Assembly: GCA_963749405.1 (NCBI GenBank)
Contig: CAVVMY010000013.1
Span: forward strand, 1-64,000
Direction of reading: 5' to 3'
DNA from: Candidatus Altiarchaeales archaeon
GTDB lineage: Archaea; Altiarchaeota; Altiarchaeia; IMC4; QMZM01
DNA length: 64,000 bases
In this document: positions 1 through 64,000 of the stretch, one piece after another
Numbering within the stretch: the stretch's first letter is position 1
Layout: every line of letters starts with the position of its first letter
Program-made: the position numbers and the translations under genes
Notes under the pieces: generated by a model
Told to the model about the DNA's origin: nothing
Seen by the model: only the letters and a program-made list of their open reading frames with translations
The model's database searches: none

Positions 1-3002
<3,002 letters not shown>

Positions 3003-3003
3003 G

Positions 3004-4823
3004 TTACACCACGTCCTGTAATTTCAGTCTTGGGGCGATGCCCATGCTCTTCATCTCGTCCAGCAGGAGCTTGAACGCGTAACTCATCTCGACCGAGTAG
3101 ATGTCGGTCTCGTTGCCGCAGGCAAGGCAGCGGGTCATGTTGCGCTTGCGGTCGAGCATGGCGACCATGCCGCAGTGGGCGCAGACATATTCGTTCACCT
3201 TGTCCGATTCATCGAGCAGGCGTTCCTTGAGTGCCATGGCGGCGCCGTGGCCGATCATGACATCCCGCTCCATCTCACCGAACCGGAGACCGCCTTCACG
3301 GGCACGGCCTTCGGTCGGCTGGCGGGTCAGGACCTGCACCGGTCCGCGGGACCGGGCGTGCATCTTGGACGAGACCATGTGGTAGAGTTTCTGGTAGTAG
3401 ATCACGCCGATGTAGACATCGGCCTTGAAGACTTTGCCGGTGATGCCGTCATACATGACCTCCCGGCCGTTGTGGGAGAAACCGAGTTTCTTTAAGGATG
3501 CACGGATATCCGCCTCGCTCTCGCCGCCGAATGCGGTGCCGTTGATGCGCCGGCCTTCGAGGGCGCCGACCTTGCCGCCGATCATCTCGAGCATGTGCCC
3601 GATGGTCATACGGCTCGGGATCGCATGGGGGTTGATGACGAGGTCGGGGGTGAGGCCGCTCTCGGTGAAGGGCATGTCTTCCTGGTGGGCGATGAGGCCG
3701 ACGACACCCTTCTGCCCGTGCCGGGACGCGAACTTGTCGCCGACTTCCGGGCACGCGGAGGTCGCGGGTCCGGACTTTCACGAGGCGGGAACTGTTCTCG
3801 CCCTCGGTGATGATGACCGTGTCGACAATGCCGTGCTCGTTGCTGCGCATCGTGACGGAGGTGTCGCGGCGCTTCTCGACCGCAATCAGTTCACCGGACG
3901 GTTCCTCGAGGAACCGCGGCGGGGAGGTCTTGCCGATCAGCACATCCTTCTCTGCGACAACGGTCTCGGGGTTGATCACGCCGTCTTCGTCAAGGTTCTT
4001 GTAGGACTCGGCACCGTGGGCACCGGCAACGTCCTCTTCGGGGACTTCGATCCGGTCGATCTGGCCGCCGGGATACCGGCGCTCTTCGCCTTCGTAGGTC
4101 CTGAAGAAGTGGGAACGGCCGAGGCCGCGCTCGATCGAGGCCTTGTTGAAGATGAGCGCATCTTCAATATTGTAGCCTTCGTACGAGAGGATGGCGACGA
4201 CGAAGTTCTGGCCTGCAGGCCGGTCGTCGGATCCGATCAGTTCCGAGGTCTGGGTGTGGGTGAGCGGTTTCTGCACGTAGTGGAGCAGGTGGCCGCGGGT
4301 GTCGGGGCGGAGCTTCATGTTCGCCGCGCCGAAACCGAGCGCCTGCTTGACCATGCCTGCGCCCATCGTGACACGCGGACTCGCATTGTGCTCGGGGAAC
4401 GGGACGTGTGCCGCACCGATACCGAGGATCAGGGAGGGGTCGATCTCGAGGTGGGTGTGGTCGGGGGTCGCGTTCTCGGGAAGTCCATGGCGATGAGGAG
4501 GTCTTCCTCCTCTTCTGCATCGATGAACTCGATCATGCCGCGCTGGACAAAGGAGGAGATATCGATCTCCTTCTTCGCGAGCTTGCTAGAGGTCCTCGTC
4601 GGTGATCAGGGGCTCGCCGTTTTTCAGGACGATGAGGGGGCGGCGCGCACGGCCGCGGTCGGTCAGGATCACGACATCGCCGTTGTATTCCTTGTGGGAG
4701 ACGTTCACTTCCGGCGAGATCGCTCCCTGCCGGCGCATGCTGCGGATATTGGCGACCAGTGCCTTCGGGTCGTCGACAAGGCCGATGAGGGCACCGTCAA
4801 CAAATACGCGTGACTTTCTTCAT
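3004..4823 (-). CDS. rpoB1: RNA polymerase subunit B' (C-terminal half of split RpoB), with several frameshifts (at start codon homopolymer, ~4366-4800, ~3700-3800)
   Basis: C-terminal ORF 3004..3675 (…[51 protein letters not shown]) and ORF 3449..4366 are RpoB' segments. Another frame at ~4600-4800 gives the B' N-terminus [40 protein letters not shown]. The ATG overlaps the B'' stop (ATGA) at 4821-4825. Confidence 0.85.
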
Positions 4824-5350
4824 CAGACCTCACCCCGGATGTGCTCGACACCAAGGTTATGCAGGATGCGCATGATCTCTTCCTCGTCATCGACACCCTT
4901 GCTGATCTCCACCATCTGGGCAAAGTTCTTGACAAGGCCGCAATTCGGCCCTTCGGGAGTCTCGCTCGGGCAGATCCGGCCCCACTGGGTCGGGTGCAGG
5001 TCACGGGCCTCGAAATGGGGCTGTGAGCGCGAGAGCGGGGAGATCACGCGGCGGAGGTGCGAGAGCACGGCCATGTGGTCGACCCGGTCGAGGAGCTGCG
5101 AGACACCGGTCCTCCCGCCCACCCAGTTGCCGGTAGCAAGCGGGTGGAGCAGGCGTTCGGTGAGCACGTCGGCACGCACTGCGGTCGCGATCGAGAGATC
5201 GCGGTGGCGCATGCTGGCGCGCTCGAGCTGGTACTTGATATCACGGGTGAGCCGGTTGAGCGAGATACGGAAGAGGTCCTCCATCAGGTCGCCCGCAAGT
5301 TTCAGCCTCTTGTTCGAGTAGTGGTCCTTGTCATCGATCCTGCGCCGGCG
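4823..5350 (-). CDS. rpoB2: RNA polymerase subunit B'' C-terminal fragment, 5'-truncated at a sequence breakpoint near 5350
   Basis: ORF 4823..5284 (…GRICPSETPEGPNCGLVKNFAQMVEISKGVDDEEEIMRILHNLGVEHIRGEV). In-frame upstream sequence RRRRIDDKDHYSNKRLKLAGDLMEDLF matches the B'' DDRDHYGNKRLKLAGDL motif and ends at an in-frame stop at ~5351. No B''-like sequence lies beyond that. Confidence 0.8.
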   Translation of the reverse strand, partial: RRRRIDDKDHYSNKRLKLAGDLMEDLFRISLNRLTRDIKYQLERASMRHRDLSIATAVRADVLTERLLHPLATGNWVGGRTGVSQLLDRVDHMAVLSHLRRVISPLSRSQPHFEARDLHPTQWGRICPSETPEGPNCGLVKNFAQMVEISKGVDDEEEIMRILHNLGVEHIRGEV

Positions 5351-5415
5351 TCATAAGCGAACTCGACTCGCAGACAGGGAATGCCCAAGCAGGCTCAACA
5401 AGCGACCTGACGGCG

Positions 5416-6474
5416 TTGAAGACGGTCTTCCAGGACAACGGAATCACTCTCTCAGACTATGCCCGCGTAGAAAAAGGCAGCGGCAAATGGTCGGTCATCG
5501 ACGGGGACAGAAATTACGACATCTACGCAGACGACAAAGGCGGACTAAACGTAATAAACATGGGCTTTGCTTCAGTCTCACTGGCAGAGGACGACTTCAA
5601 AAACGGCCTGCTACAGGTAAAGACCTTCTTCAAAGACCTGCTGATACCCATGTCACCCAATGTAGTAGAAAACAAATCAGCAGCAGACCCGGTCTGTTAC
5701 ACCATGAATATCACATTCAGGAGGCCGTCAATACTATCTGTGGAGGTGTCCCCGAGCGGGTACACGATACCTGCAGGAACACGGGTCACTGCCACCTCTA
5801 AACTCGCACTCTATGACGGAACGCCCCTGCCCAACGAGAAAATATATGTAGACTTGTCAGGGACAAATATATGGGACCTCTCGCCCCAGGGAGTGTACAA
5901 GGACTACATGTTCTCCTACGAGGAGCTAAGCAGCAGCACAGAGCAGCAGGCAAGGCTCAGAGATTATCTTATCAGTCTGGGATATCCAGACATCGCCCAG
6001 GAATTGGACGGAGCTCAATACTCTGCAGACGGCGCAGACAAGATAGAGATAACTACATCAGGTGTTGACCCGACGCTTGAAGCAGTAGACGGCGTATCCC
6101 ACCTCAAGCTCGACAATGGCCAGGACATCATAGTCGGAGTAACCGAAAACTACAACGGCAAACTACTGGTATACGAATCAGAGGAACAGAAAAGCCTCGC
6201 ATATGCGATAACGGACGCAAGCGGCATCGCCAAATACTCATTTATACCTACGGGCAGCACCTCAGTGGGCAATTCCTATCCTGGAGGAAACATATCGTCG
6301 CCTACCCAGGCCAGCGTAGGGATACACACTGTTAGCGTCAAGTCGCCTCTTTTCTCAGGGGAGTTCCTGCTCCTGGCGCTGATACTCGTATTCGGGGTGT
6401 TCTCCTACAAATACTTCGGAAGCAGGAAACTTGACTTCTATTCATGGTGGAGGGACTTCAGAGGCAGAAAATGA
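5416..6474 (+). CDS. Surface/exported protein with C-terminal transmembrane anchor and basic tail (possibly 5'-truncated by the breakpoint)
   Basis: 352-aa ORF ends GEFLLLALILVFGVFSYKYFGSRKLDFYSWWRDFRGRK, a TM plus basic tail of the archaeal C-terminal anchor type. No N-terminal signal peptide is visible and the frame stays open upstream into the rpoB'' remnant. Its stop overlaps the next gene's start (ATGA at 6471-6474). Confidence 0.5.
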   Translation: MKTVFQDNGITLSDYARVEKGSGKWSVIDGDRNYDIYADDKGGLNVINMGFASVSLAEDDFKNGLLQVKTFFKDLLIPMSPNVVENKSAADPVCYTMNITFRRPSILSVEVSPSGYTIPAGTRVTATSKLALYDGTPLPNEKIYVDLSGTNIWDLSPQGVYKDYMFSYEELSSSTEQQARLRDYLISLGYPDIAQELDGAQYSADGADKIEITTSGVDPTLEAVDGVSHLKLDNGQDIIVGVTENYNGKLLVYESEEQKSLAYAITDASGIAKYSFIPTGSTSVGNSYPGGNISSPTQASVGIHTVSVKSPLFSGEFLLLALILVFGVFSYKYFGSRKLDFYSWWRDFRGRK

Positions 6475-7808
6475 AAAACAAAATAATAACATTCCTGGTA
6501 ATAGCATTATTCTTCGCACCCTACATGCCAATACCAACGGTCGCAGCCGCGGACGCGGGAGAGCATGGAAGCACGAACCCCCTGAGCTATTATAACTACC
6601 TGAACAAGGACTGGAACGATTTCAGCGAATTCATGACTGCGGAAAACGCGGAGCATGCAAGACTCATATTGTATCTGCTCGTGCTTGGAATGTATACCTG
6701 GAACGTAACCTCAGACATCCTGCTAAACCTGCAGAACTATGTGCTCCTGAATCCCTCGCCTCTGGAGCCTTCGGTCCTGAACGTGATGAACTTTTTTATT
6801 TTCAACCTGCAGATAGCCTACATACTGGCCATCACAGCAACCGCATTCTACATAATATTCGCATCAACGCACCCCAAGAAACGCGCAAGAGCCAAGGGCA
6901 TGCTGGGAAGACTCATAATCGGAATGCTCCTCGTAAGCATATCCCCCTACCTCATCAATATATTCTTTAATTTCTCCTCAGGGCTCACGGCAACCATACT
7001 GGCCCAGACAGACAGCTCAGTCGCAGCCACGGTCTACACAGACCTGCTATGGAAAACATACTGGCCCAGCGTAGTAATAATAATGGCTCCGATGATAGGA
7101 CACTCGCTGGAATACAACACCCACCATGCGATAGAGCACGGAGTAATGCCCAACCTGGAAACACAATACGCAAAAGAACTCCAGATGGGCACCCCAAGCG
7201 AGCAAAGAGACCTTGCAGTAGAAGACCTGCTGGCCCAGGGGAATCCCGAGGCGATAATATCCGATACGGCAGACCAGATGATGAAAGACCAGCAGAGCCT
7301 CATTAAGAGTAATGCCGAGACAATGGCTCAGTCAACCGTGTGGGGGAAACTTGAGGGTGTACTGGATAGCGGACTTATCAAAATCGAGCCCAAACCTGAG
7401 CAGACCTTTGCATTTCTCATGGCCGAGATAGCGATGATATTTGCCTTGTACGGCTTCCTTGCACTGCGCTTCCTCATGCTCATGATATGGACCATACTGT
7501 TCCCGCTGAGCATATTCCTATCCACCTTCGAGCTCACAAAAGGCGTAGGCAGGAACATGATAGAGCAGACAGTATTCTGGACGATACTGCAGATATTCTA
7601 CGCCGTGAGCATAGACACCATAGCCGTAGGATTCATGATCCTGCCTTCGGGATTCAATTATTTCGGCATTGGCTTGCAGTTCGGGGGATTTGAGGTGTTC
7701 TTCGTCAGTTTCTTTTCCATAGCTGCCGCACTGCTGCTGATGCTGACTCCGATTTTGATGCTCATGCTGTCTCAGAGGTTGACGCAGATGGATTTGAATA
7801 TGGGTTAA
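6471..7808 (+). CDS. Polytopic membrane protein, paralog 1 of 5 (signal peptide, N-terminal ectodomain, ~5-6 TM)
   Basis: MKNKIITFLVIALFFAPYMPIPTVAAADAG signal peptide. Shares motifs with the next four ORFs: IAYILAITATAFYIIFASTHPKKRARAKGMLGRLIIGMLLVSISP and WTILFPLSIFLSTFELTKGVGRNMIEQTVFWTILQIFYAV. Confidence 0.75.
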   Translation: MKNKIITFLVIALFFAPYMPIPTVAAADAGEHGSTNPLSYYNYLNKDWNDFSEFMTAENAEHARLILYLLVLGMYTWNVTSDILLNLQNYVLLNPSPLEPSVLNVMNFFIFNLQIAYILAITATAFYIIFASTHPKKRARAKGMLGRLIIGMLLVSISPYLINIFFNFSSGLTATILAQTDSSVAATVYTDLLWKTYWPSVVIIMAPMIGHSLEYNTHHAIEHGVMPNLETQYAKELQMGTPSEQRDLAVEDLLAQGNPEAIISDTADQMMKDQQSLIKSNAETMAQSTVWGKLEGVLDSGLIKIEPKPEQTFAFLMAEIAMIFALYGFLALRFLMLMIWTILFPLSIFLSTFELTKGVGRNMIEQTVFWTILQIFYAVSIDTIAVGFMILPSGFNYFGIGLQFGGFEVFFVSFFSIAAALLLMLTPILMLMLSQRLTQMDLNMG

Positions 7809-7827
7809 GAGGCATAGACACAAAAAT

Positions 7828-9021
7828 ATGTCAAACAAGAAGATAGTAACCGGGTTTTTGGTATTGGTTGTAGTCTCCTGCACGTTTAGTGCCTATGCTG
7901 CGGAAGAGACAGGGGGTGGAAATATTCTTAGCGGTGTTTTTTCAACCCCGTCTGCGGAAGAGACCTTTTGGTTTGTTAAGAGGAGTTTATATGCCTTCAC
8001 ATCCCTTGACTACAGCAAGGAGGATATGGGGTTCATCGTGAATAATCTGTCAGACCTCATACTGCTGAACCCGGACGCGCAGGGGTCTGAGGTGCAGAAC
8101 GGCCTTGGATTTATCCTGGGGCTTATACAGCCGCTTTATGTCTTATCGATAGCTGCCACCGCCTTTTATCTGATATTCGTGACGGGCTCTCCTTCGGGAA
8201 GGGCGAAGGCTAAGTCTCTTATGAAAGACCTGGTGGTCGGGATGATAATCATATCTCTTTCATCCCTCCTACTGGAAGCACTTCTTAATTTCTCAGCCAC
8301 GGCAACAGATGCGGTTTTAAAACAGACTGACATCTCCGTGGTAACGGATAACCTGCAGATAGTATTCGGCTCTCCGAGTGATAAGTCGGTAACGGACGTA
8401 GCAGTCAACTCCTTGCTGAGCGAGTCATCCATGGGCTTATTGGGCGACTCAACTGCTATGCCGGATTATTTAATGTCCCATTCATGCACCCTGTGCCTTA
8501 TGCATTTGATGGCGACATTTGTTGAAATCGAATTGGGATACTATACCTTCCTTCCGTTCATGCTGATGATATGGGGGCTGGGGGTATACTTTTTCCTGCG
8601 CTTCGCCATGGTGACTCTGTGGCTTATCCTGTTCCCTCTCTCCATACTCCTATACTCTTTTGAGACTACGAAAAGCGTAGGCAGGAACATGCTTGAGCAG
8701 ACGATAATGTGGATATTCATACAGGTATTCAACGCAGTCATCGTGGTGGCAATAGCTCTATGCATAATACAGAGCAAACCCGGTTACATGACCGTTCCGG
8801 CTCTTCCTCAATGGGTATCACAGCCTCTGGCCTCTGGCCTGGTCCAGGCCGTGATGGGGGCAATACCAGTGAGCGCTGTTGGCCCGGCACAGGATGTCAC
8901 TACTCTGATTGCCGGCAAGCTCTCGATGCCGTTGGTAGAGTTCATACCCTTCGTAGGCTGCTTTGTGATGCTTATAGCACCCTTATTCATTATGAGGCTG
9001 TTCAAAGGATTCCTGCCCTGA
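7828..9021 (+). CDS. Polytopic membrane protein, paralog 2 of 5
   Basis: MSNKKIVTGFLVLVVVSCTFSAYAAEE signal peptide. Motifs LYVLSIAATAFYLIFVTGSPSGRAKAKSLMKDLVVGMIIISLSS and WLILFPLSILLYSFETTKSVGRNMLEQTIMWIFIQVFNAV. Confidence 0.75.
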   Translation: MSNKKIVTGFLVLVVVSCTFSAYAAEETGGGNILSGVFSTPSAEETFWFVKRSLYAFTSLDYSKEDMGFIVNNLSDLILLNPDAQGSEVQNGLGFILGLIQPLYVLSIAATAFYLIFVTGSPSGRAKAKSLMKDLVVGMIIISLSSLLLEALLNFSATATDAVLKQTDISVVTDNLQIVFGSPSDKSVTDVAVNSLLSESSMGLLGDSTAMPDYLMSHSCTLCLMHLMATFVEIELGYYTFLPFMLMIWGLGVYFFLRFAMVTLWLILFPLSILLYSFETTKSVGRNMLEQTIMWIFIQVFNAVIVVAIALCIIQSKPGYMTVPALPQWVSQPLASGLVQAVMGAIPVSAVGPAQDVTTLIAGKLSMPLVEFIPFVGCFVMLIAPLFIMRLFKGFLP

Positions 9022-9022
9022 A

Positions 9023-10348
9023 ATGAAAAACAAAAAAATATTCATATTGATGGCCGCAGTCGCGCTAATGATGCTAGCATCAGCCCTGGCAGCGGAAGCC
9101 CAGGATACCTCCGGGGGAACCGGCAGCGGAGGAACACCAGCATTATCTGCGCCTTCAGAAACGCCGGCATTACCCCCCGGCCCAAAACCCCTGGAGCTTC
9201 CACCGGGAGAAAGTCTCCCACAACTCCCATCAGGAGAAAGTTTTCCGCAACTCCCCTCAGGGGAAAAACCGGCTCTTCCGCCGGGCAGCCCACCCGGCTG
9301 GGAAGACCCAATCGCACAAGCGGCTGAAGGAGCTGCCGAAGCAACTGCAAAATATTTCGTCGTCGACGTCGCAGTAAGGCTGATATACCAATACAGCGTA
9401 ATGTATCCCTGGATGCTTACATACGGAGAATCCTTCTCCAACAACTACGAAAAAGCAATACTTGCAAATCCGTCGCTCCTGGACCCCTCATCCGAAGGAT
9501 ACAACCCCCTGATAACAAATGCCATCGCATTCTCCGTAAGAATCATGCTGCCCTTCTACGTCATGGCCATAGTCCTCACAGGCGCTTACATGATATTCAT
9601 TTCCAACTCCCCTGAAGCCCGGGGAGATGCAAAAAACCTCCTTAAAAGGCTAATCATCTCAATGGTCGCATTCTCCATGTCACCCCTCATAGTCGAAACA
9701 ATGCTTGCAACATCCCAAAACATATCATCAGCAATCATAAGCCAAGCCGATCCGACAAACGTAAAGATGGTCCTGGACGGAGGCATATGGGGCTCCTATA
9801 TTATATTCTGCAAACTTGGGATTACAGATCTGGAGATAGCAATCGCTTACTGGACTTCTCTATTTGTCATGGCCTGGCTCCCCTATATGGTGATAGGGAT
9901 GAGGCATATAATGATCACCTTGTTCTGCATGGCATTTCCCGTAGGAATAGCCCTCTACTCCTTTGTCTACTTAAGGAACATAGGCAGAAAGATACTCGAA
10001 CAGACAATAGTCTGGATATACCTGCAGGCATTTATTGCGGTAGCAATAGTCGTCATATCCCTTGGCGCAAGCTACTATTACATACTCCCCCCGGACCAGA
10101 ACCCCAAGCTCACCAACTTCCCAATACCCGCAGTAATGGACAAAGGCGCTCTATCACTTATACAGATGCTCGGCATAAACATCGGAGCAAGCCAGACACC
10201 TGTAACAATACCCGGCTTAGGGGTCGCACCCCCGATGGTATTCGGCATCACCTCAATCCTTTCATACGCAATCGGCGCCATGGCCTACGGACTACTCGTG
10301 GCAGTTCCGTTCATGATGCTGCGGCTGCTGAATAATTTCCTGCCTTAA
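9023..10348 (+). CDS. Polytopic membrane protein, paralog 3 of 5 (with Pro-rich repeat insert after the signal peptide)
   Basis: MKNKKIFILMAAVALMMLASALAAEA signal peptide, then PPGPKPLELPPGESLPQLPSGESFPQLPSGEKPALPPGSPPG. Motifs FYVMAIVLTGAYMIFISNSPEARGDAKNLLKRLIISMVAFSMSP and FCMAFPVGIALYSFVYLRNIGRKILEQTIVWIYLQAFIAV. Start lies 2 nt after the previous stop. Confidence 0.75.
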   Translation: MKNKKIFILMAAVALMMLASALAAEAQDTSGGTGSGGTPALSAPSETPALPPGPKPLELPPGESLPQLPSGESFPQLPSGEKPALPPGSPPGWEDPIAQAAEGAAEATAKYFVVDVAVRLIYQYSVMYPWMLTYGESFSNNYEKAILANPSLLDPSSEGYNPLITNAIAFSVRIMLPFYVMAIVLTGAYMIFISNSPEARGDAKNLLKRLIISMVAFSMSPLIVETMLATSQNISSAIISQADPTNVKMVLDGGIWGSYIIFCKLGITDLEIAIAYWTSLFVMAWLPYMVIGMRHIMITLFCMAFPVGIALYSFVYLRNIGRKILEQTIVWIYLQAFIAVAIVVISLGASYYYILPPDQNPKLTNFPIPAVMDKGALSLIQMLGINIGASQTPVTIPGLGVAPPMVFGITSILSYAIGAMAYGLLVAVPFMMLRLLNNFLP

Positions 10349-10354
10349 GAAAGA

Positions 10355-11410
10355 ATGGAAAAACAAAAACAAAAAATCATAGCATTAATGATAATCGGAA
10401 TGCTGATACTCCTGCCCTGGGTATACGCAGAAGAAGACGACGAGGACACGGAAGACGAGGGAGGGTCATTATCACAGATAGCCGGCGCAGAAACAGTCAA
10501 GCTGTTAGCCAAGGCATGGATAGACGGCGCAGCAGGAGACCTATACGACGTCCTGGCAAAGATCACAGGCCAGCTGCGGGAATACATAACGGCAAATCCG
10601 CCCATGAACGACATAAAGCGGATACAGGCCTTCTTCATAGGACTCATGCAGCCCTTCTTCATACTTGGAATAGTTCTCAGTTCCGCATATCTCCTGCTGT
10701 ACTCGGAATCCCCGAGGGGGAGAGCCAAGTCCAAAGCAGCCCTTGTAAGACTCATATACGCACTCATACTTGTCTCCATATCCCCCCTGATAATATGGCT
10801 GCTTCTGACCTTTTCTTCGAGCCTGACAAATGCGATACTGGACAACACCGACCTCTATTACGCAGGGCAGGTAATATATGTCGGAGCCCATTATATGTTC
10901 AATATGTTCTTCTGGCTAACCATGATACATCGTACCGGAGGAGTAGAACTACTACTGCTCTGGGAAACATTCATGCTAATCATAAACTTTGTAATAGCCA
11001 TGAGATACCTCCTCGTAATACTCTGGTGCGTCATGTTCCCTGTAAGCCTTCTCTTGTTCTCTTTCACACCTACAAAAACCATAGGAAAAAAATTCCTACA
11101 CCAGACATTCCTATGGACATTCGTACAAGTAGGCTGGGCCCTCGCAATCATGCTCATATGCGCATCAGTCAAAGGAATGGACGCAGTAATGCCCGGCTAC
11201 CCCATCGGAAAGATCGGCATCACCTGCATATTCCTGTTCCTTGCAACCCCAAGGGTGGTATTCGGGCTGATGGACTGGCTGAGCCTCGGCGTAGAGGTAG
11301 TGGAGATAGTAAACGCAGCGCCGCTGTCGATGGGCGCGCTCACATTGGACGAGATGAAGGTCGAAAGAGAGGTCATCCTGGAAGAGCCCTCGCTGGAGGG
11401 CGTATTATAA
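10355..11410 (+). CDS. Polytopic membrane protein, paralog 4 of 5
   Basis: MEKQKQKIIALMIIGMLILLPWVYAEEDDEDTEDEGG signal peptide. Motifs FFILGIVLSSAYLLLYSESPRGRAKSKAALVRLIYALILVSISP and WCVMFPVSLLLFSFTPTKTIGKKFLHQTFLWTFVQVGWAL. Confidence 0.75.
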   Translation: MEKQKQKIIALMIIGMLILLPWVYAEEDDEDTEDEGGSLSQIAGAETVKLLAKAWIDGAAGDLYDVLAKITGQLREYITANPPMNDIKRIQAFFIGLMQPFFILGIVLSSAYLLLYSESPRGRAKSKAALVRLIYALILVSISPLIIWLLLTFSSSLTNAILDNTDLYYAGQVIYVGAHYMFNMFFWLTMIHRTGGVELLLLWETFMLIINFVIAMRYLLVILWCVMFPVSLLLFSFTPTKTIGKKFLHQTFLWTFVQVGWALAIMLICASVKGMDAVMPGYPIGKIGITCIFLFLATPRVVFGLMDWLSLGVEVVEIVNAAPLSMGALTLDEMKVEREVILEEPSLEGVL

Positions 11411-11414
11411 GACC

Positions 11415-12677
11415 ATGAAAAAAACAATAAAATACTCCGGCCTAAAGGCCGGAGTATTGCTCTCAAAAGCGGCAGAGATAGGTATGGATAAACCCCTGCC
11501 TCAAAGGCAGGGGTATTCTGCCGCTTTTGTGATAAACAAAAAAACAAGAAAAAAAATCCTGATATCAGCATCAGTAATCCTCGTCATAGCATTGATCATC
11601 AATACTTCGGCGATAATCCCCGCAGCCTTGGCCTTGGCTGCCGAGTACTTCACCGAAAGATACCAAGCGGCATTGCCCGGCGCTGTAGCGATGGAAGCAG
11701 GCCACTGGCTTTCTGCTGCAACTATCCGCATAATATTTGCGTACTTCGTATACTGGGGGTTCTTTTCAAAGTACGCGGACTTATGCAACCATTTGCCTGA
11801 GCTGATACTAATGAATCCCAAGATTATGATAGCAGATGATCGCGGCAACTACTACGGAAATCCGCCCATGGAAGAGCTTGTCGATTCGTTCATCCGCATA
11901 ACCCAGCCGTTTTACGTCTTTGCCATAATGCTGGTCGCATTCTACCTCCTGTTCGTCTCAGGTTCGCCTCTGGGACGGGCCAGGGCAAAGTCCAGCCTGA
12001 TAAGACTGGTCCTCTCAATGGGCGTTATAGTGCTAACCATACCCATCATCCAGCTCTGCCTGGACTTCTCGGAAGTGCTTTCAGGGAGCATCCTGAACAT
12101 GCAGGACATAGCACCCGGCATAGCAGTCCTCCAGGAAGCAGTCTACGGGCTATGGCAGAACTATTTCACCGCAATCGTCTTCAACTACTGGAACTCGGTA
12201 TATCTGCTGATGTTTTCCGCAGTGATGTTCTTCCTGCCATTCGCAATAATTGCGCTGAGATATTTTATGATAATATACTTCACCGCACTCTTCCCGCTGA
12301 CAGTGCTATTCTACGCCTTCTACTTCACCAGAAACATGGGCGGACACATATTCAGAGAAACATTCCGATGGATATTCATCCAGCCGCTCTGGGCCATGAT
12401 ACTCGTGGCAATATCTGCGGCCGCAGTCTCGATGCCCTTCATAAACACCGACGCCACAGCACGCATGGGCTTCGGCCTTGCAGGATTCATAGTGCTTACA
12501 ATAGCGCCCCTCATAGTGGTAAAAGTCATGGACTGGCTCGCAATGCTCATGATAATGCTGACGGCAATAGAATTCCCGGGCATGCACGGCGTAGTAGGCA
12601 TGATAGACGAATTACAAGTAGAAGGTCCGGAAACACAGGAAATAACCCCGCCGCCGCCCATAAGGCCCAGGGCCTAA
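11415..12677 (+). CDS. Polytopic membrane protein, paralog 5 of 5 (true start uncertain; possibly GTG ~11529 downstream of a structured element)
   Basis: Motifs FYVFAIMLVAFYLLFVSGSPLGRARAKSSLIRLVLSMGVIVLTIP and FTALFPLTVLFYAFYFTRNMGGHIFRETFRWIFIQPLWAM. The first ~38 codons of the ORF overlap nested hairpins that recur in a non-coding context at 59028-59174. Confidence 0.7.
   Translation: MKKTIKYSGLKAGVLLSKAAEIGMDKPLPQRQGYSAAFVINKKTRKKILISASVILVIALIINTSAIIPAALALAAEYFTERYQAALPGAVAMEAGHWLSAATIRIIFAYFVYWGFFSKYADLCNHLPELILMNPKIMIADDRGNYYGNPPMEELVDSFIRITQPFYVFAIMLVAFYLLFVSGSPLGRARAKSSLIRLVLSMGVIVLTIPIIQLCLDFSEVLSGSILNMQDIAPGIAVLQEAVYGLWQNYFTAIVFNYWNSVYLLMFSAVMFFLPFAIIALRYFMIIYFTALFPLTVLFYAFYFTRNMGGHIFRETFRWIFIQPLWAMILVAISAAAVSMPFINTDATARMGFGLAGFIVLTIAPLIVVKVMDWLAMLMIMLTAIEFPGMHGVVGMIDELQVEGPETQEITPPPPIRPRA
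11432..11528 (+). ncRNA. Structured intergenic element, copy A (terminal hairpin ATACTCCGGC-loop-GCCGGAGTAT plus outer stem AAAAGCGGCAGA…TCTGCCGCTTTT enclosing inner hairpin CCCCTGCC-TCAAA-GGCAGGGG)
   Basis: Read directly. Same architecture and near-identical first hairpin recur at 59028-59174. Confidence 0.45.
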
Positions 12678-12735
12678 AGTATAATAAATGCAGTATATAT
12701 TCCAGAATATAGTATAATTATGTAAATTAAAAGCA

Positions 12736-14025
12736 ATGGCAGCAATACCCATACAGGAAGAATCCCAGGCCACAATCGAACGCGATAGAGAACAGGAAAA
12801 ATTAATAAGAGTGCAGGGAGGATTCTCCTTAGACCCTCAGACCCTGGCAGTGATAATAGACGCAGCCCTGATAATCTTCTTCCTATTCTTCTACCCACCC
12901 AACCAGCCAGTCTCTTTCCCCTACGGAATCAGCATCCAGCCAAACGTCCTCATACCCCTGCTGACAGTGCTTCTGATAGGCCTGATAATAAACAAATCCA
13001 TAGTCAACTTCATGGAATACGAACGAGGCGTCGTATTCAAATGGGGCAAATTCAACAGGATAGCAGGCCCAGGCTGGGAAATAATATTCCCCCTGATGGA
13101 GCGATACATCAAAGTCGACCTGCGGCTGGAAGTAATAAGCCTGCCGCCCCACGAAGTAGTCACAAAAGACAAGGTACGCTTCCTCGTATCCCCTGAGATA
13201 TTCATGTACGTCTCCAACCCAAAAGACGCCATACTAAACGTGCAGAACTACAAGAAAGCAACAATACAATACGTAACAAGCGCCCTCACCCACACACTGG
13301 GCGACTCGACCTCAGACTACATAGTCGCGCACATGAACGAAATATCCGACACCCTCGGACACTCAGTAGAACACATAACAAACACGCCCGGAAAAGAATG
13401 GGGCATCGTCGTACCCAGAGTCAAACTGGCATTCATCCGCTTCCCGGACGAGGTACAGTCCGCAATGCACAAAAAAGTAGCAAGCGAACAACTGAAACTC
13501 GCAGCCCATGAAAAAGCCGAGGCAATAAAAGTGGAAATAGACGCAATAAGAGAAGCAGGAGGAAAACTCACAGACCCGGCCCTGACATACATGTACCTCG
13601 AATCCCTCGACAAAGTAGCCAAAGGAAAAGCCACAAAAATAGTCCTACCCCTCGAAATATCCAAGATGGCAGAAACCATCACCAGAAGAACCAGCGGAGC
13701 AATAGGAAGCGGAAAACAGGAATTAAACCTGCCACCCGACGTAGTCCAAAGATATGCAGAGATCGCAGACAACTACGACAAAAGGCTCAAGGACATAGAA
13801 GGCAAACTCACAGCCTCCGAAGGAAGAGAGGAGCGCAACCGGATGCTAAGAGACGAATACAGGAGAAAGGAGTTGGAAGACAAAACCGGAAAACCAGAAG
13901 ACTCCGCGGAAAAAGAAGGACCGGAAAATACGGAAAAACCGCAGACAAGCCGGAAAGAAGACAGCGAATTAAAAGAATACAAAGACCGGATACGCGAGAT
14001 AAAGAAGAGAGTAGGCATAGACTAA
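12736..14025 (+). CDS. SPFH/band-7 (stomatin/prohibitin/HflK-C-like) membrane protein with long charged coiled-coil C-terminal tail
   Basis: N-terminal TM segments, then FKWGKFNRIAGPGWEIIFPLMERYIKVDLRLEVISLPPHEVVTKDKVRFLVSPEIFMYVSNPKDAILNVQNYKKATIQYVTSALTHTLGD (SPFH core). E/K/R-rich tail to 429 aa. Confidence 0.8.
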   Translation: MAAIPIQEESQATIERDREQEKLIRVQGGFSLDPQTLAVIIDAALIIFFLFFYPPNQPVSFPYGISIQPNVLIPLLTVLLIGLIINKSIVNFMEYERGVVFKWGKFNRIAGPGWEIIFPLMERYIKVDLRLEVISLPPHEVVTKDKVRFLVSPEIFMYVSNPKDAILNVQNYKKATIQYVTSALTHTLGDSTSDYIVAHMNEISDTLGHSVEHITNTPGKEWGIVVPRVKLAFIRFPDEVQSAMHKKVASEQLKLAAHEKAEAIKVEIDAIREAGGKLTDPALTYMYLESLDKVAKGKATKIVLPLEISKMAETITRRTSGAIGSGKQELNLPPDVVQRYAEIADNYDKRLKDIEGKLTASEGREERNRMLRDEYRRKELEDKTGKPEDSAEKEGPENTEKPQTSRKEDSELKEYKDRIREIKKRVGID

Positions 14026-14030
14026 AAAAA

Positions 14031-14300
14031 ATGGCGGAGAAAATAGACACAGACAACATATACATAGACGAGGAGGAGAACTTTGTCGCAGTGAAGGTGA
14101 ATACGAAACTGTACAGGATACATGCCATAATGAATGCTGCGGATGAGTTCCTGGAGGAATCAAATTTCATAGTGGACGGCGACCCTGACAAGGAGATAAT
14201 AGTCAAATTCGTCCCCAAGAGGCGGTTCAGCCGCCAGCAGCTCGCAGACCTGGCCCATAAGTTCTGCACCCTCCTTGTCACATTCAGCTCAACCCGGTGA
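14031..14300 (+). CDS. Small hypothetical protein (89 aa, acidic)
   Basis: ORF MAEKIDTDNIYIDEEENFVAVKVNTKLYRIHAIMNAADEFLEE..., tightly packed between the SPFH and bPH-like genes. No recognisable motif. Confidence 0.35.
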   Translation: MAEKIDTDNIYIDEEENFVAVKVNTKLYRIHAIMNAADEFLEESNFIVDGDPDKEIIVKFVPKRRFSRQQLADLAHKFCTLLVTFSSTR

Positions 14301-14922
14301 AAAAATGACTTTCCAAGAAGAGATAAAAAAGCTTGACTACAAGGGAATAGGACTCCTGATGGCAATCGCGCTGGTCCTGGGAGTGATATACGGAGCCTTC
14401 TTCATACACAACATGTTTTTTGGGATAGTTGCGATGGTCATAGCAGTATTCGGATGCTATTACGTCATGTCGTCGTTCTTTGAAGAAGAAAAACCAGTCA
14501 GCCTGGAGCCAGGAGAGAAAATGATCCTGCGCACATTGGACCGCGCCTATCTGCTGCTGCCGAAAAAAGGAGGATTTCTCACCACGCAATCGCAGAGAGA
14601 CCTTTCCGTGTACCTTACCAACAGGAGGATATTTGCCAAGAAATCTTCCGGGGAAACGGTATTCGAAAAACCTATAACTGACCTGTCGGGAGTTACGTCT
14701 GAGAAGAGGCTCATGACAAGTTATCTGCGCCTGAGGTATTATTCTGAAGGAAAAGAAAAAGACGTCCTGCTATTCGTCGGGGACAGCGGCATCTGGATAA
14801 AGAGGCTGGGCGAACTGGGCGTGAGAGAAAAAGACGAATTCGAAACAGACAAGGCGGAAAAAGACAAATTCGTGGAAGACTCAAAGAAATTGAAAAACAA
14901 GATAGACCGAAAAACAAAATAG
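14296..14922 (+). CDS. Membrane protein with two TM helices and a bacterial-PH-like (DUF304/YdbT-like) domain; start probably MTFQEE at 14296
   Basis: GIGLLMAIALVLGVIYGAFFIHNMFFGIVAMVIAVFGCYYV TM hairpin, then a ~120-aa beta-rich domain and a K/E tail. ORF 14275 is in the same frame. Confidence 0.45.
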   Translation, partial: GEKMTFQEEIKKLDYKGIGLLMAIALVLGVIYGAFFIHNMFFGIVAMVIAVFGCYYVMSSFFEEEKPVSLEPGEKMILRTLDRAYLLLPKKGGFLTTQSQRDLSVYLTNRRIFAKKSSGETVFEKPITDLSGVTSEKRLMTSYLRLRYYSEGKEKDVLLFVGDSGIWIKRLGELGVREKDEFETDKAEKDKFVEDSKKLKNKIDRKTK

Positions 14923-14930
14923 GAGAGAAT

Positions 14931-15644
14931 ATGACAGAAAACAAGGTTACCCTAAATAGAAAATTCTTCGCCTTGCTGTCGATACTGCTGGCATCCGCAG
15001 CAGTCATGGAAACACATGCGGACAGTTACTACGTATGCATGAGCGGAAAATGGACCCTTGCGGCGATGAGTCAATACTGCGCATCCGACTGCTACGACCT
15101 GGACACCGCAACCTGCTCGGCGCAGCCTGCCCCTACAAGCAAGATTAGTTTAACGTCCGACTGCGGCGCAGACTCAAGAGCATTAGGCGGAAAATGCGTA
15201 GTCGTAAAAGCCGGTGAATCGGCTCCGCAAGATACGACAGCGTCGCCTGCGGCCTTTTCCACAACTACGACAACTGCATCCTCAAGTTCCCCGTCAGCTC
15301 AATCCGGCGCAGAAGAAGCAGGCTTTCAGACAGCGAATTGCCAATGCACCTGCGGCGCCAAGACAATAAATGCGACAGGAATCTACAAGCCAGGATCCTT
15401 CCTGGGCATAACCAACCCCCTTGACACGATGACTGCTGCGACGAAGTGTCAGGAGCAGTGTGCGAGGACATGCGGCGGATTCACCACCTGCGCGAATCAG
15501 ACGGACGCTGATTGCGATACCTGCTGCACGAATTATTGCGCAACCAGCTACAGCAGTGGCTCGGGGACGACGTCATCTGGGAGTGGTACTGAGAACCATG
15601 CAATACCTCATGCAAGAGCACCTGTAAATTCCGGGGAACCGTGA
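14931..15644 (+). CDS. Secreted Cys-rich, Ser/Thr-rich protein
   Basis: Signal peptide FFALLSILLASAAVMETHA. About 20 Cys in patterned spacing (CQCTCGAKT, CQEQCARTCGGFTTCANQTDADCDTCCTNYC). STTTTTASSSS linker. Confidence 0.55.
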   Translation: MTENKVTLNRKFFALLSILLASAAVMETHADSYYVCMSGKWTLAAMSQYCASDCYDLDTATCSAQPAPTSKISLTSDCGADSRALGGKCVVVKAGESAPQDTTASPAAFSTTTTTASSSSPSAQSGAEEAGFQTANCQCTCGAKTINATGIYKPGSFLGITNPLDTMTAATKCQEQCARTCGGFTTCANQTDADCDTCCTNYCATSYSSGSGTTSSGSGTENHAIPHARAPVNSGEP

Positions 15645-15850
15645 ACGGGATAACTGACATAATCTACATGGCGGCAGGCATCCTTGGAGCGCTCATGATA
15701 GCAATACACGGTATAAGGATGGCAACCTCACAGGACCCGAATGAAAGGGACGCATCCAAAAGCAGCATAATCCATGTCATACTCGCGCTGATCATAATCG
15801 CCATGGCGGCGGCCCTTGTCAACATGTTCATAAGCATGGGCGGGGTATGA
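15641..15850 (+). CDS. Small two-TM membrane protein (69 aa), translationally coupled to the upstream gene (4-nt overlap)
   Basis: MNGITDIIYMAAGILGALMIAIHGIRMATSQDPNERDASKSSIIHVILALIIIAMAAALVNMFISMGGV: two hydrophobic helices with a short polar loop. Size and shape resemble VirB2/TrbC/CedA1-type subunits (inference only). Confidence 0.5.
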   Translation: MNGITDIIYMAAGILGALMIAIHGIRMATSQDPNERDASKSSIIHVILALIIIAMAAALVNMFISMGGV

Positions 15851-15860
15851 AACGGGCCTT

Positions 15861-17621
15861 TCAGAATTTTTTTATGTTAACGTGTCCGTCGGCGGTCAGT
15901 TTTTCAATTATGTATTCTACAGCTTCAGGCGTGAGCCTGGTCTCTTTGGCCAGTTCGTCGACTGTCTTTTTGCCGTCGACTCTTTCTATTACCTTTATTA
16001 TCTGAGGATACTTGGCATACTTTAATTTATCCAGAAGGCCGATCTTTTTCTTAAATTCTGGCACCTCTGGCCTGGGGCGCTGCTGGGGCTTCTGTGCCGC
16101 TGCTTGGGCTGCCTGGATTAGTTCCTCTTTTTTGATTACTATCTCCCGGGTATTCTGCGGCTCCTGCGGTGTCTGCTGCGTCTTTGGTTCTTCCTGCGGC
16201 GCGGCTGAATCGGGCAGAGGCTCTTTTGATTCCTGTGGCTGGGCTGCTAACTTATTTTCATCAGGCGCATTCCCAGCAGTTTCCTGCGGTGCTCCTCCTA
16301 TGCCTACAAAGTGTTTCTTTCTCTTGTCCCATCCCCAGTATACGTCGGCATTTTTATTAAGATCGCGTATCTCTGATGTGGTCTTGTCCACGAGCTCCTC
16401 GGATGATTCGTTACTGGCTTCGTTTGTGATCGGTGCCTGTTCCTCTGCTGCCGGCGATTCTGGTTCTGTGTTCGCAGGGGCTGTGGCGTTCTGCTCGGGT
16501 GCTTCTTCCTGCAACTGCGCAGGTGCGGTTGCCGGGGGGCTTTCGTTGCTTGGCTTCTGGCTGCCCTCAGACGGCGTCTCGGACTTTTTCGCTTCTTTCT
16601 TCTTTTTAAGCCTCTGGAGTGTGGCATTTGCCCTCGTTAGCCATTCATCACTAGAGGCTTTGGGCGTTTGAGCAGCAGATGACTCCTCCCTATCTAAGAT
16701 TCCCTTTTGTGTAATGCGTTGATGCGTCCGCCCAAGTATGGCATCGCGCACCTGTTCATTGAAATCCTCTGACTGCGTCTTCTCTGACGAAGCAGGCGTT
16801 TCTTCCTGCTCCTCGGTTTCCGCAGCAGGCTCCGGGGTTTCTGGCTCTGCTTCTTCCTTCTCTTTCTCTTCTGCCGCAGCCATGGGAGATTCTTCAGTTA
16901 TCCTCTCCCAGGGATCCTCGCGGAGTATCATCTCATCAAGGGATTTTTCGTCAGGGGAGTCTTCCATGCTCTTTGAAGGCTCAGCATAACTTTTCTGAGA
17001 ATCCATGCCCTCTGCTTGGGCATCGCCGGCCTGTGCAGTCTGTGCTTGCTCCTCGGAAGACGGTTTAGATTCCTTAACAGTTTCTGCAGGCTCTGGGCTG
17101 GCTGCCGGGACTTCTTTATGCTCTGACTTCTCTTCCCCCGAGACTTTATCCTCTGAGGGCTCTTCTGGGGCAGGAATATCAACGTTTACCTTGTAGGAGC
17201 GGTCCCTTAGGTCTCCTTTCAGTATCATCTCCAGATAAGGCTTCTCCCTTTCCTCGAACTGCTTCCATTTAGCTTCGAAATCCTTCCACTGTGCCTCAAG
17301 ACTGAAGAGACCTTCTTTGCGTACATCCACATCCACTCTCCCGATATCCCCAAGGGTCTTTCCAAGGTCTCTTACCAGTTCAAGAAGAGACGAGTCCTTC
17401 CCGCCCAGGTACGACTTAAAGCCTTCATCTGAAAGCTCATAGGCAACAACTTCGCCGGAGGACTCTTTTATGTAATCCAATATCCCCTGAAAAGCCTCTT
17501 CGCCGAATATCTGGGTCGACTCGGCAGGGCATTTCAGGGACGCAGCTATTATGAAATTATTCTGCAATATAAGCTCCGCCTCATAAGATCTCTGCTCACA
17601 GGACATCTTCATCCGGACCAC
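15861..17621 (-). CDS. Highly acidic low-complexity protein with folded N-terminal domain and C-terminal winged-helix-like domain
   Basis: 586 aa. N-terminal ~110 aa structured (…GEVVAYELSDEGFKSYLGG…). Long E/P/S/A/Q-rich acidic middle. C-terminus KKIGLLDKLKYAKYPQIIKVIERVDGKKTVDELAKETRLTPEAVEYIIEKLTADGHVNIKKF is HTH-like. Confidence 0.5.
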   Translation of the reverse strand: MVRMKMSCEQRSYEAELILQNNFIIAASLKCPAESTQIFGEEAFQGILDYIKESSGEVVAYELSDEGFKSYLGGKDSSLLELVRDLGKTLGDIGRVDVDVRKEGLFSLEAQWKDFEAKWKQFEEREKPYLEMILKGDLRDRSYKVNVDIPAPEEPSEDKVSGEEKSEHKEVPAASPEPAETVKESKPSSEEQAQTAQAGDAQAEGMDSQKSYAEPSKSMEDSPDEKSLDEMILREDPWERITEESPMAAAEEKEKEEAEPETPEPAAETEEQEETPASSEKTQSEDFNEQVRDAILGRTHQRITQKGILDREESSAAQTPKASSDEWLTRANATLQRLKKKKEAKKSETPSEGSQKPSNESPPATAPAQLQEEAPEQNATAPANTEPESPAAEEQAPITNEASNESSEELVDKTTSEIRDLNKNADVYWGWDKRKKHFVGIGGAPQETAGNAPDENKLAAQPQESKEPLPDSAAPQEEPKTQQTPQEPQNTREIVIKKEELIQAAQAAAQKPQQRPRPEVPEFKKKIGLLDKLKYAKYPQIIKVIERVDGKKTVDELAKETRLTPEAVEYIIEKLTADGHVNIKKF

Positions 17622-17957
17622 TCCCCTAAAACTCTCAGGCAGGCCCCCTCAAAAGAGAGCCAACACTCTTAAGGTCCCCTGCCAACTTCCTTTTCTCCGG
17701 AGAAAAATCCATCCTAGGATCCACATTCACACTCCATACAAAGCAGCCAACTATGCCATTAAATTTTATACGTTATGAGAATATATACTTCCAAACCGCG
17801 TGGTGGACGAGCCACCACCCAGTTTTTGGTATTTGCAGGCATGGCCTGCATCCCTTGGGACCTGACCCTCCCCCGGGTAGGTCTAAAGACCTACTGCCGA
17901 CGAGGAAAATCAATCTCATCACAAAAAATAGGCCCCTGTTAATCTATTAGAAGAAAA

Positions 17958-18887
17958 TCATTTCAAAAAGTGTTCATAACCTTTTTTCTCAAAGGGCTGC
18001 CCCTTCCCATCAGATACCAAAACAACGCCTTTTCCTTCAACTACGCCTATCTCGGTCGTATCAATATATCCCTGAATCCTGGCATAATGCTTCCCTGGCA
18101 TGGTATAGACCAACTCATAGTCTCCGCCGCCGTAGAGAGCCAGGTCAAGGGGCGAAATATCCGCCCGCCTGGCAACCCGTCTGGTAGACGCGGATATTGG
18201 AACCCTGTCTGCAAATATTTTCATCCCTGTGCCGCTCATGGTTGCCATGTCATGGACGCACATGGAAAGGCTGTCTGAGGTGTCGGTGAGGGCATTTGCG
18301 TATTTGCCTATGATCCTGCCCTCCTTTACCCTGGCAACAGGCTCAAGCGCTTTCCTGACCGCGCCGCCGGAACCCGGATAATTCAGGCCCTTCAGAAGCA
18401 TATGCACGCCCAAGGAAGCCGCACCCAGGCTGCCGGTTACAGCTACTACGTCGCCTCTCCTGGCGCCGGATCTGGTAACAGGCCTCCTGGTTTTGCCCAA
18501 GCAGAAACCAGCCAAGGTAAGCATATCCGATTCCTTGGTGTCCCCGCCGACGTATTTAGCGCCATATCTGCGGCACTGCTTTTCCGCGGCGCGCAGGACC
18601 CTTTCAAAGACTTGGTATTCGGTTTCCCTCGGCATGCCGCAGGCCATCAAAAACGCAACCGGCTCTGCGCCCATAGCTGCTACGTCGCTTACGTTCACGC
18701 TCACAATGAGGCAGCCGATCTGTTCTGCTGTCATGCCCGGGAGGATGTGTGTTTTTTGGAATATCATGTCCGTTGTGAGCACGAGGTATTCGCCGCCGTG
18801 GGGGATGCATGCTGCGTCATCTCTGACGTCGAGAAAGGAGCCAAGCCTCTTTACTATTTCTTTTTCCCCTAATTCTGATAGTTTCAT
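17958..18887 (-). CDS. thiL: Thiamine-monophosphate kinase (AIR-synthase-related PurM-like family)
   Basis: GEKEIVKRL…DDAACIPHGGEYLVLTTDMIFQKTHI…IVSVNVSDVAAMGAEPVAFLMACGMP, the ThiL N-terminal signature. 309 aa. Confidence 0.65.
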   Translation of the reverse strand: MKLSELGEKEIVKRLGSFLDVRDDAACIPHGGEYLVLTTDMIFQKTHILPGMTAEQIGCLIVSVNVSDVAAMGAEPVAFLMACGMPRETEYQVFERVLRAAEKQCRRYGAKYVGGDTKESDMLTLAGFCLGKTRRPVTRSGARRGDVVAVTGSLGAASLGVHMLLKGLNYPGSGGAVRKALEPVARVKEGRIIGKYANALTDTSDSLSMCVHDMATMSGTGMKIFADRVPISASTRRVARRADISPLDLALYGGGDYELVYTMPGKHYARIQGYIDTTEIGVVEGKGVVLVSDGKGQPFEKKGYEHFLK

Positions 18888-18932
18888 CGCAATTTAACCC
18901 CTTAATCCAAGAATTATTAGTATCGTTAGATA

Positions 18933-20492
18933 ATGAAATTTGATACTAAAGACATCAGGGCCAGAGCAAAGGAAGACTTTGAGAAGACCTGGAACGAAAC
19001 TGCGAGAATGCTGCCTGAGAAAAGCGGAAAGGAATACGTCGGAGGAACTGGCCTGGTCCACCCATTGAATGCATTGATACAGGACGTGCGCAAGATATTC
19101 ATAAGCATAGGCTTTTCAGAAGCAGAGAATCCTTTGTTCGTCCCAGAGGAAGAAGTATACTTGCAATACGGACCAGAGGCTCCTGTCATACTCGACAGAT
19201 GCTACTACCTGGCCGGCCTACCCAGACCCGACATAGGCCTCGGCAAAACAGAGATAGAAAAAATCCACGCCATACACCAGGGGATAAAGACCGAAAAAGT
19301 AAAAGAGATACTCAGAGCCTACCGCGAAGGAACGATAGAAGGCGACAACCTCCTGGAAGAGATGGTCGGGCAATTAGGCATCTCCACAGGTGAAGCTGCA
19401 AAGATACTGGACATATTCCCGCAATTCCGGGGCCTGATCGCAGTCTCAGAAAAGATGACCCTAAGGTCGCACATGACCGCCGGCTGGTTCCCCACACTCA
19501 AAGCGCTCGTAGACAAGGAAGAGATGCCTGTGCGCCTGTTCTCAATCGGCCTGCGTTTCCGCAGGGAGCAGAAGGTTGATGCGACGCATCTGCGAGCCCA
19601 CTACGGCGCATCCTGTGTCATCATGGACCCTGATGTAAGCTTTGAAGCCGGCAAAAATGTCTCGGCAAAGGTGCTTGAGCGCCTAGGTTTCAAGGACATC
19701 AATTACACAAAGAAGAAAGCAACCTCTAATTACTACGCACCGGGCACGGAATACGAGATATTCTCAGGCAACGTGGAGGTCGCAGACTGCGGCATGTACT
19801 CTCCGGTGGCCTTGGCCAATTACGGCATAGAATACCCGGTATTCAACATAGGATTCGGCCTGGAACGCATACTCATGGTAAAGAAAAAGCTTACAGACGT
19901 GCGCGAACTACTATACCCACAGTTCTACAAGCAAGTATCCTACACAGACAAAGAACTCGCAGAACAGGTATCAATAGAGCGCACACCCCAGACCGATGAA
20001 GGAAAAGCACTCGCCCTCAGCATTGCAAAAGCCGCCCGCAAAAACGCGGCTACGCCCTCACCCTGCAAATACGCAGCATACGAAGGAAAACTCCTAGGGA
20101 AAAACATCACAGTCTCAGTACTGGAAAAAGAAGAAGGAACCAAACTACTCGGCCCGGCAGCACTCAACAACATATACGCATACCAGGGAGGACTCTACGG
20201 CCTCCCGGACGACATGAGCGCACTGAAAAAAGACCTGACAGAAGCAAAAGAAAAAGGAGTCCGAGCATCATTCGGCTTCCTTGACGCATTATCCAACCAG
20301 TTCGCAGCCGAAATAGAAAAAGAAGTAGCCGAAGGCAAAACCTCAGGCACATTCTCAGCCAAGATGGCCAAAACACCAGGAGAGATAAACATATCCATAA
20401 CAGATGCCGCCAGAAGATTCATAGGCGGAAAAAACCAGCCGATAGCCCTGAAAGGGCCTGTTTTTATGTCCGTTGAATTTATGCTTAAATAG
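18933..20492 (+). CDS. sepS: O-phosphoserine--tRNA(Cys) ligase (SepRS)
   Basis: 519 aa PheRS-alpha-like class II synthetase with VILDRCYYLAGLPRPDIGLG, TLRSHMTAGWF, HLRAHYGASCVI, SPVALANYGIEYPVFNIGFGLERILMV, LLYPQFY. These match the SepRS family (e.g. MJ1660) from memory. Confidence 0.85.
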   Translation: MKFDTKDIRARAKEDFEKTWNETARMLPEKSGKEYVGGTGLVHPLNALIQDVRKIFISIGFSEAENPLFVPEEEVYLQYGPEAPVILDRCYYLAGLPRPDIGLGKTEIEKIHAIHQGIKTEKVKEILRAYREGTIEGDNLLEEMVGQLGISTGEAAKILDIFPQFRGLIAVSEKMTLRSHMTAGWFPTLKALVDKEEMPVRLFSIGLRFRREQKVDATHLRAHYGASCVIMDPDVSFEAGKNVSAKVLERLGFKDINYTKKKATSNYYAPGTEYEIFSGNVEVADCGMYSPVALANYGIEYPVFNIGFGLERILMVKKKLTDVRELLYPQFYKQVSYTDKELAEQVSIERTPQTDEGKALALSIAKAARKNAATPSPCKYAAYEGKLLGKNITVSVLEKEEGTKLLGPAALNNIYAYQGGLYGLPDDMSALKKDLTEAKEKGVRASFGFLDALSNQFAAEIEKEVAEGKTSGTFSAKMAKTPGEINISITDAARRFIGGKNQPIALKGPVFMSVEFMLK

Positions 20493-20570
20493 GGACAATA
20501 TTTAAATACTTACGTCCTAATATTAAACAATATTCTAAATAGTGGAGTATCCTAAAGTATTATACCAAAG

Positions 20571-21215
20571 ATGAAAACAGTCCTCCAAGTATCCCTCAAC
20601 TCCCTAAACCTGCAGGAAGCACTAAGCATAGCAGAAAAAGCCTCAAACGAGGGAATCACATGGATAGAAGCCGCAAGCACCCTCATAAAAGCAGCAGGAC
20701 TCGCCTCCGTAACAGAAATAAGAAAAAGATACCCCAACGCAACAATAACCGCGGACATGAAGATGATCCGCTCGCCTGAAGAAGTAGCCGCAGCCGCAGA
20801 TGCCGGGGCGAACATAGTGATGTTCTATTCCGAAAGCGACGACGACCTGATACGCAGGTACGTTGAGAAAGCCAAGGAAAAAAACATCGAATTAATGGCT
20901 GACATATACGCCAGCGTTTTCCCTGCAAGAGACGCAAAACGATTCCAAGACCTCGGCGTAAACTACCTCTTCGTAAGGTCCCGGGACCTCAAAGCAGTCG
21001 CATCCGCAGTACAGATACCCGTGGCAGTCCCCATAGGAAGAGATGCGGAAGCTGCGAAAAGAGCTTGTCGAAAACGGGGCAAAGATACTAAACATAAGCG
21101 ATTTCCCAGACACGGAAAGAATAAACGGCATATCAGAAAAAATACCGGAACTGCGGGAAAGCCAAAAACAACCAACCGCGGCCAAGCCGGAAACCATAGC
21201 TGCTACATCCAATAA
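20571..21215 (+). CDS. HPS/KGPDC/OMPDC-family TIM-barrel protein (3-hexulose-6-phosphate synthase-like), divergent; 3' end uncertain (~21100-21215)
   Basis: MKTVLQVSLNSLNLQEALSIAEKAS…ITADMKMIRS…GANIVMFY… aligns to HPS MKLQVALDLVNLEEAL…ADLKTMDAG. Conserved Asp positions read N/S/R here. The ORF tail (RKRGKDTKHKRF…) looks like out-of-frame read-through overlapping the next gene. Confidence 0.5.
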   Translation: MKTVLQVSLNSLNLQEALSIAEKASNEGITWIEAASTLIKAAGLASVTEIRKRYPNATITADMKMIRSPEEVAAAADAGANIVMFYSESDDDLIRRYVEKAKEKNIELMADIYASVFPARDAKRFQDLGVNYLFVRSRDLKAVASAVQIPVAVPIGRDAEAAKRACRKRGKDTKHKRFPRHGKNKRHIRKNTGTAGKPKTTNRGQAGNHSCYIQ

Positions 21216-24200
21216 TTCTACGCCGCAGGCTACCAACACAAGCCAGACGCATGTCCTTTCCGAATTCGAAAGGCTCAACAAGCTGTTCTCGGACCTTGAA
21301 GAAAGACGAAAACTCGAAGAAAACCGAAGGATACTCCTTGAAAAAAAGCTGGAAGACAAAGAAAAAGAATACCAGCAGATGCTGGAAACAGAGCGAAGCA
21401 AGGTAGACGCCGAAATAGCAAAGATCGAAACAGAAAAAGAAGACATCCGCAGATACCGTGAAAAACTTGAAAAAGCCTCCGAAGAAACCGAAAAGCAACG
21501 GATGCGCATAATCGAGGAATGGGGCAGGATAAAACAGGCAGAGATATCATTCGAAGACACCCAAAAGAAAAAGCTCGAAGAATACAATTCCAGAAAAGAG
21601 GAAATATGGAAAAAATGGGAAGACGAGCAGAAAAAGCGATGGATGAACGCCTCAGCAGAGATAGAAGAAGCAAGACAGAAGCTTGCAGCACGCTGGGCCG
21701 ACGTAGAAGACTACTCCGAAAGAGCAGAAAATGCGAAAAAAGAGATAGAAGAACAAAGAGCACTGATCACACAAGACAAGGCGGAAGCCGAAAAGAAACT
21801 GCAGGAAGCGCTGAACCTGCACAAACTGCACGAGAGCAATGCAAAACTCCTGGAAGAAGACAAAAGAGAAACCGAGGAAAAGAAAAAATACATAGAAGAA
21901 CAAAAAAAGTACGTAGACGAGCAAAACGCATCATTCGAAAAAAGATGGGCAGACGCTAAAGCGCAACTGGAAAACAGCCTGGAAGAGCGGGAAAAAAGCC
22001 TGGAAGCCCAAAAACTCATACTAGCCGAGGAAAAACTCCAGATAAAGTCAGAAAAACAAGATGCCGAGAGACTCAAACTGGACGTGAGTGCAGAACTGGA
22101 AAAAGCCCGGAAGCGAGAAGAAGAGGCTGAAAAATTACACAAGAAAATCGCAGAAGAACAAAAAGAAGCAGAGGAGCGAATAGCAAAAGAGCAAAAGAGA
22201 CTAGACGAAAAAGAGAAACAGATAGAAGCAAGAGAAACAGAAGCCGCCAAATCCGCAGACCTAATAGCGAAAGCTGCGAGCATAAAAGAAGAAAAGCTCA
22301 AGGCAGAGGAGGCGGCTGCAAAAGCTGCCCAGAAACTAAAGGAAGCATCCGAAGCCGAGGAAAGAATACGAAAAACAGAAAGAAAAATCGACGAACAGCA
22401 GAGAACAAGAAAACAGGAGCTGCAAGAACTGGAAAAAGAGCGCTGGATGCTCAACGACGAACTCAAAAAGATGGAGAACAGTTGGGCAACGCTCTCAGAG
22501 ATTGAGAAAAAACAGGAAGAAGAAAAGAGAATACTCGACGACATGCGCGCAGAAATAGAGGAACAGAGAAAGAGCATAGAAGAAAAATTCGAAAAACTGG
22601 AGAAAAAAGAAAAAGAACTAAAGGATGCGCAAGAAGCATCCGAAAAAAACCAGCAATACCACCTGGAAGAATACAAAAAGAAAGCAGACGAAGGCTGGGA
22701 ACACTGGGAAGACGAACAGAAAAACAAATGGAAAGACGAATACGCAAAGATTGAAGACGAGAAAAAGAAGCTCGCAGACGAAAAAACAGAACTAAAAGCA
22801 AGAATCGCCCAGATGGAACTGGAATCCTGGAAAACATCCGAAGAATCCCGGAAAATAGAAAAAAGACTGGAAGAAGCAACAGAAAAAGAACGCATAACAG
22901 AAGAAAACCTCAGAAAGATCACAGAAAAAGAGCAGAGCCAAAGAGGCCTCATAGAAGAAATAGAGAAAGAACGCTGGAGGATACACGACGAGCAGCAGAA
23001 GGCGGAAAAAAGCGGGGCGCAGATCCTGGAAATAGAGAAAAGATACGAAAACGACAAAGAATCGATAGCCAGGGACAAGGCATTCATAGAGGAACAGAAA
23101 AAGAAACTCGAAACAGACGAACAGAAACTGAAGGAAGAATGCAGAAAACTCCGGGACGATGCAAACTCGCAATTTTCCGGCCTGCAGGAAGACACGGTCG
23201 TCATAAGCGCTAAATGGGTGGAGATAAAAGACGCGGAAAAAAAGCTGGAAGAAGAAAGAAAAAACGCAGAACAGGAAAGAAAAGACCTGGACGACATCAA
23301 AAAGAGGATCGAAGAAGAAGCCTGCAAGCTGGAAGAGCGGATGATTGACGCAGCCGGGACCGAGGCAAAATACGCAGAGCAGCAGGCGGCGCTCGAGGGG
23401 ATAAGCAGAAAAGAGCAGGAGATAAGAGACTACGAAAAGAAGAAGGAAGAAGAAGCAGCCGCAAGAAAAGAGGAGACTGCGGAAATAGACCGCGAAAGGC
23501 GGAAGCTGAGCGATGAATTAAAAGAGGTAGAATCCAAGCGGGCGCAGATATCGGAAGCCGAAAAAGAACTGGAAGAAGAAAGACGCAGAACGGAAGACGA
23601 AAGAAAGGCTCTCGAAGGAGAAAAACAGAAAAGGAAGCAGGAAACAGAAAACGAAGACTCCGCCAGCATAGAAGAAAGAAAACAGGAACTCATCGGATTA
23701 TCAAATAAGATAGAAGAACAGCAGAAGATAAGAAAAGAGGAAGTAAGAGCCATAGAAATGGAGCGCTGGAGGCTCATAGACGAAGCAAAGAAGATAGAGC
23801 TGCACCAAAACAACATAGCCCGATCAGAGCAGGCATTCACAGAAGAAAAAGCCCGGATTGAAAAAGAGAGAACTGAACTTGCGGAAGAGAAGAAAAAAGT
23901 AAGCGGGCAAAGCGACCTATTGGAGAAAAAACTGGCAGAAATAAAGCTCGCAGAAGAGGAGATCACCAGGAAAAGAGCGTCCCAGGCGGAAGAATTAAAG
24001 AAAAAAGAAGAAGAGCTAATGCAACTGCACGGACAGACTCTTGAAGAAAAAACCAGAAGAAAAGAAGAAGCAGAAAGCATAGAAAAAGAGAGCTGGAAAC
24101 TAATCGACGCACAGAAGAAGCTGGAACTGCGCGAGAAACAAATAAGGGAAGCGGAGAAAAGATTCCTTGAAGAAAAAGAACTGATGGAGAAATCCAAGCA

Positions 24201-24631
24201 GAACCTTTCCGAACAGAAGAGAAAAATAGACGAGGAAAAAAGCCGCATGGAAAAAAAGGCCTTGGAACTAAAAGAACTGGAGCAGCAGGCCGCGCAAAAG
24301 GAAAAACTGGATGCCTACCGGAAAAAAAGAGAAGAAGAACTGGAATCCTCAGGCCTTAAAACCTCGGCAGAGCAATCCGAAGACAAGTTCCGCAAGGAGA
24401 GAAAGGATCCTGGAAATAGAGCGCTGGAGGCTCATGGACGAAGCAAAGAAGATAGAGAATCGGTGGGCGCAGATAAAGGAGGCAGAGAAAAAGCGCATGG
24501 GAGAAGAACAGGAACCTGTAGACGAGGTTCAGAACTCAACGGATAAGAAGCAGGACGCATTCAAGAAGACTGCAAGCCCGGTGGACGACCTGAAGATCCT
24601 TGAAGAAGAGCACTCCAAAAAGAAGACCTGA
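21043..24631 (+). CDS. Giant repetitive coiled-coil protein (~1190 aa, E/K/R-rich) with frameshift near ~24400
   Basis: Repeated modules EKERWMLNDELKKME, ERWRIHDEQQKAEK, EMERWRLIDEAKKIE, EKESWKLIDAQKKLE, plus EIWKKWEDEQKKRW and EGWEHWEDEQKNKWKDE. The EIERWRLMDEAKKIENRWAQIKEAEKK repeat continues in ORF 24311..24631 in another frame. No TM or NTPase motifs seen. Confidence 0.65.
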
Positions 24632-24658
24632 TGTCCAGTTTAACCTTGCAAGCCGAAA

Positions 24659-26479
24659 ATGCTAACCGACGTACTCAATATCCTGCTTGGGACGCTTCTA
24701 TTGTTTTTCGTCCCGGGATATGCCCTCGTTATCGCATTATTCCCAAAAAAAGGCCTCGACATCTATGAAAAGATATCGATTTCTATAATCTCCAGCATAT
24801 CCATAAATATCCTCCCGATATTTGTTTTGAACTATGTTTTCAAGATACCCATCAATTATTACACAGTCGTCGCCTCAGCCCTACTTTTCACTGCGGCGTG
24901 CATCATAATATATTTCCTGCGCACCCGCGAGATACCTGAATTCTATTACGAGATCCACGAATACGGCCTGCAGAAGGTCCTGCGGGTGCTCTGCGTTCTG
25001 GCCTTAGTGGCTGCGAATTTCCTGTTGGTATATTCCATACATCAAAACTATTCCTATCCCTACATGCTCGACGAATGGCAGCACATGGCAGAGGGCATAC
25101 AGGTGCAGGACAACGCAGGAATCGTCCTACAAAACCCGTACTACAAAGACGGAGGCGCAGGAATCGAATCCGGCTTTTTTGAGAAAGGCTTCCACGTATT
25201 CCTATCTGAGCTATTCATGCTGACCGGGCAGGATCCTGTCCGAATCTATGCGATAATGCCGGCACTCTTTGCAGCAATAACCGCGCTCATCGTATTCACT
25301 TTCGCCTACAAGACCACAAATAACTACGCCATCGGCCTGTTCACAATGCTCTTCTATGCTGCTCTGCGCAGCAACGTAAGCGTGCTGGGACCATGGTTCT
25401 ACGTCCCGCTGACCATGGGATTCGCATACATATACGCGATACTATACCTCTTTTCCGCAGGCCTGGAAAGATACCGCCTACGGCTGCTGCTCCTATCCTC
25501 GCTTTTCCTGCTCACACTGGCGCTGATACACCCATGGTCAGCAGCAGTCGTATTCCCGGCAATCATATTATACCCGTTCCTGCGTCCCGGAATCCTAAAA
25601 GAAAAGAACGTCCACCTGATAGCGGGGATAATGCTAATCCCTTTCCTTTCCCTAGGCTACATAATCAAGATTATGTGGCAGGGAACATTCGAGAAAACAC
25701 TGTCATACTTTACGGCAAACTTTCTCGTAAGCGGCCTAGGAATACCTGTAACAGAAGCCGCAAGCCCGGCATACATCATATCATTCTACGGCATAGTGCC
25801 TCTGCTGCTCGCTTTGGCAGGTGCGTACTACATCATAAAAAAGAAAAAAGGAATTGAAAGAATATTCCTGGCATGGGCAGCATTCATCGCCGCAATCATA
25901 ATAATGTTCCAGATAACCGGTAAAACCGTTCTGGCACCCTACGAAAGAATACTATACTACGCCTTCCTCTCATTCGTGCCCCTCTCAGCAATAGGCCTCT
26001 ATGCCGTCCTGGAATACCTGACCAAGAAGACCAAGAACACAAAAACAAGATTCCTGATCTCCCTGCTATGCATCGGCGCATTAGCATACATTCTTTTTGC
26101 GCCCTACTATGAAAGCCGCGCAGGCCTCTACAAAATAATAGACGACGACACATACTCAGGAATAAAAGCACTGGAAAAAACAGGCACACATCAAATAGTC
26201 CTAGCCAGGCCGGAAATCTCATCAGCGATCTACCCGATAACCAGAAACTACGTAATCTCGATAAACCCAGCCCAGCTAAGCGCAGGCAAACAAGCCCTGG
26301 AAGACAACAGAAGATTTTTCATGACAGACTGCGACGGAAAAAGCCAGATCCTCGAAAGATACGGCGTGGACTACATATTCGTCAGAGCGGAAGACGCCCA
26401 GGACTGCCCGGGAATGAAGCTGATTTATAGGGAAAAAGGCTCCTATATCTATGAGGCAGCAAAGAATGGAGGCACCTGA
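24659..26479 (+). CDS. GT-C-fold glycosyltransferase-like integral membrane protein (PMT/ArnT/AglB-like; ~13 TM plus C-terminal soluble domain)
   Basis: 606 aa, many TM helices. First extracellular loop contains YMLDEWQHMAEG, a DE acidic motif typical of GT-C transferases. C-terminal ~150 aa hydrophilic domain. Confidence 0.55.
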   Translation: MLTDVLNILLGTLLLFFVPGYALVIALFPKKGLDIYEKISISIISSISINILPIFVLNYVFKIPINYYTVVASALLFTAACIIIYFLRTREIPEFYYEIHEYGLQKVLRVLCVLALVAANFLLVYSIHQNYSYPYMLDEWQHMAEGIQVQDNAGIVLQNPYYKDGGAGIESGFFEKGFHVFLSELFMLTGQDPVRIYAIMPALFAAITALIVFTFAYKTTNNYAIGLFTMLFYAALRSNVSVLGPWFYVPLTMGFAYIYAILYLFSAGLERYRLRLLLLSSLFLLTLALIHPWSAAVVFPAIILYPFLRPGILKEKNVHLIAGIMLIPFLSLGYIIKIMWQGTFEKTLSYFTANFLVSGLGIPVTEAASPAYIISFYGIVPLLLALAGAYYIIKKKKGIERIFLAWAAFIAAIIIMFQITGKTVLAPYERILYYAFLSFVPLSAIGLYAVLEYLTKKTKNTKTRFLISLLCIGALAYILFAPYYESRAGLYKIIDDDTYSGIKALEKTGTHQIVLARPEISSAIYPITRNYVISINPAQLSAGKQALEDNRRFFMTDCDGKSQILERYGVDYIFVRAEDAQDCPGMKLIYREKGSYIYEAAKNGGT

Positions 26480-26972
26480 AGCCATAAGGACCAGAAGAAG
26501 CATCCGCGAATATTCCAAAAAAATCATCCCAAAAGAAAAAATAGAAAAAATACTCGTAGCCGAAGCAAGATGGGCTCCGTCAGGGATGAACAACCAGCCC
26601 TGGTGCTTCGTCATAGTCACGGACAAAAAGACAAAAGACCTCCTAGCAAAACAGACACACTACGAAGACACTATAAAATCCGCGCCAATGGCGATCTGCG
26701 TTTTCTACGACGCAGGCAGCGGATACGACCGCACAAAAGACGTTCTATCGATCGGCGCATGCATACAGAACATGCTCCTCGCAGCCCATTCCCAGGGCCT
26801 GGGCGCATGCTGGCTGGGAGAGATACTGAAAAACAAAGAAACAGTCGCTGCATTATTCAAAGCACCTGCAGGCTACGAACTGATGGCAGTAATAACCCTG
26901 GGCGAGCCTGCGGAAAACCCAAAGGAAACAAACAGAAAAGAGCTGAACGAACTAATATACAAATGGACCTGA
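26451..26972 (+). CDS. Nitroreductase-family NAD(P)H-flavin oxidoreductase
   Basis: RTRRSIREYSKKIIPKEKIEKILVAEARWAPSGMNNQPWCFVIV…, the classic nitroreductase N-terminal signature. 173 aa. Confidence 0.8.
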   Translation: MRQQRMEAPEAIRTRRSIREYSKKIIPKEKIEKILVAEARWAPSGMNNQPWCFVIVTDKKTKDLLAKQTHYEDTIKSAPMAICVFYDAGSGYDRTKDVLSIGACIQNMLLAAHSQGLGACWLGEILKNKETVAALFKAPAGYELMAVITLGEPAENPKETNRKELNELIYKWT

Positions 26973-27859
26973 AACTCAACCAAAACACCTACTCTGCGCT
27001 GGCGAAAATCAAAGGCGCAAAAGGCATATCCTCCACAGAATACAACCTGAAAGACAGGAAAGCATACGTCCTCGACATCGGAGTTACTGCACAGATAAAA
27101 GGGAAAGCCGCGGAAAAAATCGGACTTGCGATCGCTGACGCATCCATGGGCCTGCTTGGGAAAACATCCATCAAAGAAGGGATGCTCACAGTAGAGATAT
27201 CCAAACACCCGGTCATAGCAACGCTGGGATGCCAGCTGGCAGGCTGGTCCATAGAAATAGACGGAAAAAAACGCCTGGGCTCGGGACCTGCAAGAATCCT
27301 TGCAAGAAAACCCGGAAAGATAATAGACGCCGCAGGCTACTGCGAATCCTCGGACCAGGCCGCGCTAATACTGGAAACAAACCATCTGCCCGGAGAACAA
27401 GACTGCGAAAAGATACTCGAAGAAACCAAGGCAAAAGAGATCATAATAGCGGCATTCCGCGAAGACTCCCAAATCGGCCTCATAAACGTCCTTGCAAGGG
27501 TCGTCGAGGTAGGTATGTTTCGGCTCCACAACATAGGATACGACACCAAAAAAATCCTATGGGCCAAGGGCACGGTTCCAATCCCTCCGCTGGGAAAAGA
27601 CATAATGTACACCTCAAACGACGCCATAATATACAGAGGCACAGTCTCGATGGAAGCAGACGGCTGGGACCCTGCGTTCACAGACAAGGCAGTTTCAAAA
27701 TCCTCTGCATCCTATGGAAAAAGCTTCAAAGAAATATTCCAGGAAGCAGGGGGAGACTTCTACAAAATAGACGCCGGGATATTCGCCCCGGCACAGATAA
27801 AAATAAAAGACCTGCATGACGGGAAAAGCTACTCGGCAGGAAGCGTTTACGTATTTTAA
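26963..27859 (+). CDS. mch: Methenyltetrahydromethanopterin cyclohydrolase
   Basis: MDLKLNQNTYS… LGCQLAGWSIEIDGKKRLGSGPARILARKPGKIIDAAGYCESSDQAALILETNHLP matches the Mch family. ~299 aa. Overlaps the nitroreductase stop by 10 nt. The long ORF 26570..27859 is the same frame with a spurious upstream extension. Confidence 0.8.
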   Translation: MDLKLNQNTYSALAKIKGAKGISSTEYNLKDRKAYVLDIGVTAQIKGKAAEKIGLAIADASMGLLGKTSIKEGMLTVEISKHPVIATLGCQLAGWSIEIDGKKRLGSGPARILARKPGKIIDAAGYCESSDQAALILETNHLPGEQDCEKILEETKAKEIIIAAFREDSQIGLINVLARVVEVGMFRLHNIGYDTKKILWAKGTVPIPPLGKDIMYTSNDAIIYRGTVSMEADGWDPAFTDKAVSKSSASYGKSFKEIFQEAGGDFYKIDAGIFAPAQIKIKDLHDGKSYSAGSVYVF

Positions 27860-27910
27860 ACACATAATCCCTATGATAAGCCATTATAAATCCAAAGGTG
27901 GTCAGGAAAA

Positions 27911-28093
27911 ATGGTTGACATAAAAATAGACAAAGAAAAATGCACAGGATGCGGAACATGCGTAGACACCTGCCCAATGGGCATATACAGCCTGGACAAA
28001 GGCAAAGCAAAAGCCGGAGAAAAAGATGAATGCGTCATGTGCAGAGCCTGCGAAAGCGCCTGCCCCGCAGGGGCAATAGAAGTGACAGAATAA
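27911..28093 (+). CDS. 2x[4Fe-4S] ferredoxin (60 aa)
   Basis: CTGCGTCVDTCP and CVMCRACESACP cluster motifs. Confidence 0.8.
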   Translation: MVDIKIDKEKCTGCGTCVDTCPMGIYSLDKGKAKAGEKDECVMCRACESACPAGAIEVTE

Positions 28094-28128
28094 AAAAGCT
28101 CTTTTCCAAACTGCTTCTCAGAAGGGAA

Positions 28129-28422
28129 TCACAGCATCACAAACTGCGCATGCTTAACTCCGCCCACGACAAGCACGCACCCAGCATCGATTAGCCCGGC
28201 GGATACGGCATACTCCACAACCCGGTTGCCGGCAAGATTAGCGATAGTCGCGCCAGACAAAACAGAGGCAAGTTCATCCATGGGTGCAACACCCCGGCTG
28301 TAGAAAGACTCCTTTACTTCCAGCACAATCTCTCCTTCAAAGAACGTCCTGCCAAGTATCTCCCTATCGCATGCCGCAACAAGGACGTCATTTCCACAGG
28401 TATGTATCTTATAACAGAACAT
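28129..28422 (-). CDS. Conserved hypothetical protein (97 aa)
   Basis: ORF MFCYKIHTCGNDVLVAACDREILGRTFFEGEIVLEVKE…NLAGNRVVEYAVSAGLIDAGCVLVVGG. No confident family assignment. Confidence 0.3.
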   Translation of the reverse strand: MFCYKIHTCGNDVLVAACDREILGRTFFEGEIVLEVKESFYSRGVAPMDELASVLSGATIANLAGNRVVEYAVSAGLIDAGCVLVVGGVKHAQFVML

Positions 28423-28438
28423 AAAAAATCAAATGAAA

Positions 28439-28852
28439 TTATTTGATCTTGCGCAGAGGCCTCCAACCGCCGCATGCAGCGCACTTGATTATCCTCTGAC
28501 CCTCAAGCTCAGTGAACTTGGTATCAGGTTTCCTGCACTCAGCACATAAGACATACTCCAAGGCATAGGCTTCTATCTTCTGGTCTATGACGTGCTTACG
28601 CAAAGCCCTCTGGATGACCACGCGGCTACCATCAAGCGTCCCAGGGGCTGCAAGCTCCTTAAGCAGGAAAGTAAAGACATGCTTAGGATCCCTGCCCAAA
28701 AGGTCGGCAATCTCGGAAAAATTCTTTATAATGGTCTGATTACCCTCAATAAAGGTATTAGCCTGCGGGATATTGAAACGCTCATGACTCTTCAAACCAT
28801 CAGGCAAATGCTCCCATGCCCTATCCAAAAGCGTGTTATAATTATATTCCAT
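28439..28852 (-). CDS. eif2b: Translation initiation factor 2 subunit beta (aIF2-beta)
   Basis: …YVLCAECRKPDTKFTELEGQRIIKCAACGG C4 zinc ribbon, plus conserved N-terminal helical region. 137 aa. Confidence 0.8.
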   Translation of the reverse strand: MEYNYNTLLDRAWEHLPDGLKSHERFNIPQANTFIEGNQTIIKNFSEIADLLGRDPKHVFTFLLKELAAPGTLDGSRVVIQRALRKHVIDQKIEAYALEYVLCAECRKPDTKFTELEGQRIIKCAACGGWRPLRKIK

Positions 28853-29336
28853 CCTTGCAATCTTCTTTTACCGCGCCTTTATCAAAACGCGTCTCCTCTA
28901 TGTAATTAGGCGTGATAAACTTCCTGTTAACATCCCTGATAAGCGAATCACAATCCTGCTTGATCTTCTCCAGGTTGGCAACGATCCTCATCCTCTCCTG
29001 CTCCACGTCATCTATCATCTCATAAGGCTCAATAGCAGTCTTAAAATCATCCACCTCAACCATCGTATAATCAGAACGATTCATCTGCCTGGAAATCTTC
29101 CTGCAAACCTTCTCAAGCCACAGATTCATCTCAACCTTCACGCGGCCGCGGATCATCTTATCCTTGTCCAGCTCGTCCTTCATGATCCTCACAACAGGCG
29201 CCATGGCAAAGGCGAACTTGCTCTCGTCTATGACCTCTTCGCCGGCTATAGCCTCGGGGGCGGCAGCGACAGCGTCAGTCTCATCAGAAACATCTTCTTC
29301 CACATCTGCATCCGAATCCTTATCCACTTTGACCAT
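28842..29336 (-). CDS. Histone-fold domain protein with long acidic N-terminal tail (DUF1931-like)
   Basis: FAFAMAPVVRIMKDELDKDKMIRGRVKVEMNLWLEKVCRKISRQMNRSDYTMVEVDDFKTAIE resembles the archaeal histone-fold pattern (PIAPV.RIIK … TV..EDI..A). D/E-rich N-terminal 45 aa. Confidence 0.45.
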   Translation of the reverse strand: MVKVDKDSDADVEEDVSDETDAVAAAPEAIAGEEVIDESKFAFAMAPVVRIMKDELDKDKMIRGRVKVEMNLWLEKVCRKISRQMNRSDYTMVEVDDFKTAIEPYEMIDDVEQERMRIVANLEKIKQDCDSLIRDVNRKFITPNYIEETRFDKGAVKEDCKDGI

Positions 29337-29509
29337 CTTTTACAAGCCTCTTATATACTTTAAGATAATACTAAAAAGATACTATAATAGATAGAGAATA
29401 TATGAGATTACAGCCTAAAAAAGCCCGAAAAACCCCATAAAACACCCATAAGACACACAGGATTTAAAGATAAAAACGGAAGAATATTAACGCTATTTCT
29501 AACCAAAAA

Positions 29510-29583
29510 GCTGGGGTAGCCTAGCCCGGTCAGGCAGTCGCCTGCAGAGCGACCCCACAGGAGTTCAAATCTCTTCCCCAGCT
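29510..29583 (+). tRNA. tRNA-Cys (anticodon GCA)
   Basis: GCTGGGGTAGCCTAGCCCGGTCAGGCAGTCGCCTGCAGAGCGACCCCACAGGAGTTCAAATCTCTTCCCCAGCT. Cloverleaf with anticodon loop CTGCAGA and T-loop TTCAAAT. Confidence 0.85.
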
Positions 29584-29797
29584 AGCCTCCCCTCTTTAAA
29601 AAAGGGATTGCTAGGATCCCAAAAGAAAAAGGATGTGGGGTCTGAAGACCCCACTGGTTCGATTTATAACCTCTTGCTTATCTTTTTTTCCTTTGTTTTC
29701 TCTCCTTTTCGGTCTGCGCCGAACAAATCCGTCTGAGTTTTTATATAATGGCGTTAAGATAAGTAATCATCTAATCCGGTTTATTCACTTAAGAGAA

Positions 29798-31549
29798 ATG
29801 AAAGCAGGCGATTATGTTTTGATGCTGGCGGCTGCGGCAGCCATTCTTTTGGTATGCGGATGCGCTCAGAATAATGGTCCTGCGACAAATGCGACCAATG
29901 AAACAAGGCTCATCGGCGGGGATCGCGATGTGCACGGATGCCTTGGGCCTGCAGGATACAGCTGGAATGCATCGATCGGCGCATGCGTCCGGGAGTGGGA
30001 ACTGGATGCGAGCCAGCGGAGGGCGGTTATGGTCGCCGTAGCCCCCATTAGTTACCCTGTGACGGTGGTGGGCGTTGACTCCATTGATCGTTGCGTGAAC
30101 TGCTACGTCGTGCATCTGCAGAGGAACGACAACGGGAACACGTTGGACATATCTGTTGAAGACGGTAGAATAGTGCAGCAGCATGAGATCAAAAACATGT
30201 CCCTCGCGGAGGCGATGCAGATAGCCGCCGGCAGCGACTGCGTGAAGGAAGGAAAGCTCCTTGACACCAATACCTATAATTCATACACGAATACGTGGTG
30301 GATAGACCTCGACGTCAAAAAGGAGGGATGCAGTCCTGCATGCGTCGTCAGCGAAGAAACAAGGACTGCGGAGATAAACTGGAGATGCACAGGGCTTATG
30401 CCTCCGATTAATTCAACTACTCCAGAGACTGTCGCCGCCGGAAACAACCAGTTCGCATTGGATCTCTACTCCAAATACAAGTCTGACGACGGCAACGTCT
30501 TCTTCTCTCCTTACAGTATTGAGACTGCGCTTGCTATGACCTATGAAGGCGCGAGAGGGCAGACAGCCGATGAAATGCAGTCTGTCCTGCATTTCCCGAA
30601 AGATGATCAGGAGAGAAGGAACGGTTTTGCGGCAATTTATGAGCAGATCAATCGGAAGGACAAGAACTATACTCTCAGCACTGCGAATGCTTTGTGGGCG
30701 CAGAAGGATTATTACTTCCTGCCTGACTACTTGGACATTACCGGGAAATACTACGACGGGAATGTGACGAACCTTGATTTTGTTAGAGATGCCGAGAATT
30801 CCAGACTGACGATAAACAGTTGGGTTGAGAATCAGACAAACGACAAGATAACGGACCTTATACCTCCGGGAGTAATCGATGCGTCAACCCGTCTTGTCCT
30901 GACAAATGCCATCTATTTCAAAGGAACATGGGTCAAGCAGTTCGACAAAGATAATACCCAGGAGCAGGACTTCAGAGTAAGCCCCAGCACGACAGTTAAA
31001 GCCCAGATGATGAGCCTCACAGGAGAAGATGCCGTCTTCAACTACACAGAAACCGATCAGGCGCAGATACTGGAGCTTCCGTATGCAGGAAACGATCTAT
31101 CCATGCTCATATTTTTGCCCAAAGGAGACGATATAAATTCTCTGGAGGGGTCGCTTAGTGCAGGAAATCTCGCAGCCTGGGAAAACAGCATGAGCGAAGA
31201 GAACGTCAACGTCTACATGCCAAAATACAAATTCGAGACAAAGTATTACATGACTGACACCCTCAAAGAGATGGGCATGCCGACCGCGTTCTCAGGCGAT
31301 GCGGATTTCTCTGGGATGACAGGGAAAAAGGATCTGTTCATAAGCGACGTGATACATCAGGCATACATTGAAGTCAACGAAGAAGGAACAGAAGCAGCTG
31401 CGGCAACCGGGGTGATAATGGGAGCAACATCCGTCGGGCCAAGCCAGGTAAAGACGTTCAACGCAGATCATCCCTTCATATTCCTGATACAGGACAAGAC
31501 GACAGGAGCGATCCTTTTCATGGGGCGGGTGAATGATCCGACGAAATAG
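29798..31549 (+). CDS. Serpin (serine protease inhibitor) lipoprotein with extra ~250-aa N-terminal Cys-containing domain
   Basis: C-terminal EVNEEGTEAAAATGVIMGATS (hinge/RCL) and FNADHPFIFLIQDKTTGAILFMGRVNDP (serpin signature). N-terminal MKAGDYVLMLAAAAAILLVCGCAQNN looks like a lipobox-type signal peptide. The ORF-track start at 29633 is a spurious upstream extension. Confidence 0.8.
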   Translation: MKAGDYVLMLAAAAAILLVCGCAQNNGPATNATNETRLIGGDRDVHGCLGPAGYSWNASIGACVREWELDASQRRAVMVAVAPISYPVTVVGVDSIDRCVNCYVVHLQRNDNGNTLDISVEDGRIVQQHEIKNMSLAEAMQIAAGSDCVKEGKLLDTNTYNSYTNTWWIDLDVKKEGCSPACVVSEETRTAEINWRCTGLMPPINSTTPETVAAGNNQFALDLYSKYKSDDGNVFFSPYSIETALAMTYEGARGQTADEMQSVLHFPKDDQERRNGFAAIYEQINRKDKNYTLSTANALWAQKDYYFLPDYLDITGKYYDGNVTNLDFVRDAENSRLTINSWVENQTNDKITDLIPPGVIDASTRLVLTNAIYFKGTWVKQFDKDNTQEQDFRVSPSTTVKAQMMSLTGEDAVFNYTETDQAQILELPYAGNDLSMLIFLPKGDDINSLEGSLSAGNLAAWENSMSEENVNVYMPKYKFETKYYMTDTLKEMGMPTAFSGDADFSGMTGKKDLFISDVIHQAYIEVNEEGTEAAAATGVIMGATSVGPSQVKTFNADHPFIFLIQDKTTGAILFMGRVNDPTK

Positions 31550-31550
31550 G

Positions 31551-32115
31551 ATTTATTTTTATCGTAATACCCCGCTGCTTGCAGCGGGGTCGTTCCCCTT
31601 GCAAGTAAATAGGTTTTGTGTGTAAATAATTGTGTGGATTTAGGTAGGGCTTCGCATTGTGTGTATAAGATTAGGTATCATATGGTTTTGTGTGTGAAGT
31701 ATCGCAAGGGGCTGATTAGGGGGGAGTTGGAATCGTATCTCTGTGAAGTTTTGAAGGGTATTGGCGATAGGTATGAGTTTGAGTTGGATGCCGTTGGTTG
31801 CGACGGTAATCACGTGCACGCCTTTGTTGGGGCTGCTCCCAGGTATGCCCCTGCCAGGGTGATGCAGGTGATGAAAAGCGTATCTGCCCGCCTGCTCTTT
31901 GAGCGTTTTCCAGAGGTTAGGAAAACGCTTTGGGGAGCAGAGTTTTGGAGTGATGGCGGATACGTAGGAACTGTTGGAGACGGCGTAACAGAGGACATAA
32001 TCAGAAGATATGTTGAGCAGCAAGGCTCCCCTGAAGAGAAAGAAGATTACGCTCAAATGAAGCTTACCACGTTTACGTCGTAAATACCCCGCAGCTTGCT
32101 GCGGGGATATTTATT
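31551..32115 (+). mobile_element. IS200/IS605-family insertion sequence, copy 1 (tnpA only, ~565 bp, subterminal hairpins)
   Basis: Identical to 34496..35060 over 565 bp. Left hairpin CCCCGCTGCTTGCAGCGGGG, right hairpin CCCCGCAGCTTGCTGCGGGG. Encodes a Y1 HUH transposase. Confidence 0.85.
31616..32083 (+). CDS. tnpA: IS200/IS605 TnpA (Y1 HUH transposase)
   Basis: YHMVLCVKYRKGLIRGELESYLCEVL…GNHVHAFVGAAPRYAPARVMQVMKSVSARLLFERFPEVRKTLWGAEFWSDGGYVGTVG, with HxH and catalytic Y motifs. 155 aa. Confidence 0.85.
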   Translation: MCVNNCVDLGRASHCVYKIRYHMVLCVKYRKGLIRGELESYLCEVLKGIGDRYEFELDAVGCDGNHVHAFVGAAPRYAPARVMQVMKSVSARLLFERFPEVRKTLWGAEFWSDGGYVGTVGDGVTEDIIRRYVEQQGSPEEKEDYAQMKLTTFTS

Positions 32116-32141
32116 ATTATAAAACAAAGATTTCTACAACA

Positions 32142-32372
32142 ATGACCCCGCCATTAGAACCCCCACTTGGGCGAGAGATGATCCTGGGAATAATCCATCC
32201 CTTCTTTGTATATACACTCCTCATAGTCATAATCTTGGCGTTGATATTCTACTGGCTCATAAGGAACACAGGAAAGAAAGAGTCATCCCTTGAACTTCTT
32301 AAAAAGAGATACGCCAGCGGAAAAATAGACCGTGAGACGTTCAATGCAATGAAAAAAGACCTTGCAGAGTGA
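32142..32372 (+). CDS. SHOCT-domain small membrane protein (76 aa)
   Basis: One TM (ILGIIHPFFVYTLLIVIILALIFYWLI) plus C-terminal LELLKKRYASGKIDRETFNAMKKDLAE, a SHOCT-like short C-terminal domain. Confidence 0.6.
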   Translation: MTPPLEPPLGREMILGIIHPFFVYTLLIVIILALIFYWLIRNTGKKESSLELLKKRYASGKIDRETFNAMKKDLAE

Positions 32373-32575
32373 GAATATCTTCGAGTCTGAAGGAAAAAGC
32401 TGGAAATACCCACTTTTAAGTATTAAATCCAAGTATATATCCGACGTAGGTGCATTTTTAGAAAAATATTGCTTTTTTCTTTGCAAGTTTTCTAACAGAC
32501 ACCTGCGATATATAAAAGAGGTAAATAAACGAAAATGGCATATGGAGACAACAAAGGCGGCTACGGAGACGAGAG

Positions 32576-32698
32576 ATGCATAAAGTAACCTGCTCCGACT
32601 GCGGAAAAGAAACGGAAGTTCCGTTCAAGCCGTCAGGTGACAGACCTGTATATTGCAAGGAATGTTACCAGAAACACAGACCACCGAGAAGATACTAA
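32576..32698 (+). CDS. Small zinc-ribbon protein (40 aa; below ORF-track cutoff)
   Basis: MHKVTCSDCGKETEVPFKPSGDRPVYCKECYQKHRPPRRY: CxxC-x17-CxxC, basic C-terminus. ATG at 32576, TAA at 32696. Confidence 0.45.
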   Translation: MHKVTCSDCGKETEVPFKPSGDRPVYCKECYQKHRPPRRY

Positions 32699-34495
32699 AA
32701 GATATCTCAGAATCAAAAATATTTTTCTTCGGTAATTTTTTTCTTTTTATTTTACACTAATCCTTCTCATTACGAGTAGTAATCCTTGTTTGTCGGATAC
32801 CAATTCCCATCCAGGCACAGAACTTTGTCGATGGCTGTGTGTTCCTTGTGGATGTACATTGTCGTCATCCATTCAAGGTCGTTTGATCCGTCGCTGTATA
32901 CGTATGATGTAAGGGTTGGATTCATGCTTGGGAAGTCGTTTACTATGTCGGTCTGGGTTTCTCCGTATGTTCCCATAGCGAATTTGCAGAAATTCTCCAT
33001 GTTCGTCGCCTCCCACCGGATATAAGGCAGACTTGTCCAGCACGCCACATGCGATATCATCGTGGTCGTAGTAGTTGTAGATGGCCTAGTAGTAGTCGTC
33101 GTAGTTGATGTGCTTGTGGTGCTGGAAGAGGATGTGGTCGTAGTGGACGTAGTCAGTGAGGTGCTTTCACGTAGAATATCCAGAATTTACCCTGCGCTTG
33201 GAGCGCAGCTTCGGCCTGCATTATATGGGAAAACAGGCGCATTTACACCGTCTGTGCAATTCGCAGTCCAACCATACATGCCTTCAGGCACGTTGTTAAG
33301 TATAAAATAGTTAATTTCTAGTTTGTTAACGCCTGTATACGTTTTATCGATTTTCCAACTGCCAGACACATTCGTCCACAAAGAACAATTCAACTTATCC
33401 GTATTATCATCCGTCACGTTAAACTTCAAAGTCCCAAACGAGTATACAAAGTGGTCGAAGTAGGATGAGTAGTGGTTGTAGTAGTTGTGCTTGTCGTCGT
33501 AGGATGAGTAGTGGTGGTAGTAGTATAGCATTCTATATAATCGACGTCCACCCCCCAAGCGGTTCCTGACGCGTCTGATGTAAATGTCAACCATACAGCG
33601 TTCTCATAAGTGTTTCTCAACGCATGGCTTGATTGGCTTCCTGACCAGCTTCCGCTGTCTCCGTTGCTTGCAGCATAACCGAACCAGTCGTTGGAGGCCA
33701 CGGAATAATTATCGTCTATCATCAAAATGGCTCCTTTTGGGCAGGTGTATGTTCCTGACACGCAGTTCATGCTGTTGCCGTAGGGATGTGGTGTTCTGAA
33801 GTATATACTATTTACTCCAGCTACGAGAGTAACGGAAGGGGAGTAAGTACATGAAGCAGGAGTCGTAGTAGTTGTGGTTGTAGTAGCTTTGGTGGTTGTT
33901 GTAGTTGGATGAGTTGTGGTTGTAGTGGCTTTGGTGGTCGTAGTGGTGGAAACACATGAGTTGTTGACTTGTACGTTAATCGTTTCCAAATTAGTCCAGC
34001 CGTCTGCCTGTGGGATGGTGAACGAACCTATCTCGCATGCACTGCTCCTCCACGAGCCGTTCAGGTCGGGACAGAAGTCTATTTGTAAGGTGTCATCTTT
34101 GTCTTCTGAGCAGAAGGCGTTTATGTCATCAATATAGAGAGTATAATTATGCCCTGCAGTGACGCTTGAAAATACGTTGCTGATATAGTTGTTAATAGTG
34201 TTCATGCAACCATACGGAGCCTGGTACAACTGAGTAGTTGATGAATTGCCTATCAAATCGCTTCTGAGAATAATATTACCTCCTGTGCACTCATTGTTCG
34301 CAGGGCCGCATGAGTTAGCAAATGCGCCTATCTGGGATCCTGATTCGAACGTCCATGCGACCAGCATAGGAGTACTGCTCCAACTCCAATCAGACCCTCC
34401 TCTTCCGTTGTTACAGTGGAAAGTCACCCCGCTTATGCTGTCGATGCTTACGCTGTCTCCCGGGCATAGGAGCAGGTTGTGGTTGGTCGGATTCC

Positions 34496-35060
34496 ATTTA
34501 TTTTTATCGTAATACCCCGCTGCTTGCAGCGGGGTCGTTCCCCTTGCAAGTAAATAGGTTTTGTGTGTAAATAATTGTGTGGATTTAGGTAGGGCTTCGC
34601 ATTGTGTGTATAAGATTAGGTATCATATGGTTTTGTGTGTGAAGTATCGCAAGGGGCTGATTAGGGGGGAGTTGGAATCGTATCTCTGTGAAGTTTTGAA
34701 GGGTATTGGCGATAGGTATGAGTTTGAGTTGGATGCCGTTGGTTGCGACGGTAATCACGTGCACGCCTTTGTTGGGGCTGCTCCCAGGTATGCCCCTGCC
34801 AGGGTGATGCAGGTGATGAAAAGCGTATCTGCCCGCCTGCTCTTTGAGCGTTTTCCAGAGGTTAGGAAAACGCTTTGGGGAGCAGAGTTTTGGAGTGATG
34901 GCGGATACGTAGGAACTGTTGGAGACGGCGTAACAGAGGACATAATCAGAAGATATGTTGAGCAGCAAGGCTCCCCTGAAGAGAAAGAAGATTACGCTCA
35001 AATGAAGCTTACCACGTTTACGTCGTAAATACCCCGCAGCTTGCTGCGGGGATATTTATT
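34496..35060 (+). mobile_element. IS200/IS605-family insertion sequence, copy 2 (identical to copy 1)
   Basis: 100% identical 565 bp. Inserted inside the surface-protein gene. Same orientation as copy 1, 2380 bp downstream. Confidence 0.85.
34561..35028 (+). CDS. tnpA: IS200/IS605 TnpA (Y1 HUH transposase), second copy
   Basis: Protein identical to 31616..32083. Confidence 0.85.
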   Translation: MCVNNCVDLGRASHCVYKIRYHMVLCVKYRKGLIRGELESYLCEVLKGIGDRYEFELDAVGCDGNHVHAFVGAAPRYAPARVMQVMKSVSARLLFERFPEVRKTLWGAEFWSDGGYVGTVGDGVTEDIIRRYVEQQGSPEEKEDYAQMKLTTFTS

Positions 35061-35420
35061 TATATCCAGTCGGGCCAGAGACGTCGACGTTGTAGGTGAT
35101 GGTGCCGGATTTATAAGTCAGCCATTGACAGTGATTGCCGGTCAGGATTCTCCAGCTGCATAGCGTAGCTGATGTATTCTGAGACAAGGGTACCAGCAAA
35201 AAGGCAGCTATTAGGAGGAGCATCATTACCTGATTTTTTTCCTCACATAAGCCTTTTATTTTTTTGTTTCCTTTTTCCTGCTTCTTCTTTTTTCTTAGTA
35301 AGCTTTGTAAAAACTTGTCGTCATCCATTGAGCCAAAATACACAGACTGCGCAATAAACAAACAAACCAAAAAACAAACAAGCAATCTCTTGGACATTTT
35401 AAAACCCGACACTTTTACAT

Positions 35421-35460
35421 TATATATTAGGTAAATAGTTTATATATTAGGTAAATAGTT
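35421..35460 (+). repeat. Perfect tandem duplication of a 20-bp AT-rich unit (tatatattaggtaaatagtt x2) in the ftr promoter region
   Basis: Direct reading. A related motif tatataaattaggtaaatg sits at 63137-63155 upstream of the radical-SAM gene. Confidence 0.6.
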
Positions 35461-35530
35461 TAAATAAAATACATTACATTAATCAAACCATACGGCAGAA
35501 TTGATATCTGCAAAAAAGATAAATAAGAAA

Positions 35531-36427
35531 ATGGATCTGAAAATCAACAACGTAGCGGTGGAAGACACATACTGCGAAGCATTCGACGGACTGTATGCGC
35601 GGCTCCTCATCACTGCAAGGGACGATAAACGGCTCAGGAAGGCAGCTGAAGGATCCACTGCACTGCCCTGCACGGTCTTCGGGGAATCCGAAGGCGGAGT
35701 AGAGAGATATCTCTCCAAAAAGGAGACACCGGACGGACGAGCTGGGGCGATCATACAAATCTGGGTCGGCGCAGGGAGCAGCGGACCTGCAAAACTCGAA
35801 TACGAACTGGGAAAGAGGATAAGGCAGGGCATACTGGTCGTACCAACGACGAGGATATTTGACTGCTCAGACAGCCCGGACAAAATGGACATGATGGCAA
35901 AGGTGGGCCACTGCGGAGACGGATACGAGCATGTCGAGACGCGGTATGGACGGGAAATGATAAACATCCCCCTGATGATGGGAGAATTCCTGATAGAAAG
36001 ACGGATCGGCTACTCTAAAGGCGTCATGGGCGGAAACATCTGGATAATGTGCGAAACCGAGGACGCCGGCCTGAAAGCAGGGGATGCGGCAGTCGAAGCC
36101 GTTAACAGGACAGAAGGAACTATCGCATCATTCGACGTCTGCTCTGCGGGATCGAAAGTCGAGACACGGTATCCGGAGATCGGACCCACCACCAATCACC
36201 CATACTGCCCGACGCTTAAGGGGAAGATACCGGACTACAGGGTACCGGAAGGGGTTACGTCTATACCTGAGATCGTGATAAACGGGACGACGCTGGATGC
36301 TGTAAAAGAGGCGATGAAAGCCGGACTGTCGGCGGCTGCGAACGTCAAAGGAGTTAAAAAATTGTCGGCTGGGAATTACTGGGGGAAACTGGGGAGACAC
36401 CACATTTACCTGAAGGACCTTATTTAA
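35531..36427 (+). CDS. ftr: Formylmethanofuran--tetrahydromethanopterin N-formyltransferase
   Basis: [29 protein letters not shown]… matches the Ftr N-terminus (MEINGVEIEDTFAEAFD…). ~298 aa. The ORF-track start at 35501 is probably an upstream extension. Confidence 0.8.
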
Positions 36428-36449
36428 GAGTCCTTCTAATTAATAATAG

Positions 36450-36902
36450 ATGAAAACCAGCAACATCCACTCGGCCGCAACGATAATCCTCGGCCTGCTG
36501 TTTTTGATAAACATACCCTTTGCTTTCCAAGTAAAATACTTATGCGACGGCGTTGAAGTCCCTGATTGCGCATCATGCCATGGAACAGGCTGCGGCCAAG
36601 ACTATAGGTATTCATTCACCTCAATCCTGTTATTTGACTGCCCTTTCCTGTTGTTCCTGACCGGACTGATCACGCTAGTCTATTACCAAGTAAAAAAGAA
36701 AGACCCTGATGCAAGGTGGCTAAGCGCACTCAACCTGGTACCGCTCATAATACTTACTGGAAGCGCAGGCTTTTTCAGTGTATGCGTTCTTGGATTGTGC
36801 TCCAATATACTTAACTTAGGCGTGAACGCTCTAATATTAGGACTGAACATCATATACGCCGTATGGTTATTACGTCGGACAAGAACTGCCACAAAGATTT
36901 AA
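36450..36902 (+). CDS. Hypothetical membrane protein with CxxC motifs (150 aa)
   Basis: 4 predicted TM. DCASCHGTGCGQ Cys cluster in the first loop. Confidence 0.4.
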   Translation: MKTSNIHSAATIILGLLFLINIPFAFQVKYLCDGVEVPDCASCHGTGCGQDYRYSFTSILLFDCPFLLFLTGLITLVYYQVKKKDPDARWLSALNLVPLIILTGSAGFFSVCVLGLCSNILNLGVNALILGLNIIYAVWLLRRTRTATKI

Positions 36903-36936
36903 AAAGGCTAAATACGTATCTTAATTCTATCAAAAC

Positions 36937-37011
36937 GGGCCCGTGGCTCAGCTTGGTTAGAGCACCTGACTGATAATCAGGGGGTCTGGAGTTCAAATCT
37001 CCACGGGCCCA
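36937..37011 (+). tRNA. tRNA-Ile (anticodon GAT)
   Basis: GGGCCCGTGGCTCAGCTTGGTTAGAGCACCTGACTGATAATCAGGGGGTCTGGAGTTCAAATCTCCACGGGCCCA. Anticodon loop CTGATAA. Confidence 0.85.
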
Positions 37012-37102
37012 AAAGCTTTTTCTTTCTTAAGAAGAAATAAAAAGCTTTTCAAGCAAAAAGAAAGAACGTGCCATCTTCGATGGCACTGACGGTTTCAAAC
37101 GA

Positions 37103-37166
37103 CAGGGGGTCTGGATGCCCAACAGGGCATGCAGGCGAAGCCTGCATTCAAATCTCTATGGGCCCA
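37103..37166 (+). other. Diverged partial duplicate of the tRNA-Ile 3' half (variable/T-arm/acceptor 3' strand) carrying a ~31-nt hairpin-forming insertion; not a complete tRNA
   Basis: CAGGGGGTCTGGA[TGCCCAACAGGGCATGCAGGCGAAGCCTGCA]TTCAAATCTCTATGGGCCCA versus the tRNA's CAGGGGGTCTGGAGTTCAAATCTCCACGGGCCCA. No matching 5' half upstream. Both copies are followed by the 17-bp palindromic direct repeat tctttcttaagaagaaa (37021-37037 and 37181-37197). Confidence 0.6.
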
Positions 37167-37259
37167 CTTGTACCCTCTTCTCTTTCTTAAGAAGAAAGAA
37201 TGTGCTATCTAGTGCCGAGGAATAGATAAAACTGCGCCGTCTGCCCTTAATCAGCCGCT

Positions 37260-37664
37260 TCAATGGCCTATCCTGTTTTTCCCGTTTTTTTGGGTTTGGA
37301 TGTGTTCTGGTTTTTTTATTCCTGTCTTCTCTCTTAGTTTTTTCAGGGTTCCGGAAACAGTCAGCGTATGGTAAGCTGCCGTGTGCTTGTTTTCTTCCTT
37401 CTTTATTTCCGTAATCAGGGTCAATGCCGCCTTTATGTCGTCTACCGACCTGTGGTTTACTTTTATTATGCCTCTCTGCATGTCCTGGTCCCAGTCCATG
37501 ATCCACATGCTTGTCTGGCTTGTTCCTTTTTCGCCCAGGTATCTTAGGGAGGCGTTCCAGGCGGCTTTCACTACTTCGTCGCGGGAGAATTTCTGGTCTG
37601 ATATTATCTCAAATGCCAGGTAGCGGTTCTTTTCTCTTAGCGTTGGGGGGAGTAGTTTAGGCAT
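37260..37664 (-). CDS. rnp2: RNase P protein component 2 (Pop5/Rpp14 homolog)
   Basis: MPKLLPPTLREKNRYLAFEIISDQKFSRDEVVKAAWNASLRYLGEKGTS matches the archaeal Pop5 N-terminus (LPPTLR.K.RYIAFE…). Confidence 0.8.
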   Translation of the reverse strand: MPKLLPPTLREKNRYLAFEIISDQKFSRDEVVKAAWNASLRYLGEKGTSQTSMWIMDWDQDMQRGIIKVNHRSVDDIKAALTLITEIKKEENKHTAAYHTLTVSGTLKKLREKTGIKKPEHIQTQKNGKNRIGH

Positions 37665-37748
37665 TTTCTTATATTAGATATAGGTATTGTAGATTTTATA
37701 GGTAGTTTCCCTTCTATTTAAATGTAGTAGTATCATCGTATCAGGCGT

Positions 37749-40700
37749 ATGTTATCCACTGAGAAAGAGTATGGCTTGGATCTTCTGGGTGTAAGGAATG
37801 CCCAGGATGGATTTGACCGGCTGGTTAAGGCTTTTGGTTTGTCCCCTACTGCAATAGTTGTTTTAAATCCTGGGGGAATTATCGAGTACGCTAATTCCGC
37901 TTTTCTGTCGATGGGTGGTTCTACTGATCCTGGCGTAGTTATTGGTAAGCCTTTTGCTTCTTTTATGGACTTGGAAGGCCGAAGCAGGCTTGCCGGCGAG
38001 ATTTTTCCTGTGCTTCTTTCCAAGAAGACATGGAGTGGAGAGCTAACCCTTAAGAGGAAGGACGGTTCAGCATGTGTGGCAGAGATGCGTTGTTCTGTCA
38101 TCGTCGACGACGCGGGAGAGCCTGCTCATTTCCTGTTTAACCTGTACGACATCACTGAACGTAAGACGGCAGAGGAAATGGTGGAGGAAAGCGAGTCGAT
38201 GTATCGGGCGCTTATTGAAACAACAGGTACCGGTTATGTGATTATCGACGATAAGGGCAGGGTTATTGATGCCAACCCTGAATACGTCCGGCTCACCGGC
38301 CACTCTGACCTGAATGAAATACGCGGCAACTCTGTTCTTGATTGGACTGCCGATTATGAGAAAGAAAAAAACGCCGAGGCTGTCGCAAAGTGCGCAAGAG
38401 ACGGATATATCAAAAATTTAGAGATCGATTACGTCGACAAGCTCGGGAAGATCACCCCAATTGAGCTAAATGCGAAAGTGATGGTCAGGGATAATAAGCC
38501 GCAGATACTTACGCTATGCCGCGACATCACAGAGCGCAGGAAGAGCGAAGAGGCGTTGCAGGAGAGCGAAGAGAAATATCGCCAGTTGGTCGAGAGGGCG
38601 AATGATGGCATTACCATAATCCAGGACGGGGTCATCAAGTATGTCAACCGCCGTCTGCTGGAGCTATGGGGCGGAACGAGCGATACAGTAGTACGCAGTC
38701 CTTTTATTGATTTCATCCATCCTGATGAGCGTCTCAAGGTGATGGAACTCTACAAGCAGCGTATTGCAGGTGGCAGTGCCGATTCAGTTTATGAGACTGC
38801 GGTTATTAACCGCGAGGGCCGTAAGATACCTGTCGAATTAAACGCAGGCATAATCAGGTATCAGGGCAAGCCCGCAGATATGGTCTTCGTCCGCGACATC
38901 ACAGAGCGTAAGAAGGTTGAGGAGGCGTTAAAGGAAAAGGAGGTTGCTATAGAGTCCATGGTTCAGAGCTCTGCCGTAGCTACCTTTGTCATAGACTCAG
39001 ACCATAAAGTGCTTTACTGGAACAAAGCCTGCGAAGAACTGACCGGCGCCAAAGCAAAGGACTTGATAGGCACTTGCGACCACTGGAAGGCGTTCTATGA
39101 CCACAAACGCTACTGCGTTGCAGACTTGATCATCGACAACAGGTTTGAGGATATGACGAAACTCTATAAGGTCTATGCAAGGTCCACGCTCATACCAAAC
39201 GGCTTGCACGCCGAAGGATGGTATCCTAATCTCGGAGGAAAAAATCGGTACATAGTATTCGATGCTGCACCGATATACAATGCCGCCGGGAAGCTGACAG
39301 GAGCCATAGAAACTCTGCATGACATTACAGGGCATAAGACGACAGAGGATGCGCTGAGAGAGACGAGCGAATACCTGGAAAATCTGGTAAACTACGCCAA
39401 TGCGCCGATAATCGTCTGGAATCTGGAATCCAAGATCACCAGGTTCAATCATGCCTTCGAGCATCTCACTGACTACGCTGCCGGCGAGGTCATAGGCAAA
39501 GAACTGAGAATGCTATTCCCGGAGGCGAATAGGGATGACTCTCTTAAGAAGATTGCCCGCACGCTGAGCGGTGAACGCTGGGAATCAGTGGAAATCCCGA
39601 TCCTTTGCAGGGATGGGAAGACAAAGACCTTGCTTTGGAATTCGGCAAACATCTATGACAAAGAAGGCAGGTCTCTTTTAGCGACTATCGCCCAGGGAGT
39701 GGACATCACAGGCCTCAAGAAGGCTGAAGAGGCTACGGGTATGCAATTGTTTAAATTCAAAGTCCTTTACGAACTGGCCCTGAACCTGCAGGAAAAGACC
39801 CTTGAAGAAAACCTCAGATACATCGTGGAAAAGGCACGAGAACTGCTCAACTCAGACACTGCATACATAGGCCTATGCGACGACGACTACAAGGAGATGT
39901 ACATGCATACCCTATCAGGCATCAATACCGACGCATTCAAGAATATGCGCCTCCCATACGGAAAAGGCCTTGGGGGACTGGTTATGCAGACCCGCAAGGG
40001 CTATATCATAGAAGATTATTTTAATGACCCCCAGATAACACGTGCTGTCGACAAAATCGTCATAGACGAGGGAGTAATTTCCGGAATGGCTGCCCCGGTA
40101 CATGCCGGACCCATAAACCTGGGCGTTCTATATGTATTCAACCGCACAAAAACCAAGTACACCGAGGAAGACCTCGCAACCCTGATGCTGCTCGGAAACC
40201 TGGCAGCAATAGAGATAACAAACAAAAGATCGCAGCAGGCATTGGAGGATTCACGGCAGCGCATGGCAGACATCATAAACTTTTTACCGGATGCTACAGT
40301 CGTCATAGACAAAGACTGCAAAGTCATAGCCTGGAACAAGGCCATAGAAGAACTAACCGGCCTGAAAGCTGAAAACATAATCGGCAAAGGAGAATACGAG
40401 TACGGCATCCCCTTCTACGGCGAAAAGAGGCCCATATTCATAGACCTCATAGGAAAGCCGCTTGAAGAAATAGCATCCCTCGGCTATACCTCCCTGACAA
40501 AAGAAGGAGACACCCTGTTTGCCGAAGTGCCTGTAAAACTAAACGGAAAAGAGACAGAAACATACCTATGGCTCAAGGCGTCGCCGATCTACGACACCAA
40601 AGGACAACGCATCGGCTCCATTGAATCAATGAGAGACGTAACCAGCAGGAAAAAAGTAGATAACGCCTTAGGCGAGGACCTTAAGAAACAGGAAGCCATT

Positions 40701-42017
40701 TCCAAAATTTCTTCCATATACCTGGGCTTGGAAAACTTTGATGAGAATACCAATAACGTACTTAAAATACTTGGAGAATTAACAGGTGTTTCAAGGGTCT
40801 ATGTCTTTGAGGACTATGACGAAGGCAGGAAGACAAGGAACACATATGAATGGGTTAATACCGGCATAACGCCTCAAATAAGCAACATGCAGGACCTGTC
40901 CTATGACATAATGCCCTCCTTTAGAAAGACGCTGGATGAAAAAGGCGTCATTTCCTCATCTGATACCAAGATGTTCCCAAAAGACTTCCACGACATCCTC
41001 TCACCCGAAGAAATCAAATCTGTTTACGTGCTACCCTTGATGGTACACAACAAGTTCTACGGCTTCATAGGCCTGGAAGACTGCAAAACAAACAGGGAAT
41101 GGACCTACCCGGACATCACATTGTTCCACACAGTCTCACAGATAATATCAGAAGCATTTGAAAGGAAAATAGTGGAAGAACAGATACGCAAGAGAAACGA
41201 AGACCTTGAGACAAGAAAACAAGTCATCATGGACATAATGGAAGACCTCAAACACTCGCTCGAAGAACAGAAAAAACTGGAAAAGATCAAGACAGAGTTC
41301 CTAAGCATCACAAGCCATGAGCTGCGAACACCCATAACCCCCATGAAGGCGCAGCTACAGATGATGCTAAACAAGTATTTCGGAAACCTTACCGAAGAAC
41401 AGAAGACCAGCCTGGATATGATACTGAGAAACTCCGAAAGGCTGGACCGGCTGATAAGCGACATATTAGACATATCAAAACTGGAGTCAGGGAACATGAA
41501 GTTCAACCCGAGCAAAGAAGATCTAAATGAAATAATCAAAAATTCCGTGGAGACAATGAAATATCCTGCCAATGACAGACACATAAAAATACGGATGACC
41601 CTTGAAAACAATATCCCCCCCATACCATTGGACAAGGACAAGATAACCCAGGTGATGCTAAACCTCCTGAGCAACGCAGTAAAGTTCACAGATCCGGGCA
41701 CGCAGATAAGCATCAAAACCATCGACTGCAAGGATAAGGCCCTCGTGGAAGTAGCAGACACAGGCATAGGGATACCGGAAGACGCGCAAAAGAAACTGTT
41801 CACGCCTTTCTTCCAAGCTGACTCAAGCATGAACCGCTATCACGAAGGAACCGGCCTGGGACTTGCCATCTGCAAAGGCATAATAATGAACCACGGCGGA
41901 GAAATAGGGGTTAGAAGCGATCCCGGCAAGGGTTCTGTCTTTTACTTTACCCTGCCGTACAAGGAAACCGCAACCGGGGCAGTAAGGGAAGTAGAGTTAT
42001 TTAAGCTTAATAAATAG
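37749..42017 (+). CDS. Multi-domain sensor histidine kinase (multiple PAS/PAC + GAF domains, HisKA, HATPase_c), 1422 aa
   Basis: Repeated PAS-type segments (…DITERK… motifs). HisKA H-box ITSHELRTPITPMKAQLQMM. ATPase motifs NLLSNAVKFT, DTGIGIP, GTGLGLAICKGI. Confidence 0.85.
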   Translation: MLSTEKEYGLDLLGVRNAQDGFDRLVKAFGLSPTAIVVLNPGGIIEYANSAFLSMGGSTDPGVVIGKPFASFMDLEGRSRLAGEIFPVLLSKKTWSGELTLKRKDGSACVAEMRCSVIVDDAGEPAHFLFNLYDITERKTAEEMVEESESMYRALIETTGTGYVIIDDKGRVIDANPEYVRLTGHSDLNEIRGNSVLDWTADYEKEKNAEAVAKCARDGYIKNLEIDYVDKLGKITPIELNAKVMVRDNKPQILTLCRDITERRKSEEALQESEEKYRQLVERANDGITIIQDGVIKYVNRRLLELWGGTSDTVVRSPFIDFIHPDERLKVMELYKQRIAGGSADSVYETAVINREGRKIPVELNAGIIRYQGKPADMVFVRDITERKKVEEALKEKEVAIESMVQSSAVATFVIDSDHKVLYWNKACEELTGAKAKDLIGTCDHWKAFYDHKRYCVADLIIDNRFEDMTKLYKVYARSTLIPNGLHAEGWYPNLGGKNRYIVFDAAPIYNAAGKLTGAIETLHDITGHKTTEDALRETSEYLENLVNYANAPIIVWNLESKITRFNHAFEHLTDYAAGEVIGKELRMLFPEANRDDSLKKIARTLSGERWESVEIPILCRDGKTKTLLWNSANIYDKEGRSLLATIAQGVDITGLKKAEEATGMQLFKFKVLYELALNLQEKTLEENLRYIVEKARELLNSDTAYIGLCDDDYKEMYMHTLSGINTDAFKNMRLPYGKGLGGLVMQTRKGYIIEDYFNDPQITRAVDKIVIDEGVISGMAAPVHAGPINLGVLYVFNRTKTKYTEEDLATLMLLGNLAAIEITNKRSQQALEDSRQRMADIINFLPDATVVIDKDCKVIAWNKAIEELTGLKAENIIGKGEYEYGIPFYGEKRPIFIDLIGKPLEEIASLGYTSLTKEGDTLFAEVPVKLNGKETETYLWLKASPIYDTKGQRIGSIESMRDVTSRKKVDNALGEDLKKQEAISKISSIYLGLENFDENTNNVLKILGELTGVSRVYVFEDYDEGRKTRNTYEWVNTGITPQISNMQDLSYDIMPSFRKTLDEKGVISSSDTKMFPKDFHDILSPEEIKSVYVLPLMVHNKFYGFIGLEDCKTNREWTYPDITLFHTVSQIISEAFERKIVEEQIRKRNEDLETRKQVIMDIMEDLKHSLEEQKKLEKIKTEFLSITSHELRTPITPMKAQLQMMLNKYFGNLTEEQKTSLDMILRNSERLDRLISDILDISKLESGNMKFNPSKEDLNEIIKNSVETMKYPANDRHIKIRMTLENNIPPIPLDKDKITQVMLNLLSNAVKFTDPGTQISIKTIDCKDKALVEVADTGIGIPEDAQKKLFTPFFQADSSMNRYHEGTGLGLAICKGIIMNHGGEIGVRSDPGKGSVFYFTLPYKETATGAVREVELFKLNK

Positions 42018-42050
42018 GATGCATTAAAATATATAAGAGGATAACCGACC

Positions 42051-42458
42051 GTGGATGAACAAAAAATGACCAGTAGGATAATGATAGTAGACGACAACAA
42101 AGATATTGTAGACTCTCTCAGGACCATTATGAAAAAAGAGGGCTACATGACTTGCATAGCGTATAACGGTGAAGAATTCCTGAAAAAAGTAGATGAGTTC
42201 AGACCGGATATCGTCCTACTCGATGTGATGATGCCCGGCCTTACCACGGAACAGATAATGGAGCGCCTAAAACAAAGGGGCTTTGGCAACCTGAAAGTTA
42301 TTCTTGTCACAGTCGTGAGATTCTCCGAGGAGGAGAGAAAGATGCTGTACGAAGTATTGAACATAACGGATTACATAACAAAGCCTTTTGACATATTCGA
42401 ACTCGTAGGCAAAGTCAACCAGCACCTCAATAAGCCAGTCAGTATGCAGGCGAAATAA
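42051..42458 (+). CDS. CheY-like response regulator receiver domain protein
   Basis: RIMIVDDNKDIVDSLRTIMKKEGYMTCIAYNGEEFLKKVDEFRPDIVLLDVMMPG…KPF. Confidence 0.8.
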   Translation: MDEQKMTSRIMIVDDNKDIVDSLRTIMKKEGYMTCIAYNGEEFLKKVDEFRPDIVLLDVMMPGLTTEQIMERLKQRGFGNLKVILVTVVRFSEEERKMLYEVLNITDYITKPFDIFELVGKVNQHLNKPVSMQAK

Positions 42459-42465
42459 AGCAAAA

Positions 42466-43065
42466 ATGGAAGACGAACACGGGATTTCCGACATAAACTA
42501 CTGGATTGACGTAAAAGATATTACAAACGTTGTATCTACGAGCAAGGGGATAATCCTGATAGTCCATAACTACGTAGCATTCGAAGACTTCATCGATTTC
42601 ATAAACCGGCTGCCCGGCCCGGAACAAAGCACCATAGTCTATATCTCATTAAACAAGACATACGATTACATTAAGCGCTATCTCCAACAGATAAAGCCAA
42701 AGATATTCATCGTTGACGGCGTCTCAGCAGGCTTGTTCGCCAAGATTAAAGAGTTTGAGGGTGCGAGTTTCGTTGCGCCGCCCCTGACATTGAATAACCT
42801 TTTTGACGTGATAGAGACGTATTATAAGCAAAAGATGCCGGATTACATATTCGTAGACGCCATGTCCCAGCTTTTGGATTTCTCGTCCGTATCCTATGAC
42901 CCTGGAGGGTTTGCCCTCTTTTCAGACAAACTGCATGCGATGCTGGGCACGGGACATACGAAGCTGGTCTTCTTATACGGCGCAGGCAATTACATGCATC
43001 TAAATCTTCCGAAGACGCATGTAGAGCAGATGATCAGGATGGACGTCTACAAGTCCAGGGTGTGA
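42466..43065 (+). CDS. Hypothetical protein (199 aa), likely associated with the two-component pair
   Basis: ORF directly abuts the receiver gene. No confident motif. Confidence 0.3.
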   Translation: MEDEHGISDINYWIDVKDITNVVSTSKGIILIVHNYVAFEDFIDFINRLPGPEQSTIVYISLNKTYDYIKRYLQQIKPKIFIVDGVSAGLFAKIKEFEGASFVAPPLTLNNLFDVIETYYKQKMPDYIFVDAMSQLLDFSSVSYDPGGFALFSDKLHAMLGTGHTKLVFLYGAGNYMHLNLPKTHVEQMIRMDVYKSRV

Positions 43066-43147
43066 GGTTTTCGTGCCGGAAAATAGGCATTTCTGCCTTT
43101 TTTTAGCGCATTCTCAATAATTATATTATATGCGTATTTTTTCTAAA

Positions 43148-44500
43148 ATGGCCACAGAAAACACTAAAATCGTATTGGATGAAAACGAGATGCCCAAGAA
43201 ATGGTACAACATAAATCCCGACCTGCCTAAGCCGCTTCCTGCGCCGCTGCATCCTGGAACGCATGAGCCGCTCACCCCGAAAGACCTTGCTCCTTTGTTC
43301 CCTATGGAGCTGATAAGGCAGGAGATGAGCATGGAGCGCAATATCCCAATTCCCGATGAGGTGCTGGGAATCTACAGGCTGTGGAGGCCTTCGCCGCTTT
43401 ATCGGGCAAGGAGGCTGGAAAAGGCTCTCAAGACCAAGGCAAAAATCTACTATAAATGGGAGGGCGTAAGCCCTGCCGGCAGCCATAAGCCGAATACTGC
43501 CATCCCACAGGCATATTACAACATGAAAGAAGGCGTCGAAAGGCTTACAACCGAGACCGGCGCGGGTCAGTGGGGTTCGGCTCTTGCCCTTGCAACATGT
43601 CTTTTCGGCCTCAAATGCACTGTCTACATGGTCAAAGTCAGCTATGAGCAGAAGCCTTACAGGAAAATAATGATGGAGACCTGGGGCGCGGAAGTGTTCC
43701 CAAGCCCGACAGAGAGGACGGAAGCAGGCAAAGTGATACTCAAAGAGGACCCAACCAGTCCGGGCAGTCTTGGCATTGCAATATCCGAGGCGGTCGAAGA
43801 CGCTGTTAAGAGCGGCGCTAAATACTCGCTTGGTAGTGTCCTAAATCATGTGCTGATGCATCAGAGCATAATCGGCTTGGAGGCGAAAAAAGCCCTTGAA
43901 TCCATCGACCAGTATCCCGACATAGTCATAGGCTGCTTCGGCGGAGGAAGCAATTTCTCAGGCCTTGCCTTCCCGTTCATGCATGACAAATTGAAAGGCG
44001 ATAAAGAAGATCTTAGAGCGATTGCCTGCGAGCCTACTGCCTGCCCGAAGCTTTCCAAGGGTGTGTATGCTTATGATTTCGGAGACACCGTCGGGCTTAC
44101 GCCTCTGGTAAAGATGTACACCCTGGGCCACACGTTCGTTCCTCCTGGGATACATGCAGGAGGCCTGCGTTACCACGGAGGAGCGCCGCAGGTCTCGCTT
44201 CTGGAAGCCGAAGGCAAGGTAGAAGTAAAGGATGTGAACCAGACCGATGCATTCAAAGCCGCGGAATTGTTCGCAAGGACTGAGGGGATAATCATAGCGC
44301 CTGAGACCGCTCATGCCGTGCAGGGAGTGATAGAAGAAGCCAAGAGATGCCAGGAGGAAAAAGTAATACTCTTCAACTGCTCCGGGCACGGCAACTTCGA
44401 TCTCGCGTCATACGATGCATTCCACCATGGAAAATTGAAGGACTTCGAATACCCCTCTGAGAAGGTCAAAGAGGCCTTAAAGCACCTGCCGAAGATGTAA
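43148..44500 (+). CDS. trpB2: TrpB2-type tryptophan synthase beta-like PLP enzyme
   Basis: …[48 protein letters not shown]…, a TrpB-like PLP lysine region, plus the long N-terminal extension typical of TrpB2. ~450 aa. Confidence 0.75.
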
Positions 44501-45130
44501 ATGGATTACCTGGGCGCATTGTTATTGCTTGGCATCGGTTTTGCAGTAGGGCTTTCCGGCGCAATGATGCCGGGCCCTCTTCTTATTTACACCGTGCAGG
44601 AATCATTAAAAAGGGGCAAATGGGTGGGCGCACTTGTTATACTCGGCCATGCCATCGTCGAAGTATTCGTATTCCTGTTGCTCGTATTTGGTTTCTTATC
44701 ATTTTTATCGACTCCTGATTTTACAAGAGCAGTCAGCATCATCGGAGGAGTTTCGCTCATACTGATGGCTGCGCGTTCCCTGAAAGACACCGGCTCAAAA
44801 GTCGAATTGAAAATCAAAAAAGAAAAGCACGGGCTCATAGCAGGCGGCATCATATTCACTGCATTCAATCCCGGCTTTCCCGTTTGGTGGATGACTGCGG
44901 GGACGCGGCTACTGATGGAGGGCTTCGATCGGATGGGAGTCTGGGGAATGGTATTCGTCCTTGTCGGCCACTGGGGCGCAGACCTCGGATGGTTTCTACT
45001 CGTATCTCTTACAGCATCGAAGGGCAGCAGGTTTCTGTTCGAGAAAGGCTGGTATAGGAGGGTGAGGATAGCGCTTTCCGGGATATTGTCTATACTCGGC
45101 GCATATTTTCTATGGACTGGGATCAGATAA
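44501..45130 (+). CDS. LysE/RhtB-type amino-acid exporter family membrane protein
   Basis: MDYLGALLLLGIGFAVGLSGAMMPGPLLIYTVQESLKRGKWVGALVILGHAIVEVFVFLLLVFG, the LysE-type translocator N-terminal signature. 6 TM. Confidence 0.7.
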   Translation: MDYLGALLLLGIGFAVGLSGAMMPGPLLIYTVQESLKRGKWVGALVILGHAIVEVFVFLLLVFGFLSFLSTPDFTRAVSIIGGVSLILMAARSLKDTGSKVELKIKKEKHGLIAGGIIFTAFNPGFPVWWMTAGTRLLMEGFDRMGVWGMVFVLVGHWGADLGWFLLVSLTASKGSRFLFEKGWYRRVRIALSGILSILGAYFLWTGIR

Positions 45131-45153
45131 AAAAATATAAGCGGAAAAAGAAA

Positions 45154-45648
45154 TCAGTTGAGCTTTTTCTCGATCTCTGCAAGTTCGTTATCGAATGCCG
45201 CCATCTGTTCGTGGATGGAGAGTAGTTTCTTGCGCATTAGCGTTATCGCAGTTTTCAGGTCTGGTGCGGTTGCTATTGATTGCTGTAATGGGATTGCTGT
45301 CTGTGTCTGTGGTGCTGCCGGCATGGCTGCTTGCTGCTGCGGAGCCTGTTGTTGGGTCGGTGTTCCCTGTTTGAATGCGTTCTCAACCCATCTGAGTCTG
45401 GAGTTCAGGTTTGCGGCAGGTGATGAGTGGTCTATGCTCATCCATCTGGGATTTGCAGCGCTTGGCGCTGCTCCTGAGGGGGAGTTCTCACGTATTGCGG
45501 TGTTGGCTATCCTTGTTAGGAATGTTGACGTATTGACAGGCTTTGCAGGGGCTGCTGGCGCTTTCGGCGAGGGTATCGGTGCCGCAGGCTTGGCATTTGT
45601 CGTGCTTCCGTTCAGGGAGTATCTTCTTCTTTGGTTGTCGTCTACCAT
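45154..45648 (-). CDS. P/A/Q-rich low-complexity protein with C-terminal coiled-coil (164 aa)
   Basis: ORF immediately downstream of sepF on the same strand. Ends …LKTAITLMRKKLLSIHEQMAAFDNELAEIEKKLN. Confidence 0.35.
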   Translation of the reverse strand: MVDDNQRRRYSLNGSTTNAKPAAPIPSPKAPAAPAKPVNTSTFLTRIANTAIRENSPSGAAPSAANPRWMSIDHSSPAANLNSRLRWVENAFKQGTPTQQQAPQQQAAMPAAPQTQTAIPLQQSIATAPDLKTAITLMRKKLLSIHEQMAAFDNELAEIEKKLN

Positions 45649-45664
45649 TTTGTTTTTCTCGTGT

Positions 45665-46054
45665 TTATTCCTCTCCGGGTTCGCTGGACGATGGATATGC
45701 TATTTCCATCCCTTCGGGCAGTATCATTATCTTTACCTGGGAAACCCTTGCTATGTCTCCGCCGTTGGCTTGGCAGTATTTCTTTACTGCACTTATCCTT
45801 TTATATAGTTCTGCCTGGTCTTTTGCGAGTTTTGTAAGGTCTGCTATGACAATGTTGCCTGCCTTGAATTCTTTCTTTACGTCTTCGATTGCGGTTTCTG
45901 TGTCCAGGTCTATGGGTTTTACATAGATCATCCCTTCCTGTTCTATGAAGCCGTCTTCACCTACTTTGAGGCTGTCTACGTAGTTTTCTACGTCTACGGA
46001 TTCCTCAACGCTTTTCTTGGTTTTACCCCACGGAAACGGATTCCAGTTCGTCAC
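45665..46054 (-). CDS. sepF: Cell-division protein SepF (DUF552)
   Basis: …MIYVKPIDLDTETAIEDVKKEFKAGNIVIADLTKL…ISAVKKYCQANGGDIARVSQVKIMILPEGMEI matches the SepF family pattern. Sits beside ftsZ. Confidence 0.7.
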   Translation of the reverse strand: MTNWNPFPWGKTKKSVEESVDVENYVDSLKVGEDGFIEQEGMIYVKPIDLDTETAIEDVKKEFKAGNIVIADLTKLAKDQAELYKRISAVKKYCQANGGDIARVSQVKIMILPEGMEIAYPSSSEPGEE

Positions 46055-46346
46055 TTTCCATCACCTTCTTTTTAGACTTGTGCAAGTCTTTATGCGGTCT
46101 AGCCTTTGTCAGTATTATGTCGCCTACGCTTGTAACTCCGTCGTAGTTTATCCCTTCCTCCTTTAGAACTCTTTTCAGTTCGCTGGAATCAGCAGATACT
46201 CCGTTGAGGGGTTTTAGGTATAGCGACATCGCTATGCCTTCTTCAAGGTTCAATAAAATATCCTCTACTTTCCCTATATATCCTCCGCTCGTGGAGTATA
46301 TGTCAAGTCCGTAGAGGCTTGAAAGCTTTTTACTCATTTTTATCAC
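46023..46346 (-). CDS. PRC-barrel domain protein
   Basis: LSSLYGLDIYSTSGGYIGKVEDILLNLEEGI…, a PRC-barrel signature. Lies between ftsZ and sepF as in many Euryarchaeota. Confidence 0.6.
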   Translation of the reverse strand: MIKMSKKLSSLYGLDIYSTSGGYIGKVEDILLNLEEGIAMSLYLKPLNGVSADSSELKRVLKEEGINYDGVTSVGDIILTKARPHKDLHKSKKKVMESDELESVSVG

Positions 46347-46372
46347 CTGAGAATAATAAAATAAAATTAGGT

Positions 46373-47455
46373 CTATATCGACCTAATCTTTAGGTCATAT
46401 ATCTCCTGCGTGTATATGTAGGGCTCGTCTGAGTCTCTGTCTTTTTCCTTGCCCATTATGTGCTGGGATTTCACGCCTGTTGCTATCGTTATGATCTCTA
46501 CTCTGTCTTTCAGGCGCGGGTCTATTCTTGCACCCCACATGACGTTTGCCGTTGGGTCGAATTCCTGCGTTATGAGTTCGCCTATTCTGTTGGCGTCTCC
46601 CAGGGTTAGGTCTTCTCCTCCGGTTATGTGGATTAGCGCTCCTTTCGCTCCCTTGTAGTCTATGTCCAGCAGCGGGTGGTCTAGTGTGTTCTTTACGCCC
46701 ATCTCTACTTTCTCAGGGCCTTCTCCGTCTCCGACTGATATGACTGAGACTTTTCCTCCTCCAAGGACTGATTTTATGTCTGCGAAGTCCAGGTTTATCA
46801 GGGAAGGCGCTTTTATGGTTTCGGTTATGCCCTTTACTGCCCTGGCAACGATCTCGTCTGCTACGAGGAAGGCTTTGTCTATGGGCAAATTCGGCACGTA
46901 ACCCACAAGCTTGTTGTTGTCGATGACGATGACCGTGTCTGCTGCTCTTCTAAGCCGGTCGATTCCTTCGCGTGCTTTTTCAATCCTTGATCGCTCGAGG
47001 TTGAAGGGGAATGTTACTATGGCAACTACTATTGCGCCGCAGTCTCTTGCGACTTCTGCTATGACGGGTGCTGCTCCTGTTCCGGTTCCTCCGCCCATTC
47101 CTGCGCACAGGAATATTAAGTGGGTTCCTTCGAGGTAGTTTCTTATCTCGTTGCTGCTTGCTTCGGCGGCTTTCATGCCTATCTCTGGAAATCCACCTGC
47201 TCCAAGTCCTTTGGTCAGCTTGGAACCTATCAGGATCTTGGTTATGCCCTGGTCTATCTTTCTTAGGTCTTGAGCGTCGGTATTGCAGGCTGCGAGCTCG
47301 GCACCGATTATCCCTATCCTGGATAACCTGTTTACGGTGTTTCCTCCTCCACCGCCTGCGCCCATTACCACAATCCTTAGCTGGTTGCTTTCATCAAATC
47401 CGTCTGTCACGTCTTGGGCTTCCCCCTCCAGTGCTTCATCGACAAATGCCTTCAT
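46373..47455 (-). CDS. ftsZ: Cell-division GTPase FtsZ
   Basis: RIVVMGAGGGGGNTVNRL… and GMGGGTGTGAAPVIAEVARDCGAIVVAIVTFPFNLE tubulin/FtsZ signatures. Confidence 0.9.
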   Translation of the reverse strand: MKAFVDEALEGEAQDVTDGFDESNQLRIVVMGAGGGGGNTVNRLSRIGIIGAELAACNTDAQDLRKIDQGITKILIGSKLTKGLGAGGFPEIGMKAAEASSNEIRNYLEGTHLIFLCAGMGGGTGTGAAPVIAEVARDCGAIVVAIVTFPFNLERSRIEKAREGIDRLRRAADTVIVIDNNKLVGYVPNLPIDKAFLVADEIVARAVKGITETIKAPSLINLDFADIKSVLGGGKVSVISVGDGEGPEKVEMGVKNTLDHPLLDIDYKGAKGALIHITGGEDLTLGDANRIGELITQEFDPTANVMWGARIDPRLKDRVEIITIATGVKSQHIMGKEKDRDSDEPYIYTQEIYDLKIRSI

Positions 47456-47716
47456 TTTTTCACCTTTTATTTCGCATATTTACAAAATTAATCGAAGATT
47501 AGTCAAAAAAACGCCTTGTTAAATATTTTACGTTCTTCTATTTATTTCATGTATTATTCTACTATTTCATGAATTATATTACTTTAGTATTTAGTTCTAA
47601 CTAATATATAAATGCGAACCAATAGGTCGAACCGATTAACGGAATAAATGCGGCTGTAAAAATAATTCTTGTGCTATTTATACGTCTATGCATATTTGTT
47701 TCTACTAAAGGGCCAA
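47456..47716. promoter_or_regulatory. AT-rich divergent promoter region between ftsZ (-) and the MFS transporter (+)
   Basis: ~260 bp at roughly 25% GC with multiple TATA-like tracts (tttatttcatgtattattc, taatatataaatg). Confidence 0.35.
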
Positions 47717-49087
47717 ATGAAAAAAAGCGCACTCAGGGAGGGAAGGCAGAAGAGTCTGGAATACTCGGTAAAGGACGGAGCAGCGTTCTCAATTATGACC
47801 GGTTTTGGCGAACAATATTTCACTCCGCTGGCAATCGAACTGGGGGCATCCAACATTGGAATCGGCCTGCTGGCATCTCTTCCCCCGTTCATAGCCTCCC
47901 TGCCTCAATTGTTCACTTCCAAGGCCACAGGGTACCTTAAAAGCAGGAAGAAGACCATATTGATAGCCGTGCTGCTGCAGATACTTACATGGATTCCTTT
48001 GGCTGCGATACCCCTCCTCTGGCCTGAGAACGGTGTAACATTGCTGATAGTCTTCGTATCTTTGTATTTTATGTTCGGTCAGTTCGCAAACCCCACATGG
48101 AACAGCCTCATGGGCGACCTAGTCAACGAAGAAGCAAGGGGCAGATTCTTCGGGATGAGAAACAAGATAACAGGGGCTGTGGCATTCGTTTCCATATTCG
48201 CGGCCGGGTACCTGCTGAGCCTTTTTACCAAGGAAACAGTATTATACGGCTTCACAATTATCTTCTTAGTGGCATTCGCGGCCAGGATAATATCCTGGCA
48301 TTATCTTTCCCTGATGGAAGACCCTCCCATGAAGGCTGATGGAGCGGTTGCATTCTCGTTCACCCAGTATCTCAGAAGGCTGCGCAAGACCAATTACGGG
48401 AGATTCGCCCTGTATTACGGTCTCATGAATTTTTCAGTATACGTCGCATCTCCCTTCTTTGCTGTATACATGCTAAGAGACTTGCAGTTCACATATTTCG
48501 AATATACCATAGCTACGGCGGCGATGTCTCTGACGACTTTCCTAGCTATGACATATTGGGGTAACCTCGCGGACAGATACGGGAACAAGAAGATAATCAG
48601 CCTCTGCGGCACATCTCTTGCAGTCATACCTATCATATGGCTGTTTTCTTCCGACCTTCTGTCCGTGATACTGATACAGGTGCTCGCAGGTCTCGTATGG
48701 TCTGGATTCAACCTCTCGGCCATAAACATAGTATACGACAACGTAAAGCCTGAGAACAGGACCCGGGTCTTTGCATACCACAACATACTAACTGCTTCCT
48801 CAGTATTCCTTGGAGCCATGTTCGGAGCGCTGATCGCAGGCTATGGAGCCGGCTATGGGATATTCTATTACGGCCTGCAGATGCTCTTCCTCATATCTGG
48901 AATACTTCGGCTTATGACCTCGGTTCTGTTCCTGCCGCAGATAAGGGAGAGACGTAATGTGGAGCCAATCAGCGAAAAAGACTTCTTTATAAAATACAGC
49001 GGCACAGGCCCTGCAATCGGCCTGACGTATCGGGCAGTGACCGGCCTGCACAAATCCATAAGGCACATCGGGAAAAGAGAAAGCTGA
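47717..49087 (+). CDS. Major facilitator superfamily transporter
   Basis: 12 TM. MFS-like motif GMRNKITGAVAFVSI in loop 2-3. The ORF-track start at 47669 is an upstream extension; ATG is at 47717. Confidence 0.7.
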   Translation: MKKSALREGRQKSLEYSVKDGAAFSIMTGFGEQYFTPLAIELGASNIGIGLLASLPPFIASLPQLFTSKATGYLKSRKKTILIAVLLQILTWIPLAAIPLLWPENGVTLLIVFVSLYFMFGQFANPTWNSLMGDLVNEEARGRFFGMRNKITGAVAFVSIFAAGYLLSLFTKETVLYGFTIIFLVAFAARIISWHYLSLMEDPPMKADGAVAFSFTQYLRRLRKTNYGRFALYYGLMNFSVYVASPFFAVYMLRDLQFTYFEYTIATAAMSLTTFLAMTYWGNLADRYGNKKIISLCGTSLAVIPIIWLFSSDLLSVILIQVLAGLVWSGFNLSAINIVYDNVKPENRTRVFAYHNILTASSVFLGAMFGALIAGYGAGYGIFYYGLQMLFLISGILRLMTSVLFLPQIRERRNVEPISEKDFFIKYSGTGPAIGLTYRAVTGLHKSIRHIGKRES

Positions 49088-49117
49088 TGATTTAAATAGT
49101 TTTTCCTAAATAGTACC

Positions 49118-50191
49118 ATGGAAAGATACATTCTTCCAGTTATCATACTTCTGCTCCTATGCGGCTGCGCGTCAAATCCCCCGGAAAATGAAAAACCAGT
49201 AGCCAATGCTACTTCGAGCACGCAGGCTGCAGCGAATATCACAACCACGTCGTTTTCTACCACCACCCGGATAACAACGACCACGACGCAGATAACAACC
49301 CTTCACCCTACGACAACACCGCCTACCACGACCACGACGCTGATACTCAATGTGGAGAAAAACAAATGGGTCATAGAACAAGGCGTAAGGGTCGCAGATG
49401 CCTTCTCCCCTGCAGTGATCAAACTGGATTCAGGCATATACCGGATGTTTGCGTCTGCAAAGGAGGGCATAAATTCATATACCTCAACAGACGGCCTAAA
49501 ATTCGTAGCCGAGAAAAAGAACATACTCTCAGAAGGATACGACCCCAGGGTATACAAAATAAGCGACACCAGATACCTGATGGTATACAACAATGCAGAG
49601 ACGCTGGCAGGCTCAGGAGACCGCAAAAAGCTATACTACAAATCCGCAAGCTCGTCAGACGGCCTGAATTTCTACACAGACATGGAGATATACCTGCAAA
49701 GCGAAGTCCTGAGAACTCCTATCCTCGTTTCCAGCCCGGAAATAGTGAGAATGCCCAACGGCACACTCAGGATGTACTACACAGGAGACCTCTTCACGCC
49801 GGAAATAGGGAACAACAACAAAAAAATAAAAAGCGCAATATCCCCTGACAAAGGCGCAACCTGGATGCGGGAAGACGGGACCCGGATAGATGCAGAAGCA
49901 CTGGACCCATGCGCCGTTATGCTCCCAGACGGCAGAATCAGGATGTATTATTCAGCCTATGACAGCCCCGACTCAGATGATAATATGAGCATATACTCCG
50001 CAATATCCTCTGACGGCCTAAACTACACAATTGAAGGAAAGGTGCTGTCACCTGAAAACAACGGAACAAAATACATGGACCCGCGGGTAATTGCGATACC
50101 CGGAGGATACAGGATGTATTATACCGAAGTCACAGGACCCAACGTAAATGAAACCACAGCAATCAAGAGCGCAGTATACATAACAGGATAA
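49118..50191 (+). CDS. Secreted lipoprotein-like beta-propeller protein (glycoside-hydrolase/BNR-like blades) with Thr-rich linker
   Basis: Signal peptide ILPVIILLLLCGCAS. TTTTQITTLHPTTTPPTTTTT linker. Repeated blade motifs SxDGLxF … YRMYYT(G/E) (x4-5). Confidence 0.5.
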   Translation: MERYILPVIILLLLCGCASNPPENEKPVANATSSTQAAANITTTSFSTTTRITTTTTQITTLHPTTTPPTTTTTLILNVEKNKWVIEQGVRVADAFSPAVIKLDSGIYRMFASAKEGINSYTSTDGLKFVAEKKNILSEGYDPRVYKISDTRYLMVYNNAETLAGSGDRKKLYYKSASSSDGLNFYTDMEIYLQSEVLRTPILVSSPEIVRMPNGTLRMYYTGDLFTPEIGNNNKKIKSAISPDKGATWMREDGTRIDAEALDPCAVMLPDGRIRMYYSAYDSPDSDDNMSIYSAISSDGLNYTIEGKVLSPENNGTKYMDPRVIAIPGGYRMYYTEVTGPNVNETTAIKSAVYITG

Positions 50192-50303
50192 CGTTTGATA
50201 TCTTGCAGCGGTTCTCTTCGCAGATCTGCTCCAAGTCTTCATGTCTGAGGATCTTTTTCTTGGCTAACCTGCTTTCGCTTATCACAAAACAGCATGGATT
50301 TTT

Positions 50304-51359
50304 TCACACCTTCCTAATCCAGCCGAATTTGTCCTGTTTTTCTCCGTATTGTATGCCTGTTATCTCATCATAGAGCATCTTAGAAAGCCTTTCCTTCTTT
50401 TTGCTCTTTATCTTCAGAGTAATCCCTTTGTGGGATATCTCTTCCACGGGTGTGATTACTGCGGCAGTTCCTGTGCCGAAGACTTCTTCCAGTAGGCCTT
50501 CTTTGGAAGCGGATATTATTTCATCTATCGGCAGCCGCCGTTCCTCCACCGGGATGCCCCATGCCTTGGCTATCCTTATCGCAGAGTCCCTTGTTACTCC
50601 GTCGAGGATGGTTCCTTCAAGCGACGGGGTTATGAGTTTTCCGTCTATGACTGCGAATATGTTCATTGTACCGACTTCTTCCAGGTATCGTCCTTCTAGG
50701 CCGTCCAGCCACAGCACCTGTGAGAATCCCTTTTTTTGGGCGAGTTCTGCCGGCATGAGGCTGGCGGCGTAATTCGCAGGGGTCTTTGCGCATCCCAGAC
50801 CTCCGCGGAAAGCCCTAACATATTCAGGAGCGGTTAACAGCTTCACAGGGCCTCCTCCGTAGTACGAGCCTACTGGCGACGTTATTATCATAAATCGGTA
50901 GGTATCCGAGACCTTGACTCCGAGGTATGGGTCTGAGGCGTATACGAACGGCCTTATATAGAGGGAGCAGCCCTTCTTTCTTGGAACCCATTCATGGTCG
51001 AGGCGCACAAGCGCACATAGAGCATCATAGAAGTCTTCCCAGCTTATTTTTGGGATGCACAGGCGCTCGCATGATCTGTTGAAGCGGTCATGATGCTTGT
51101 CTGCCCGGAATATGTTGATTGACCCGTCTACAGAGTAGAAGGCCTTTATTCCTTCGAAGACCGCCTGCCCGTAGTGGAAGACTGAAAGAGAAGGCTTGAC
51201 GCATATGTCCCCATATGGAGTTATCGCGGGATTCTGCCATTTGCCTCCGGCATACTCCATGGAGAACATGTGGTCAGAGAATATCCTCCCGAATCCCAGA
51301 TGGTCGTAATCGACATCCTGCAGCCTGCTTTTTTCCATCTTGGAAATTTTTATATCCAT
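50304..51359 (-). CDS. ilvE: Branched-chain amino-acid aminotransferase (PLP fold type IV)
   Basis: …HYGQAVFEGIKAF…IFRADKHHDRFNRSCERL…EVGTMNIFAVIDGKLITPSLEGTILDGVTRDSAIRIA… IlvE-family motifs. Confidence 0.85.
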   Translation of the reverse strand: MDIKISKMEKSRLQDVDYDHLGFGRIFSDHMFSMEYAGGKWQNPAITPYGDICVKPSLSVFHYGQAVFEGIKAFYSVDGSINIFRADKHHDRFNRSCERLCIPKISWEDFYDALCALVRLDHEWVPRKKGCSLYIRPFVYASDPYLGVKVSDTYRFMIITSPVGSYYGGGPVKLLTAPEYVRAFRGGLGCAKTPANYAASLMPAELAQKKGFSQVLWLDGLEGRYLEEVGTMNIFAVIDGKLITPSLEGTILDGVTRDSAIRIAKAWGIPVEERRLPIDEIISASKEGLLEEVFGTGTAAVITPVEEISHKGITLKIKSKKKERLSKMLYDEITGIQYGEKQDKFGWIRKV

Positions 51360-51380
51360 CTTGCATCCCTGCCTCAAAAT

Positions 51381-51770
51381 CTAATTTGCCTTTTTCTGTC
51401 TGAGAACATAGCCCATACCAGCCGTATAAATCGGAATAGACAGATAACGCAGGCCTATGTCCGTGAAATACTGGGTAAAAGACATCCTAAAGAAGCCAGT
51501 ATATACAAGCACGAGGTCGGCAGCCAGGCTGACCGCAAGCCACACAAGGCCGATAATTACGCCTACTCCGAAAAAGTCCTTCTTCACAGAGCCGAAATAC
51601 GCTACAGACAGCACAACTCCGGCCGCAGTCCCGACGACTACCATGATCGACTTAAAGAGCGTCTCAGGGACTGTGTAGTTCCCATGTGAGTCGACGAAGG
51701 GAAAAGACGCAAGGAAAGGCACTATCCAGAGGATAAGTCCATAGGATAACATCTTCAGAAGATTGCTCAT
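51381..51770 (-). CDS. Hypothetical membrane protein (4 TM, 129 aa)
   Basis: Hydrophobic ORF immediately downstream of ilvE. Confidence 0.4.
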   Translation of the reverse strand: MSNLLKMLSYGLILWIVPFLASFPFVDSHGNYTVPETLFKSIMVVVGTAAGVVLSVAYFGSVKKDFFGVGVIIGLVWLAVSLAADLVLVYTGFFRMSFTQYFTDIGLRYLSIPIYTAGMGYVLRQKKAN

Positions 51771-52145
51771 TTAAAACACCCGAGAGGATTAATTTATCCG
51801 CTTAGGAGCTTAAAACATCCGGCTTTTTTACGAAAGTGCCCTGAAAGGGCATTTGGGCTGAGCGACCGAAGGGAGCGAACCGTTAAAAAGCCTGTATGCA
51901 CCCATTAGGGTCGAGGAGCCCGCAGGCGACGAGAAGTTCAAAAACGCACCCTCCGTTCGTCATCTGCTGCCAGAGTTGCGTCATCAATTGGGGGATGAGG
52001 TGCCCGTAACGAGCGACAGGACAATTTAATCAAACCTCTATTTTTCCCGCGCTCTCTAGCCATTAATAAGATAAAACCTATTATATAAAATACGGGGTTA
52101 TATCAAAATTCTTAAAGGCTTTTTGGTACTATCCTAAAGATAAAG

Positions 52146-53522
52146 ATGGTAAAAAGCGATTTGCCCTTTGGAAGTGAGTTTTCACCCTCTCAAATTGATT
52201 TAGTGACTGTCTTAAAGATAGCAAAGGAGTCAAAAGGAGATTGGAGAGCGTTTGAAAAAACAATCAAAGAAAAATACTTTGCGAGCAACGACACTAATGA
52301 GTATAACAAAGGCAAATTAGCGAATAACTGTAAATTAGGGTTGATTGCATACGATTTAATCGACCGTGACACTAACCTAACGCTCGTGGGACAACACTTA
52401 TTGGATGTATCTGGAGACCCTGCAAAATTGTATGAAGATTTTGCTAAGCACATTCTTTTGAATAAGCGGGGGCTTATTCTAGTTCAGTGTGTAACGGATA
52501 TGTATGTTTCTGGTGGAAAAGTAGATTTAATAGCACTGCGGGAATGGCTTGCTGAAAGAGGGGTTAATTTTCCAAGAGGCGGGAAACATGCGAGTATAAT
52601 GCGCCTATGGCTGGAAAAGGCAGGCGTTTTCGAGAAAGACTCTTGGAGGGTAAATGAGAGGCGCCTCCAAGAGATATTAGGCGCGACGAGCGAGGAGATA
52701 GAGAATCTTACAAAATTAACAAAGGAGCAAATAGCATACGTTAAAGCTCTTGCAAATCTCGGAGGAAAAGGGCCCTTTGCTTCAAACGACATCGAGAAAT
52801 TAGCGACTGCAACTTATGGGATAAAGTTTAACGAGAAGAACCTTCCAAAGCAGGTACTGTATCCTTTACAAGAGACAGGTTATATAGAATTGCAACGAGG
52901 GACTAAAGCAGATGGCAGAGGAGCAAAGCCCTTTTTAGTATACCCTAAAGAAAAACTGGAAAAGGACATAGTACAGCCGATTCTTGCACAAATCGAAAAA
53001 CAGGTCGGTGACGACTTAAGACCTCTCTTGAGAAAATCCTTGGAAGAGGTCTTAGAGGAAATTGAATCAAAAGATAAATACGTAAAGGGCTTGGCTTTGG
53101 AAGCGCTCGCCTTCAAACTTCTTCGGTTAATCGATCTAACATATATAGCAACAAGGTTAAGGGGGACACAAACCGGCGGGGCTGAGGTTGATTTGATATT
53201 TGAAGGAACAAGATTAGTTTTCTCCCGATGGCAAATCCAATGTAAGAATACTTCTGTTGTAAGTCTTGATGATGTTGCCAAAGAAGTGGGTTTAACTCAC
53301 GCACTAAAGAGTAACGTCATCGTGATAGTGAGTACTGGGAAAATAGGCCCCGAGGCAAGAACCTTTTCTAATAGAATTATGCGGGACTCGAACAAAGACA
53401 TCATATTAGTAGATCAAGGTGATTTAGCTCGGATTGTTGAAAATCCGACGAGCATAATCGATATACTAAATCGTGAAGCTAAGAATGCGATGAAGATAAA
53501 GAAACTAGATTTAGGAGGCTAA
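52146..53522 (+). CDS. Type II restriction endonuclease, Mrr-like PD-(D/E)xK catalytic domain at C-terminus
   Basis: …LRGTQTGGAEVDLIFEGTRLVFSRWQIQCKNTS… matches the Mrr_cat-type motif (GG.D.GIDxx … QxK). Stop/start abuts the methyltransferase. Low-GC island. Confidence 0.65.
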   Translation: MVKSDLPFGSEFSPSQIDLVTVLKIAKESKGDWRAFEKTIKEKYFASNDTNEYNKGKLANNCKLGLIAYDLIDRDTNLTLVGQHLLDVSGDPAKLYEDFAKHILLNKRGLILVQCVTDMYVSGGKVDLIALREWLAERGVNFPRGGKHASIMRLWLEKAGVFEKDSWRVNERRLQEILGATSEEIENLTKLTKEQIAYVKALANLGGKGPFASNDIEKLATATYGIKFNEKNLPKQVLYPLQETGYIELQRGTKADGRGAKPFLVYPKEKLEKDIVQPILAQIEKQVGDDLRPLLRKSLEEVLEEIESKDKYVKGLALEALAFKLLRLIDLTYIATRLRGTQTGGAEVDLIFEGTRLVFSRWQIQCKNTSVVSLDDVAKEVGLTHALKSNVIVIVSTGKIGPEARTFSNRIMRDSNKDIILVDQGDLARIVENPTSIIDILNREAKNAMKIKKLDLGG

Positions 53523-53523
53523 A

Positions 53524-54465
53524 ATGACGGATGAGATTTTATATCGTACAGACTTGGGGAAGGCATATGTAGGCGATTCATTAGAAGTATTGCCAAAATT
53601 TGGAGACGAATCAGTAAACCTCATTATGACAAGCCCCCCGTTTGGGTTAGTGCGAAAGAAAGAGTATGGGAATGTCCCGGCAGAAGAATATGTCGAGTGG
53701 TTTAAGCCGTTTGGCAAAGAATTTAAGAGAATTTTAATGAAAGATGGAAGTTTCGTTATAGACATTGGTGGAAGCTGGATTCCTGGAAAGCCCTTAAAAA
53801 GTCTCTACCAATATGAGTTATTGATTATGCTATGCAAAGAGCTTGGTTTTAATCTCGCTCAGGAATTTTTTTGGTATAACCCCGCAAAACTTCCTTCGCC
53901 TGCCGAGTGGGTAACAGTTAGGAGAGTACGAGTAAAGGACGCTGTAAACTGTATTTGGTGGTTATCCAAAACTGATAAGCCCAAAGCAGACAATAAGAAA
54001 ATACTCGTTCCCTATTCTGAAAGCATGAAAAACCTGCTTAAGAACGGTTACAAAGCACAGTTAAGGCCATCAGGACATGACATCAGTAACAATTTTAGCA
54101 AGGATAACAACGGTGCCATACCTCCAAATTTGATAACCCTCGCAAATACTGAAAGCAATAGCAGATATTTTAAATATTGCAGGGCTAACAACATTAAACC
54201 GCACCCTGCAAGGTTCCCTGTAGCTTTACCGGAATATTTTATCAAGTTCCTTACCGATGAAGGCGATTTAGTTTTAGATCCCTTTGCAGGTTCTAACGCG
54301 ACGGGCGAAGCAGCGGAAAATCTGAACAGAAAATGGGCATCAGTAGAGTTGAATAAAGATTACCTATTACCTGGAAAAGTTCGTTTCAAGTCCGTTTATT
54401 CCGGCGTGGCGCCCCATTCCCCCGTTAAGTATTTATCAACGGAGGCGGCAGAGGCAGCCATATAA
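53524..54465 (+). CDS. DNA methyltransferase (N4-cytosine/N6-adenine, beta-class, SPPF motif)
   Basis: NLIMTSPPFGLV (motif IV), FVIDIGGSW, and C-terminal AdoMet region VLDPFAGSNATG (motif I). Confidence 0.8.
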   Translation: MTDEILYRTDLGKAYVGDSLEVLPKFGDESVNLIMTSPPFGLVRKKEYGNVPAEEYVEWFKPFGKEFKRILMKDGSFVIDIGGSWIPGKPLKSLYQYELLIMLCKELGFNLAQEFFWYNPAKLPSPAEWVTVRRVRVKDAVNCIWWLSKTDKPKADNKKILVPYSESMKNLLKNGYKAQLRPSGHDISNNFSKDNNGAIPPNLITLANTESNSRYFKYCRANNIKPHPARFPVALPEYFIKFLTDEGDLVLDPFAGSNATGEAAENLNRKWASVELNKDYLLPGKVRFKSVYSGVAPHSPVKYLSTEAAEAAI

Positions 54466-54547
54466 AATAACAATTCAGTATCCGTCTTAGGGGTGGGTTT
54501 TTGAATTGCGTTTAATCGGATTTATAGTGCCTAATATTAAATCAGAT

Positions 54548-55402
54548 ATGATGAAAAATCATGCACTCTTGGTCGTACTTGTATTTTCTCTGTTCTGTGC
54601 GGGGGCATATGCCGGGCAAAACGAGTCATGCTCGCTTGCAGGGGTCAGCCCGCCGTGCGACGAAATAACATTGAAAGAAGCGGTTTCTTATATAAACGTG
54701 TGGATAAGCGGAAACGCATCTATTGGAAGCGTCATACGCCTGCTGACGACCTATGCCACCCAGGAGGAAACCCTGAAAGAAATGTATCAGGCAGCGATAA
54801 GGGATGCAGAGATCGCAAATGAGAGCGAGATATACCGGGGCCTTACTCCGATAACTGAATCAAATCCTAATCTGACTTGGGAGGAAGACAACGGCTCATC
54901 GATGGTACTTGTCGTTACCTGGACTACGTGGAACGGATACGTCAACCAGACAAATAAGACCATGAACCTCTCAAAAGAGACTTGGGTAACTGTCTACCCT
55001 GAGGTGCGTAATTTCATAGAACAGAATAATCTGCCTGTGGATAAATGTAGTCTTCGACTGGAGCAATTGAACGGCATTCCCCCTAGGAATGGCAAGACCT
55101 GGTTCGTGGAATTGTTCGTTTCTCCGAAGGATATGTTCAGGCCCAGCCCCGATCCTGAGATCAATGATACAGAGGCGCAGCTTGTTTTCCCTGCTAATAC
55201 GAGCCAGGAACACATTGACTGGATAAACAATCTGATAAACGCATCCTATGGGCCTAACGGCTACCCTTGGACCCGGCTGGGATACACATATGATTGGGCG
55301 ACAAGCAGCCGAAACCACGTGGGCCTCAGCGAATACGTGATAAGACAGGGGTCTATCGTTAAGATACACGACACAATATCCACCCAGGAATACTGCAGCT
55401 GA
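54548..55402 (+). CDS. Secreted hypothetical protein (N-glycosylation-sequon rich)
   Basis: Signal peptide MMKNHALLVVLVFSLFCAGAYAG. Many N-x-S/T sequons. Confidence 0.4.
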   Translation: MMKNHALLVVLVFSLFCAGAYAGQNESCSLAGVSPPCDEITLKEAVSYINVWISGNASIGSVIRLLTTYATQEETLKEMYQAAIRDAEIANESEIYRGLTPITESNPNLTWEEDNGSSMVLVVTWTTWNGYVNQTNKTMNLSKETWVTVYPEVRNFIEQNNLPVDKCSLRLEQLNGIPPRNGKTWFVELFVSPKDMFRPSPDPEINDTEAQLVFPANTSQEHIDWINNLINASYGPNGYPWTRLGYTYDWATSSRNHVGLSEYVIRQGSIVKIHDTISTQEYCS

Positions 55403-55446
55403 TACCTGATATAAGTGCCGGATGACAAATATATAAGGGGGTTTTT

Positions 55447-56482
55447 ATGGATGCTGCTAATGTCTTCTTTAAACCTATCGATTCGTATTCCCAAACTGAA
55501 GAGATAAACCGCGGGGCAAGGAAATTACTGGAAAGCGTCGCTGCCGAAGAGAAGATAAAATTGGAGAAGAGGATTCCTTTGAAGGTGCACTTCGGCGAGA
55601 AGGGGAATACTACGTTCATCGGCCCGGAAAACTACGACGGCATAATAGATTACCTGGAGGAAAGAAAGATAGAGAGTCTGTTTCATCGAGACCAACGTTC
55701 TATATGTGAGTTCCCGCACCACGAAAAAAAGCCATATAGCTCTTGCAAAGGAGCACGGCTTCACCAGGCTGCCGGTGGTCATCGCAGACGGAGAAAAAGG
55801 GGAAGACTACATGGATGTGGAAATAGAGGGAAATCACTTCAGCAAATGCAAGATAGGCCGGCTTATAGCGGAAGAAAAACAGCTCATAGTTCTTTCACAC
55901 TATAAAGGACACATGCTGGCAGGCTTCGGAGGAGCGATAAAACAGCTTGGAATGGGATGCGCTGCCAGAGGAGGAAAACTGGACCAGCACGCAAACGCCC
56001 AGCCTGCACTGAATCCCGATAAATGCAAAAAATGCATGACATGCGTTTCCCACTGCCCCCGCAAAGCCATAGAAATATCAACCATACCAAAAATAGACAG
56101 AGAGAAATGCATCGGCTGCGCAGCCTGCATAGCCGCCTGCCCCCAGCAGGTATTCTACGTAGACTGGACGGCAACCTCGCCCGCATCCTTCAGGCAAAAA
56201 CTTGCAGAATACGCACTCGCAGCCCAGAAAAACAAGAACAACATCTACATAAATTACGCCCTGAACATAACCAAAGACTGCGACTGCGACGGAAGACCCC
56301 AGAAACCCATCACAGAAGACATAGGAATATTCGCATCAACCGACCCGGTGGCAATAGACGCCGCCTGCTGCGACACCCTGAACAAAAGAGAAGGAAAACA
56401 GGTATTCACAGGCATGGACATCTTCGACTACGCAGAAGAAATAGGTCTCGGAACAACAGAATACGAGCTGACAGAGATATGA
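55447..56482 (+). CDS. DUF362-domain iron-sulfur protein (with 2x[4Fe-4S] ferredoxin insert); apparent frameshift ~55690-55735
   Basis: ORF1 …IPLKVHFGEKGNTTFIGPENY… and ORF2 …VVIADGEKGEDYMDVEIEGNHFSKCKIGRLIAEEKQLIVLSHYKGHMLAGFGGAIKQLGMGCAARGGKLDQH…CKKCMTCVSHCP…CIGCAACIAACP together match DUF362. Homopolymer cacgaaaaaaagcc lies at the shift. Confidence 0.7.
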
Positions 56483-57186
56483 GCACAATCTACTTCAACT
56501 GCCATTCAGGCATAAGCGGCGACATGGTCGTAGGATTTCTCCTGGACCTTGGAATAGAGGTATATTACCTGAAAGTCGAACTCGGAAAACTCAGCCTCTC
56601 CGGCTATTCAATAAACGCAAAAAAGGTGAACAAAAAAGGAATCACGGCAACCAAATTCGACGCAGTCACAGAAGAGAGCCAACCCCAAAGGTGCCTGCCA
56701 GAGGTCTATTCCATCATAGAAAAAAGCACCCTCCCCAAAAAGGTAAAGACACTCTCACAGGAAATATTCCGGCATCTGGCACTATCCGAAGCATCAGCCC
56801 ACAACACCAGCATCGAAAAAGTACGCTTCCACGAAGTAGGAGAACTAGACTCCATAATAGACATAGTCTCTGCTGCGATCCTTCTAAACAGGCTGGACAT
56901 ATCCGAAGCATACTGTAGCACAATATCCCTGGGACGCGGAAAAACCATGACAGACCACGGAGTAATGGAGATACCGGCTCCTGCCGTAAGATATCTGTTA
57001 AGAGACGTACCCACCACAGAAACGGACATCACCGCAGAACTGACGACGCCAACAGGAGCCGCAATAATAAAGACTATCGCGGAAAAATACACCGACACCC
57101 AGCCGGAAACCGGAAAAAAAGGATACGGCGCAGGCACAAAAGACCTGCCGATACCAAACGTGCTGGAAGCCAAACTAATAATCTAA
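56479..57186 (+). CDS. LarC-like (DUF111) nickel-insertion protein, N-terminal domain only (LarC1-type split)
   Basis: MSTIYFNCHSGISGDMVVGFLLDLG… matches the DUF111/LarC start (M..LY.DCFSGISGDM). Confidence 0.6.
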   Translation: MSTIYFNCHSGISGDMVVGFLLDLGIEVYYLKVELGKLSLSGYSINAKKVNKKGITATKFDAVTEESQPQRCLPEVYSIIEKSTLPKKVKTLSQEIFRHLALSEASAHNTSIEKVRFHEVGELDSIIDIVSAAILLNRLDISEAYCSTISLGRGKTMTDHGVMEIPAPAVRYLLRDVPTTETDITAELTTPTGAAIIKTIAEKYTDTQPETGKKGYGAGTKDLPIPNVLEAKLII

Positions 57187-57247
57187 AAAAATCCCAGCTC
57201 AATATTATTTTAAAGACTATTACCCAGTTATTTCTGAGATAAAAAAA

Positions 57248-58459
57248 GTGGACGAGATTCTAAAGGGGGAATATGACGTAGTCATAGTGGGAGCAGGACC
57301 CGCAGGAAGCTATGCAGCAAAAATACTAGCCGAAAACGGCGTCAAGACGCTGGTAGTAGACAAACGACAGGAAATAGGAGCGCCTAAAAGATGCGCCGAA
57401 GGCATAAACTGCGCAGACCTGAAAAAAGTCGGGATAAGGCCTGACCCGGCCTGGGCCATGCAGGAAATAAAAGGCGCAGTAATATATTCTCCATCTGGAA
57501 GACCTCTTGCCGTGAAACCCAAGGATGCCCGCGGCTACATAGTGGAAAGAAAGATATTCGAAAAACACCTGGCACGCGACGCTATCAAAGCAGGAGCCAG
57601 ATACATGGTCAAAACCCTGGCAACCGGCGTAATAAAAGAAGAGGGCAGAGTCTGCGGAATAAGAGCAAATCAAATGGGAAAAGAATACGCCATCAGGTCC
57701 AAGATAGTGATAGCAGCCGACGGCACGGACTCCAAGATCGCCAGAAGCGCGGGCTTGGACACCTCTAATCCTCTCAAAGACTATCACTCAGGCTTCCAGT
57801 ACGAGATGGCGGGCCTGAAGAACTACGACCCGGAGATGCTGCACATCTACTTCGGTAACGGCCTGAAACCTGTAAGCTACATCTGGATTTTCCCAAAAAG
57901 CCGAAGCACGGCAAACGTGGGAATAGGCATAATCAGCAAACACTCAGAAGAGGGGAACAAGGCAAAAGACTACCTGGACAGGTTCATAGAAAAACACCCG
58001 GAGATATTCGAAGACGCAAGCCCCATAGAAATAAACACCGGAGGAATACCAGTAGGCTCGGCCATAGACACGCTGGCAATCGATGGCCTGATGGTTGTCG
58101 GAGACGCAGCCCATCAGGTGAACCCCATACACGGCGGCGGCATAGCTCTCGCCATGCGCGCGGCGAAGATAGCTGCAGAAGTCGCATCACAGGCCGTTGC
58201 AGAAGGAGATTATTCTAAAAGGCGTCTTTCCGAATACGAGGCAATATGGAGGAAAACAGATGGCGCAAAGATAGAGCGACTGCTTAAACTGCGGCTGTTC
58301 CTTGAAAAACTGGAAGACAAAGACCTGGAAATGTTTCCGGATATTCTTACAAGCGAGGATATGATAAAGATAACAGGAGGAGACTACAAAGCCCTGGCAA
58401 TAAAAATAATGAAAAATGCGCCAAGGATAATGCCTCTGGCAAGAAAATTTTTAACATAA
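57248..58459 (+). CDS. Geranylgeranyl reductase family FAD-dependent oxidoreductase (digeranylgeranylglycerophospholipid reductase-like)
   Basis: YDVVIVGAGPAGSYAAKILAENGVKTLVVDKRQEIGAPKRCAEGIN… Rossmann FAD motif plus conserved C (GGR family). Confidence 0.75.
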   Translation: MDEILKGEYDVVIVGAGPAGSYAAKILAENGVKTLVVDKRQEIGAPKRCAEGINCADLKKVGIRPDPAWAMQEIKGAVIYSPSGRPLAVKPKDARGYIVERKIFEKHLARDAIKAGARYMVKTLATGVIKEEGRVCGIRANQMGKEYAIRSKIVIAADGTDSKIARSAGLDTSNPLKDYHSGFQYEMAGLKNYDPEMLHIYFGNGLKPVSYIWIFPKSRSTANVGIGIISKHSEEGNKAKDYLDRFIEKHPEIFEDASPIEINTGGIPVGSAIDTLAIDGLMVVGDAAHQVNPIHGGGIALAMRAAKIAAEVASQAVAEGDYSKRRLSEYEAIWRKTDGAKIERLLKLRLFLEKLEDKDLEMFPDILTSEDMIKITGGDYKALAIKIMKNAPRIMPLARKFLT

Positions 58460-58465
58460 GCATAA

Positions 58466-59041
58466 ATGAAAAAACTGAAAGCCTGGATGCTCAACAGGAA
58501 AGCATCTACTCCGAAAAGCAAGCCCGACGAGATAATGAACAGCCTGGCATTGCAGCCGGGACAGAATATCGCAGACATCGGAACAGGCGGAGGCTATTTT
58601 TCACTCCGATTTGCCGAAGCAGTAGAAAACCAGGGAATCGTATACGCAGTGGACACCGACAAGGCTTTTCTCGATATGCTGACAGATAATGCAAGAAAAA
58701 AAGGCGCAAACAATATAAAAACAGTTCTAGCAGCCTCAATAAAGTCGTCCATACCACAGCAAAGCCTGGACTACGTTTTCCTGAGAAACGCATACCACCA
58801 CCTCCAAAACAGGATACAATACTTCAAAGAACTCTCAACCCTCCTCAAACCCACAGGAAAAATCGCAATCATAGAATACACGAAAAACGGCAAAAGAAGG
58901 CCCAAGGGCCACTACGTTCCAAAAGAAAAAATAATAGAAGAGATGAACGAAGCCGGATACAAAGAAGAAAAAAGCTACGACTACCTGCCAGAGCAATCCT
59001 TTACAATCTACGCCAAAAAGAAATCAGATACTCCGGCTTGA
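58466..59041 (+). CDS. Class I SAM-dependent methyltransferase
   Basis: IADIGTGGGYFSLRFAEAV…VYAVDTD motif I / post-I. Confidence 0.7.
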   Translation: MKKLKAWMLNRKASTPKSKPDEIMNSLALQPGQNIADIGTGGGYFSLRFAEAVENQGIVYAVDTDKAFLDMLTDNARKKGANNIKTVLAASIKSSIPQQSLDYVFLRNAYHHLQNRIQYFKELSTLLKPTGKIAIIEYTKNGKRRPKGHYVPKEKIIEEMNEAGYKEEKSYDYLPEQSFTIYAKKKSDTPA

Positions 59042-59174
59042 AAGCCGGAGTATGTGCCCAAAGGGCATGCCAGTAGGCACTTAAAAATCGGCAACGATAC
59101 GTCATTCTGTCCCCCAAGGGGACATGCCGCGCACGGCATCTGCGGGCTAAAGCCCGCAGTATCTGCCGATTTTT
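59028..59174 (+). ncRNA. Structured intergenic element, copy B (ATACTCCGGC-TTGAAA-GCCGGAGTAT; outer stem AAAATCGGCAA…TATCTGCCGATTTT enclosing hairpins GTCCCCCAAGGGGAC, ATGCCGCGCACGGCAT, CTGCGGGCTAAAGCCCGCAG)
   Basis: Read directly. First hairpin overlaps the last codons of the SAM-MTase gene. Followed by a T-run. Confidence 0.45.
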
Positions 59175-59199
59175 AATAAAAAAACTTTAAATCTGCAAC

Positions 59200-59634
59200 T
59201 CACTGGCTTCTCAACTTATAAATCCGCTCCTCCATGACCCTCACCAGAGCAGCCCTTGTCTCCTCAGGGCTCTTCAACTGGACTTTCTCCACTTTCGAGC
59301 CAAGCCACCAGTCGCCTACAGCATCTTTTATCCACGCAGCAAAGTCGTTCCTGCCGCTCATGTGAAACACTATCGCATCCCCGGGCGCTTTCTTGATACC
59401 CTCACACAAGCCCTCCAACACCGTTATCTCAGCTACTACATTGTTGTGATCAGTCTTCAGTTTGAAGGCATGCTCTCCTTTCACGGCTTTCAGATATGGG
59501 TGCAATTCCTTCTTTTCTCCCACCACGGCAGTAACAGATTTCTTATTGCATGTTACCGGTGCGCTTTTCTTGTTTTTTACCCACCATAACGGTTTTGAAT
59601 GAGGCAAGCAGTTTGTTAGATAACTCTGCAGCAC
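59200..59634 (-). CDS. Hypothetical protein (144 aa)
   Basis: ORF only. No motif recognised. Confidence 0.3.
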   Translation of the reverse strand: MLQSYLTNCLPHSKPLWWVKNKKSAPVTCNKKSVTAVVGEKKELHPYLKAVKGEHAFKLKTDHNNVVAEITVLEGLCEGIKKAPGDAIVFHMSGRNDFAAWIKDAVGDWWLGSKVEKVQLKSPEETRAALVRVMEERIYKLRSQ

Positions 59635-59780
59635 TTACTTTATTTGTCGCCATTTTAAATCCTTATTACATAATTGTTAGAATGGTAATATAAATACTTT
59701 ACTAACGCCCTCTCTACTCCCTCTTACCGCTTAATCCAAATTTATAAACCTATAAATCAAGTATAATAGAACCGTTATAA

Positions 59781-59854
59781 GGGCCTATAGTCTAGTCGGT
59801 TATGACGTCGCCTTTACGAGGCGAAGATCCCCGGTTCGAATCCGGGTGGGCCCA
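59781..59854 (+). tRNA. tRNA-Val (anticodon TAC)
   Basis: GGGCCTATAGTCTAGTCGGTTATGACGTCGCCTTTACGAGGCGAAGATCCCCGGTTCGAATCCGGGTGGGCCCA. Anticodon loop TTTACGA. Confidence 0.85.
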
Positions 59855-60074
59855 AACTCCCTTAAAGGGACGTTGACGGAATAAAGAAAAAGAAGCCGGG
59901 GTCTGCGACCCCGCTGGATGAATTACTTTCAATCGCTTCAAAATGTGGGGTCGAAGATCCCAGATGGGAGGGGTCAGGTGCGCCTATGGCGCATGCAGGC
60001 CGTGGGCGATAGCCCTCCTGCGGTTTGACTGCTGATGGTTTTATATTCTGGTTCAGAATATATAATGCCCGACC

Positions 60075-60764
60075 ATGAAAAGGTTATCTCCCCTGTTTGT
60101 TTGTTTTTTTGTTCTGCTTCTGGTTACTGCGTCTTTTGCCCAGGACTCTGATCGTGAGGCTGTGTCGAAAGGTGCTGGCATACGTCATATCTTCGGCAGC
60201 TTCACTTGTAATATTTTCTGTTTTGTTTTTTTCTCTGTGGCTGGTGTGGCCTGCATTGTCATTATCTATTCTGGTTTGGGTTATCTCATGTCTAGGGATG
60301 TTTCGGAGAGGGACAATCTTAAGAGGAGGATCGTCTATGTTTTTGTGGGCTTGGTTCTTTTCGTGATTATGGTGCCTTTGGTGAATTATATCTCTGGTCT
60401 TGGCTCTACTAATCTGTCTCCTTTTGGCTGTAATTGCTTGAATGGCAGCATGGAGGAGTTTGCGGTTCCAGATGAGGGAACTACTTTGCCGGGTTTGAGG
60501 GCTATAATAGTTGCGCCTAAGGAGGGGGATGAGTTGGATATGGACAAGCTTGTGTCGTTCATTGGCAAGGGGTATGGCGGCACTGCTCCGTATAGTTATA
60601 AGTGGACTTCCAGTCTTGACGGCAACATAGGTTCAGCTGATACTTTTATGAATAATCTCTCACGTGGGAATCATACCATCACTTTAGAGCTTACTGATAA
60701 TGTTGGCAATTATTCTTCTGCTCAGGTGCATGTAAGCGTTATTGTGCCTAAGCCTCATCCCTAG
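60075..60764 (+). CDS. Secreted/membrane protein with C-terminal Ig/PKD-like domain
   Basis: Signal peptide, internal TM, and C-terminus …GNHTITLELTDNVGNYSSAQVHVSVIV, a PKD-like strand pattern. Confidence 0.4.
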   Translation: MKRLSPLFVCFFVLLLVTASFAQDSDREAVSKGAGIRHIFGSFTCNIFCFVFFSVAGVACIVIIYSGLGYLMSRDVSERDNLKRRIVYVFVGLVLFVIMVPLVNYISGLGSTNLSPFGCNCLNGSMEEFAVPDEGTTLPGLRAIIVAPKEGDELDMDKLVSFIGKGYGGTAPYSYKWTSSLDGNIGSADTFMNNLSRGNHTITLELTDNVGNYSSAQVHVSVIVPKPHP

Positions 60765-60776
60765 ACGGATAGGCTT

Positions 60777-61361
60777 TTATGAGGCATCCCATAGTCTCTG
60801 GAAGTATCGTTCGAAATATTCGGCTGTCTTCTCTGAGTAGATTACCACATCTACCTCATTGTTCTTTTCCAGTGCATAGTATGAGAAATTCGTGGACCCG
60901 AGTATGACGATTTTTCCGTCTATGACTATGAGCTTGGAGTGGGTCGTGGTATTGTTGGAATCGTATTTTATCTTTATCCCGTTTCTTTTCACGTATTCGT
61001 AGGCATTGGTGCTTGGGTCAGTGTCTGAGTACTCGTCAAGGACTATGCGGACGTCGACGCCTCTTTTTTCTGCTGCAATCAGGTCTGCGATTATCTGGTT
61101 TTCCAGGCTCGCATGGTAGTTGTCGTAATACAATAGCTCGAATGCTGTTATGTGTATGGATCTCTTGGCATTGGTTATTGCTTCGTGGACTGCGGGATAG
61201 TAGCCGCGGTCTGATACCGGGATTATCTCTGAGGAGTCTGTGGCGCAGTTCTTCTGGGGGCATGAGCGCATGTCTGCGGCGGTGATCAATGCGTAGGCGA
61301 GTATTATGCCTAGGAATATGCCGGTTAGTAGTCCGAATAATAGCGGTTTTTTTATTTTCAT
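60777..61361 (-). CDS. Membrane-anchored PLD-family (single HKD motif, Nuc-like) phosphodiesterase/nuclease
   Basis: N-terminal TM. HSKLIVIDGKIVILGSTNFS is an HxK(x4)D(x6)GSxN HKD motif. Confidence 0.7.
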   Translation of the reverse strand: MKIKKPLLFGLLTGIFLGIILAYALITAADMRSCPQKNCATDSSEIIPVSDRGYYPAVHEAITNAKRSIHITAFELLYYDNYHASLENQIIADLIAAEKRGVDVRIVLDEYSDTDPSTNAYEYVKRNGIKIKYDSNNTTTHSKLIVIDGKIVILGSTNFSYYALEKNNEVDVVIYSEKTAEYFERYFQRLWDAS

Positions 61362-61456
61362 GGAAAAATCAGAAAAAGATAATGAAAAGAGAACGGGCTG
61401 GGGATTTCCTTGGACCGGGCCTTTCGGCCCGGCCTTGGAGGACTTCTTTTTTTTGG

Positions 61457-63100
61457 TTATGGCTTGTCGTATGCTTTCAGGCCTGCTTCTTCAGCTATTT
61501 TCTTTGCTTCTGGACTCTGTATGAATATTCCTGCCTTCAGTTGTTTTGCAAGGGCGATTGATTCTGCGCTGTTGTCGTCCAGGCCTTTGTTTATGAGTTC
61601 GTTCACGTAGTCCCAGTCCTTTATCCAGATTATGTCTATCTTCCCGTCGTCTATGTGCTTCTTAAGCCGTCTTATCTTCCTGCTTGTTCCGGCGACTACG
61701 CATGGCCTCTTTTTGTTGATGAACTTGTCCAGGTCGTCGTCATTCTCTATGGCATTCAGGAAGTCTGCAGCTGCTACGTATCTCCTCTTCTTGGAGAGGT
61801 ATAAGAATAGAAGTGCCAGTAGCAGTACTATTATGAGTATCATAAGGATGTTCCCGAGGTCTCCGGATATGGATGTTATGTATCCTATCACTCCTCCGGT
61901 AGCGCAGGCTTTGCATGGTCCTCCGCAGTCGATTCCGGTTTCTCCTTGGTTCTTTACGCCGTCGCTGCAGGTAGGCGTTTTGCAGATGCCCTGATAGCAG
62001 TAATTGTTTGTGCAGTCGCTGTCAAGCTGGCATCTTTTGCCGTCGCTGCACTGCTTGCATGATCCGCCGCAGTCTACGTCGGTTTCGTCTCCGTTTCTTA
62101 TCTGGTCTGTGCAGTTGGGTGTTATCTCGCATCCTTTGTTTATCGCCTGGTTCGCGCATATGCCGTTTTGGCAGTAGTCGGTCGTGCAGTCTGAGTTTTT
62201 GCGGCATCTTTTGCCTATATCGCATTTGTCGCATGGTCCGCCGCAGTCTATGTCTGTTTCGTCCTGGTTTTGTATTCCGTCTGAGCATGATACTGTTGTG
62301 CAGATGCCGTAGTAGCAGTATTTGCTTTTGCAGTCGTTATCCTTTATGCAGTGTTTGCCATCATCGCAGGGCTGGCATATTAGTCCGCCGCAGTCCACGT
62401 CTGTTTCGCCGTAGTTTTTTATGCTGTCATTGCAGGAGGCTACTACTCTTCCCGGCTTGGCCGGGTATCCGCCGTCGTTTCCTCCTCCTACGTATTTCTT
62501 ATGTAGGGTTGTCGTGGTGCAGCAGTTAATGCAAGGTAAAGAGGTCGATGTTGTAGTAGTGAGATTAGTCGGCAGTGTTGTTGTGCTTCCAGGCGGGTGG
62601 GTCGTGGTTGTGGTGCTTGTTGTACTTGTAGTTGTGGTTACACACACTGTTGAGAATGCGGTTGCTGCAGATGTGCTTCCGACCGCGGTGTTAACCATTA
62701 TATCTGCTTCATATATCCCTTGCTGGAGGCTGGTGGGTATGTTCCAGGTTATCTGGTAGTTTACTGTGTTGCTTCCGCCGTATGTGTAGCAGTTGTCAGG
62801 GTTTGTCTCGGTTACTGTTACGTCGAGTTCGCAGTTGCCGTATGCGGGGTAGTAGCCGTAGCTTTTCGGGAGTGAACATGTGGTGCTGCCTATCATTAGT
62901 TTTACATCGTTGATTTGCTCGCATTCGGTTAATCTCACTGTTGCGTCGAAGTTTATCTGCCCCATGTGGCAGTAATTTTCCCTGTCTGTTTCTATTTCTG
63001 CCGACAGAGCGGCGAATGAGGTAGTGGCCATGCAGGCCAATATAATCAATATCACATACAGAAGCCTTCCTGTTTTTCTTGAACTGGGTATATCTTTCAT
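61457..63100 (-). CDS. Type-I membrane protein with four tandem ~42-aa 8-Cys modules, Thr-rich stalk, TM helix and ~130-aa cytoplasmic domain
   Basis: Signal peptide. Modules CSDGIQNQDETDIDCGGPCDKCDIGKRCRKNSDCTTDYCQNGICA x4. TTTSTTSTTTTTHPP stalk. TM LGNILMILIIVLLLALLFLYL. C-terminal domain …PCVVAGTSRKIRRLKKHIDDGKIDIIWIKDWDYV…. Confidence 0.6.
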   Translation of the reverse strand: MKDIPSSRKTGRLLYVILIILACMATTSFAALSAEIETDRENYCHMGQINFDATVRLTECEQINDVKLMIGSTTCSLPKSYGYYPAYGNCELDVTVTETNPDNCYTYGGSNTVNYQITWNIPTSLQQGIYEADIMVNTAVGSTSAATAFSTVCVTTTTSTTSTTTTTHPPGSTTTLPTNLTTTTSTSLPCINCCTTTTLHKKYVGGGNDGGYPAKPGRVVASCNDSIKNYGETDVDCGGLICQPCDDGKHCIKDNDCKSKYCYYGICTTVSCSDGIQNQDETDIDCGGPCDKCDIGKRCRKNSDCTTDYCQNGICANQAINKGCEITPNCTDQIRNGDETDVDCGGSCKQCSDGKRCQLDSDCTNNYCYQGICKTPTCSDGVKNQGETGIDCGGPCKACATGGVIGYITSISGDLGNILMILIIVLLLALLFLYLSKKRRYVAAADFLNAIENDDDLDKFINKKRPCVVAGTSRKIRRLKKHIDDGKIDIIWIKDWDYVNELINKGLDDNSAESIALAKQLKAGIFIQSPEAKKIAEEAGLKAYDKP

Positions 63101-63320
63101 TTTTTATACATTGTTTAGATATTATAAGAATTTATTGTATATAAATTAGGTAAATGTGTGTGTTTGTCGATTTACCCTTATATACTTAAAAGGTATAAAA
63201 GAGTCATACAATATTTACATATTATTGGAATTTATAGTATATAAATGTCAACTAACTATTTTTTTGAATATTATCCACGCAGAGTTTATAGATTAACCTA
63301 AAACACCAATAGTCTACTGT

Positions 63321-64000
63321 ATGGATAAAGAGCTTAATTCGCTTATAGCAGAAGCTGCAAGCATGTCCAGAAAAAACTTCAAGCCCGAGATAAATTTCTG
63401 CCATACTGGAAAAGGGTTTCCCGCCATATCTCTGACAGGTTCGAACTGCTCGCTTTCCTGCAAGCACTGCAAAAGAAAACTAATCGAAAGGCTTCCTCCT
63501 GCAATCACTTCCGAAGAACTCAAAAGAACCTGCATCAAGGCCGCTTCGCATGGAGCAAAAGGCGTCCTCCTAACAGGCGGCTGCACTGCCGAGGCCAAAG
63601 TCCCAATATACGATTTCCTGCAAACCATAAAAGAGATAAAAGAAGAGACCAATCTCTTAGTAATAGCCCACACAGGGATCGCAGACCTGGAAGAAGCCAG
63701 GCAAATCAAAGAGGCTGGAATAGACGGCGTATGCCTGGACGTTGTAGGCTCAGAGGAAACGACTGAAGAGATTTATGGGATAAGGATAACGCCCAAAATG
63801 TATAAGGAGACCCTTACAGCTTTTGAGAAGGCCGGGATAGGGAACATCACGCCTCACGTATGCGTCGGCCTACACTACGGCAGGCTGCATCATGAAATAA
63901 AGGCATTGGATTTGATCTCATGCATTAAGCCTTCGAACATAGTTATTACCGGCCTGACAGACTTGGAAGAAACTCCCATGACAGGCATAAAGATAAGCCC
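63321..64000 (+). CDS. Radical SAM domain protein (partial, continues beyond window end)
   Basis: MDKELNSLIAEAASMSRKNFKPEINFCHTGKGFPAISLTGSNCSLSCKHC… CX3CX2C motif. No stop before 64000. Confidence 0.6.
   Translation, partial: MDKELNSLIAEAASMSRKNFKPEINFCHTGKGFPAISLTGSNCSLSCKHCKRKLIERLPPAITSEELKRTCIKAASHGAKGVLLTGGCTAEAKVPIYDFLQTIKEIKEETNLLVIAHTGIADLEEARQIKEAGIDGVCLDVVGSEETTEEIYGIRITPKMYKETLTAFEKAGIGNITPHVCVGLHYGRLHHEIKALDLISCIKPSNIVITGLTDLEETPMTGIKIS

Follow-up and report, generated by a model that had tools for sequence, protein, structure and literature searches.

Analysis of a 64-kb window (the whole stretch of DNA under study) revealed two direct repeats of 565 bp at positions 31551-32115 and 34496-35060. 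They are 100% identical over a maximal run of exactly 565 bp, as the original prediction had claimed, and are offset by 2945 bp, which leaves 2380 bp between them. Neither further copies nor solo hairpins were found in the 64-kb window (0 expected by chance), and no inverted repeats were reported in the region 29000-38000. Copy 1 occupies the intergenic spacer between a serpin gene (Pfam Serpin, E = 4.8e-130) and a SHOCT gene; the serpin open reading frame (ORF) ends at 31549, so that the repeat indeed begins 1 nt past the stop codon. The segment between the copies holds about 1.7 kb of a gene for a Thr-rich surface protein, besides the SHOCT and zinc-finger genes; the idea in the original prediction that the pair could mobilise these genes by recombination is speculative. 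An Rfam search returned three tRNAs only. The host was assigned from synteny and from Ftr, which showed 78% identity to Ca. Altiarchaeia metagenome-assembled genomes (MAGs). The two copies and the genes around them are as follows.

31558..32115, + strand: insertion sequence (IS) copy 1, mobile unit of ~558 bp, delimited by identity to copy 2 and by the conserved block of its relatives
31634..32083, + strand: tnpA of copy 1, Y1/HUH transposase, 149 aa from GTG (Pfam PF01797, PDB homologs, starts of homologs)
32116..34495, no strand: bracketed segment, 2380 bp (ORFs and Pfam)
32142-32372, + strand: SHOCT gene (Pfam SHOCT, E = 4.2e-07)
32576-32698, + strand: treble-clef zinc-finger gene (Pfam zf_Tbcl_2, E = 2.8e-21)
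32770-33060, - strand: Thr-rich/d4 ORF (ORF list)
33153..34495, - strand: surface-protein gene, 3' remainder with d1, d2, d3 and Thr-rich linkers (three-frame translation, tblastn)
34503..35060, + strand: IS copy 2, mobile unit of ~558 bp, within the surface-protein gene (identity to copy 1)
34579..35028, + strand: tnpA of copy 2, identical to that of copy 1
35056..35226, - strand: surface-protein gene, 5' fragment with signal peptide MMLLLIAAFLLVPL..., ending ...GPTGYK-stop in the IS right end (layout matches the N terminus of the L028 homolog)

The 450-nt tnpA gene is the sole coding capacity of the 565-bp unit. Its mechanical ORF begins in copy 1 at a TTG at 31616, and homologs start with M-E/D-L-G-R-A. 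The encoded protein covers profile positions 1-121 of 121 of Y1_Tnp (PF01797, E = 2.5e-34) and has homologs of solved structure (PDB 2EC2, 2F4F, 2XM3, and 2VHG). In an alignment of 10 homologs, both histidines of the HUH motif (H66 and H68) and the catalytic tyrosine (Y116) are invariant; the catalytic loop reads WSDGGYVGTVG. The neighbors of the IS are SHOCT, zinc-finger, serpin, and surface-protein genes, and no OrfB_IS605 (tnpB) gene lies within the element, which has room only for tnpA. A tnpB-bearing IS605 architecture was considered and rejected. Together with hairpin folding and the relatives described below, the Pfam and PDB matches back the earlier assignment to the IS200/IS605 family as a tnpA-only member, including the absence of tnpB.

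Each copy carries a subterminal hairpin at either end, and the left end is preceded by a short conserved motif.

31551..31557, + strand: conserved target/left cleavage motif ATTTATT (core TTAT/TTATT) in the left flank of copy 1 (14 independent left flanks)
31570..31589, + strand: left-end hairpin of copy 1, CCCCGCTGCTTGCAGCGGGG (ssDNA fold -11.1 kcal/mol, z = -4.1)
32087..32106, + strand: right-end hairpin of copy 1, CCCCGCAGCTTGCTGCGGGG (ssDNA fold -12.3 kcal/mol, z = -4.35)
34496..34502, + strand: conserved target motif ATTTATT in the left flank of copy 2 (same 14 left flanks)
34515..34534, + strand: left-end hairpin of copy 2, CCCCGCTGCTTGCAGCGGGG (hairpin scan of the window)
35032..35051, + strand: right-end hairpin of copy 2, CCCCGCAGCTTGCTGCGGGG (hairpin scan of the window)

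The repeat ends quoted in the original prediction are correct and correspond to these hairpins, as confirmed by ssDNA folding. The stems are 9 bp long; the distance from hairpin to element end is 12-19 nt on the left and 8-9 nt on the right. The element thus consists of a left linker of 12-13 nt, the left hairpin, the Y1/HUH gene, the right hairpin, and a right tail of 8-9 nt ending in TTTATT; directly 3' of the right hairpin stands the 9-nt tail ATATTTATT. The ends are asymmetric, with the left linker longer than the right one, which is the rule in the IS200/IS605 family (PMC3597680). A guide-like tetranucleotide, AATA, lies directly 5' of the hairpin at both ends. In a relative at 66% identity, the stems differ through compensatory changes, and the guide-like bases GAATA and the ATATTTATT tail are unchanged. 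Under the guide/cleavage-site logic worked out for IS608 (PMC3201880), an AATA guide would pair with TTxT, and the observed TTAT agrees with this predicted pairing. A scan of genome_contigs matched the left-end hairpin 26-mer in 8 unrelated genomes, which speaks to conservation of the hairpin and not to copy number. No match was found for the left-end 30-mer in metagenome_contigs or for the right-end and left-end patterns in viral_contigs.

The original prediction had proposed deducing the target motif from more insertions. Comparison of independent sites of the IS and its relatives showed TTATT directly 5' of the left end in 14/14 cases and TTTATT in 13/14, with differing sequence upstream. 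The right end repeats this motif: 14 of 15 right ends close with the hairpin and ATATTTATT and then diverge, and one right junction (L002) is without the final T. At the 14 sites compared, the only repeat around the element is this constant motif, shared with the right end, and none is specific to a site. A 7-bp target-site duplication was rejected as an explanation of the flanking ATTTATT, because the same motif recurs at every insertion site. The earlier value of 565 bp for the size of the element is hence 6-7 bp too long, as the left ATTTATT is the family-typical target and lies outside the IS. We estimate the mobile unit at about 558 bp, possibly 559 bp; its register can slide by 1-2 nt inside the TTTATT present at both ends, and the exact cut positions are inferred because the search yielded an empty site for neither copy. 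A gapped pattern joining both flanks of copy 2 had no match in metagenome_contigs, and exact-protein look-ups for the SHOCT protein, the zinc-finger protein, P0121, and P0001 returned no record. The predicted empty site at copy 2 is GGATTCCATTTATTTATATCC for a 558-bp unit and CCATTTATTATATCC for a 559-bp unit, that of copy 1 is AATAGGATTTATTATTATAAAAC, and the junction of the right and left ends in a circle would read ...GGGGATATTTAT(T)|TTT(T)ATCGTAATA....

Copy 2 is inserted about 57 codons into the gene for the secreted Thr-rich surface protein. An intact homolog of 469 aa is encoded at positions 2681-4090 of L028 in an Altiarchaeia MAG, and it has the same layout as the split gene, namely, a signal peptide, a Cys, about 40 aa, and then CPG. 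Judged by this homolog, a single gene extends over both flanks of copy 2, which bears out the claim that copy 2 splits it. A tblastn search with the homolog matched the surface-protein remainder in two frames. In an exhaustive search, the distant homolog P0126 also aligned across the junction; distant homologs confirm continuity at this point at a resolution too coarse for a 1-nt difference. A word-indexed search with the reconstructed protein returned only the window's own protein, and no paralog was found in the window. The assertion that the reading frame passes cleanly across copy 2 holds for removal of 565, 562, or 559 bp and fails for the canonical 558 bp, removal of which gives ...GPTGYK-stop, out of frame by 1 nt. 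To account for this mismatch, the cut must have been asymmetric (559 bp) or an indel must have followed. Two further frameshifts, near 33450 and at 33191-33207, lie in the 3' remainder; since they come on top of the IS insertion, the gene is a pseudogene.

Evidence for further copies came from outside the window. Assemblies of two independent read sets contain the IS at 564/564 identity in different flanking sequence. The same TnpA is also on record for contigs of 10-20 kb and 20-50 kb; P0001 is a one-residue TnpA variant on a 48-kb contig. Since the two read sets place the IS in other surroundings, it is multicopy and probably active. With a probability of roughly 0.88, we interpret the pair as two genuine insertions of one multicopy, probably active IS200-group element (IS200/IS605, tnpA only) in an Altiarchaeia-like archaeal chromosome.

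The perfect identity of the copies had been taken to imply very recent transposition or, alternatively, an assembly duplication. In a MAG assembly, 100% identity alone is insufficient for that conclusion; it is weak evidence of recency and could have been imposed by the assembler. Both insertions might instead be old, with identity kept by gene conversion or assembly consensus. We consider this unlikely. In its favor, the interrupted gene has existed long enough to gain two additional frameshifts, and identity in a MAG consensus says little about age; against it, the 564-bp sequence is identical at other sites in two other samples, which suggests a young, homogeneous IS population, and the transposase and both ends are intact. 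The assembly itself could also be at fault, in that the IS is real and one placement, or the intervening contiguity, arose from a collapsed repeat routed twice or from the joining of unrelated flanks. The source appears to be a contig of 103,484 bp from a metagenome assembly, graph assemblers output identical sequence at each traversal of a repeat node, and short public contigs with the IS and its relatives do mix left and right flanks (L001 versus L002; L020/L022/L026). Such an artefact is nevertheless improbable here, as the four junctions are all distinct, with the canonical target at each left junction, and long ORFs elsewhere in the window (1,422 and 1,167 aa) are intact. Homologs moreover identify the flanks of copy 2 as consecutive parts of one gene, a line of support that covers the copy 2 flanks.

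It is scarcely credible that the tnpA gene is a domesticated, nonmobile Y1 HUH gene of the TnpA-REP/RAYT kind. The left-end hairpin 26-mer does occur alone, with no adjacent tnpA, in several unrelated genomes. On the other hand, two complete, identical units with both ends are present in different flanks, the only hairpins of this type in 64 kb are the four IS ends even when 3 mismatches are allowed, with no REP-like array among them, and TnpA falls in a tight clade whose members are all tnpA-only elements, each found at many different sites. A RAYT/REP architecture was accordingly rejected, given a multicopy gene with complete ends and no REP arrays in the window.

Two genuine insertions of an IS200-group element would fit the mechanism known from IS608 and ISDra2. 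By analogy with these systems, TnpA dimers would bind both hairpins on the top (+) strand while it is single stranded at the replication fork. The AATA 5' of each hairpin would direct cleavage 3' of TTAT(T) at both ends, and the top strand would be excised as an ssDNA circle. The circle would then reinsert 3' of another (T)TTAT(T) in the single-stranded lagging-strand template, without target duplication. Targeting of the fork and the lagging strand, and for ISDra2 coupling of single-strand transposition to ssDNA availability, have been described (PMC5027513). Because excision and integration both take place at the fork and on one strand, a second copy close by and equally oriented would be expected; the direct orientation and proximity of the copies are thus compatible with single-strand "peel and paste" reinsertion. 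Both copies share the orientation of most long ORFs in the window, which are also on the (+) strand, and GC skew in the window is noisy. As a distinctly long shot, the copies may act jointly, with TnpA pairing the copy 1 left end with the copy 2 right end and releasing a single ssDNA circle of 3.5 kb that holds both IS copies, the SHOCT and zinc-finger genes, and the surface-protein remnant, or the pair may directly record local "fork hopping" by an IS200 element in Altiarchaeia. Joint excision, if true, would make the block a composite single-strand transposon in an archaeon.

For annotation, the analysis provides the true ends (~558 bp) of an IS200-group element circulating in Altiarchaeia-like archaea and related metagenomes, together with its target, (T)TTAT(T), and marks the gene for the Thr-rich surface protein as a pseudogene. 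The 565-bp direct repeat can delete 2.9 kb via homologous recombination and will confound short-read assembly.

The element is an ordinary member of the well-known IS200 kind and opens no new question. Like other members of the IS200 group (IS200 and IS1541), it is small, encodes only a Y1/HUH TnpA of ~150 aa, has subterminal hairpins in place of terminal inverted repeats, and inserts sequence specifically 3' of a short motif, apparently with no target duplication. IS200 itself measures roughly 700 bp; the present element is shorter, at ~558 bp, and its host is an Altiarchaeia-like archaeon. The best matches of solved structure are the archaeal IS200-type TnpA proteins of Sulfolobus (PDB 2EC2 and 2F4F; E = 1.9e-22 and 9e-21), which align from end to end, the HUH motif included; the similarity is moderate (83 and 78 bits) and the comparison was made by protein, and the present TnpA has one extra Gly before the Tyr. 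The TnpA of ISDra2 from Deinococcus radiodurans is likewise homologous (PDB 2XM3, E = 3.5e-19), but that element also contains tnpB, and its target sequence is another one. IS608 of Helicobacter pylori shares a homologous TnpA (PDB 2VHG/2A6M, E ~ 2e-15), a hairpin with a 4-nt guide 5' of each foot, a left linker longer than the right one, and a target that stays on the left flank. In contrast to the present element, IS608 carries tnpB, and it cleaves at TTAC on the left and at TCAA on the right, with different guides and with linkers of 19 and 10 nt (PMC3201880); here, the guide is AATA at either end, the two cleavage motifs are apparently the same (TTAT/TTATT), and the linkers are 12-13 and 8-9 nt. 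The element is thus a natural example of two ends that share one guide and apparently one cleavage motif, an arrangement that fits the reprogrammable guide/target logic of IS608.

Comparison of the window with itself revealed a direct repeat of exactly 565 bp whose two copies, 31551-32115 and 34496-35060, are 100% identical, as the original prediction had stated, and are offset by 2,945 bp with a spacer of 2,380 bp. The end sequences quoted there were also correct. No third copy, full or partial, was found elsewhere in the 64 kb, nor was a solo end hairpin with up to 3 mismatches allowed (chance expectation, 0). The only sizeable open reading frame (ORF), tnpA, sits between two hairpins, both of which fold as single-stranded DNA significantly better than shuffled sequences (z of about -4). 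Terminal inverted repeats are absent from the element, which at 565 bp is too short to hold tnpB, in line with the predicted lack of this gene. Such an architecture characterizes the IS200 group (IS200/IS605 family), of which the element is apparently a new, unnamed member, with two copies in this Altiarchaeia-like archaeon. The initial finding is correct and the element itself ordinary, and the analysis defines both its ends and its target. The features concerned are as follows.

29509-31549, serpin ORF (Pfam Serpin, E = 4.8e-130)
31616-32083, sole sizeable ORF of copy 1 (Pfam Y1_Tnp, PF01797)
32142-32372, SHOCT gene downstream of copy 1
32576-32698, treble-clef zinc-finger gene downstream of copy 1
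34561-35028, sole sizeable ORF of copy 2 (Y1_Tnp)
35226 to 35056, minus strand, 5' fragment of the surface-protein gene, with a signal-peptide-like N terminus and ending ...GPTGYK-stop
Left hairpin, 9-bp stem, CCCCGCTGC-TT-GCAGCGGGG
Right hairpin, 9-bp stem, CCCCGCAGC-TT-GCTGCGGGG

The window also has genes for Ftr, Mch, PheRS, RNA polymerase A', and a PAS/GAF histidine kinase, along with three tRNAs, and this content identifies it as chromosomal. Its Ftr is 78% identical to that of Candidatus Altiarchaeia metagenome-assembled genomes (MAGs), the nearest named matches among those listed, and locus L028 of one such MAG (GCA_049299895.1) has the same gene order, Ftr ... PAS kinase ... PALP enzyme. 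The window's proteins trace to one contig of 103,484 bp, present in NCBI and ENA. Positions 1-4000, whose minus strand encodes a portion of RNA polymerase subunit A' (Rpb1 domains 2-5), have 62.5% G+C versus about 45-50% in the remainder. A LarC-like nickel-insertion ORF (56023-57186) covers no more than positions 1-232 of a Pfam profile 375 positions long, and the gene may be split or frameshifted, a condition known from larC1/larC2.

To define the ends, we used an identical TnpA (P0002) encoded on short contigs from two independent runs, L001 (ERR11594402) and L002 (ERR10755942), in which the IS is 564/564 identical with different flanks and identity starts at base 2 of the 565-bp repeat. 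Ends were further aligned from relatives with 81-84% amino acid identity (P0003, P0004, P0011, and P0019) and 66% identity (P0021; 10 loci). Among 14 independent left flanks, TTATT always lies directly 5' of TT(T)AT..G.AATA-hairpin (TTTATT in 13), preceded by unrelated sequence. At the right, 14 of 15 junctions read hairpin-ATATTTATT and then diverge, the exception being L002, where the final T is missing. In the P0021-type relative, the stems differ by compensatory changes (CCCCGCCC/GGGCGGGG and CCCCACCCC/GGGGTGGGG) while the tails and the GAATA preceding each hairpin are retained, which argues that hairpin structure, guide-like bases, and terminal motif are functional.

Elements of the IS200/IS605 family insert with their left end 3' of a specific tetra- or pentanucleotide, which remains on the flank and must be present for the element to transpose again (PMC5027513; PMC3201880), and cleavage sites are recognized by four bases 5' of each hairpin foot (PMC3201880). 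Here the guide is AATA at both ends. The pairing pattern that we infer for IS608 from TTAC/AAAG and TCAA/GAAT would predict TTxT for such guides, and TTAT is seen at both ends. Since the family target stays on the left flank and TTATT recurs there, the left ATTTATT is target and not IS; the 565 bp given originally therefore holds as repeat length and not as mobile unit. Because the element itself terminates in the same hexamer (TTTATT), every symmetric placement of the cuts gives 558 bp, and 559 bp is possible only with the two cuts one base apart. No empty site was found, including with a gapped pattern across the copy 2 flanks in metagenome contigs, so the choice between 558 and 559 bp is one that we infer. 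The linkers (left, 12-13 nt; right, 8-9 nt) follow the family rule of a longer left linker (PMC3597680).

Copy 1 is an intergenic insertion upstream of the SHOCT and zinc-finger genes. The target motif begins 1 nt after the serpin stop at 31549, where the element had been placed, and the IS proper begins about 8 nt after it. The serpin gene follows tRNA-Cys directly and has an N-terminal extension of about 270 amino acids ahead of the serpin domain; a lipobox-like LLVCGC motif is situated close to a possible internal start.

Copy 2 interrupts the Thr-rich surface-protein gene (35226-33153, minus strand), which resumes beyond the IS with NPTNHNLLLCPG... followed by two domains joined by Thr-rich linkers. 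The distant homolog P0126 aligns as one stretch over the junction, and the Altiarchaeia MAG holds an intact homologous ORF of 469 amino acids (L028 2681-4090, minus strand) with a matching organization (signal peptide, Cys, about 40 amino acids, CPG, Thr/Pro linkers, and C-terminal domain) and a C-terminal domain 61% identical to domain d3 of the window. The two halves thus belong to one gene, as had been predicted. Its frame was said to read cleanly across the insertion, which applies to removal of 565, 562, or 559 bp and not to that of the canonical 558 bp, which yields GPTGYK-stop. Relative to the intact homolog, the frame changes again near 33450, between Thr linker and d3, and near 33191-33207, between d3 and the conserved tail ...GKFWIFYVKAPH-stop, so that tail and d3 (33153-33470, minus strand) lie in different frames. 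Long ORFs in other parts of the window are intact, which makes it more likely that both frameshifts are real than that they are assembly noise. The gene is a decaying pseudogene, and the 1-nt mismatch in frame at the insertion therefore does not discriminate between a 558-bp and a 559-bp unit.

By analogy with IS608 and ISDra2, the element would move by top-strand "peel and paste" via a single-stranded DNA circle at the replication fork (PMC5027513; PMC3201880), with the lagging-strand template used for both excision and integration. Nearby reinsertion on the same strand would then be expected, and two direct copies 2.4 kb apart need no special explanation. The identity of the copies, previously taken to imply very recent transposition or else an assembly duplication, is compatible with a recent event but carries little weight, as assemblers also output identical repeats; a young, homogeneous IS population is better supported by the 564/564 matches found independently in other samples. 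The sequences show an intact transposase, intact ends, and a target motif that does not vary, with multiple insertion contexts among several samples. Homologous recombination between the 565-bp repeats could delete 2,945 bp. In principle, TnpA using the outermost left and right ends could excise a 3.5-kb block; at the Escherichia coli fork, single-stranded gaps average only 1.5-2 kb (PMC5027513), and by this measure such a substrate should be disfavored.

Short public contigs carrying the IS or a relative (L001 versus L002; L018-L027) pair one left flank with different right flanks and vice versa; they reflect either multiple genuine insertion sites or chimeras joined through the repeat, and site counts from them need caution. 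The 26-nt left-end motif TAATACCCCGCTGCTTGCAGCGGGGT has exact matches in contigs of eight unrelated genomes (L003-L010; Lachnospiraceae, Eubacteriales, Oscillospiraceae, Nitrosomonas, Nitrosospira, Hyphomicrobiales, Desulfobacterales, and Altiarchaeia). In L006 and L008 it lies just 3' of an IS200-type tnpA, i.e., as a right end; the remaining loci have no tnpA within 900 nt downstream and may be solo ends or miniature derivatives. At locus L005 (1389-1440), an Altiarchaeia MAG has a lone hairpin element, ...TTTATTCTTTATCGTAATA-hairpin-TTATTTAC, that matches the first 40 nt of the IS at 97.5% identity. Its tail resembles a right end, no tnpA is close by, and it could be a one-hairpin miniature or deletion derivative.

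The Y1_Tnp match of the transposase spans the whole profile (E = 2.5e-34). Aligned with nine homologs, the transposase shows invariant HUH histidines (H66 and H68) and an invariant tyrosine in WSDGGY(116)VGTVG. As these homologs begin M-E/D-L-G-R-A, the true start is probably GTG at 31634, giving 149 amino acids. A TATA-like TAAATA is read about 25 nt upstream (31605-31634), a position that would fit a leaderless archaeal transcript. Relatives encoding P0004 (81% identical; L011-L013) carry two in-frame 27-nt insertions within tnpA, one directly after the HVH (HUH) motif and the other after ...VMQVM, both holding short palindromes (TGCCCGGTAACTGGGCA and TGTCGCTGCTGCGACA). The window transposase is homologous to every solved IS200/IS605 TnpA in the PDB, namely, those of Sulfolobus (2EC2 and 2F4F), ISDra2 (2XM3), and IS608 (2VHG and 2A6M).

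Follow-up and report, generated by a model that had tools for sequence, protein, structure and literature searches.

Classical attachment (att) cores in tRNA genes extend from the T-loop to the tRNA 3' end. Several described systems resemble, each in part, an arrangement that lies behind a tRNA-Ile gene in the window, the whole 64-kb stretch of Candidatus Altiarchaeales archaeon DNA analysed here. In the attL/attR pairs of integrated elements (pNOB8/SSV-type; Caldiarchaeum tRNA-Thr, PMC3293823), as in our locus, a direct repeat of the tRNA 3' part, running from a loop to the 3' end, lies downstream of an intact tRNA, and the number of units differs between related genomes; in Caldiarchaeum a mobile element integrated at a tRNA gene and tRNA fragments were left (PMC3293823). 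Tandem tRNA duplicates and pseudogenes share with the locus a collinear, decayed second copy, the same trailer motifs and signs of concerted evolution. Archaeal BHB-intron, multi-intron and split tRNA genes are comparable in that a tRNA segment is interrupted, here in the T-arm, and the tRNA-Ile of relatives has long introns, one of them homologous to trailers. MITE- and REP-like repeats are likewise short, gene-less, multi-copy, intergenic and palindromic, with presence and absence varying between close relatives, and the MITE density of Ca. Altiarchaeum hamiconexum is reported to be the highest among archaea (PMC11602168). Dicistronic tRNA-sRNA genes and mascRNA-type ends also have a structured element behind a tRNA, with a tRNA-like T-arm and acceptor strand followed by a T-run.

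The tRNA-Ile(GAT) gene of the window is intact, 75 nt long and without an intron (36937–37011, plus strand; called by ARAGORN and matching RF00005 with 70.5 bits, E = 1.5e-15, in the Rfam search). The genes flanking it and its partial copy are ftr, a 150-aa membrane ORF, pop5 and a PAS kinase gene; convergent pop5 (RNase P protein Pop5/Rpp14; 37260–37664, minus strand; from the ORF list, with PF01900 on all homologues) served as the anchor for fetching orthologous loci. Only 91 nt separate the tRNA from the partial second copy, unit 2. Its 5' piece, CAGGGGGTCTGGA (37103–37115, plus strand), equals tRNA-Ile positions 40–52 (13/13), and its 3' piece, TTCAAATCTCTATGGGCCCA (37147–37166, plus strand), matches the T-loop, T-stem 3' strand, acceptor 3' strand and discriminator at 18 of 20 positions; a 31-nt double hairpin lies between the two, and the second copy of a 17-nt palindrome follows them. 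Just two sites in the window carry CAGGGGGTCTGGA (36978 and 37103; at least two matches in 0/100 shuffles), and only two carry TTCAAATCTCYAYGGGCCCA (36992 and 37147; shuffle mean 0.00). ARAGORN, Rfam, shuffles and folding confirmed the positions that an earlier, sequence-only reading had given for the tRNA-Ile, the partial copy, the repeated palindrome and the double hairpin. The sequence is identical in an independent assembly (Logan ERR11596056, locus L003), so assembly error does not explain the arrangement of tRNA-Ile and unit 2.

No tRNA can be made from unit 2. ARAGORN did not call it with or without intron mode, Infernal gave no tRNA match for it at E ≤ 10 in a 401-nt search, and its cloverleaf is incomplete, with G53 replaced by 31 nt. 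A custom BHB scan, which recovers the introns of L018 (canonical), L030 and, when relaxed, L049, found no BHB between tRNA-Ile positions 32–37 and unit 2, nor did either border of the 31-nt insert show one. Together these methods rule out a functional or intron-containing tRNA and bear out the sequence-only reading, which had taken unit 2 for a non-functional partial copy of the tRNA-Ile 3' part and not for a BHB-intron tRNA. Unlike BHB-intron and split tRNA genes, it has no BHB, no G53 and no 5' half, and it adjoins a complete intron-less tRNA-Ile. No second tRNA-Ile 5' half occurs within the 64-kb window, and because an intact tRNA-Ile(GAT) is present, a split gene is unnecessary. In a search of the window with Rfam 15 only tRNAs reached the gathering score, and Infernal found no credible match to a curated RNA family over the hairpin modules described below (E ≤ 5–10).

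On its 5' side, unit 2 is preceded by a stretch (37082–37102, plus strand; direct reading) that begins with GGCACTGAC (37082–37090), which is like tRNA-Ile positions 23–32 (AGCACCTGAC), and continues with 12 unrelated bases. Taken alone, this similarity is not significant (166/1000 shuffles); that of its L004 homologue, GTGAGACCCCACTGACGGATAAT against tRNA GTTAGAGCACCTGACTGATAAT, is significant (5/1000 shuffles). L004 thus keeps ...CACTGACGGATAAT, collinear with the tRNA D-stem and anticodon loop, which speaks for an origin from a whole gene. GGCACTGAC may have survived from a second tRNA-Ile copy, as a piece of its 5' part. Of nine copies tested, a single one showed significant similarity between the module 5' part and the tRNA 5' half; an origin of the H4 hairpin in the D-arm, rejected on that count, is kept as a hint.

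Hairpins and palindromes fill the space around unit 2. An A/T-rich inverted repeat, AAAAGCTTTTTCTTTCTT / AAGAAATAAAAAGCTTTT (37011–37049; 18-nt arms, 94% complementary), holds the first copy of the palindrome (37021–37037) and a T5 run, and would be terminator-like on both strands. An A-rich tract (37055–37067) and an 8-bp GC hairpin, H4, GTGCCATC-TTC-GATGGCAC (37068–37086), follow (37055–37086 in all, from the fold). On the minus strand, that of pop5, the H4 region reads as a hairpin and then GTTCTTTCTT, and GTGCCATCGAAGATGGCAC + GTTCTTTCTT gave a terminator-like match (GC hairpin plus T-tract) in a bacterial-type consensus scan; the same geometry, read by eye, is common to other tRNA trailers. 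H4 and its T-tract may thus serve as a terminator, a function proposed from a bacterial-type consensus in an archaeal host. GTG...CAC hairpins with other stems occupy the H4-equivalent position in L004, L009, L011, L012, L013, L021, L024 and L030, and within the window also stand behind tRNA-Cys and tRNA-Val. The TG...CA double hairpin inside unit 2 (37116–37146; fold, alignments and strict scan) has two perfect stems, H2 (TGCCC-AACA-GGGCA) and H3 (TGCAGGC-GAA-GCCTGCA), and is orthologous to doublets in L001, L011, L012 and L013.

Behind unit 2 the tRNA-Ile trailer blocks recur in the same order. This second trailer (37167–37215) comprises CTTGTACCCTCTTC, which matches the flank TTGTACCCTC of the L004 tRNA, palindrome copy 2 (37181–37197), an A-rich tract and a weak hairpin, GTGCT-ATCT-AGTGC (37202–37215); the repeat unit reaches further than the palindrome, with AAAAAGAAAGAACGTGCCATCT at 37055 against AAGAAGAAAGAATGTGCTATCT at 37189 (19/22). 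The longer repeat unit, the hairpin at 37068–37086 and the inverted repeat around the first palindrome had escaped the sequence-only reading. In the window the palindrome TCTTTCTTAAGAAGAAA occurs only at 37021 and 37181 (at least two matches in 0/100 shuffles). Related T/A palindromes lie behind tRNAs in L009, L011, L018, L024 and L030, and one opens the L049 tRNA-Ile intron. On sequence comparison, the palindrome is a generic, clade-wide tRNA-trailer motif rather than part of a locus-specific scar, as had been supposed.

The layout of the tRNA-Ile locus is common to five related Altiarchaeia genomes. In L011, L012 and L013 the tRNA-Ile is followed by hairpin modules and then by CTCAGCGGGCCC(A), a copy of the tRNA 3' end (12–17 nt), with an insert longer than that of the window; L001 and L004 have decayed versions of the array end. 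Two 3'-end copies are present in L011 (the second decayed), and one each in L012, L013 and the window. The trailer array is thus inherited in the clade, and its conservation indicates that this tRNA-trailer architecture is old and recurs, and that it is no recent scar of virus integration. The sequence-only reading had proposed an integrase att-site-like scar; an origin by duplication or integration is plausible, but the arrangement largely recurs in relatives instead of being peculiar to this genome, and neither an integrase or cargo gene at the arrays nor, among viral contigs, a free element with attP was found. The L013 copy retains CTCAG, and the T-stem of its own tRNA is now ATGAG/CTCGT by a compensatory pair change, so the copy is older than that change. 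Relatives have CTGAG/CTCAG, unit 2 has TCTGGA...CTCTA and the window tRNA has TCTGGAG...CTCCA. The flank behind unit 2, CTTGTACCCTC, matches the flank behind the L004 tRNA.

Our tentative explanation, which we hold with somewhat less than even confidence, is that an old second copy of tRNA-Ile has eroded to unit 2, which closes a lineage-conserved trailer array. The array consists of the live tRNA; a T/A-rich inverted repeat; an A-rich tract with a GC hairpin; GGGAGGGTCAGG(A); the TG...CA double hairpin; in relatives, an A-rich linker, a further GTG...CAC hairpin and a GCGGTTYGG block; and lastly a copy of the cognate tRNA from T-loop to 3' end and a T-rich trailer. It would have started with a tandem duplication of the tRNA-Ile and its trailer. 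In the window lineage ~55 nt (linker, hairpin and GCGGTTYGG) would have been deleted, and the tRNA-like flanks and trailer would then have been made uniform with the live tRNA again, through gene conversion or unequal crossing-over, which would account for the window-specific T-stem bases in unit 2. The hairpins and T-tracts are probably the working parts, ending transcription or forming transcript 3' ends where tRNA-Ile and pop5 converge, and the tRNA-like piece is probably a passenger. Unlike described tandem duplicates and pseudogenes, the copy is recognisable only over its 3' 20–34 nt, and one conserved non-tRNA block precedes it behind several tRNAs.

That block belongs to a hairpin module with three copies in the window (17.8 kb, 37.1 kb and 59.9 kb). 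The copy at 17781–17908 (minus strand; nhmmer E = 2e-21) is a stand-alone full module made up of H4, GGGAGGGTCAGG, H2, H3, an A-rich linker, H5 and GCGGTTTGG; it sits between thiL and the next gene and is missing from the orthologous spacer in relative L114. The tRNA-Val trailer (59855–60074, plus strand) has a hairpin, an A-rich tract, two H4-type hairpins, a partial module (59938–60045, plus strand; nhmmer E = 2e-10) and a decayed T-arm-like copy, CTGGTTCAGAAT...GCCCGACC (60048–60074). At the tRNA-Val locus of relatives L115 and L116 the cassettes differ from those of the window, the L116 trailer ending in CCAGGTTCATTGAATCC + T9. Hairpin cassettes have been gained and lost between close relatives. 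The tRNA-Cys trailer (29585–29700, plus strand) has the same build, with CCTCTTTAAAAAAGGG, an A-rich tract, H4 (GTGGGGTC-TGAA-GACCCCAC, 29635–29654), TGGTTCGATTT and a T-rich run, and L030 has a cognate T-arm/3'-end copy downstream of tRNA-Pro. Three or four tRNAs (Ile, Pro in L030, Val and perhaps Cys) are followed by cognate copies of this kind, and a GCGGTTYGG block precedes each copy.

A permissive double-hairpin scan was swamped by chance matches; a strict TG...CA scan, used instead, gave 20 strand-hits representing 7 distinct doublets (shuffle mean ~0.7). Every stem differs, yet paralogues share GGGAGGGTCAGG and GCGGTTYGG, and so do relatives as far away as one whose Pop5 is 51% identical; in the alignments CAGGGGGTCTGGA of unit 2 is homologous to the family block GGGAGGGTCAGGA. 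Truncation is uneven, with the window copy lacking linker, H5 and 3' block, the tRNA-Val copy half of H3, and L001 the 5' block. Judged by its sequence, the 31-nt insert, previously read as an insertion, is no accident but the conserved core of a multi-copy, clade-specific hairpin family. We rejected a relation to two nearby IS200 copies, whose end hairpins (CCCCGC-GCTTGC-GCGGGG) bear no relation to those of the modules. Separately, the L115 tRNA-Val trailer holds a solo IS200-end hairpin. Two features of the family tell against reading unit 2 as a relic: one regular junction behind three to four tRNAs is unexpected from independent random tandem duplications, and conserved single-stranded blocks with differing stems look like a functional RNA or a protein-binding site. 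The one-in-nine similarity to the tRNA 5' half, and a terminator role drawn solely from a bacterial-type consensus, also count against the explanation.

A rival idea, which we consider rather unlikely, is that the inter-repeat segments are miniature, gene-less mobile or integrative elements that recombine in tRNA T-loops, with a recombinase from another locus mobilising them in trans. In that case the downstream 3'-end copy would be an attR-type site, and the hairpin-rich sequence with the GCGGTTYGG and GGGTCAGG blocks the element arms. Repeats that run from the T-loop to the tRNA 3' end would fit, being identical to the own tRNA over 17 nt in each of L011, L012 and L030 and forming in the window a direct repeat over the tRNA 3' part (13/13 + 18/20). 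So would copies that are cognate at Ile, Pro and Val, a unit number that ranges from decayed (L001, L004) through one (L012, L013, window) to two (L011), and modules that are multi-copy, gene-less and variably present between relatives (L114; tRNA-Val cassettes). The MITE density of Ca. Altiarchaeum hamiconexum (PMC11602168) and integration at a tRNA gene in Caldiarchaeum (PMC3293823) provide precedents. However, neither in the window nor in the relatives does any array contain or adjoin an integrase or cargo gene, no empty site was found, and the relatives carry the same array. In contrast to attL/attR pairs, the interval measures only 91–320 nt and consists of trailer blocks that belong to the host, relatives share the arrangement, which is not polymorphic at exact boundaries, and the repeat is interrupted by a hairpin repeat.

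Searches for a free or mobile form point the same way. A search for an element carrying attP had been suggested; 2.9 million viral contigs held no exact matches to the repeat; their 24 gapped-pattern matches lie within the estimated chance range, and none matched the module profile. Inspection of the ends at 17.8, 37.1 and 59.9 kb and in L012 and L030 showed no terminal inverted repeats or short target duplications of the kind found in MITEs, a weak test in that the boundaries of module copies are not sharply defined. We also rejected a casposon-like origin (long target duplications at tRNA-Pro), as inspection of L030 and L012 showed no terminal inverted repeats. REP families keep stem sequences between copies, whereas these modules do not, and unlike MITE/REP-like repeats the modules are strongly associated with tRNA trailers and cognate tRNA-end copies. 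Further against mobility, the same blocks occur in ordinary trailers outside repeats and in trailers without clear repeats, the L013 repeat predates the compensatory change in its own tRNA, and a single family would require cognate attP cores for several tRNAs.

Conservation of the single-stranded blocks raises another alternative, that the trailer is a structured small RNA of ~100–130 nt, co-transcribed with the tRNA or transcribed just after it, in which these blocks are functional and the tRNA-like 3' end recruits tRNA 3'-processing or CCA-adding enzymes. It would resemble dicistronic tRNA-sRNA genes or mascRNA-type ends. Hairpin positions are kept while stems differ (8 distinct stems at H3, 13 at H4 and 7 at H5), GGGAGGGTCAGG and GCGGTTYGG persist between paralogues and in distant L030, and the fold of 37060–37200 is far more stable than that of shuffles (z = -5.07). 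Read-through is plausible because no T-run separates tRNA and module in L001 and L004, and CTCAGCGGGCCC is 12/12 identical in L013, against only ~64% identity to L012 for the preceding ~22 nt. Even so, we judge this improbable. In 43 hand-delimited hairpins, a table biased towards perfect stems, 267 of 277 pairs were Watson-Crick and only 4 were G-T; 27 stem changes were one-sided and 520 two-sided. Whole stems have been replaced, with no evolution via wobble intermediates, so DNA-level palindromes or terminators fit better than a slowly evolving RNA. The strand signal (4 G-T against 2 A-C mismatches) is uninformative. Other points against a small RNA are copies that are truncated differently (window, tRNA-Val, L001), a 17.8-kb copy dispensable in a relative, and a tRNA-like end that has decayed in L001, L004 and the second L011 unit (L011b). 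RNAalifold on a MAFFT alignment of the modules gave no useful consensus structure, because stems of unequal length were misaligned. Unlike the described dicistronic and mascRNA-type genes, the modules yielded neither C/D nor H/ACA boxes nor a match in Rfam, their acceptor partner strand is not conserved, and they are known from DNA sequence.

Introns in the same tRNA suggest a further origin, in which a tRNA-Ile that once contained an intron left unit 2 as an orphaned 3' exon, the preceding trailer being the former intron; in the reverse direction, duplication of the 3' part followed by loss of the proximal copy would turn a trailer into an intron, making the array an intron-gain intermediate. 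The more distant relatives L017–L020 have a tRNA-Ile(GAT) intron at 37/38 (92–94 nt, canonical BHB), and L049 has one of 84 nt at the same position (relaxed BHB). Trailers of L009, L011 and L001 show significant similarity to the L049 intron (for L009, a score of 46 where the null reached at most 24, with a run of 19/19). Unit 2 homology begins at tRNA position 40, next to the exon boundary, and UCAA-ACG-ACAGG before it is spaced like a BHB 3' half (UCAU-AAA-UCGAG in L018). Nevertheless, we regard either version as very unlikely. The BHB-like remnant depends on 3 nt, and L011, L012 and L013 lack it; the L018 intron is unrelated to any trailer; and at tRNA-Pro and tRNA-Val the copies, confined to the T-arm, start elsewhere than at an exon boundary. 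The data are compatible with either direction of evolution.

Beyond the eroded-copy explanation, a broader proposal, which we put forward as doubtful, is that Altiarchaeia tRNA genes carry an undescribed system, a small hairpin-rich module behind tRNA genes, its GGGTCAGG and GCGGTTYGG blocks invariant, that is always bounded by a cognate T-loop-to-3'-end copy. It would be either a gene-less, T-loop-targeting element that duplicates the 3' end or a trailer RNA that needs a tRNA-like end, and since the L049 tRNA-Ile intron is trailer-like, such arrays would be raw material for the gain and loss of long tRNA introns. Repeated tRNA 3' ends probably break assemblies at such loci, and if the arrays are only relics and terminator hairpins, annotation should call such fragments neither tRNAs nor att sites. 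Few intermediates have been documented in the disruption of archaeal tRNAs into introns, fragments and split genes. Here one tRNA in one lineage offers a graded series, from an intron-less gene with a decayed downstream copy, through loci where one or two complete trailer-module units finish with a copy of the cognate 3' end, to alleles with 84–94-nt introns, one of them homologous to trailers. Should the modules prove mobile or functional, they would give this little-known, uncultivated phylum a new tRNA-associated element.

The tRNA-Ile(GAT) gene lies at 36937–37011 (75 nt; ARAGORN and Rfam, 70.5 bits), in the gene order ftr (formylmethanofuran:H4MPT formyltransferase, 35501–36427), a 150-aa membrane ORF, tRNA-Ile, the RNase P protein gene pop5 (37260–37664, convergent to the tRNA) and a PAS histidine kinase. 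The membrane ORF (36450–36902) had no Pfam match; at L001, a relative's locus, the tRNA follows ftr directly. Downstream of the tRNA, CAGGGGGTCTGGA (tRNA positions 40–52) recurs exactly at 37103–37115 and TTCAAATCTCCACGGGCCCA recurs with two transitions at 37147–37166; we refer to this partial copy as unit 2. By sequence and fold, the 31 nt separating its two pieces are two perfect hairpins (H2 and H3). The palindrome TCTTTCTTAAGAAGAAA starts at 37021 and again at 37181. Each of these three patterns has two sites and no other in 64 kb, and dinucleotide shuffles gave means of 0.00–0.08 matches. The locus is identical in the Logan assembly of run ERR11596056. The sequence-only reading of a tRNA-Ile, a partial 3' copy and a repeated palindrome was therefore an accurate description. 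A repeat finder extended the repeat unit beyond the palindrome (AAAAAGAAAGAACGTGCCATCT at 37055 resembles AAGAAGAAAGAATGTGCTATCT at 37189) and, with folding, identified an A/T inverted repeat with 18-nt arms enclosing the first palindrome (37011–37049) and an 8-bp hairpin, H4 (37068–37086).

We rejected unit 2 as a tRNA or spliceable exon: ARAGORN with intron detection made no tRNA call there, an Infernal search of 401 nt returned no tRNA hit with E up to 10, and a scan for bulge-helix-bulge (BHB) splice motifs, which recovered the introns of relatives as a positive control, found none linking unit 2 to the anticodon region of tRNA-Ile or bordering the 31-nt insert.

Orthologous loci were retrieved from genome and metagenome collections through the linked Pop5; the source records assign the Pop5 and ThiL homologues to Candidatus Altiarchaeota or Altiarchaeia. 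In the close clade (Pop5 67–90% identity), tRNA-Ile is followed by homologous hairpin blocks at every locus. Three of these (L011, L012 and L013) carry a longer form of unit 2. In it (C)AGGGAGGGTCAGGA is followed by the H2+H3 double hairpin; an A-rich linker then leads to H5 (a hairpin of the GTG...CAC type), after which come GCGGTTYGG, a piece resembling a T-arm and finally CTCAGCGGGCCC(A). Unit 2 of the window aligns with them as the same element minus ~55 nt (linker, H5 and GCGGTTYGG), and CTTGTACCCTC downstream of it matches sequence directly 3' of the tRNA in L004. In L011 and L012 the 17 nt at the unit end are identical to the 3' end of their own tRNA; L011 has two tandem units, the second decayed, and the unit end is decayed in L001 and L004. 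The L013 copy is old, because it retains CTCAG while its own tRNA now has ATGAG/CTCGT through compensatory change in the T-stem. In the window, unit 2 (TCTGGA...CTCTA) and the tRNA (TCTGGAG...CTCCA) share T-stem bases specific to the window, relatives having CTGAG/CTCAG; from sequence comparison, unit 2 here points to probable gene conversion or recent re-duplication. Three Logan contigs (L004, L005 and L010) all end within the T-arm region of tRNA-Ile, which reads GGTCCTGAGTTC... or GGTCCGGAGTTC...; a tRNA 3' end repeated as a k-mer in those genomes would be expected to cause this.

A profile of the hairpin-rich module identified two further copies in the window, at 17781–17908 (−), between thiL and the next gene, and at 59938–60045 (+), in the tRNA-Val trailer; it matched nothing in distant Altiarchaeota loci or viral contigs. 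The trailers of the window's three tRNAs are alike: each combines a short inverted repeat of T/A with an A-rich tract and a hairpin of the GTG...CAC type. The T/A palindrome also stands behind tRNAs in five relatives' loci (L009, L011, L018, L024 and L030). A strict scan for adjacent perfect TG...CA hairpins gave 20 strand-hits, or 7 distinct doublets once palindromic strand duplicates and redundant loci were dropped, versus ~0.7 in shuffles, all within this clade. The 31-nt insert and the palindrome are thus family features. The sequence-only reading had suggested an att-site-like scar; this accounts for the direct repeat, but the loci compared showed no cargo or empty site and the viral contigs no free element, and it cannot account for an interval built of ordinary host trailer blocks. 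A hairpin cluster at 59028–59175, between convergent genes, has a 13-bp outer stem (TTAAAAATCGGCA/TGCCGATTTTTAA) around three GC hairpins and holds two TG...CA doublets (59055–59079 and 59108–59138).

In 43 hand-delimited hairpins, whose stems were picked by eye with a bias to perfect ones, 267/277 pairs are Watson-Crick, 4 G-T and 2 A-C. Between copies whole stems are replaced (520 two-sided versus 27 one-sided changes), while hairpin position is kept and TG...CA ends often are. This shows hairpin shape to be under selection or the product of a generating mechanism. The pair statistics carry no strand signal, and the pattern resembles the turnover of terminators or palindromes more closely than it does classical RNA covariation. 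On the pop5 strand, H4 with its T-tract has a terminator-like score. A functional trailer RNA would account for the conserved single-stranded blocks, but wobble pairs are lacking and the copies are truncated and dispensable, and we consider it rather improbable.

Cognate copies recur at other isotypes. In L030 (Pop5 51% identity), tRNA-Pro(CGG) is followed by the T/A palindrome, an A-rich tract with a hairpin, CGGGGGAATCAGGA, a hairpin, TGCGGTTCAGG and TTCAGAAATCTCGGCGGTCCCA, whose final 17 nt are identical to its own tRNA-Pro. This gene (3366–3487, +) has a 49-nt intron with C/D-box-like motifs (GUUGAUGAGG and GUGAUAC) that may encode a guide RNA. The tRNA-Val trailers have different cassettes between conserved ends: two H4 hairpins and a partial module in the window; in the relative L115, a double hairpin together with H4 and one solo hairpin of the IS200-end type; and a double hairpin, H4, GCGGTTTGGG, then CCAGGTTCATTGAATCC and T9 in the relative L116. 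The last has a tRNA-Val T-arm copy after GCGGTTTGGG, at the trailer end; in the window and L115 a decayed one overlaps the promoter region of the next gene. A cognate T-arm or 3'-end copy with the same preceding block thus occurs behind at least three isotypes. Simple duplication does not explain so regular a junction behind several tRNAs. A mini-element mobilised in trans seems unlikely, if less so than a trailer RNA. The orthologous thiL spacer of MAG nzgw1, also the source of L001, is without the 17.8-kb module, and the highest archaeal MITE density has been reported for Ca. Altiarchaeum hamiconexum (PMC11602168).

The window itself has two IS200-type Y1 transposase copies (31600–32110 and 34550–35055; Pfam Y1_Tnp E = 2.5e-34 for 34561–35025) with near-identical end hairpins, ATACCCCGC(A/T)GCTTGC(A/T)GCGGGG, of which the L115 tRNA-Val trailer holds a solo copy. 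ORFs with threonine runs (TTTTTK/HPTTTT) at 33187–34427 (−), and another between the tRNA-Ile array and pop5 in L012 (~3400–5000), are likely surface proteins. Positions 1–5500 have a GC content of 59–63% versus ~47% in the remainder, and may be a foreign segment or chimeric join.

Relatives at a greater distance have a tRNA-Ile(GAT), again linked to Pop5, that is interrupted by a long intron at 37/38: 92–94 nt with a canonical BHB in L017–L020 (in L018 at 3379–3549, −; unless introns are allowed, ARAGORN wrongly reports the 3' part of this type as tRNA-Ser) and 84 nt with a relaxed BHB in L049 (2030–2190, +), whose Pop5 is 47% identical to the window's. The L049 intron starts with the T/A palindrome and shows significant similarity to trailers in L009, L011 and L001 (against L009, score 46, null maximum 24, with a 19/19 run), while the L018 intron was related to none of the trailers compared. 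These data allow, without proving, an exon/intron history of the array; that unit 2 is an orphaned exon is the least probable of the readings.

Our tentative first choice is a relic tRNA copy within a turnover-prone hairpin trailer, ahead of the trans-mobilised mini-element, the trailer RNA and the orphaned exon in that order. It ranks first because, besides its rivals' failings, it accounts for a copy that is collinear, old, decayed and locally homogenised; what it leaves over is so regular a junction at several tRNAs. Already known are tRNA fragments beside tRNA genes, tRNA pseudogenes, intergenic hairpin repeats and MITE-rich Altiarchaeum genomes. Rfam and the literature searched gave no account combining a conserved modular trailer, cognate tRNA-end copies at several isotypes and homology to a tRNA intron.
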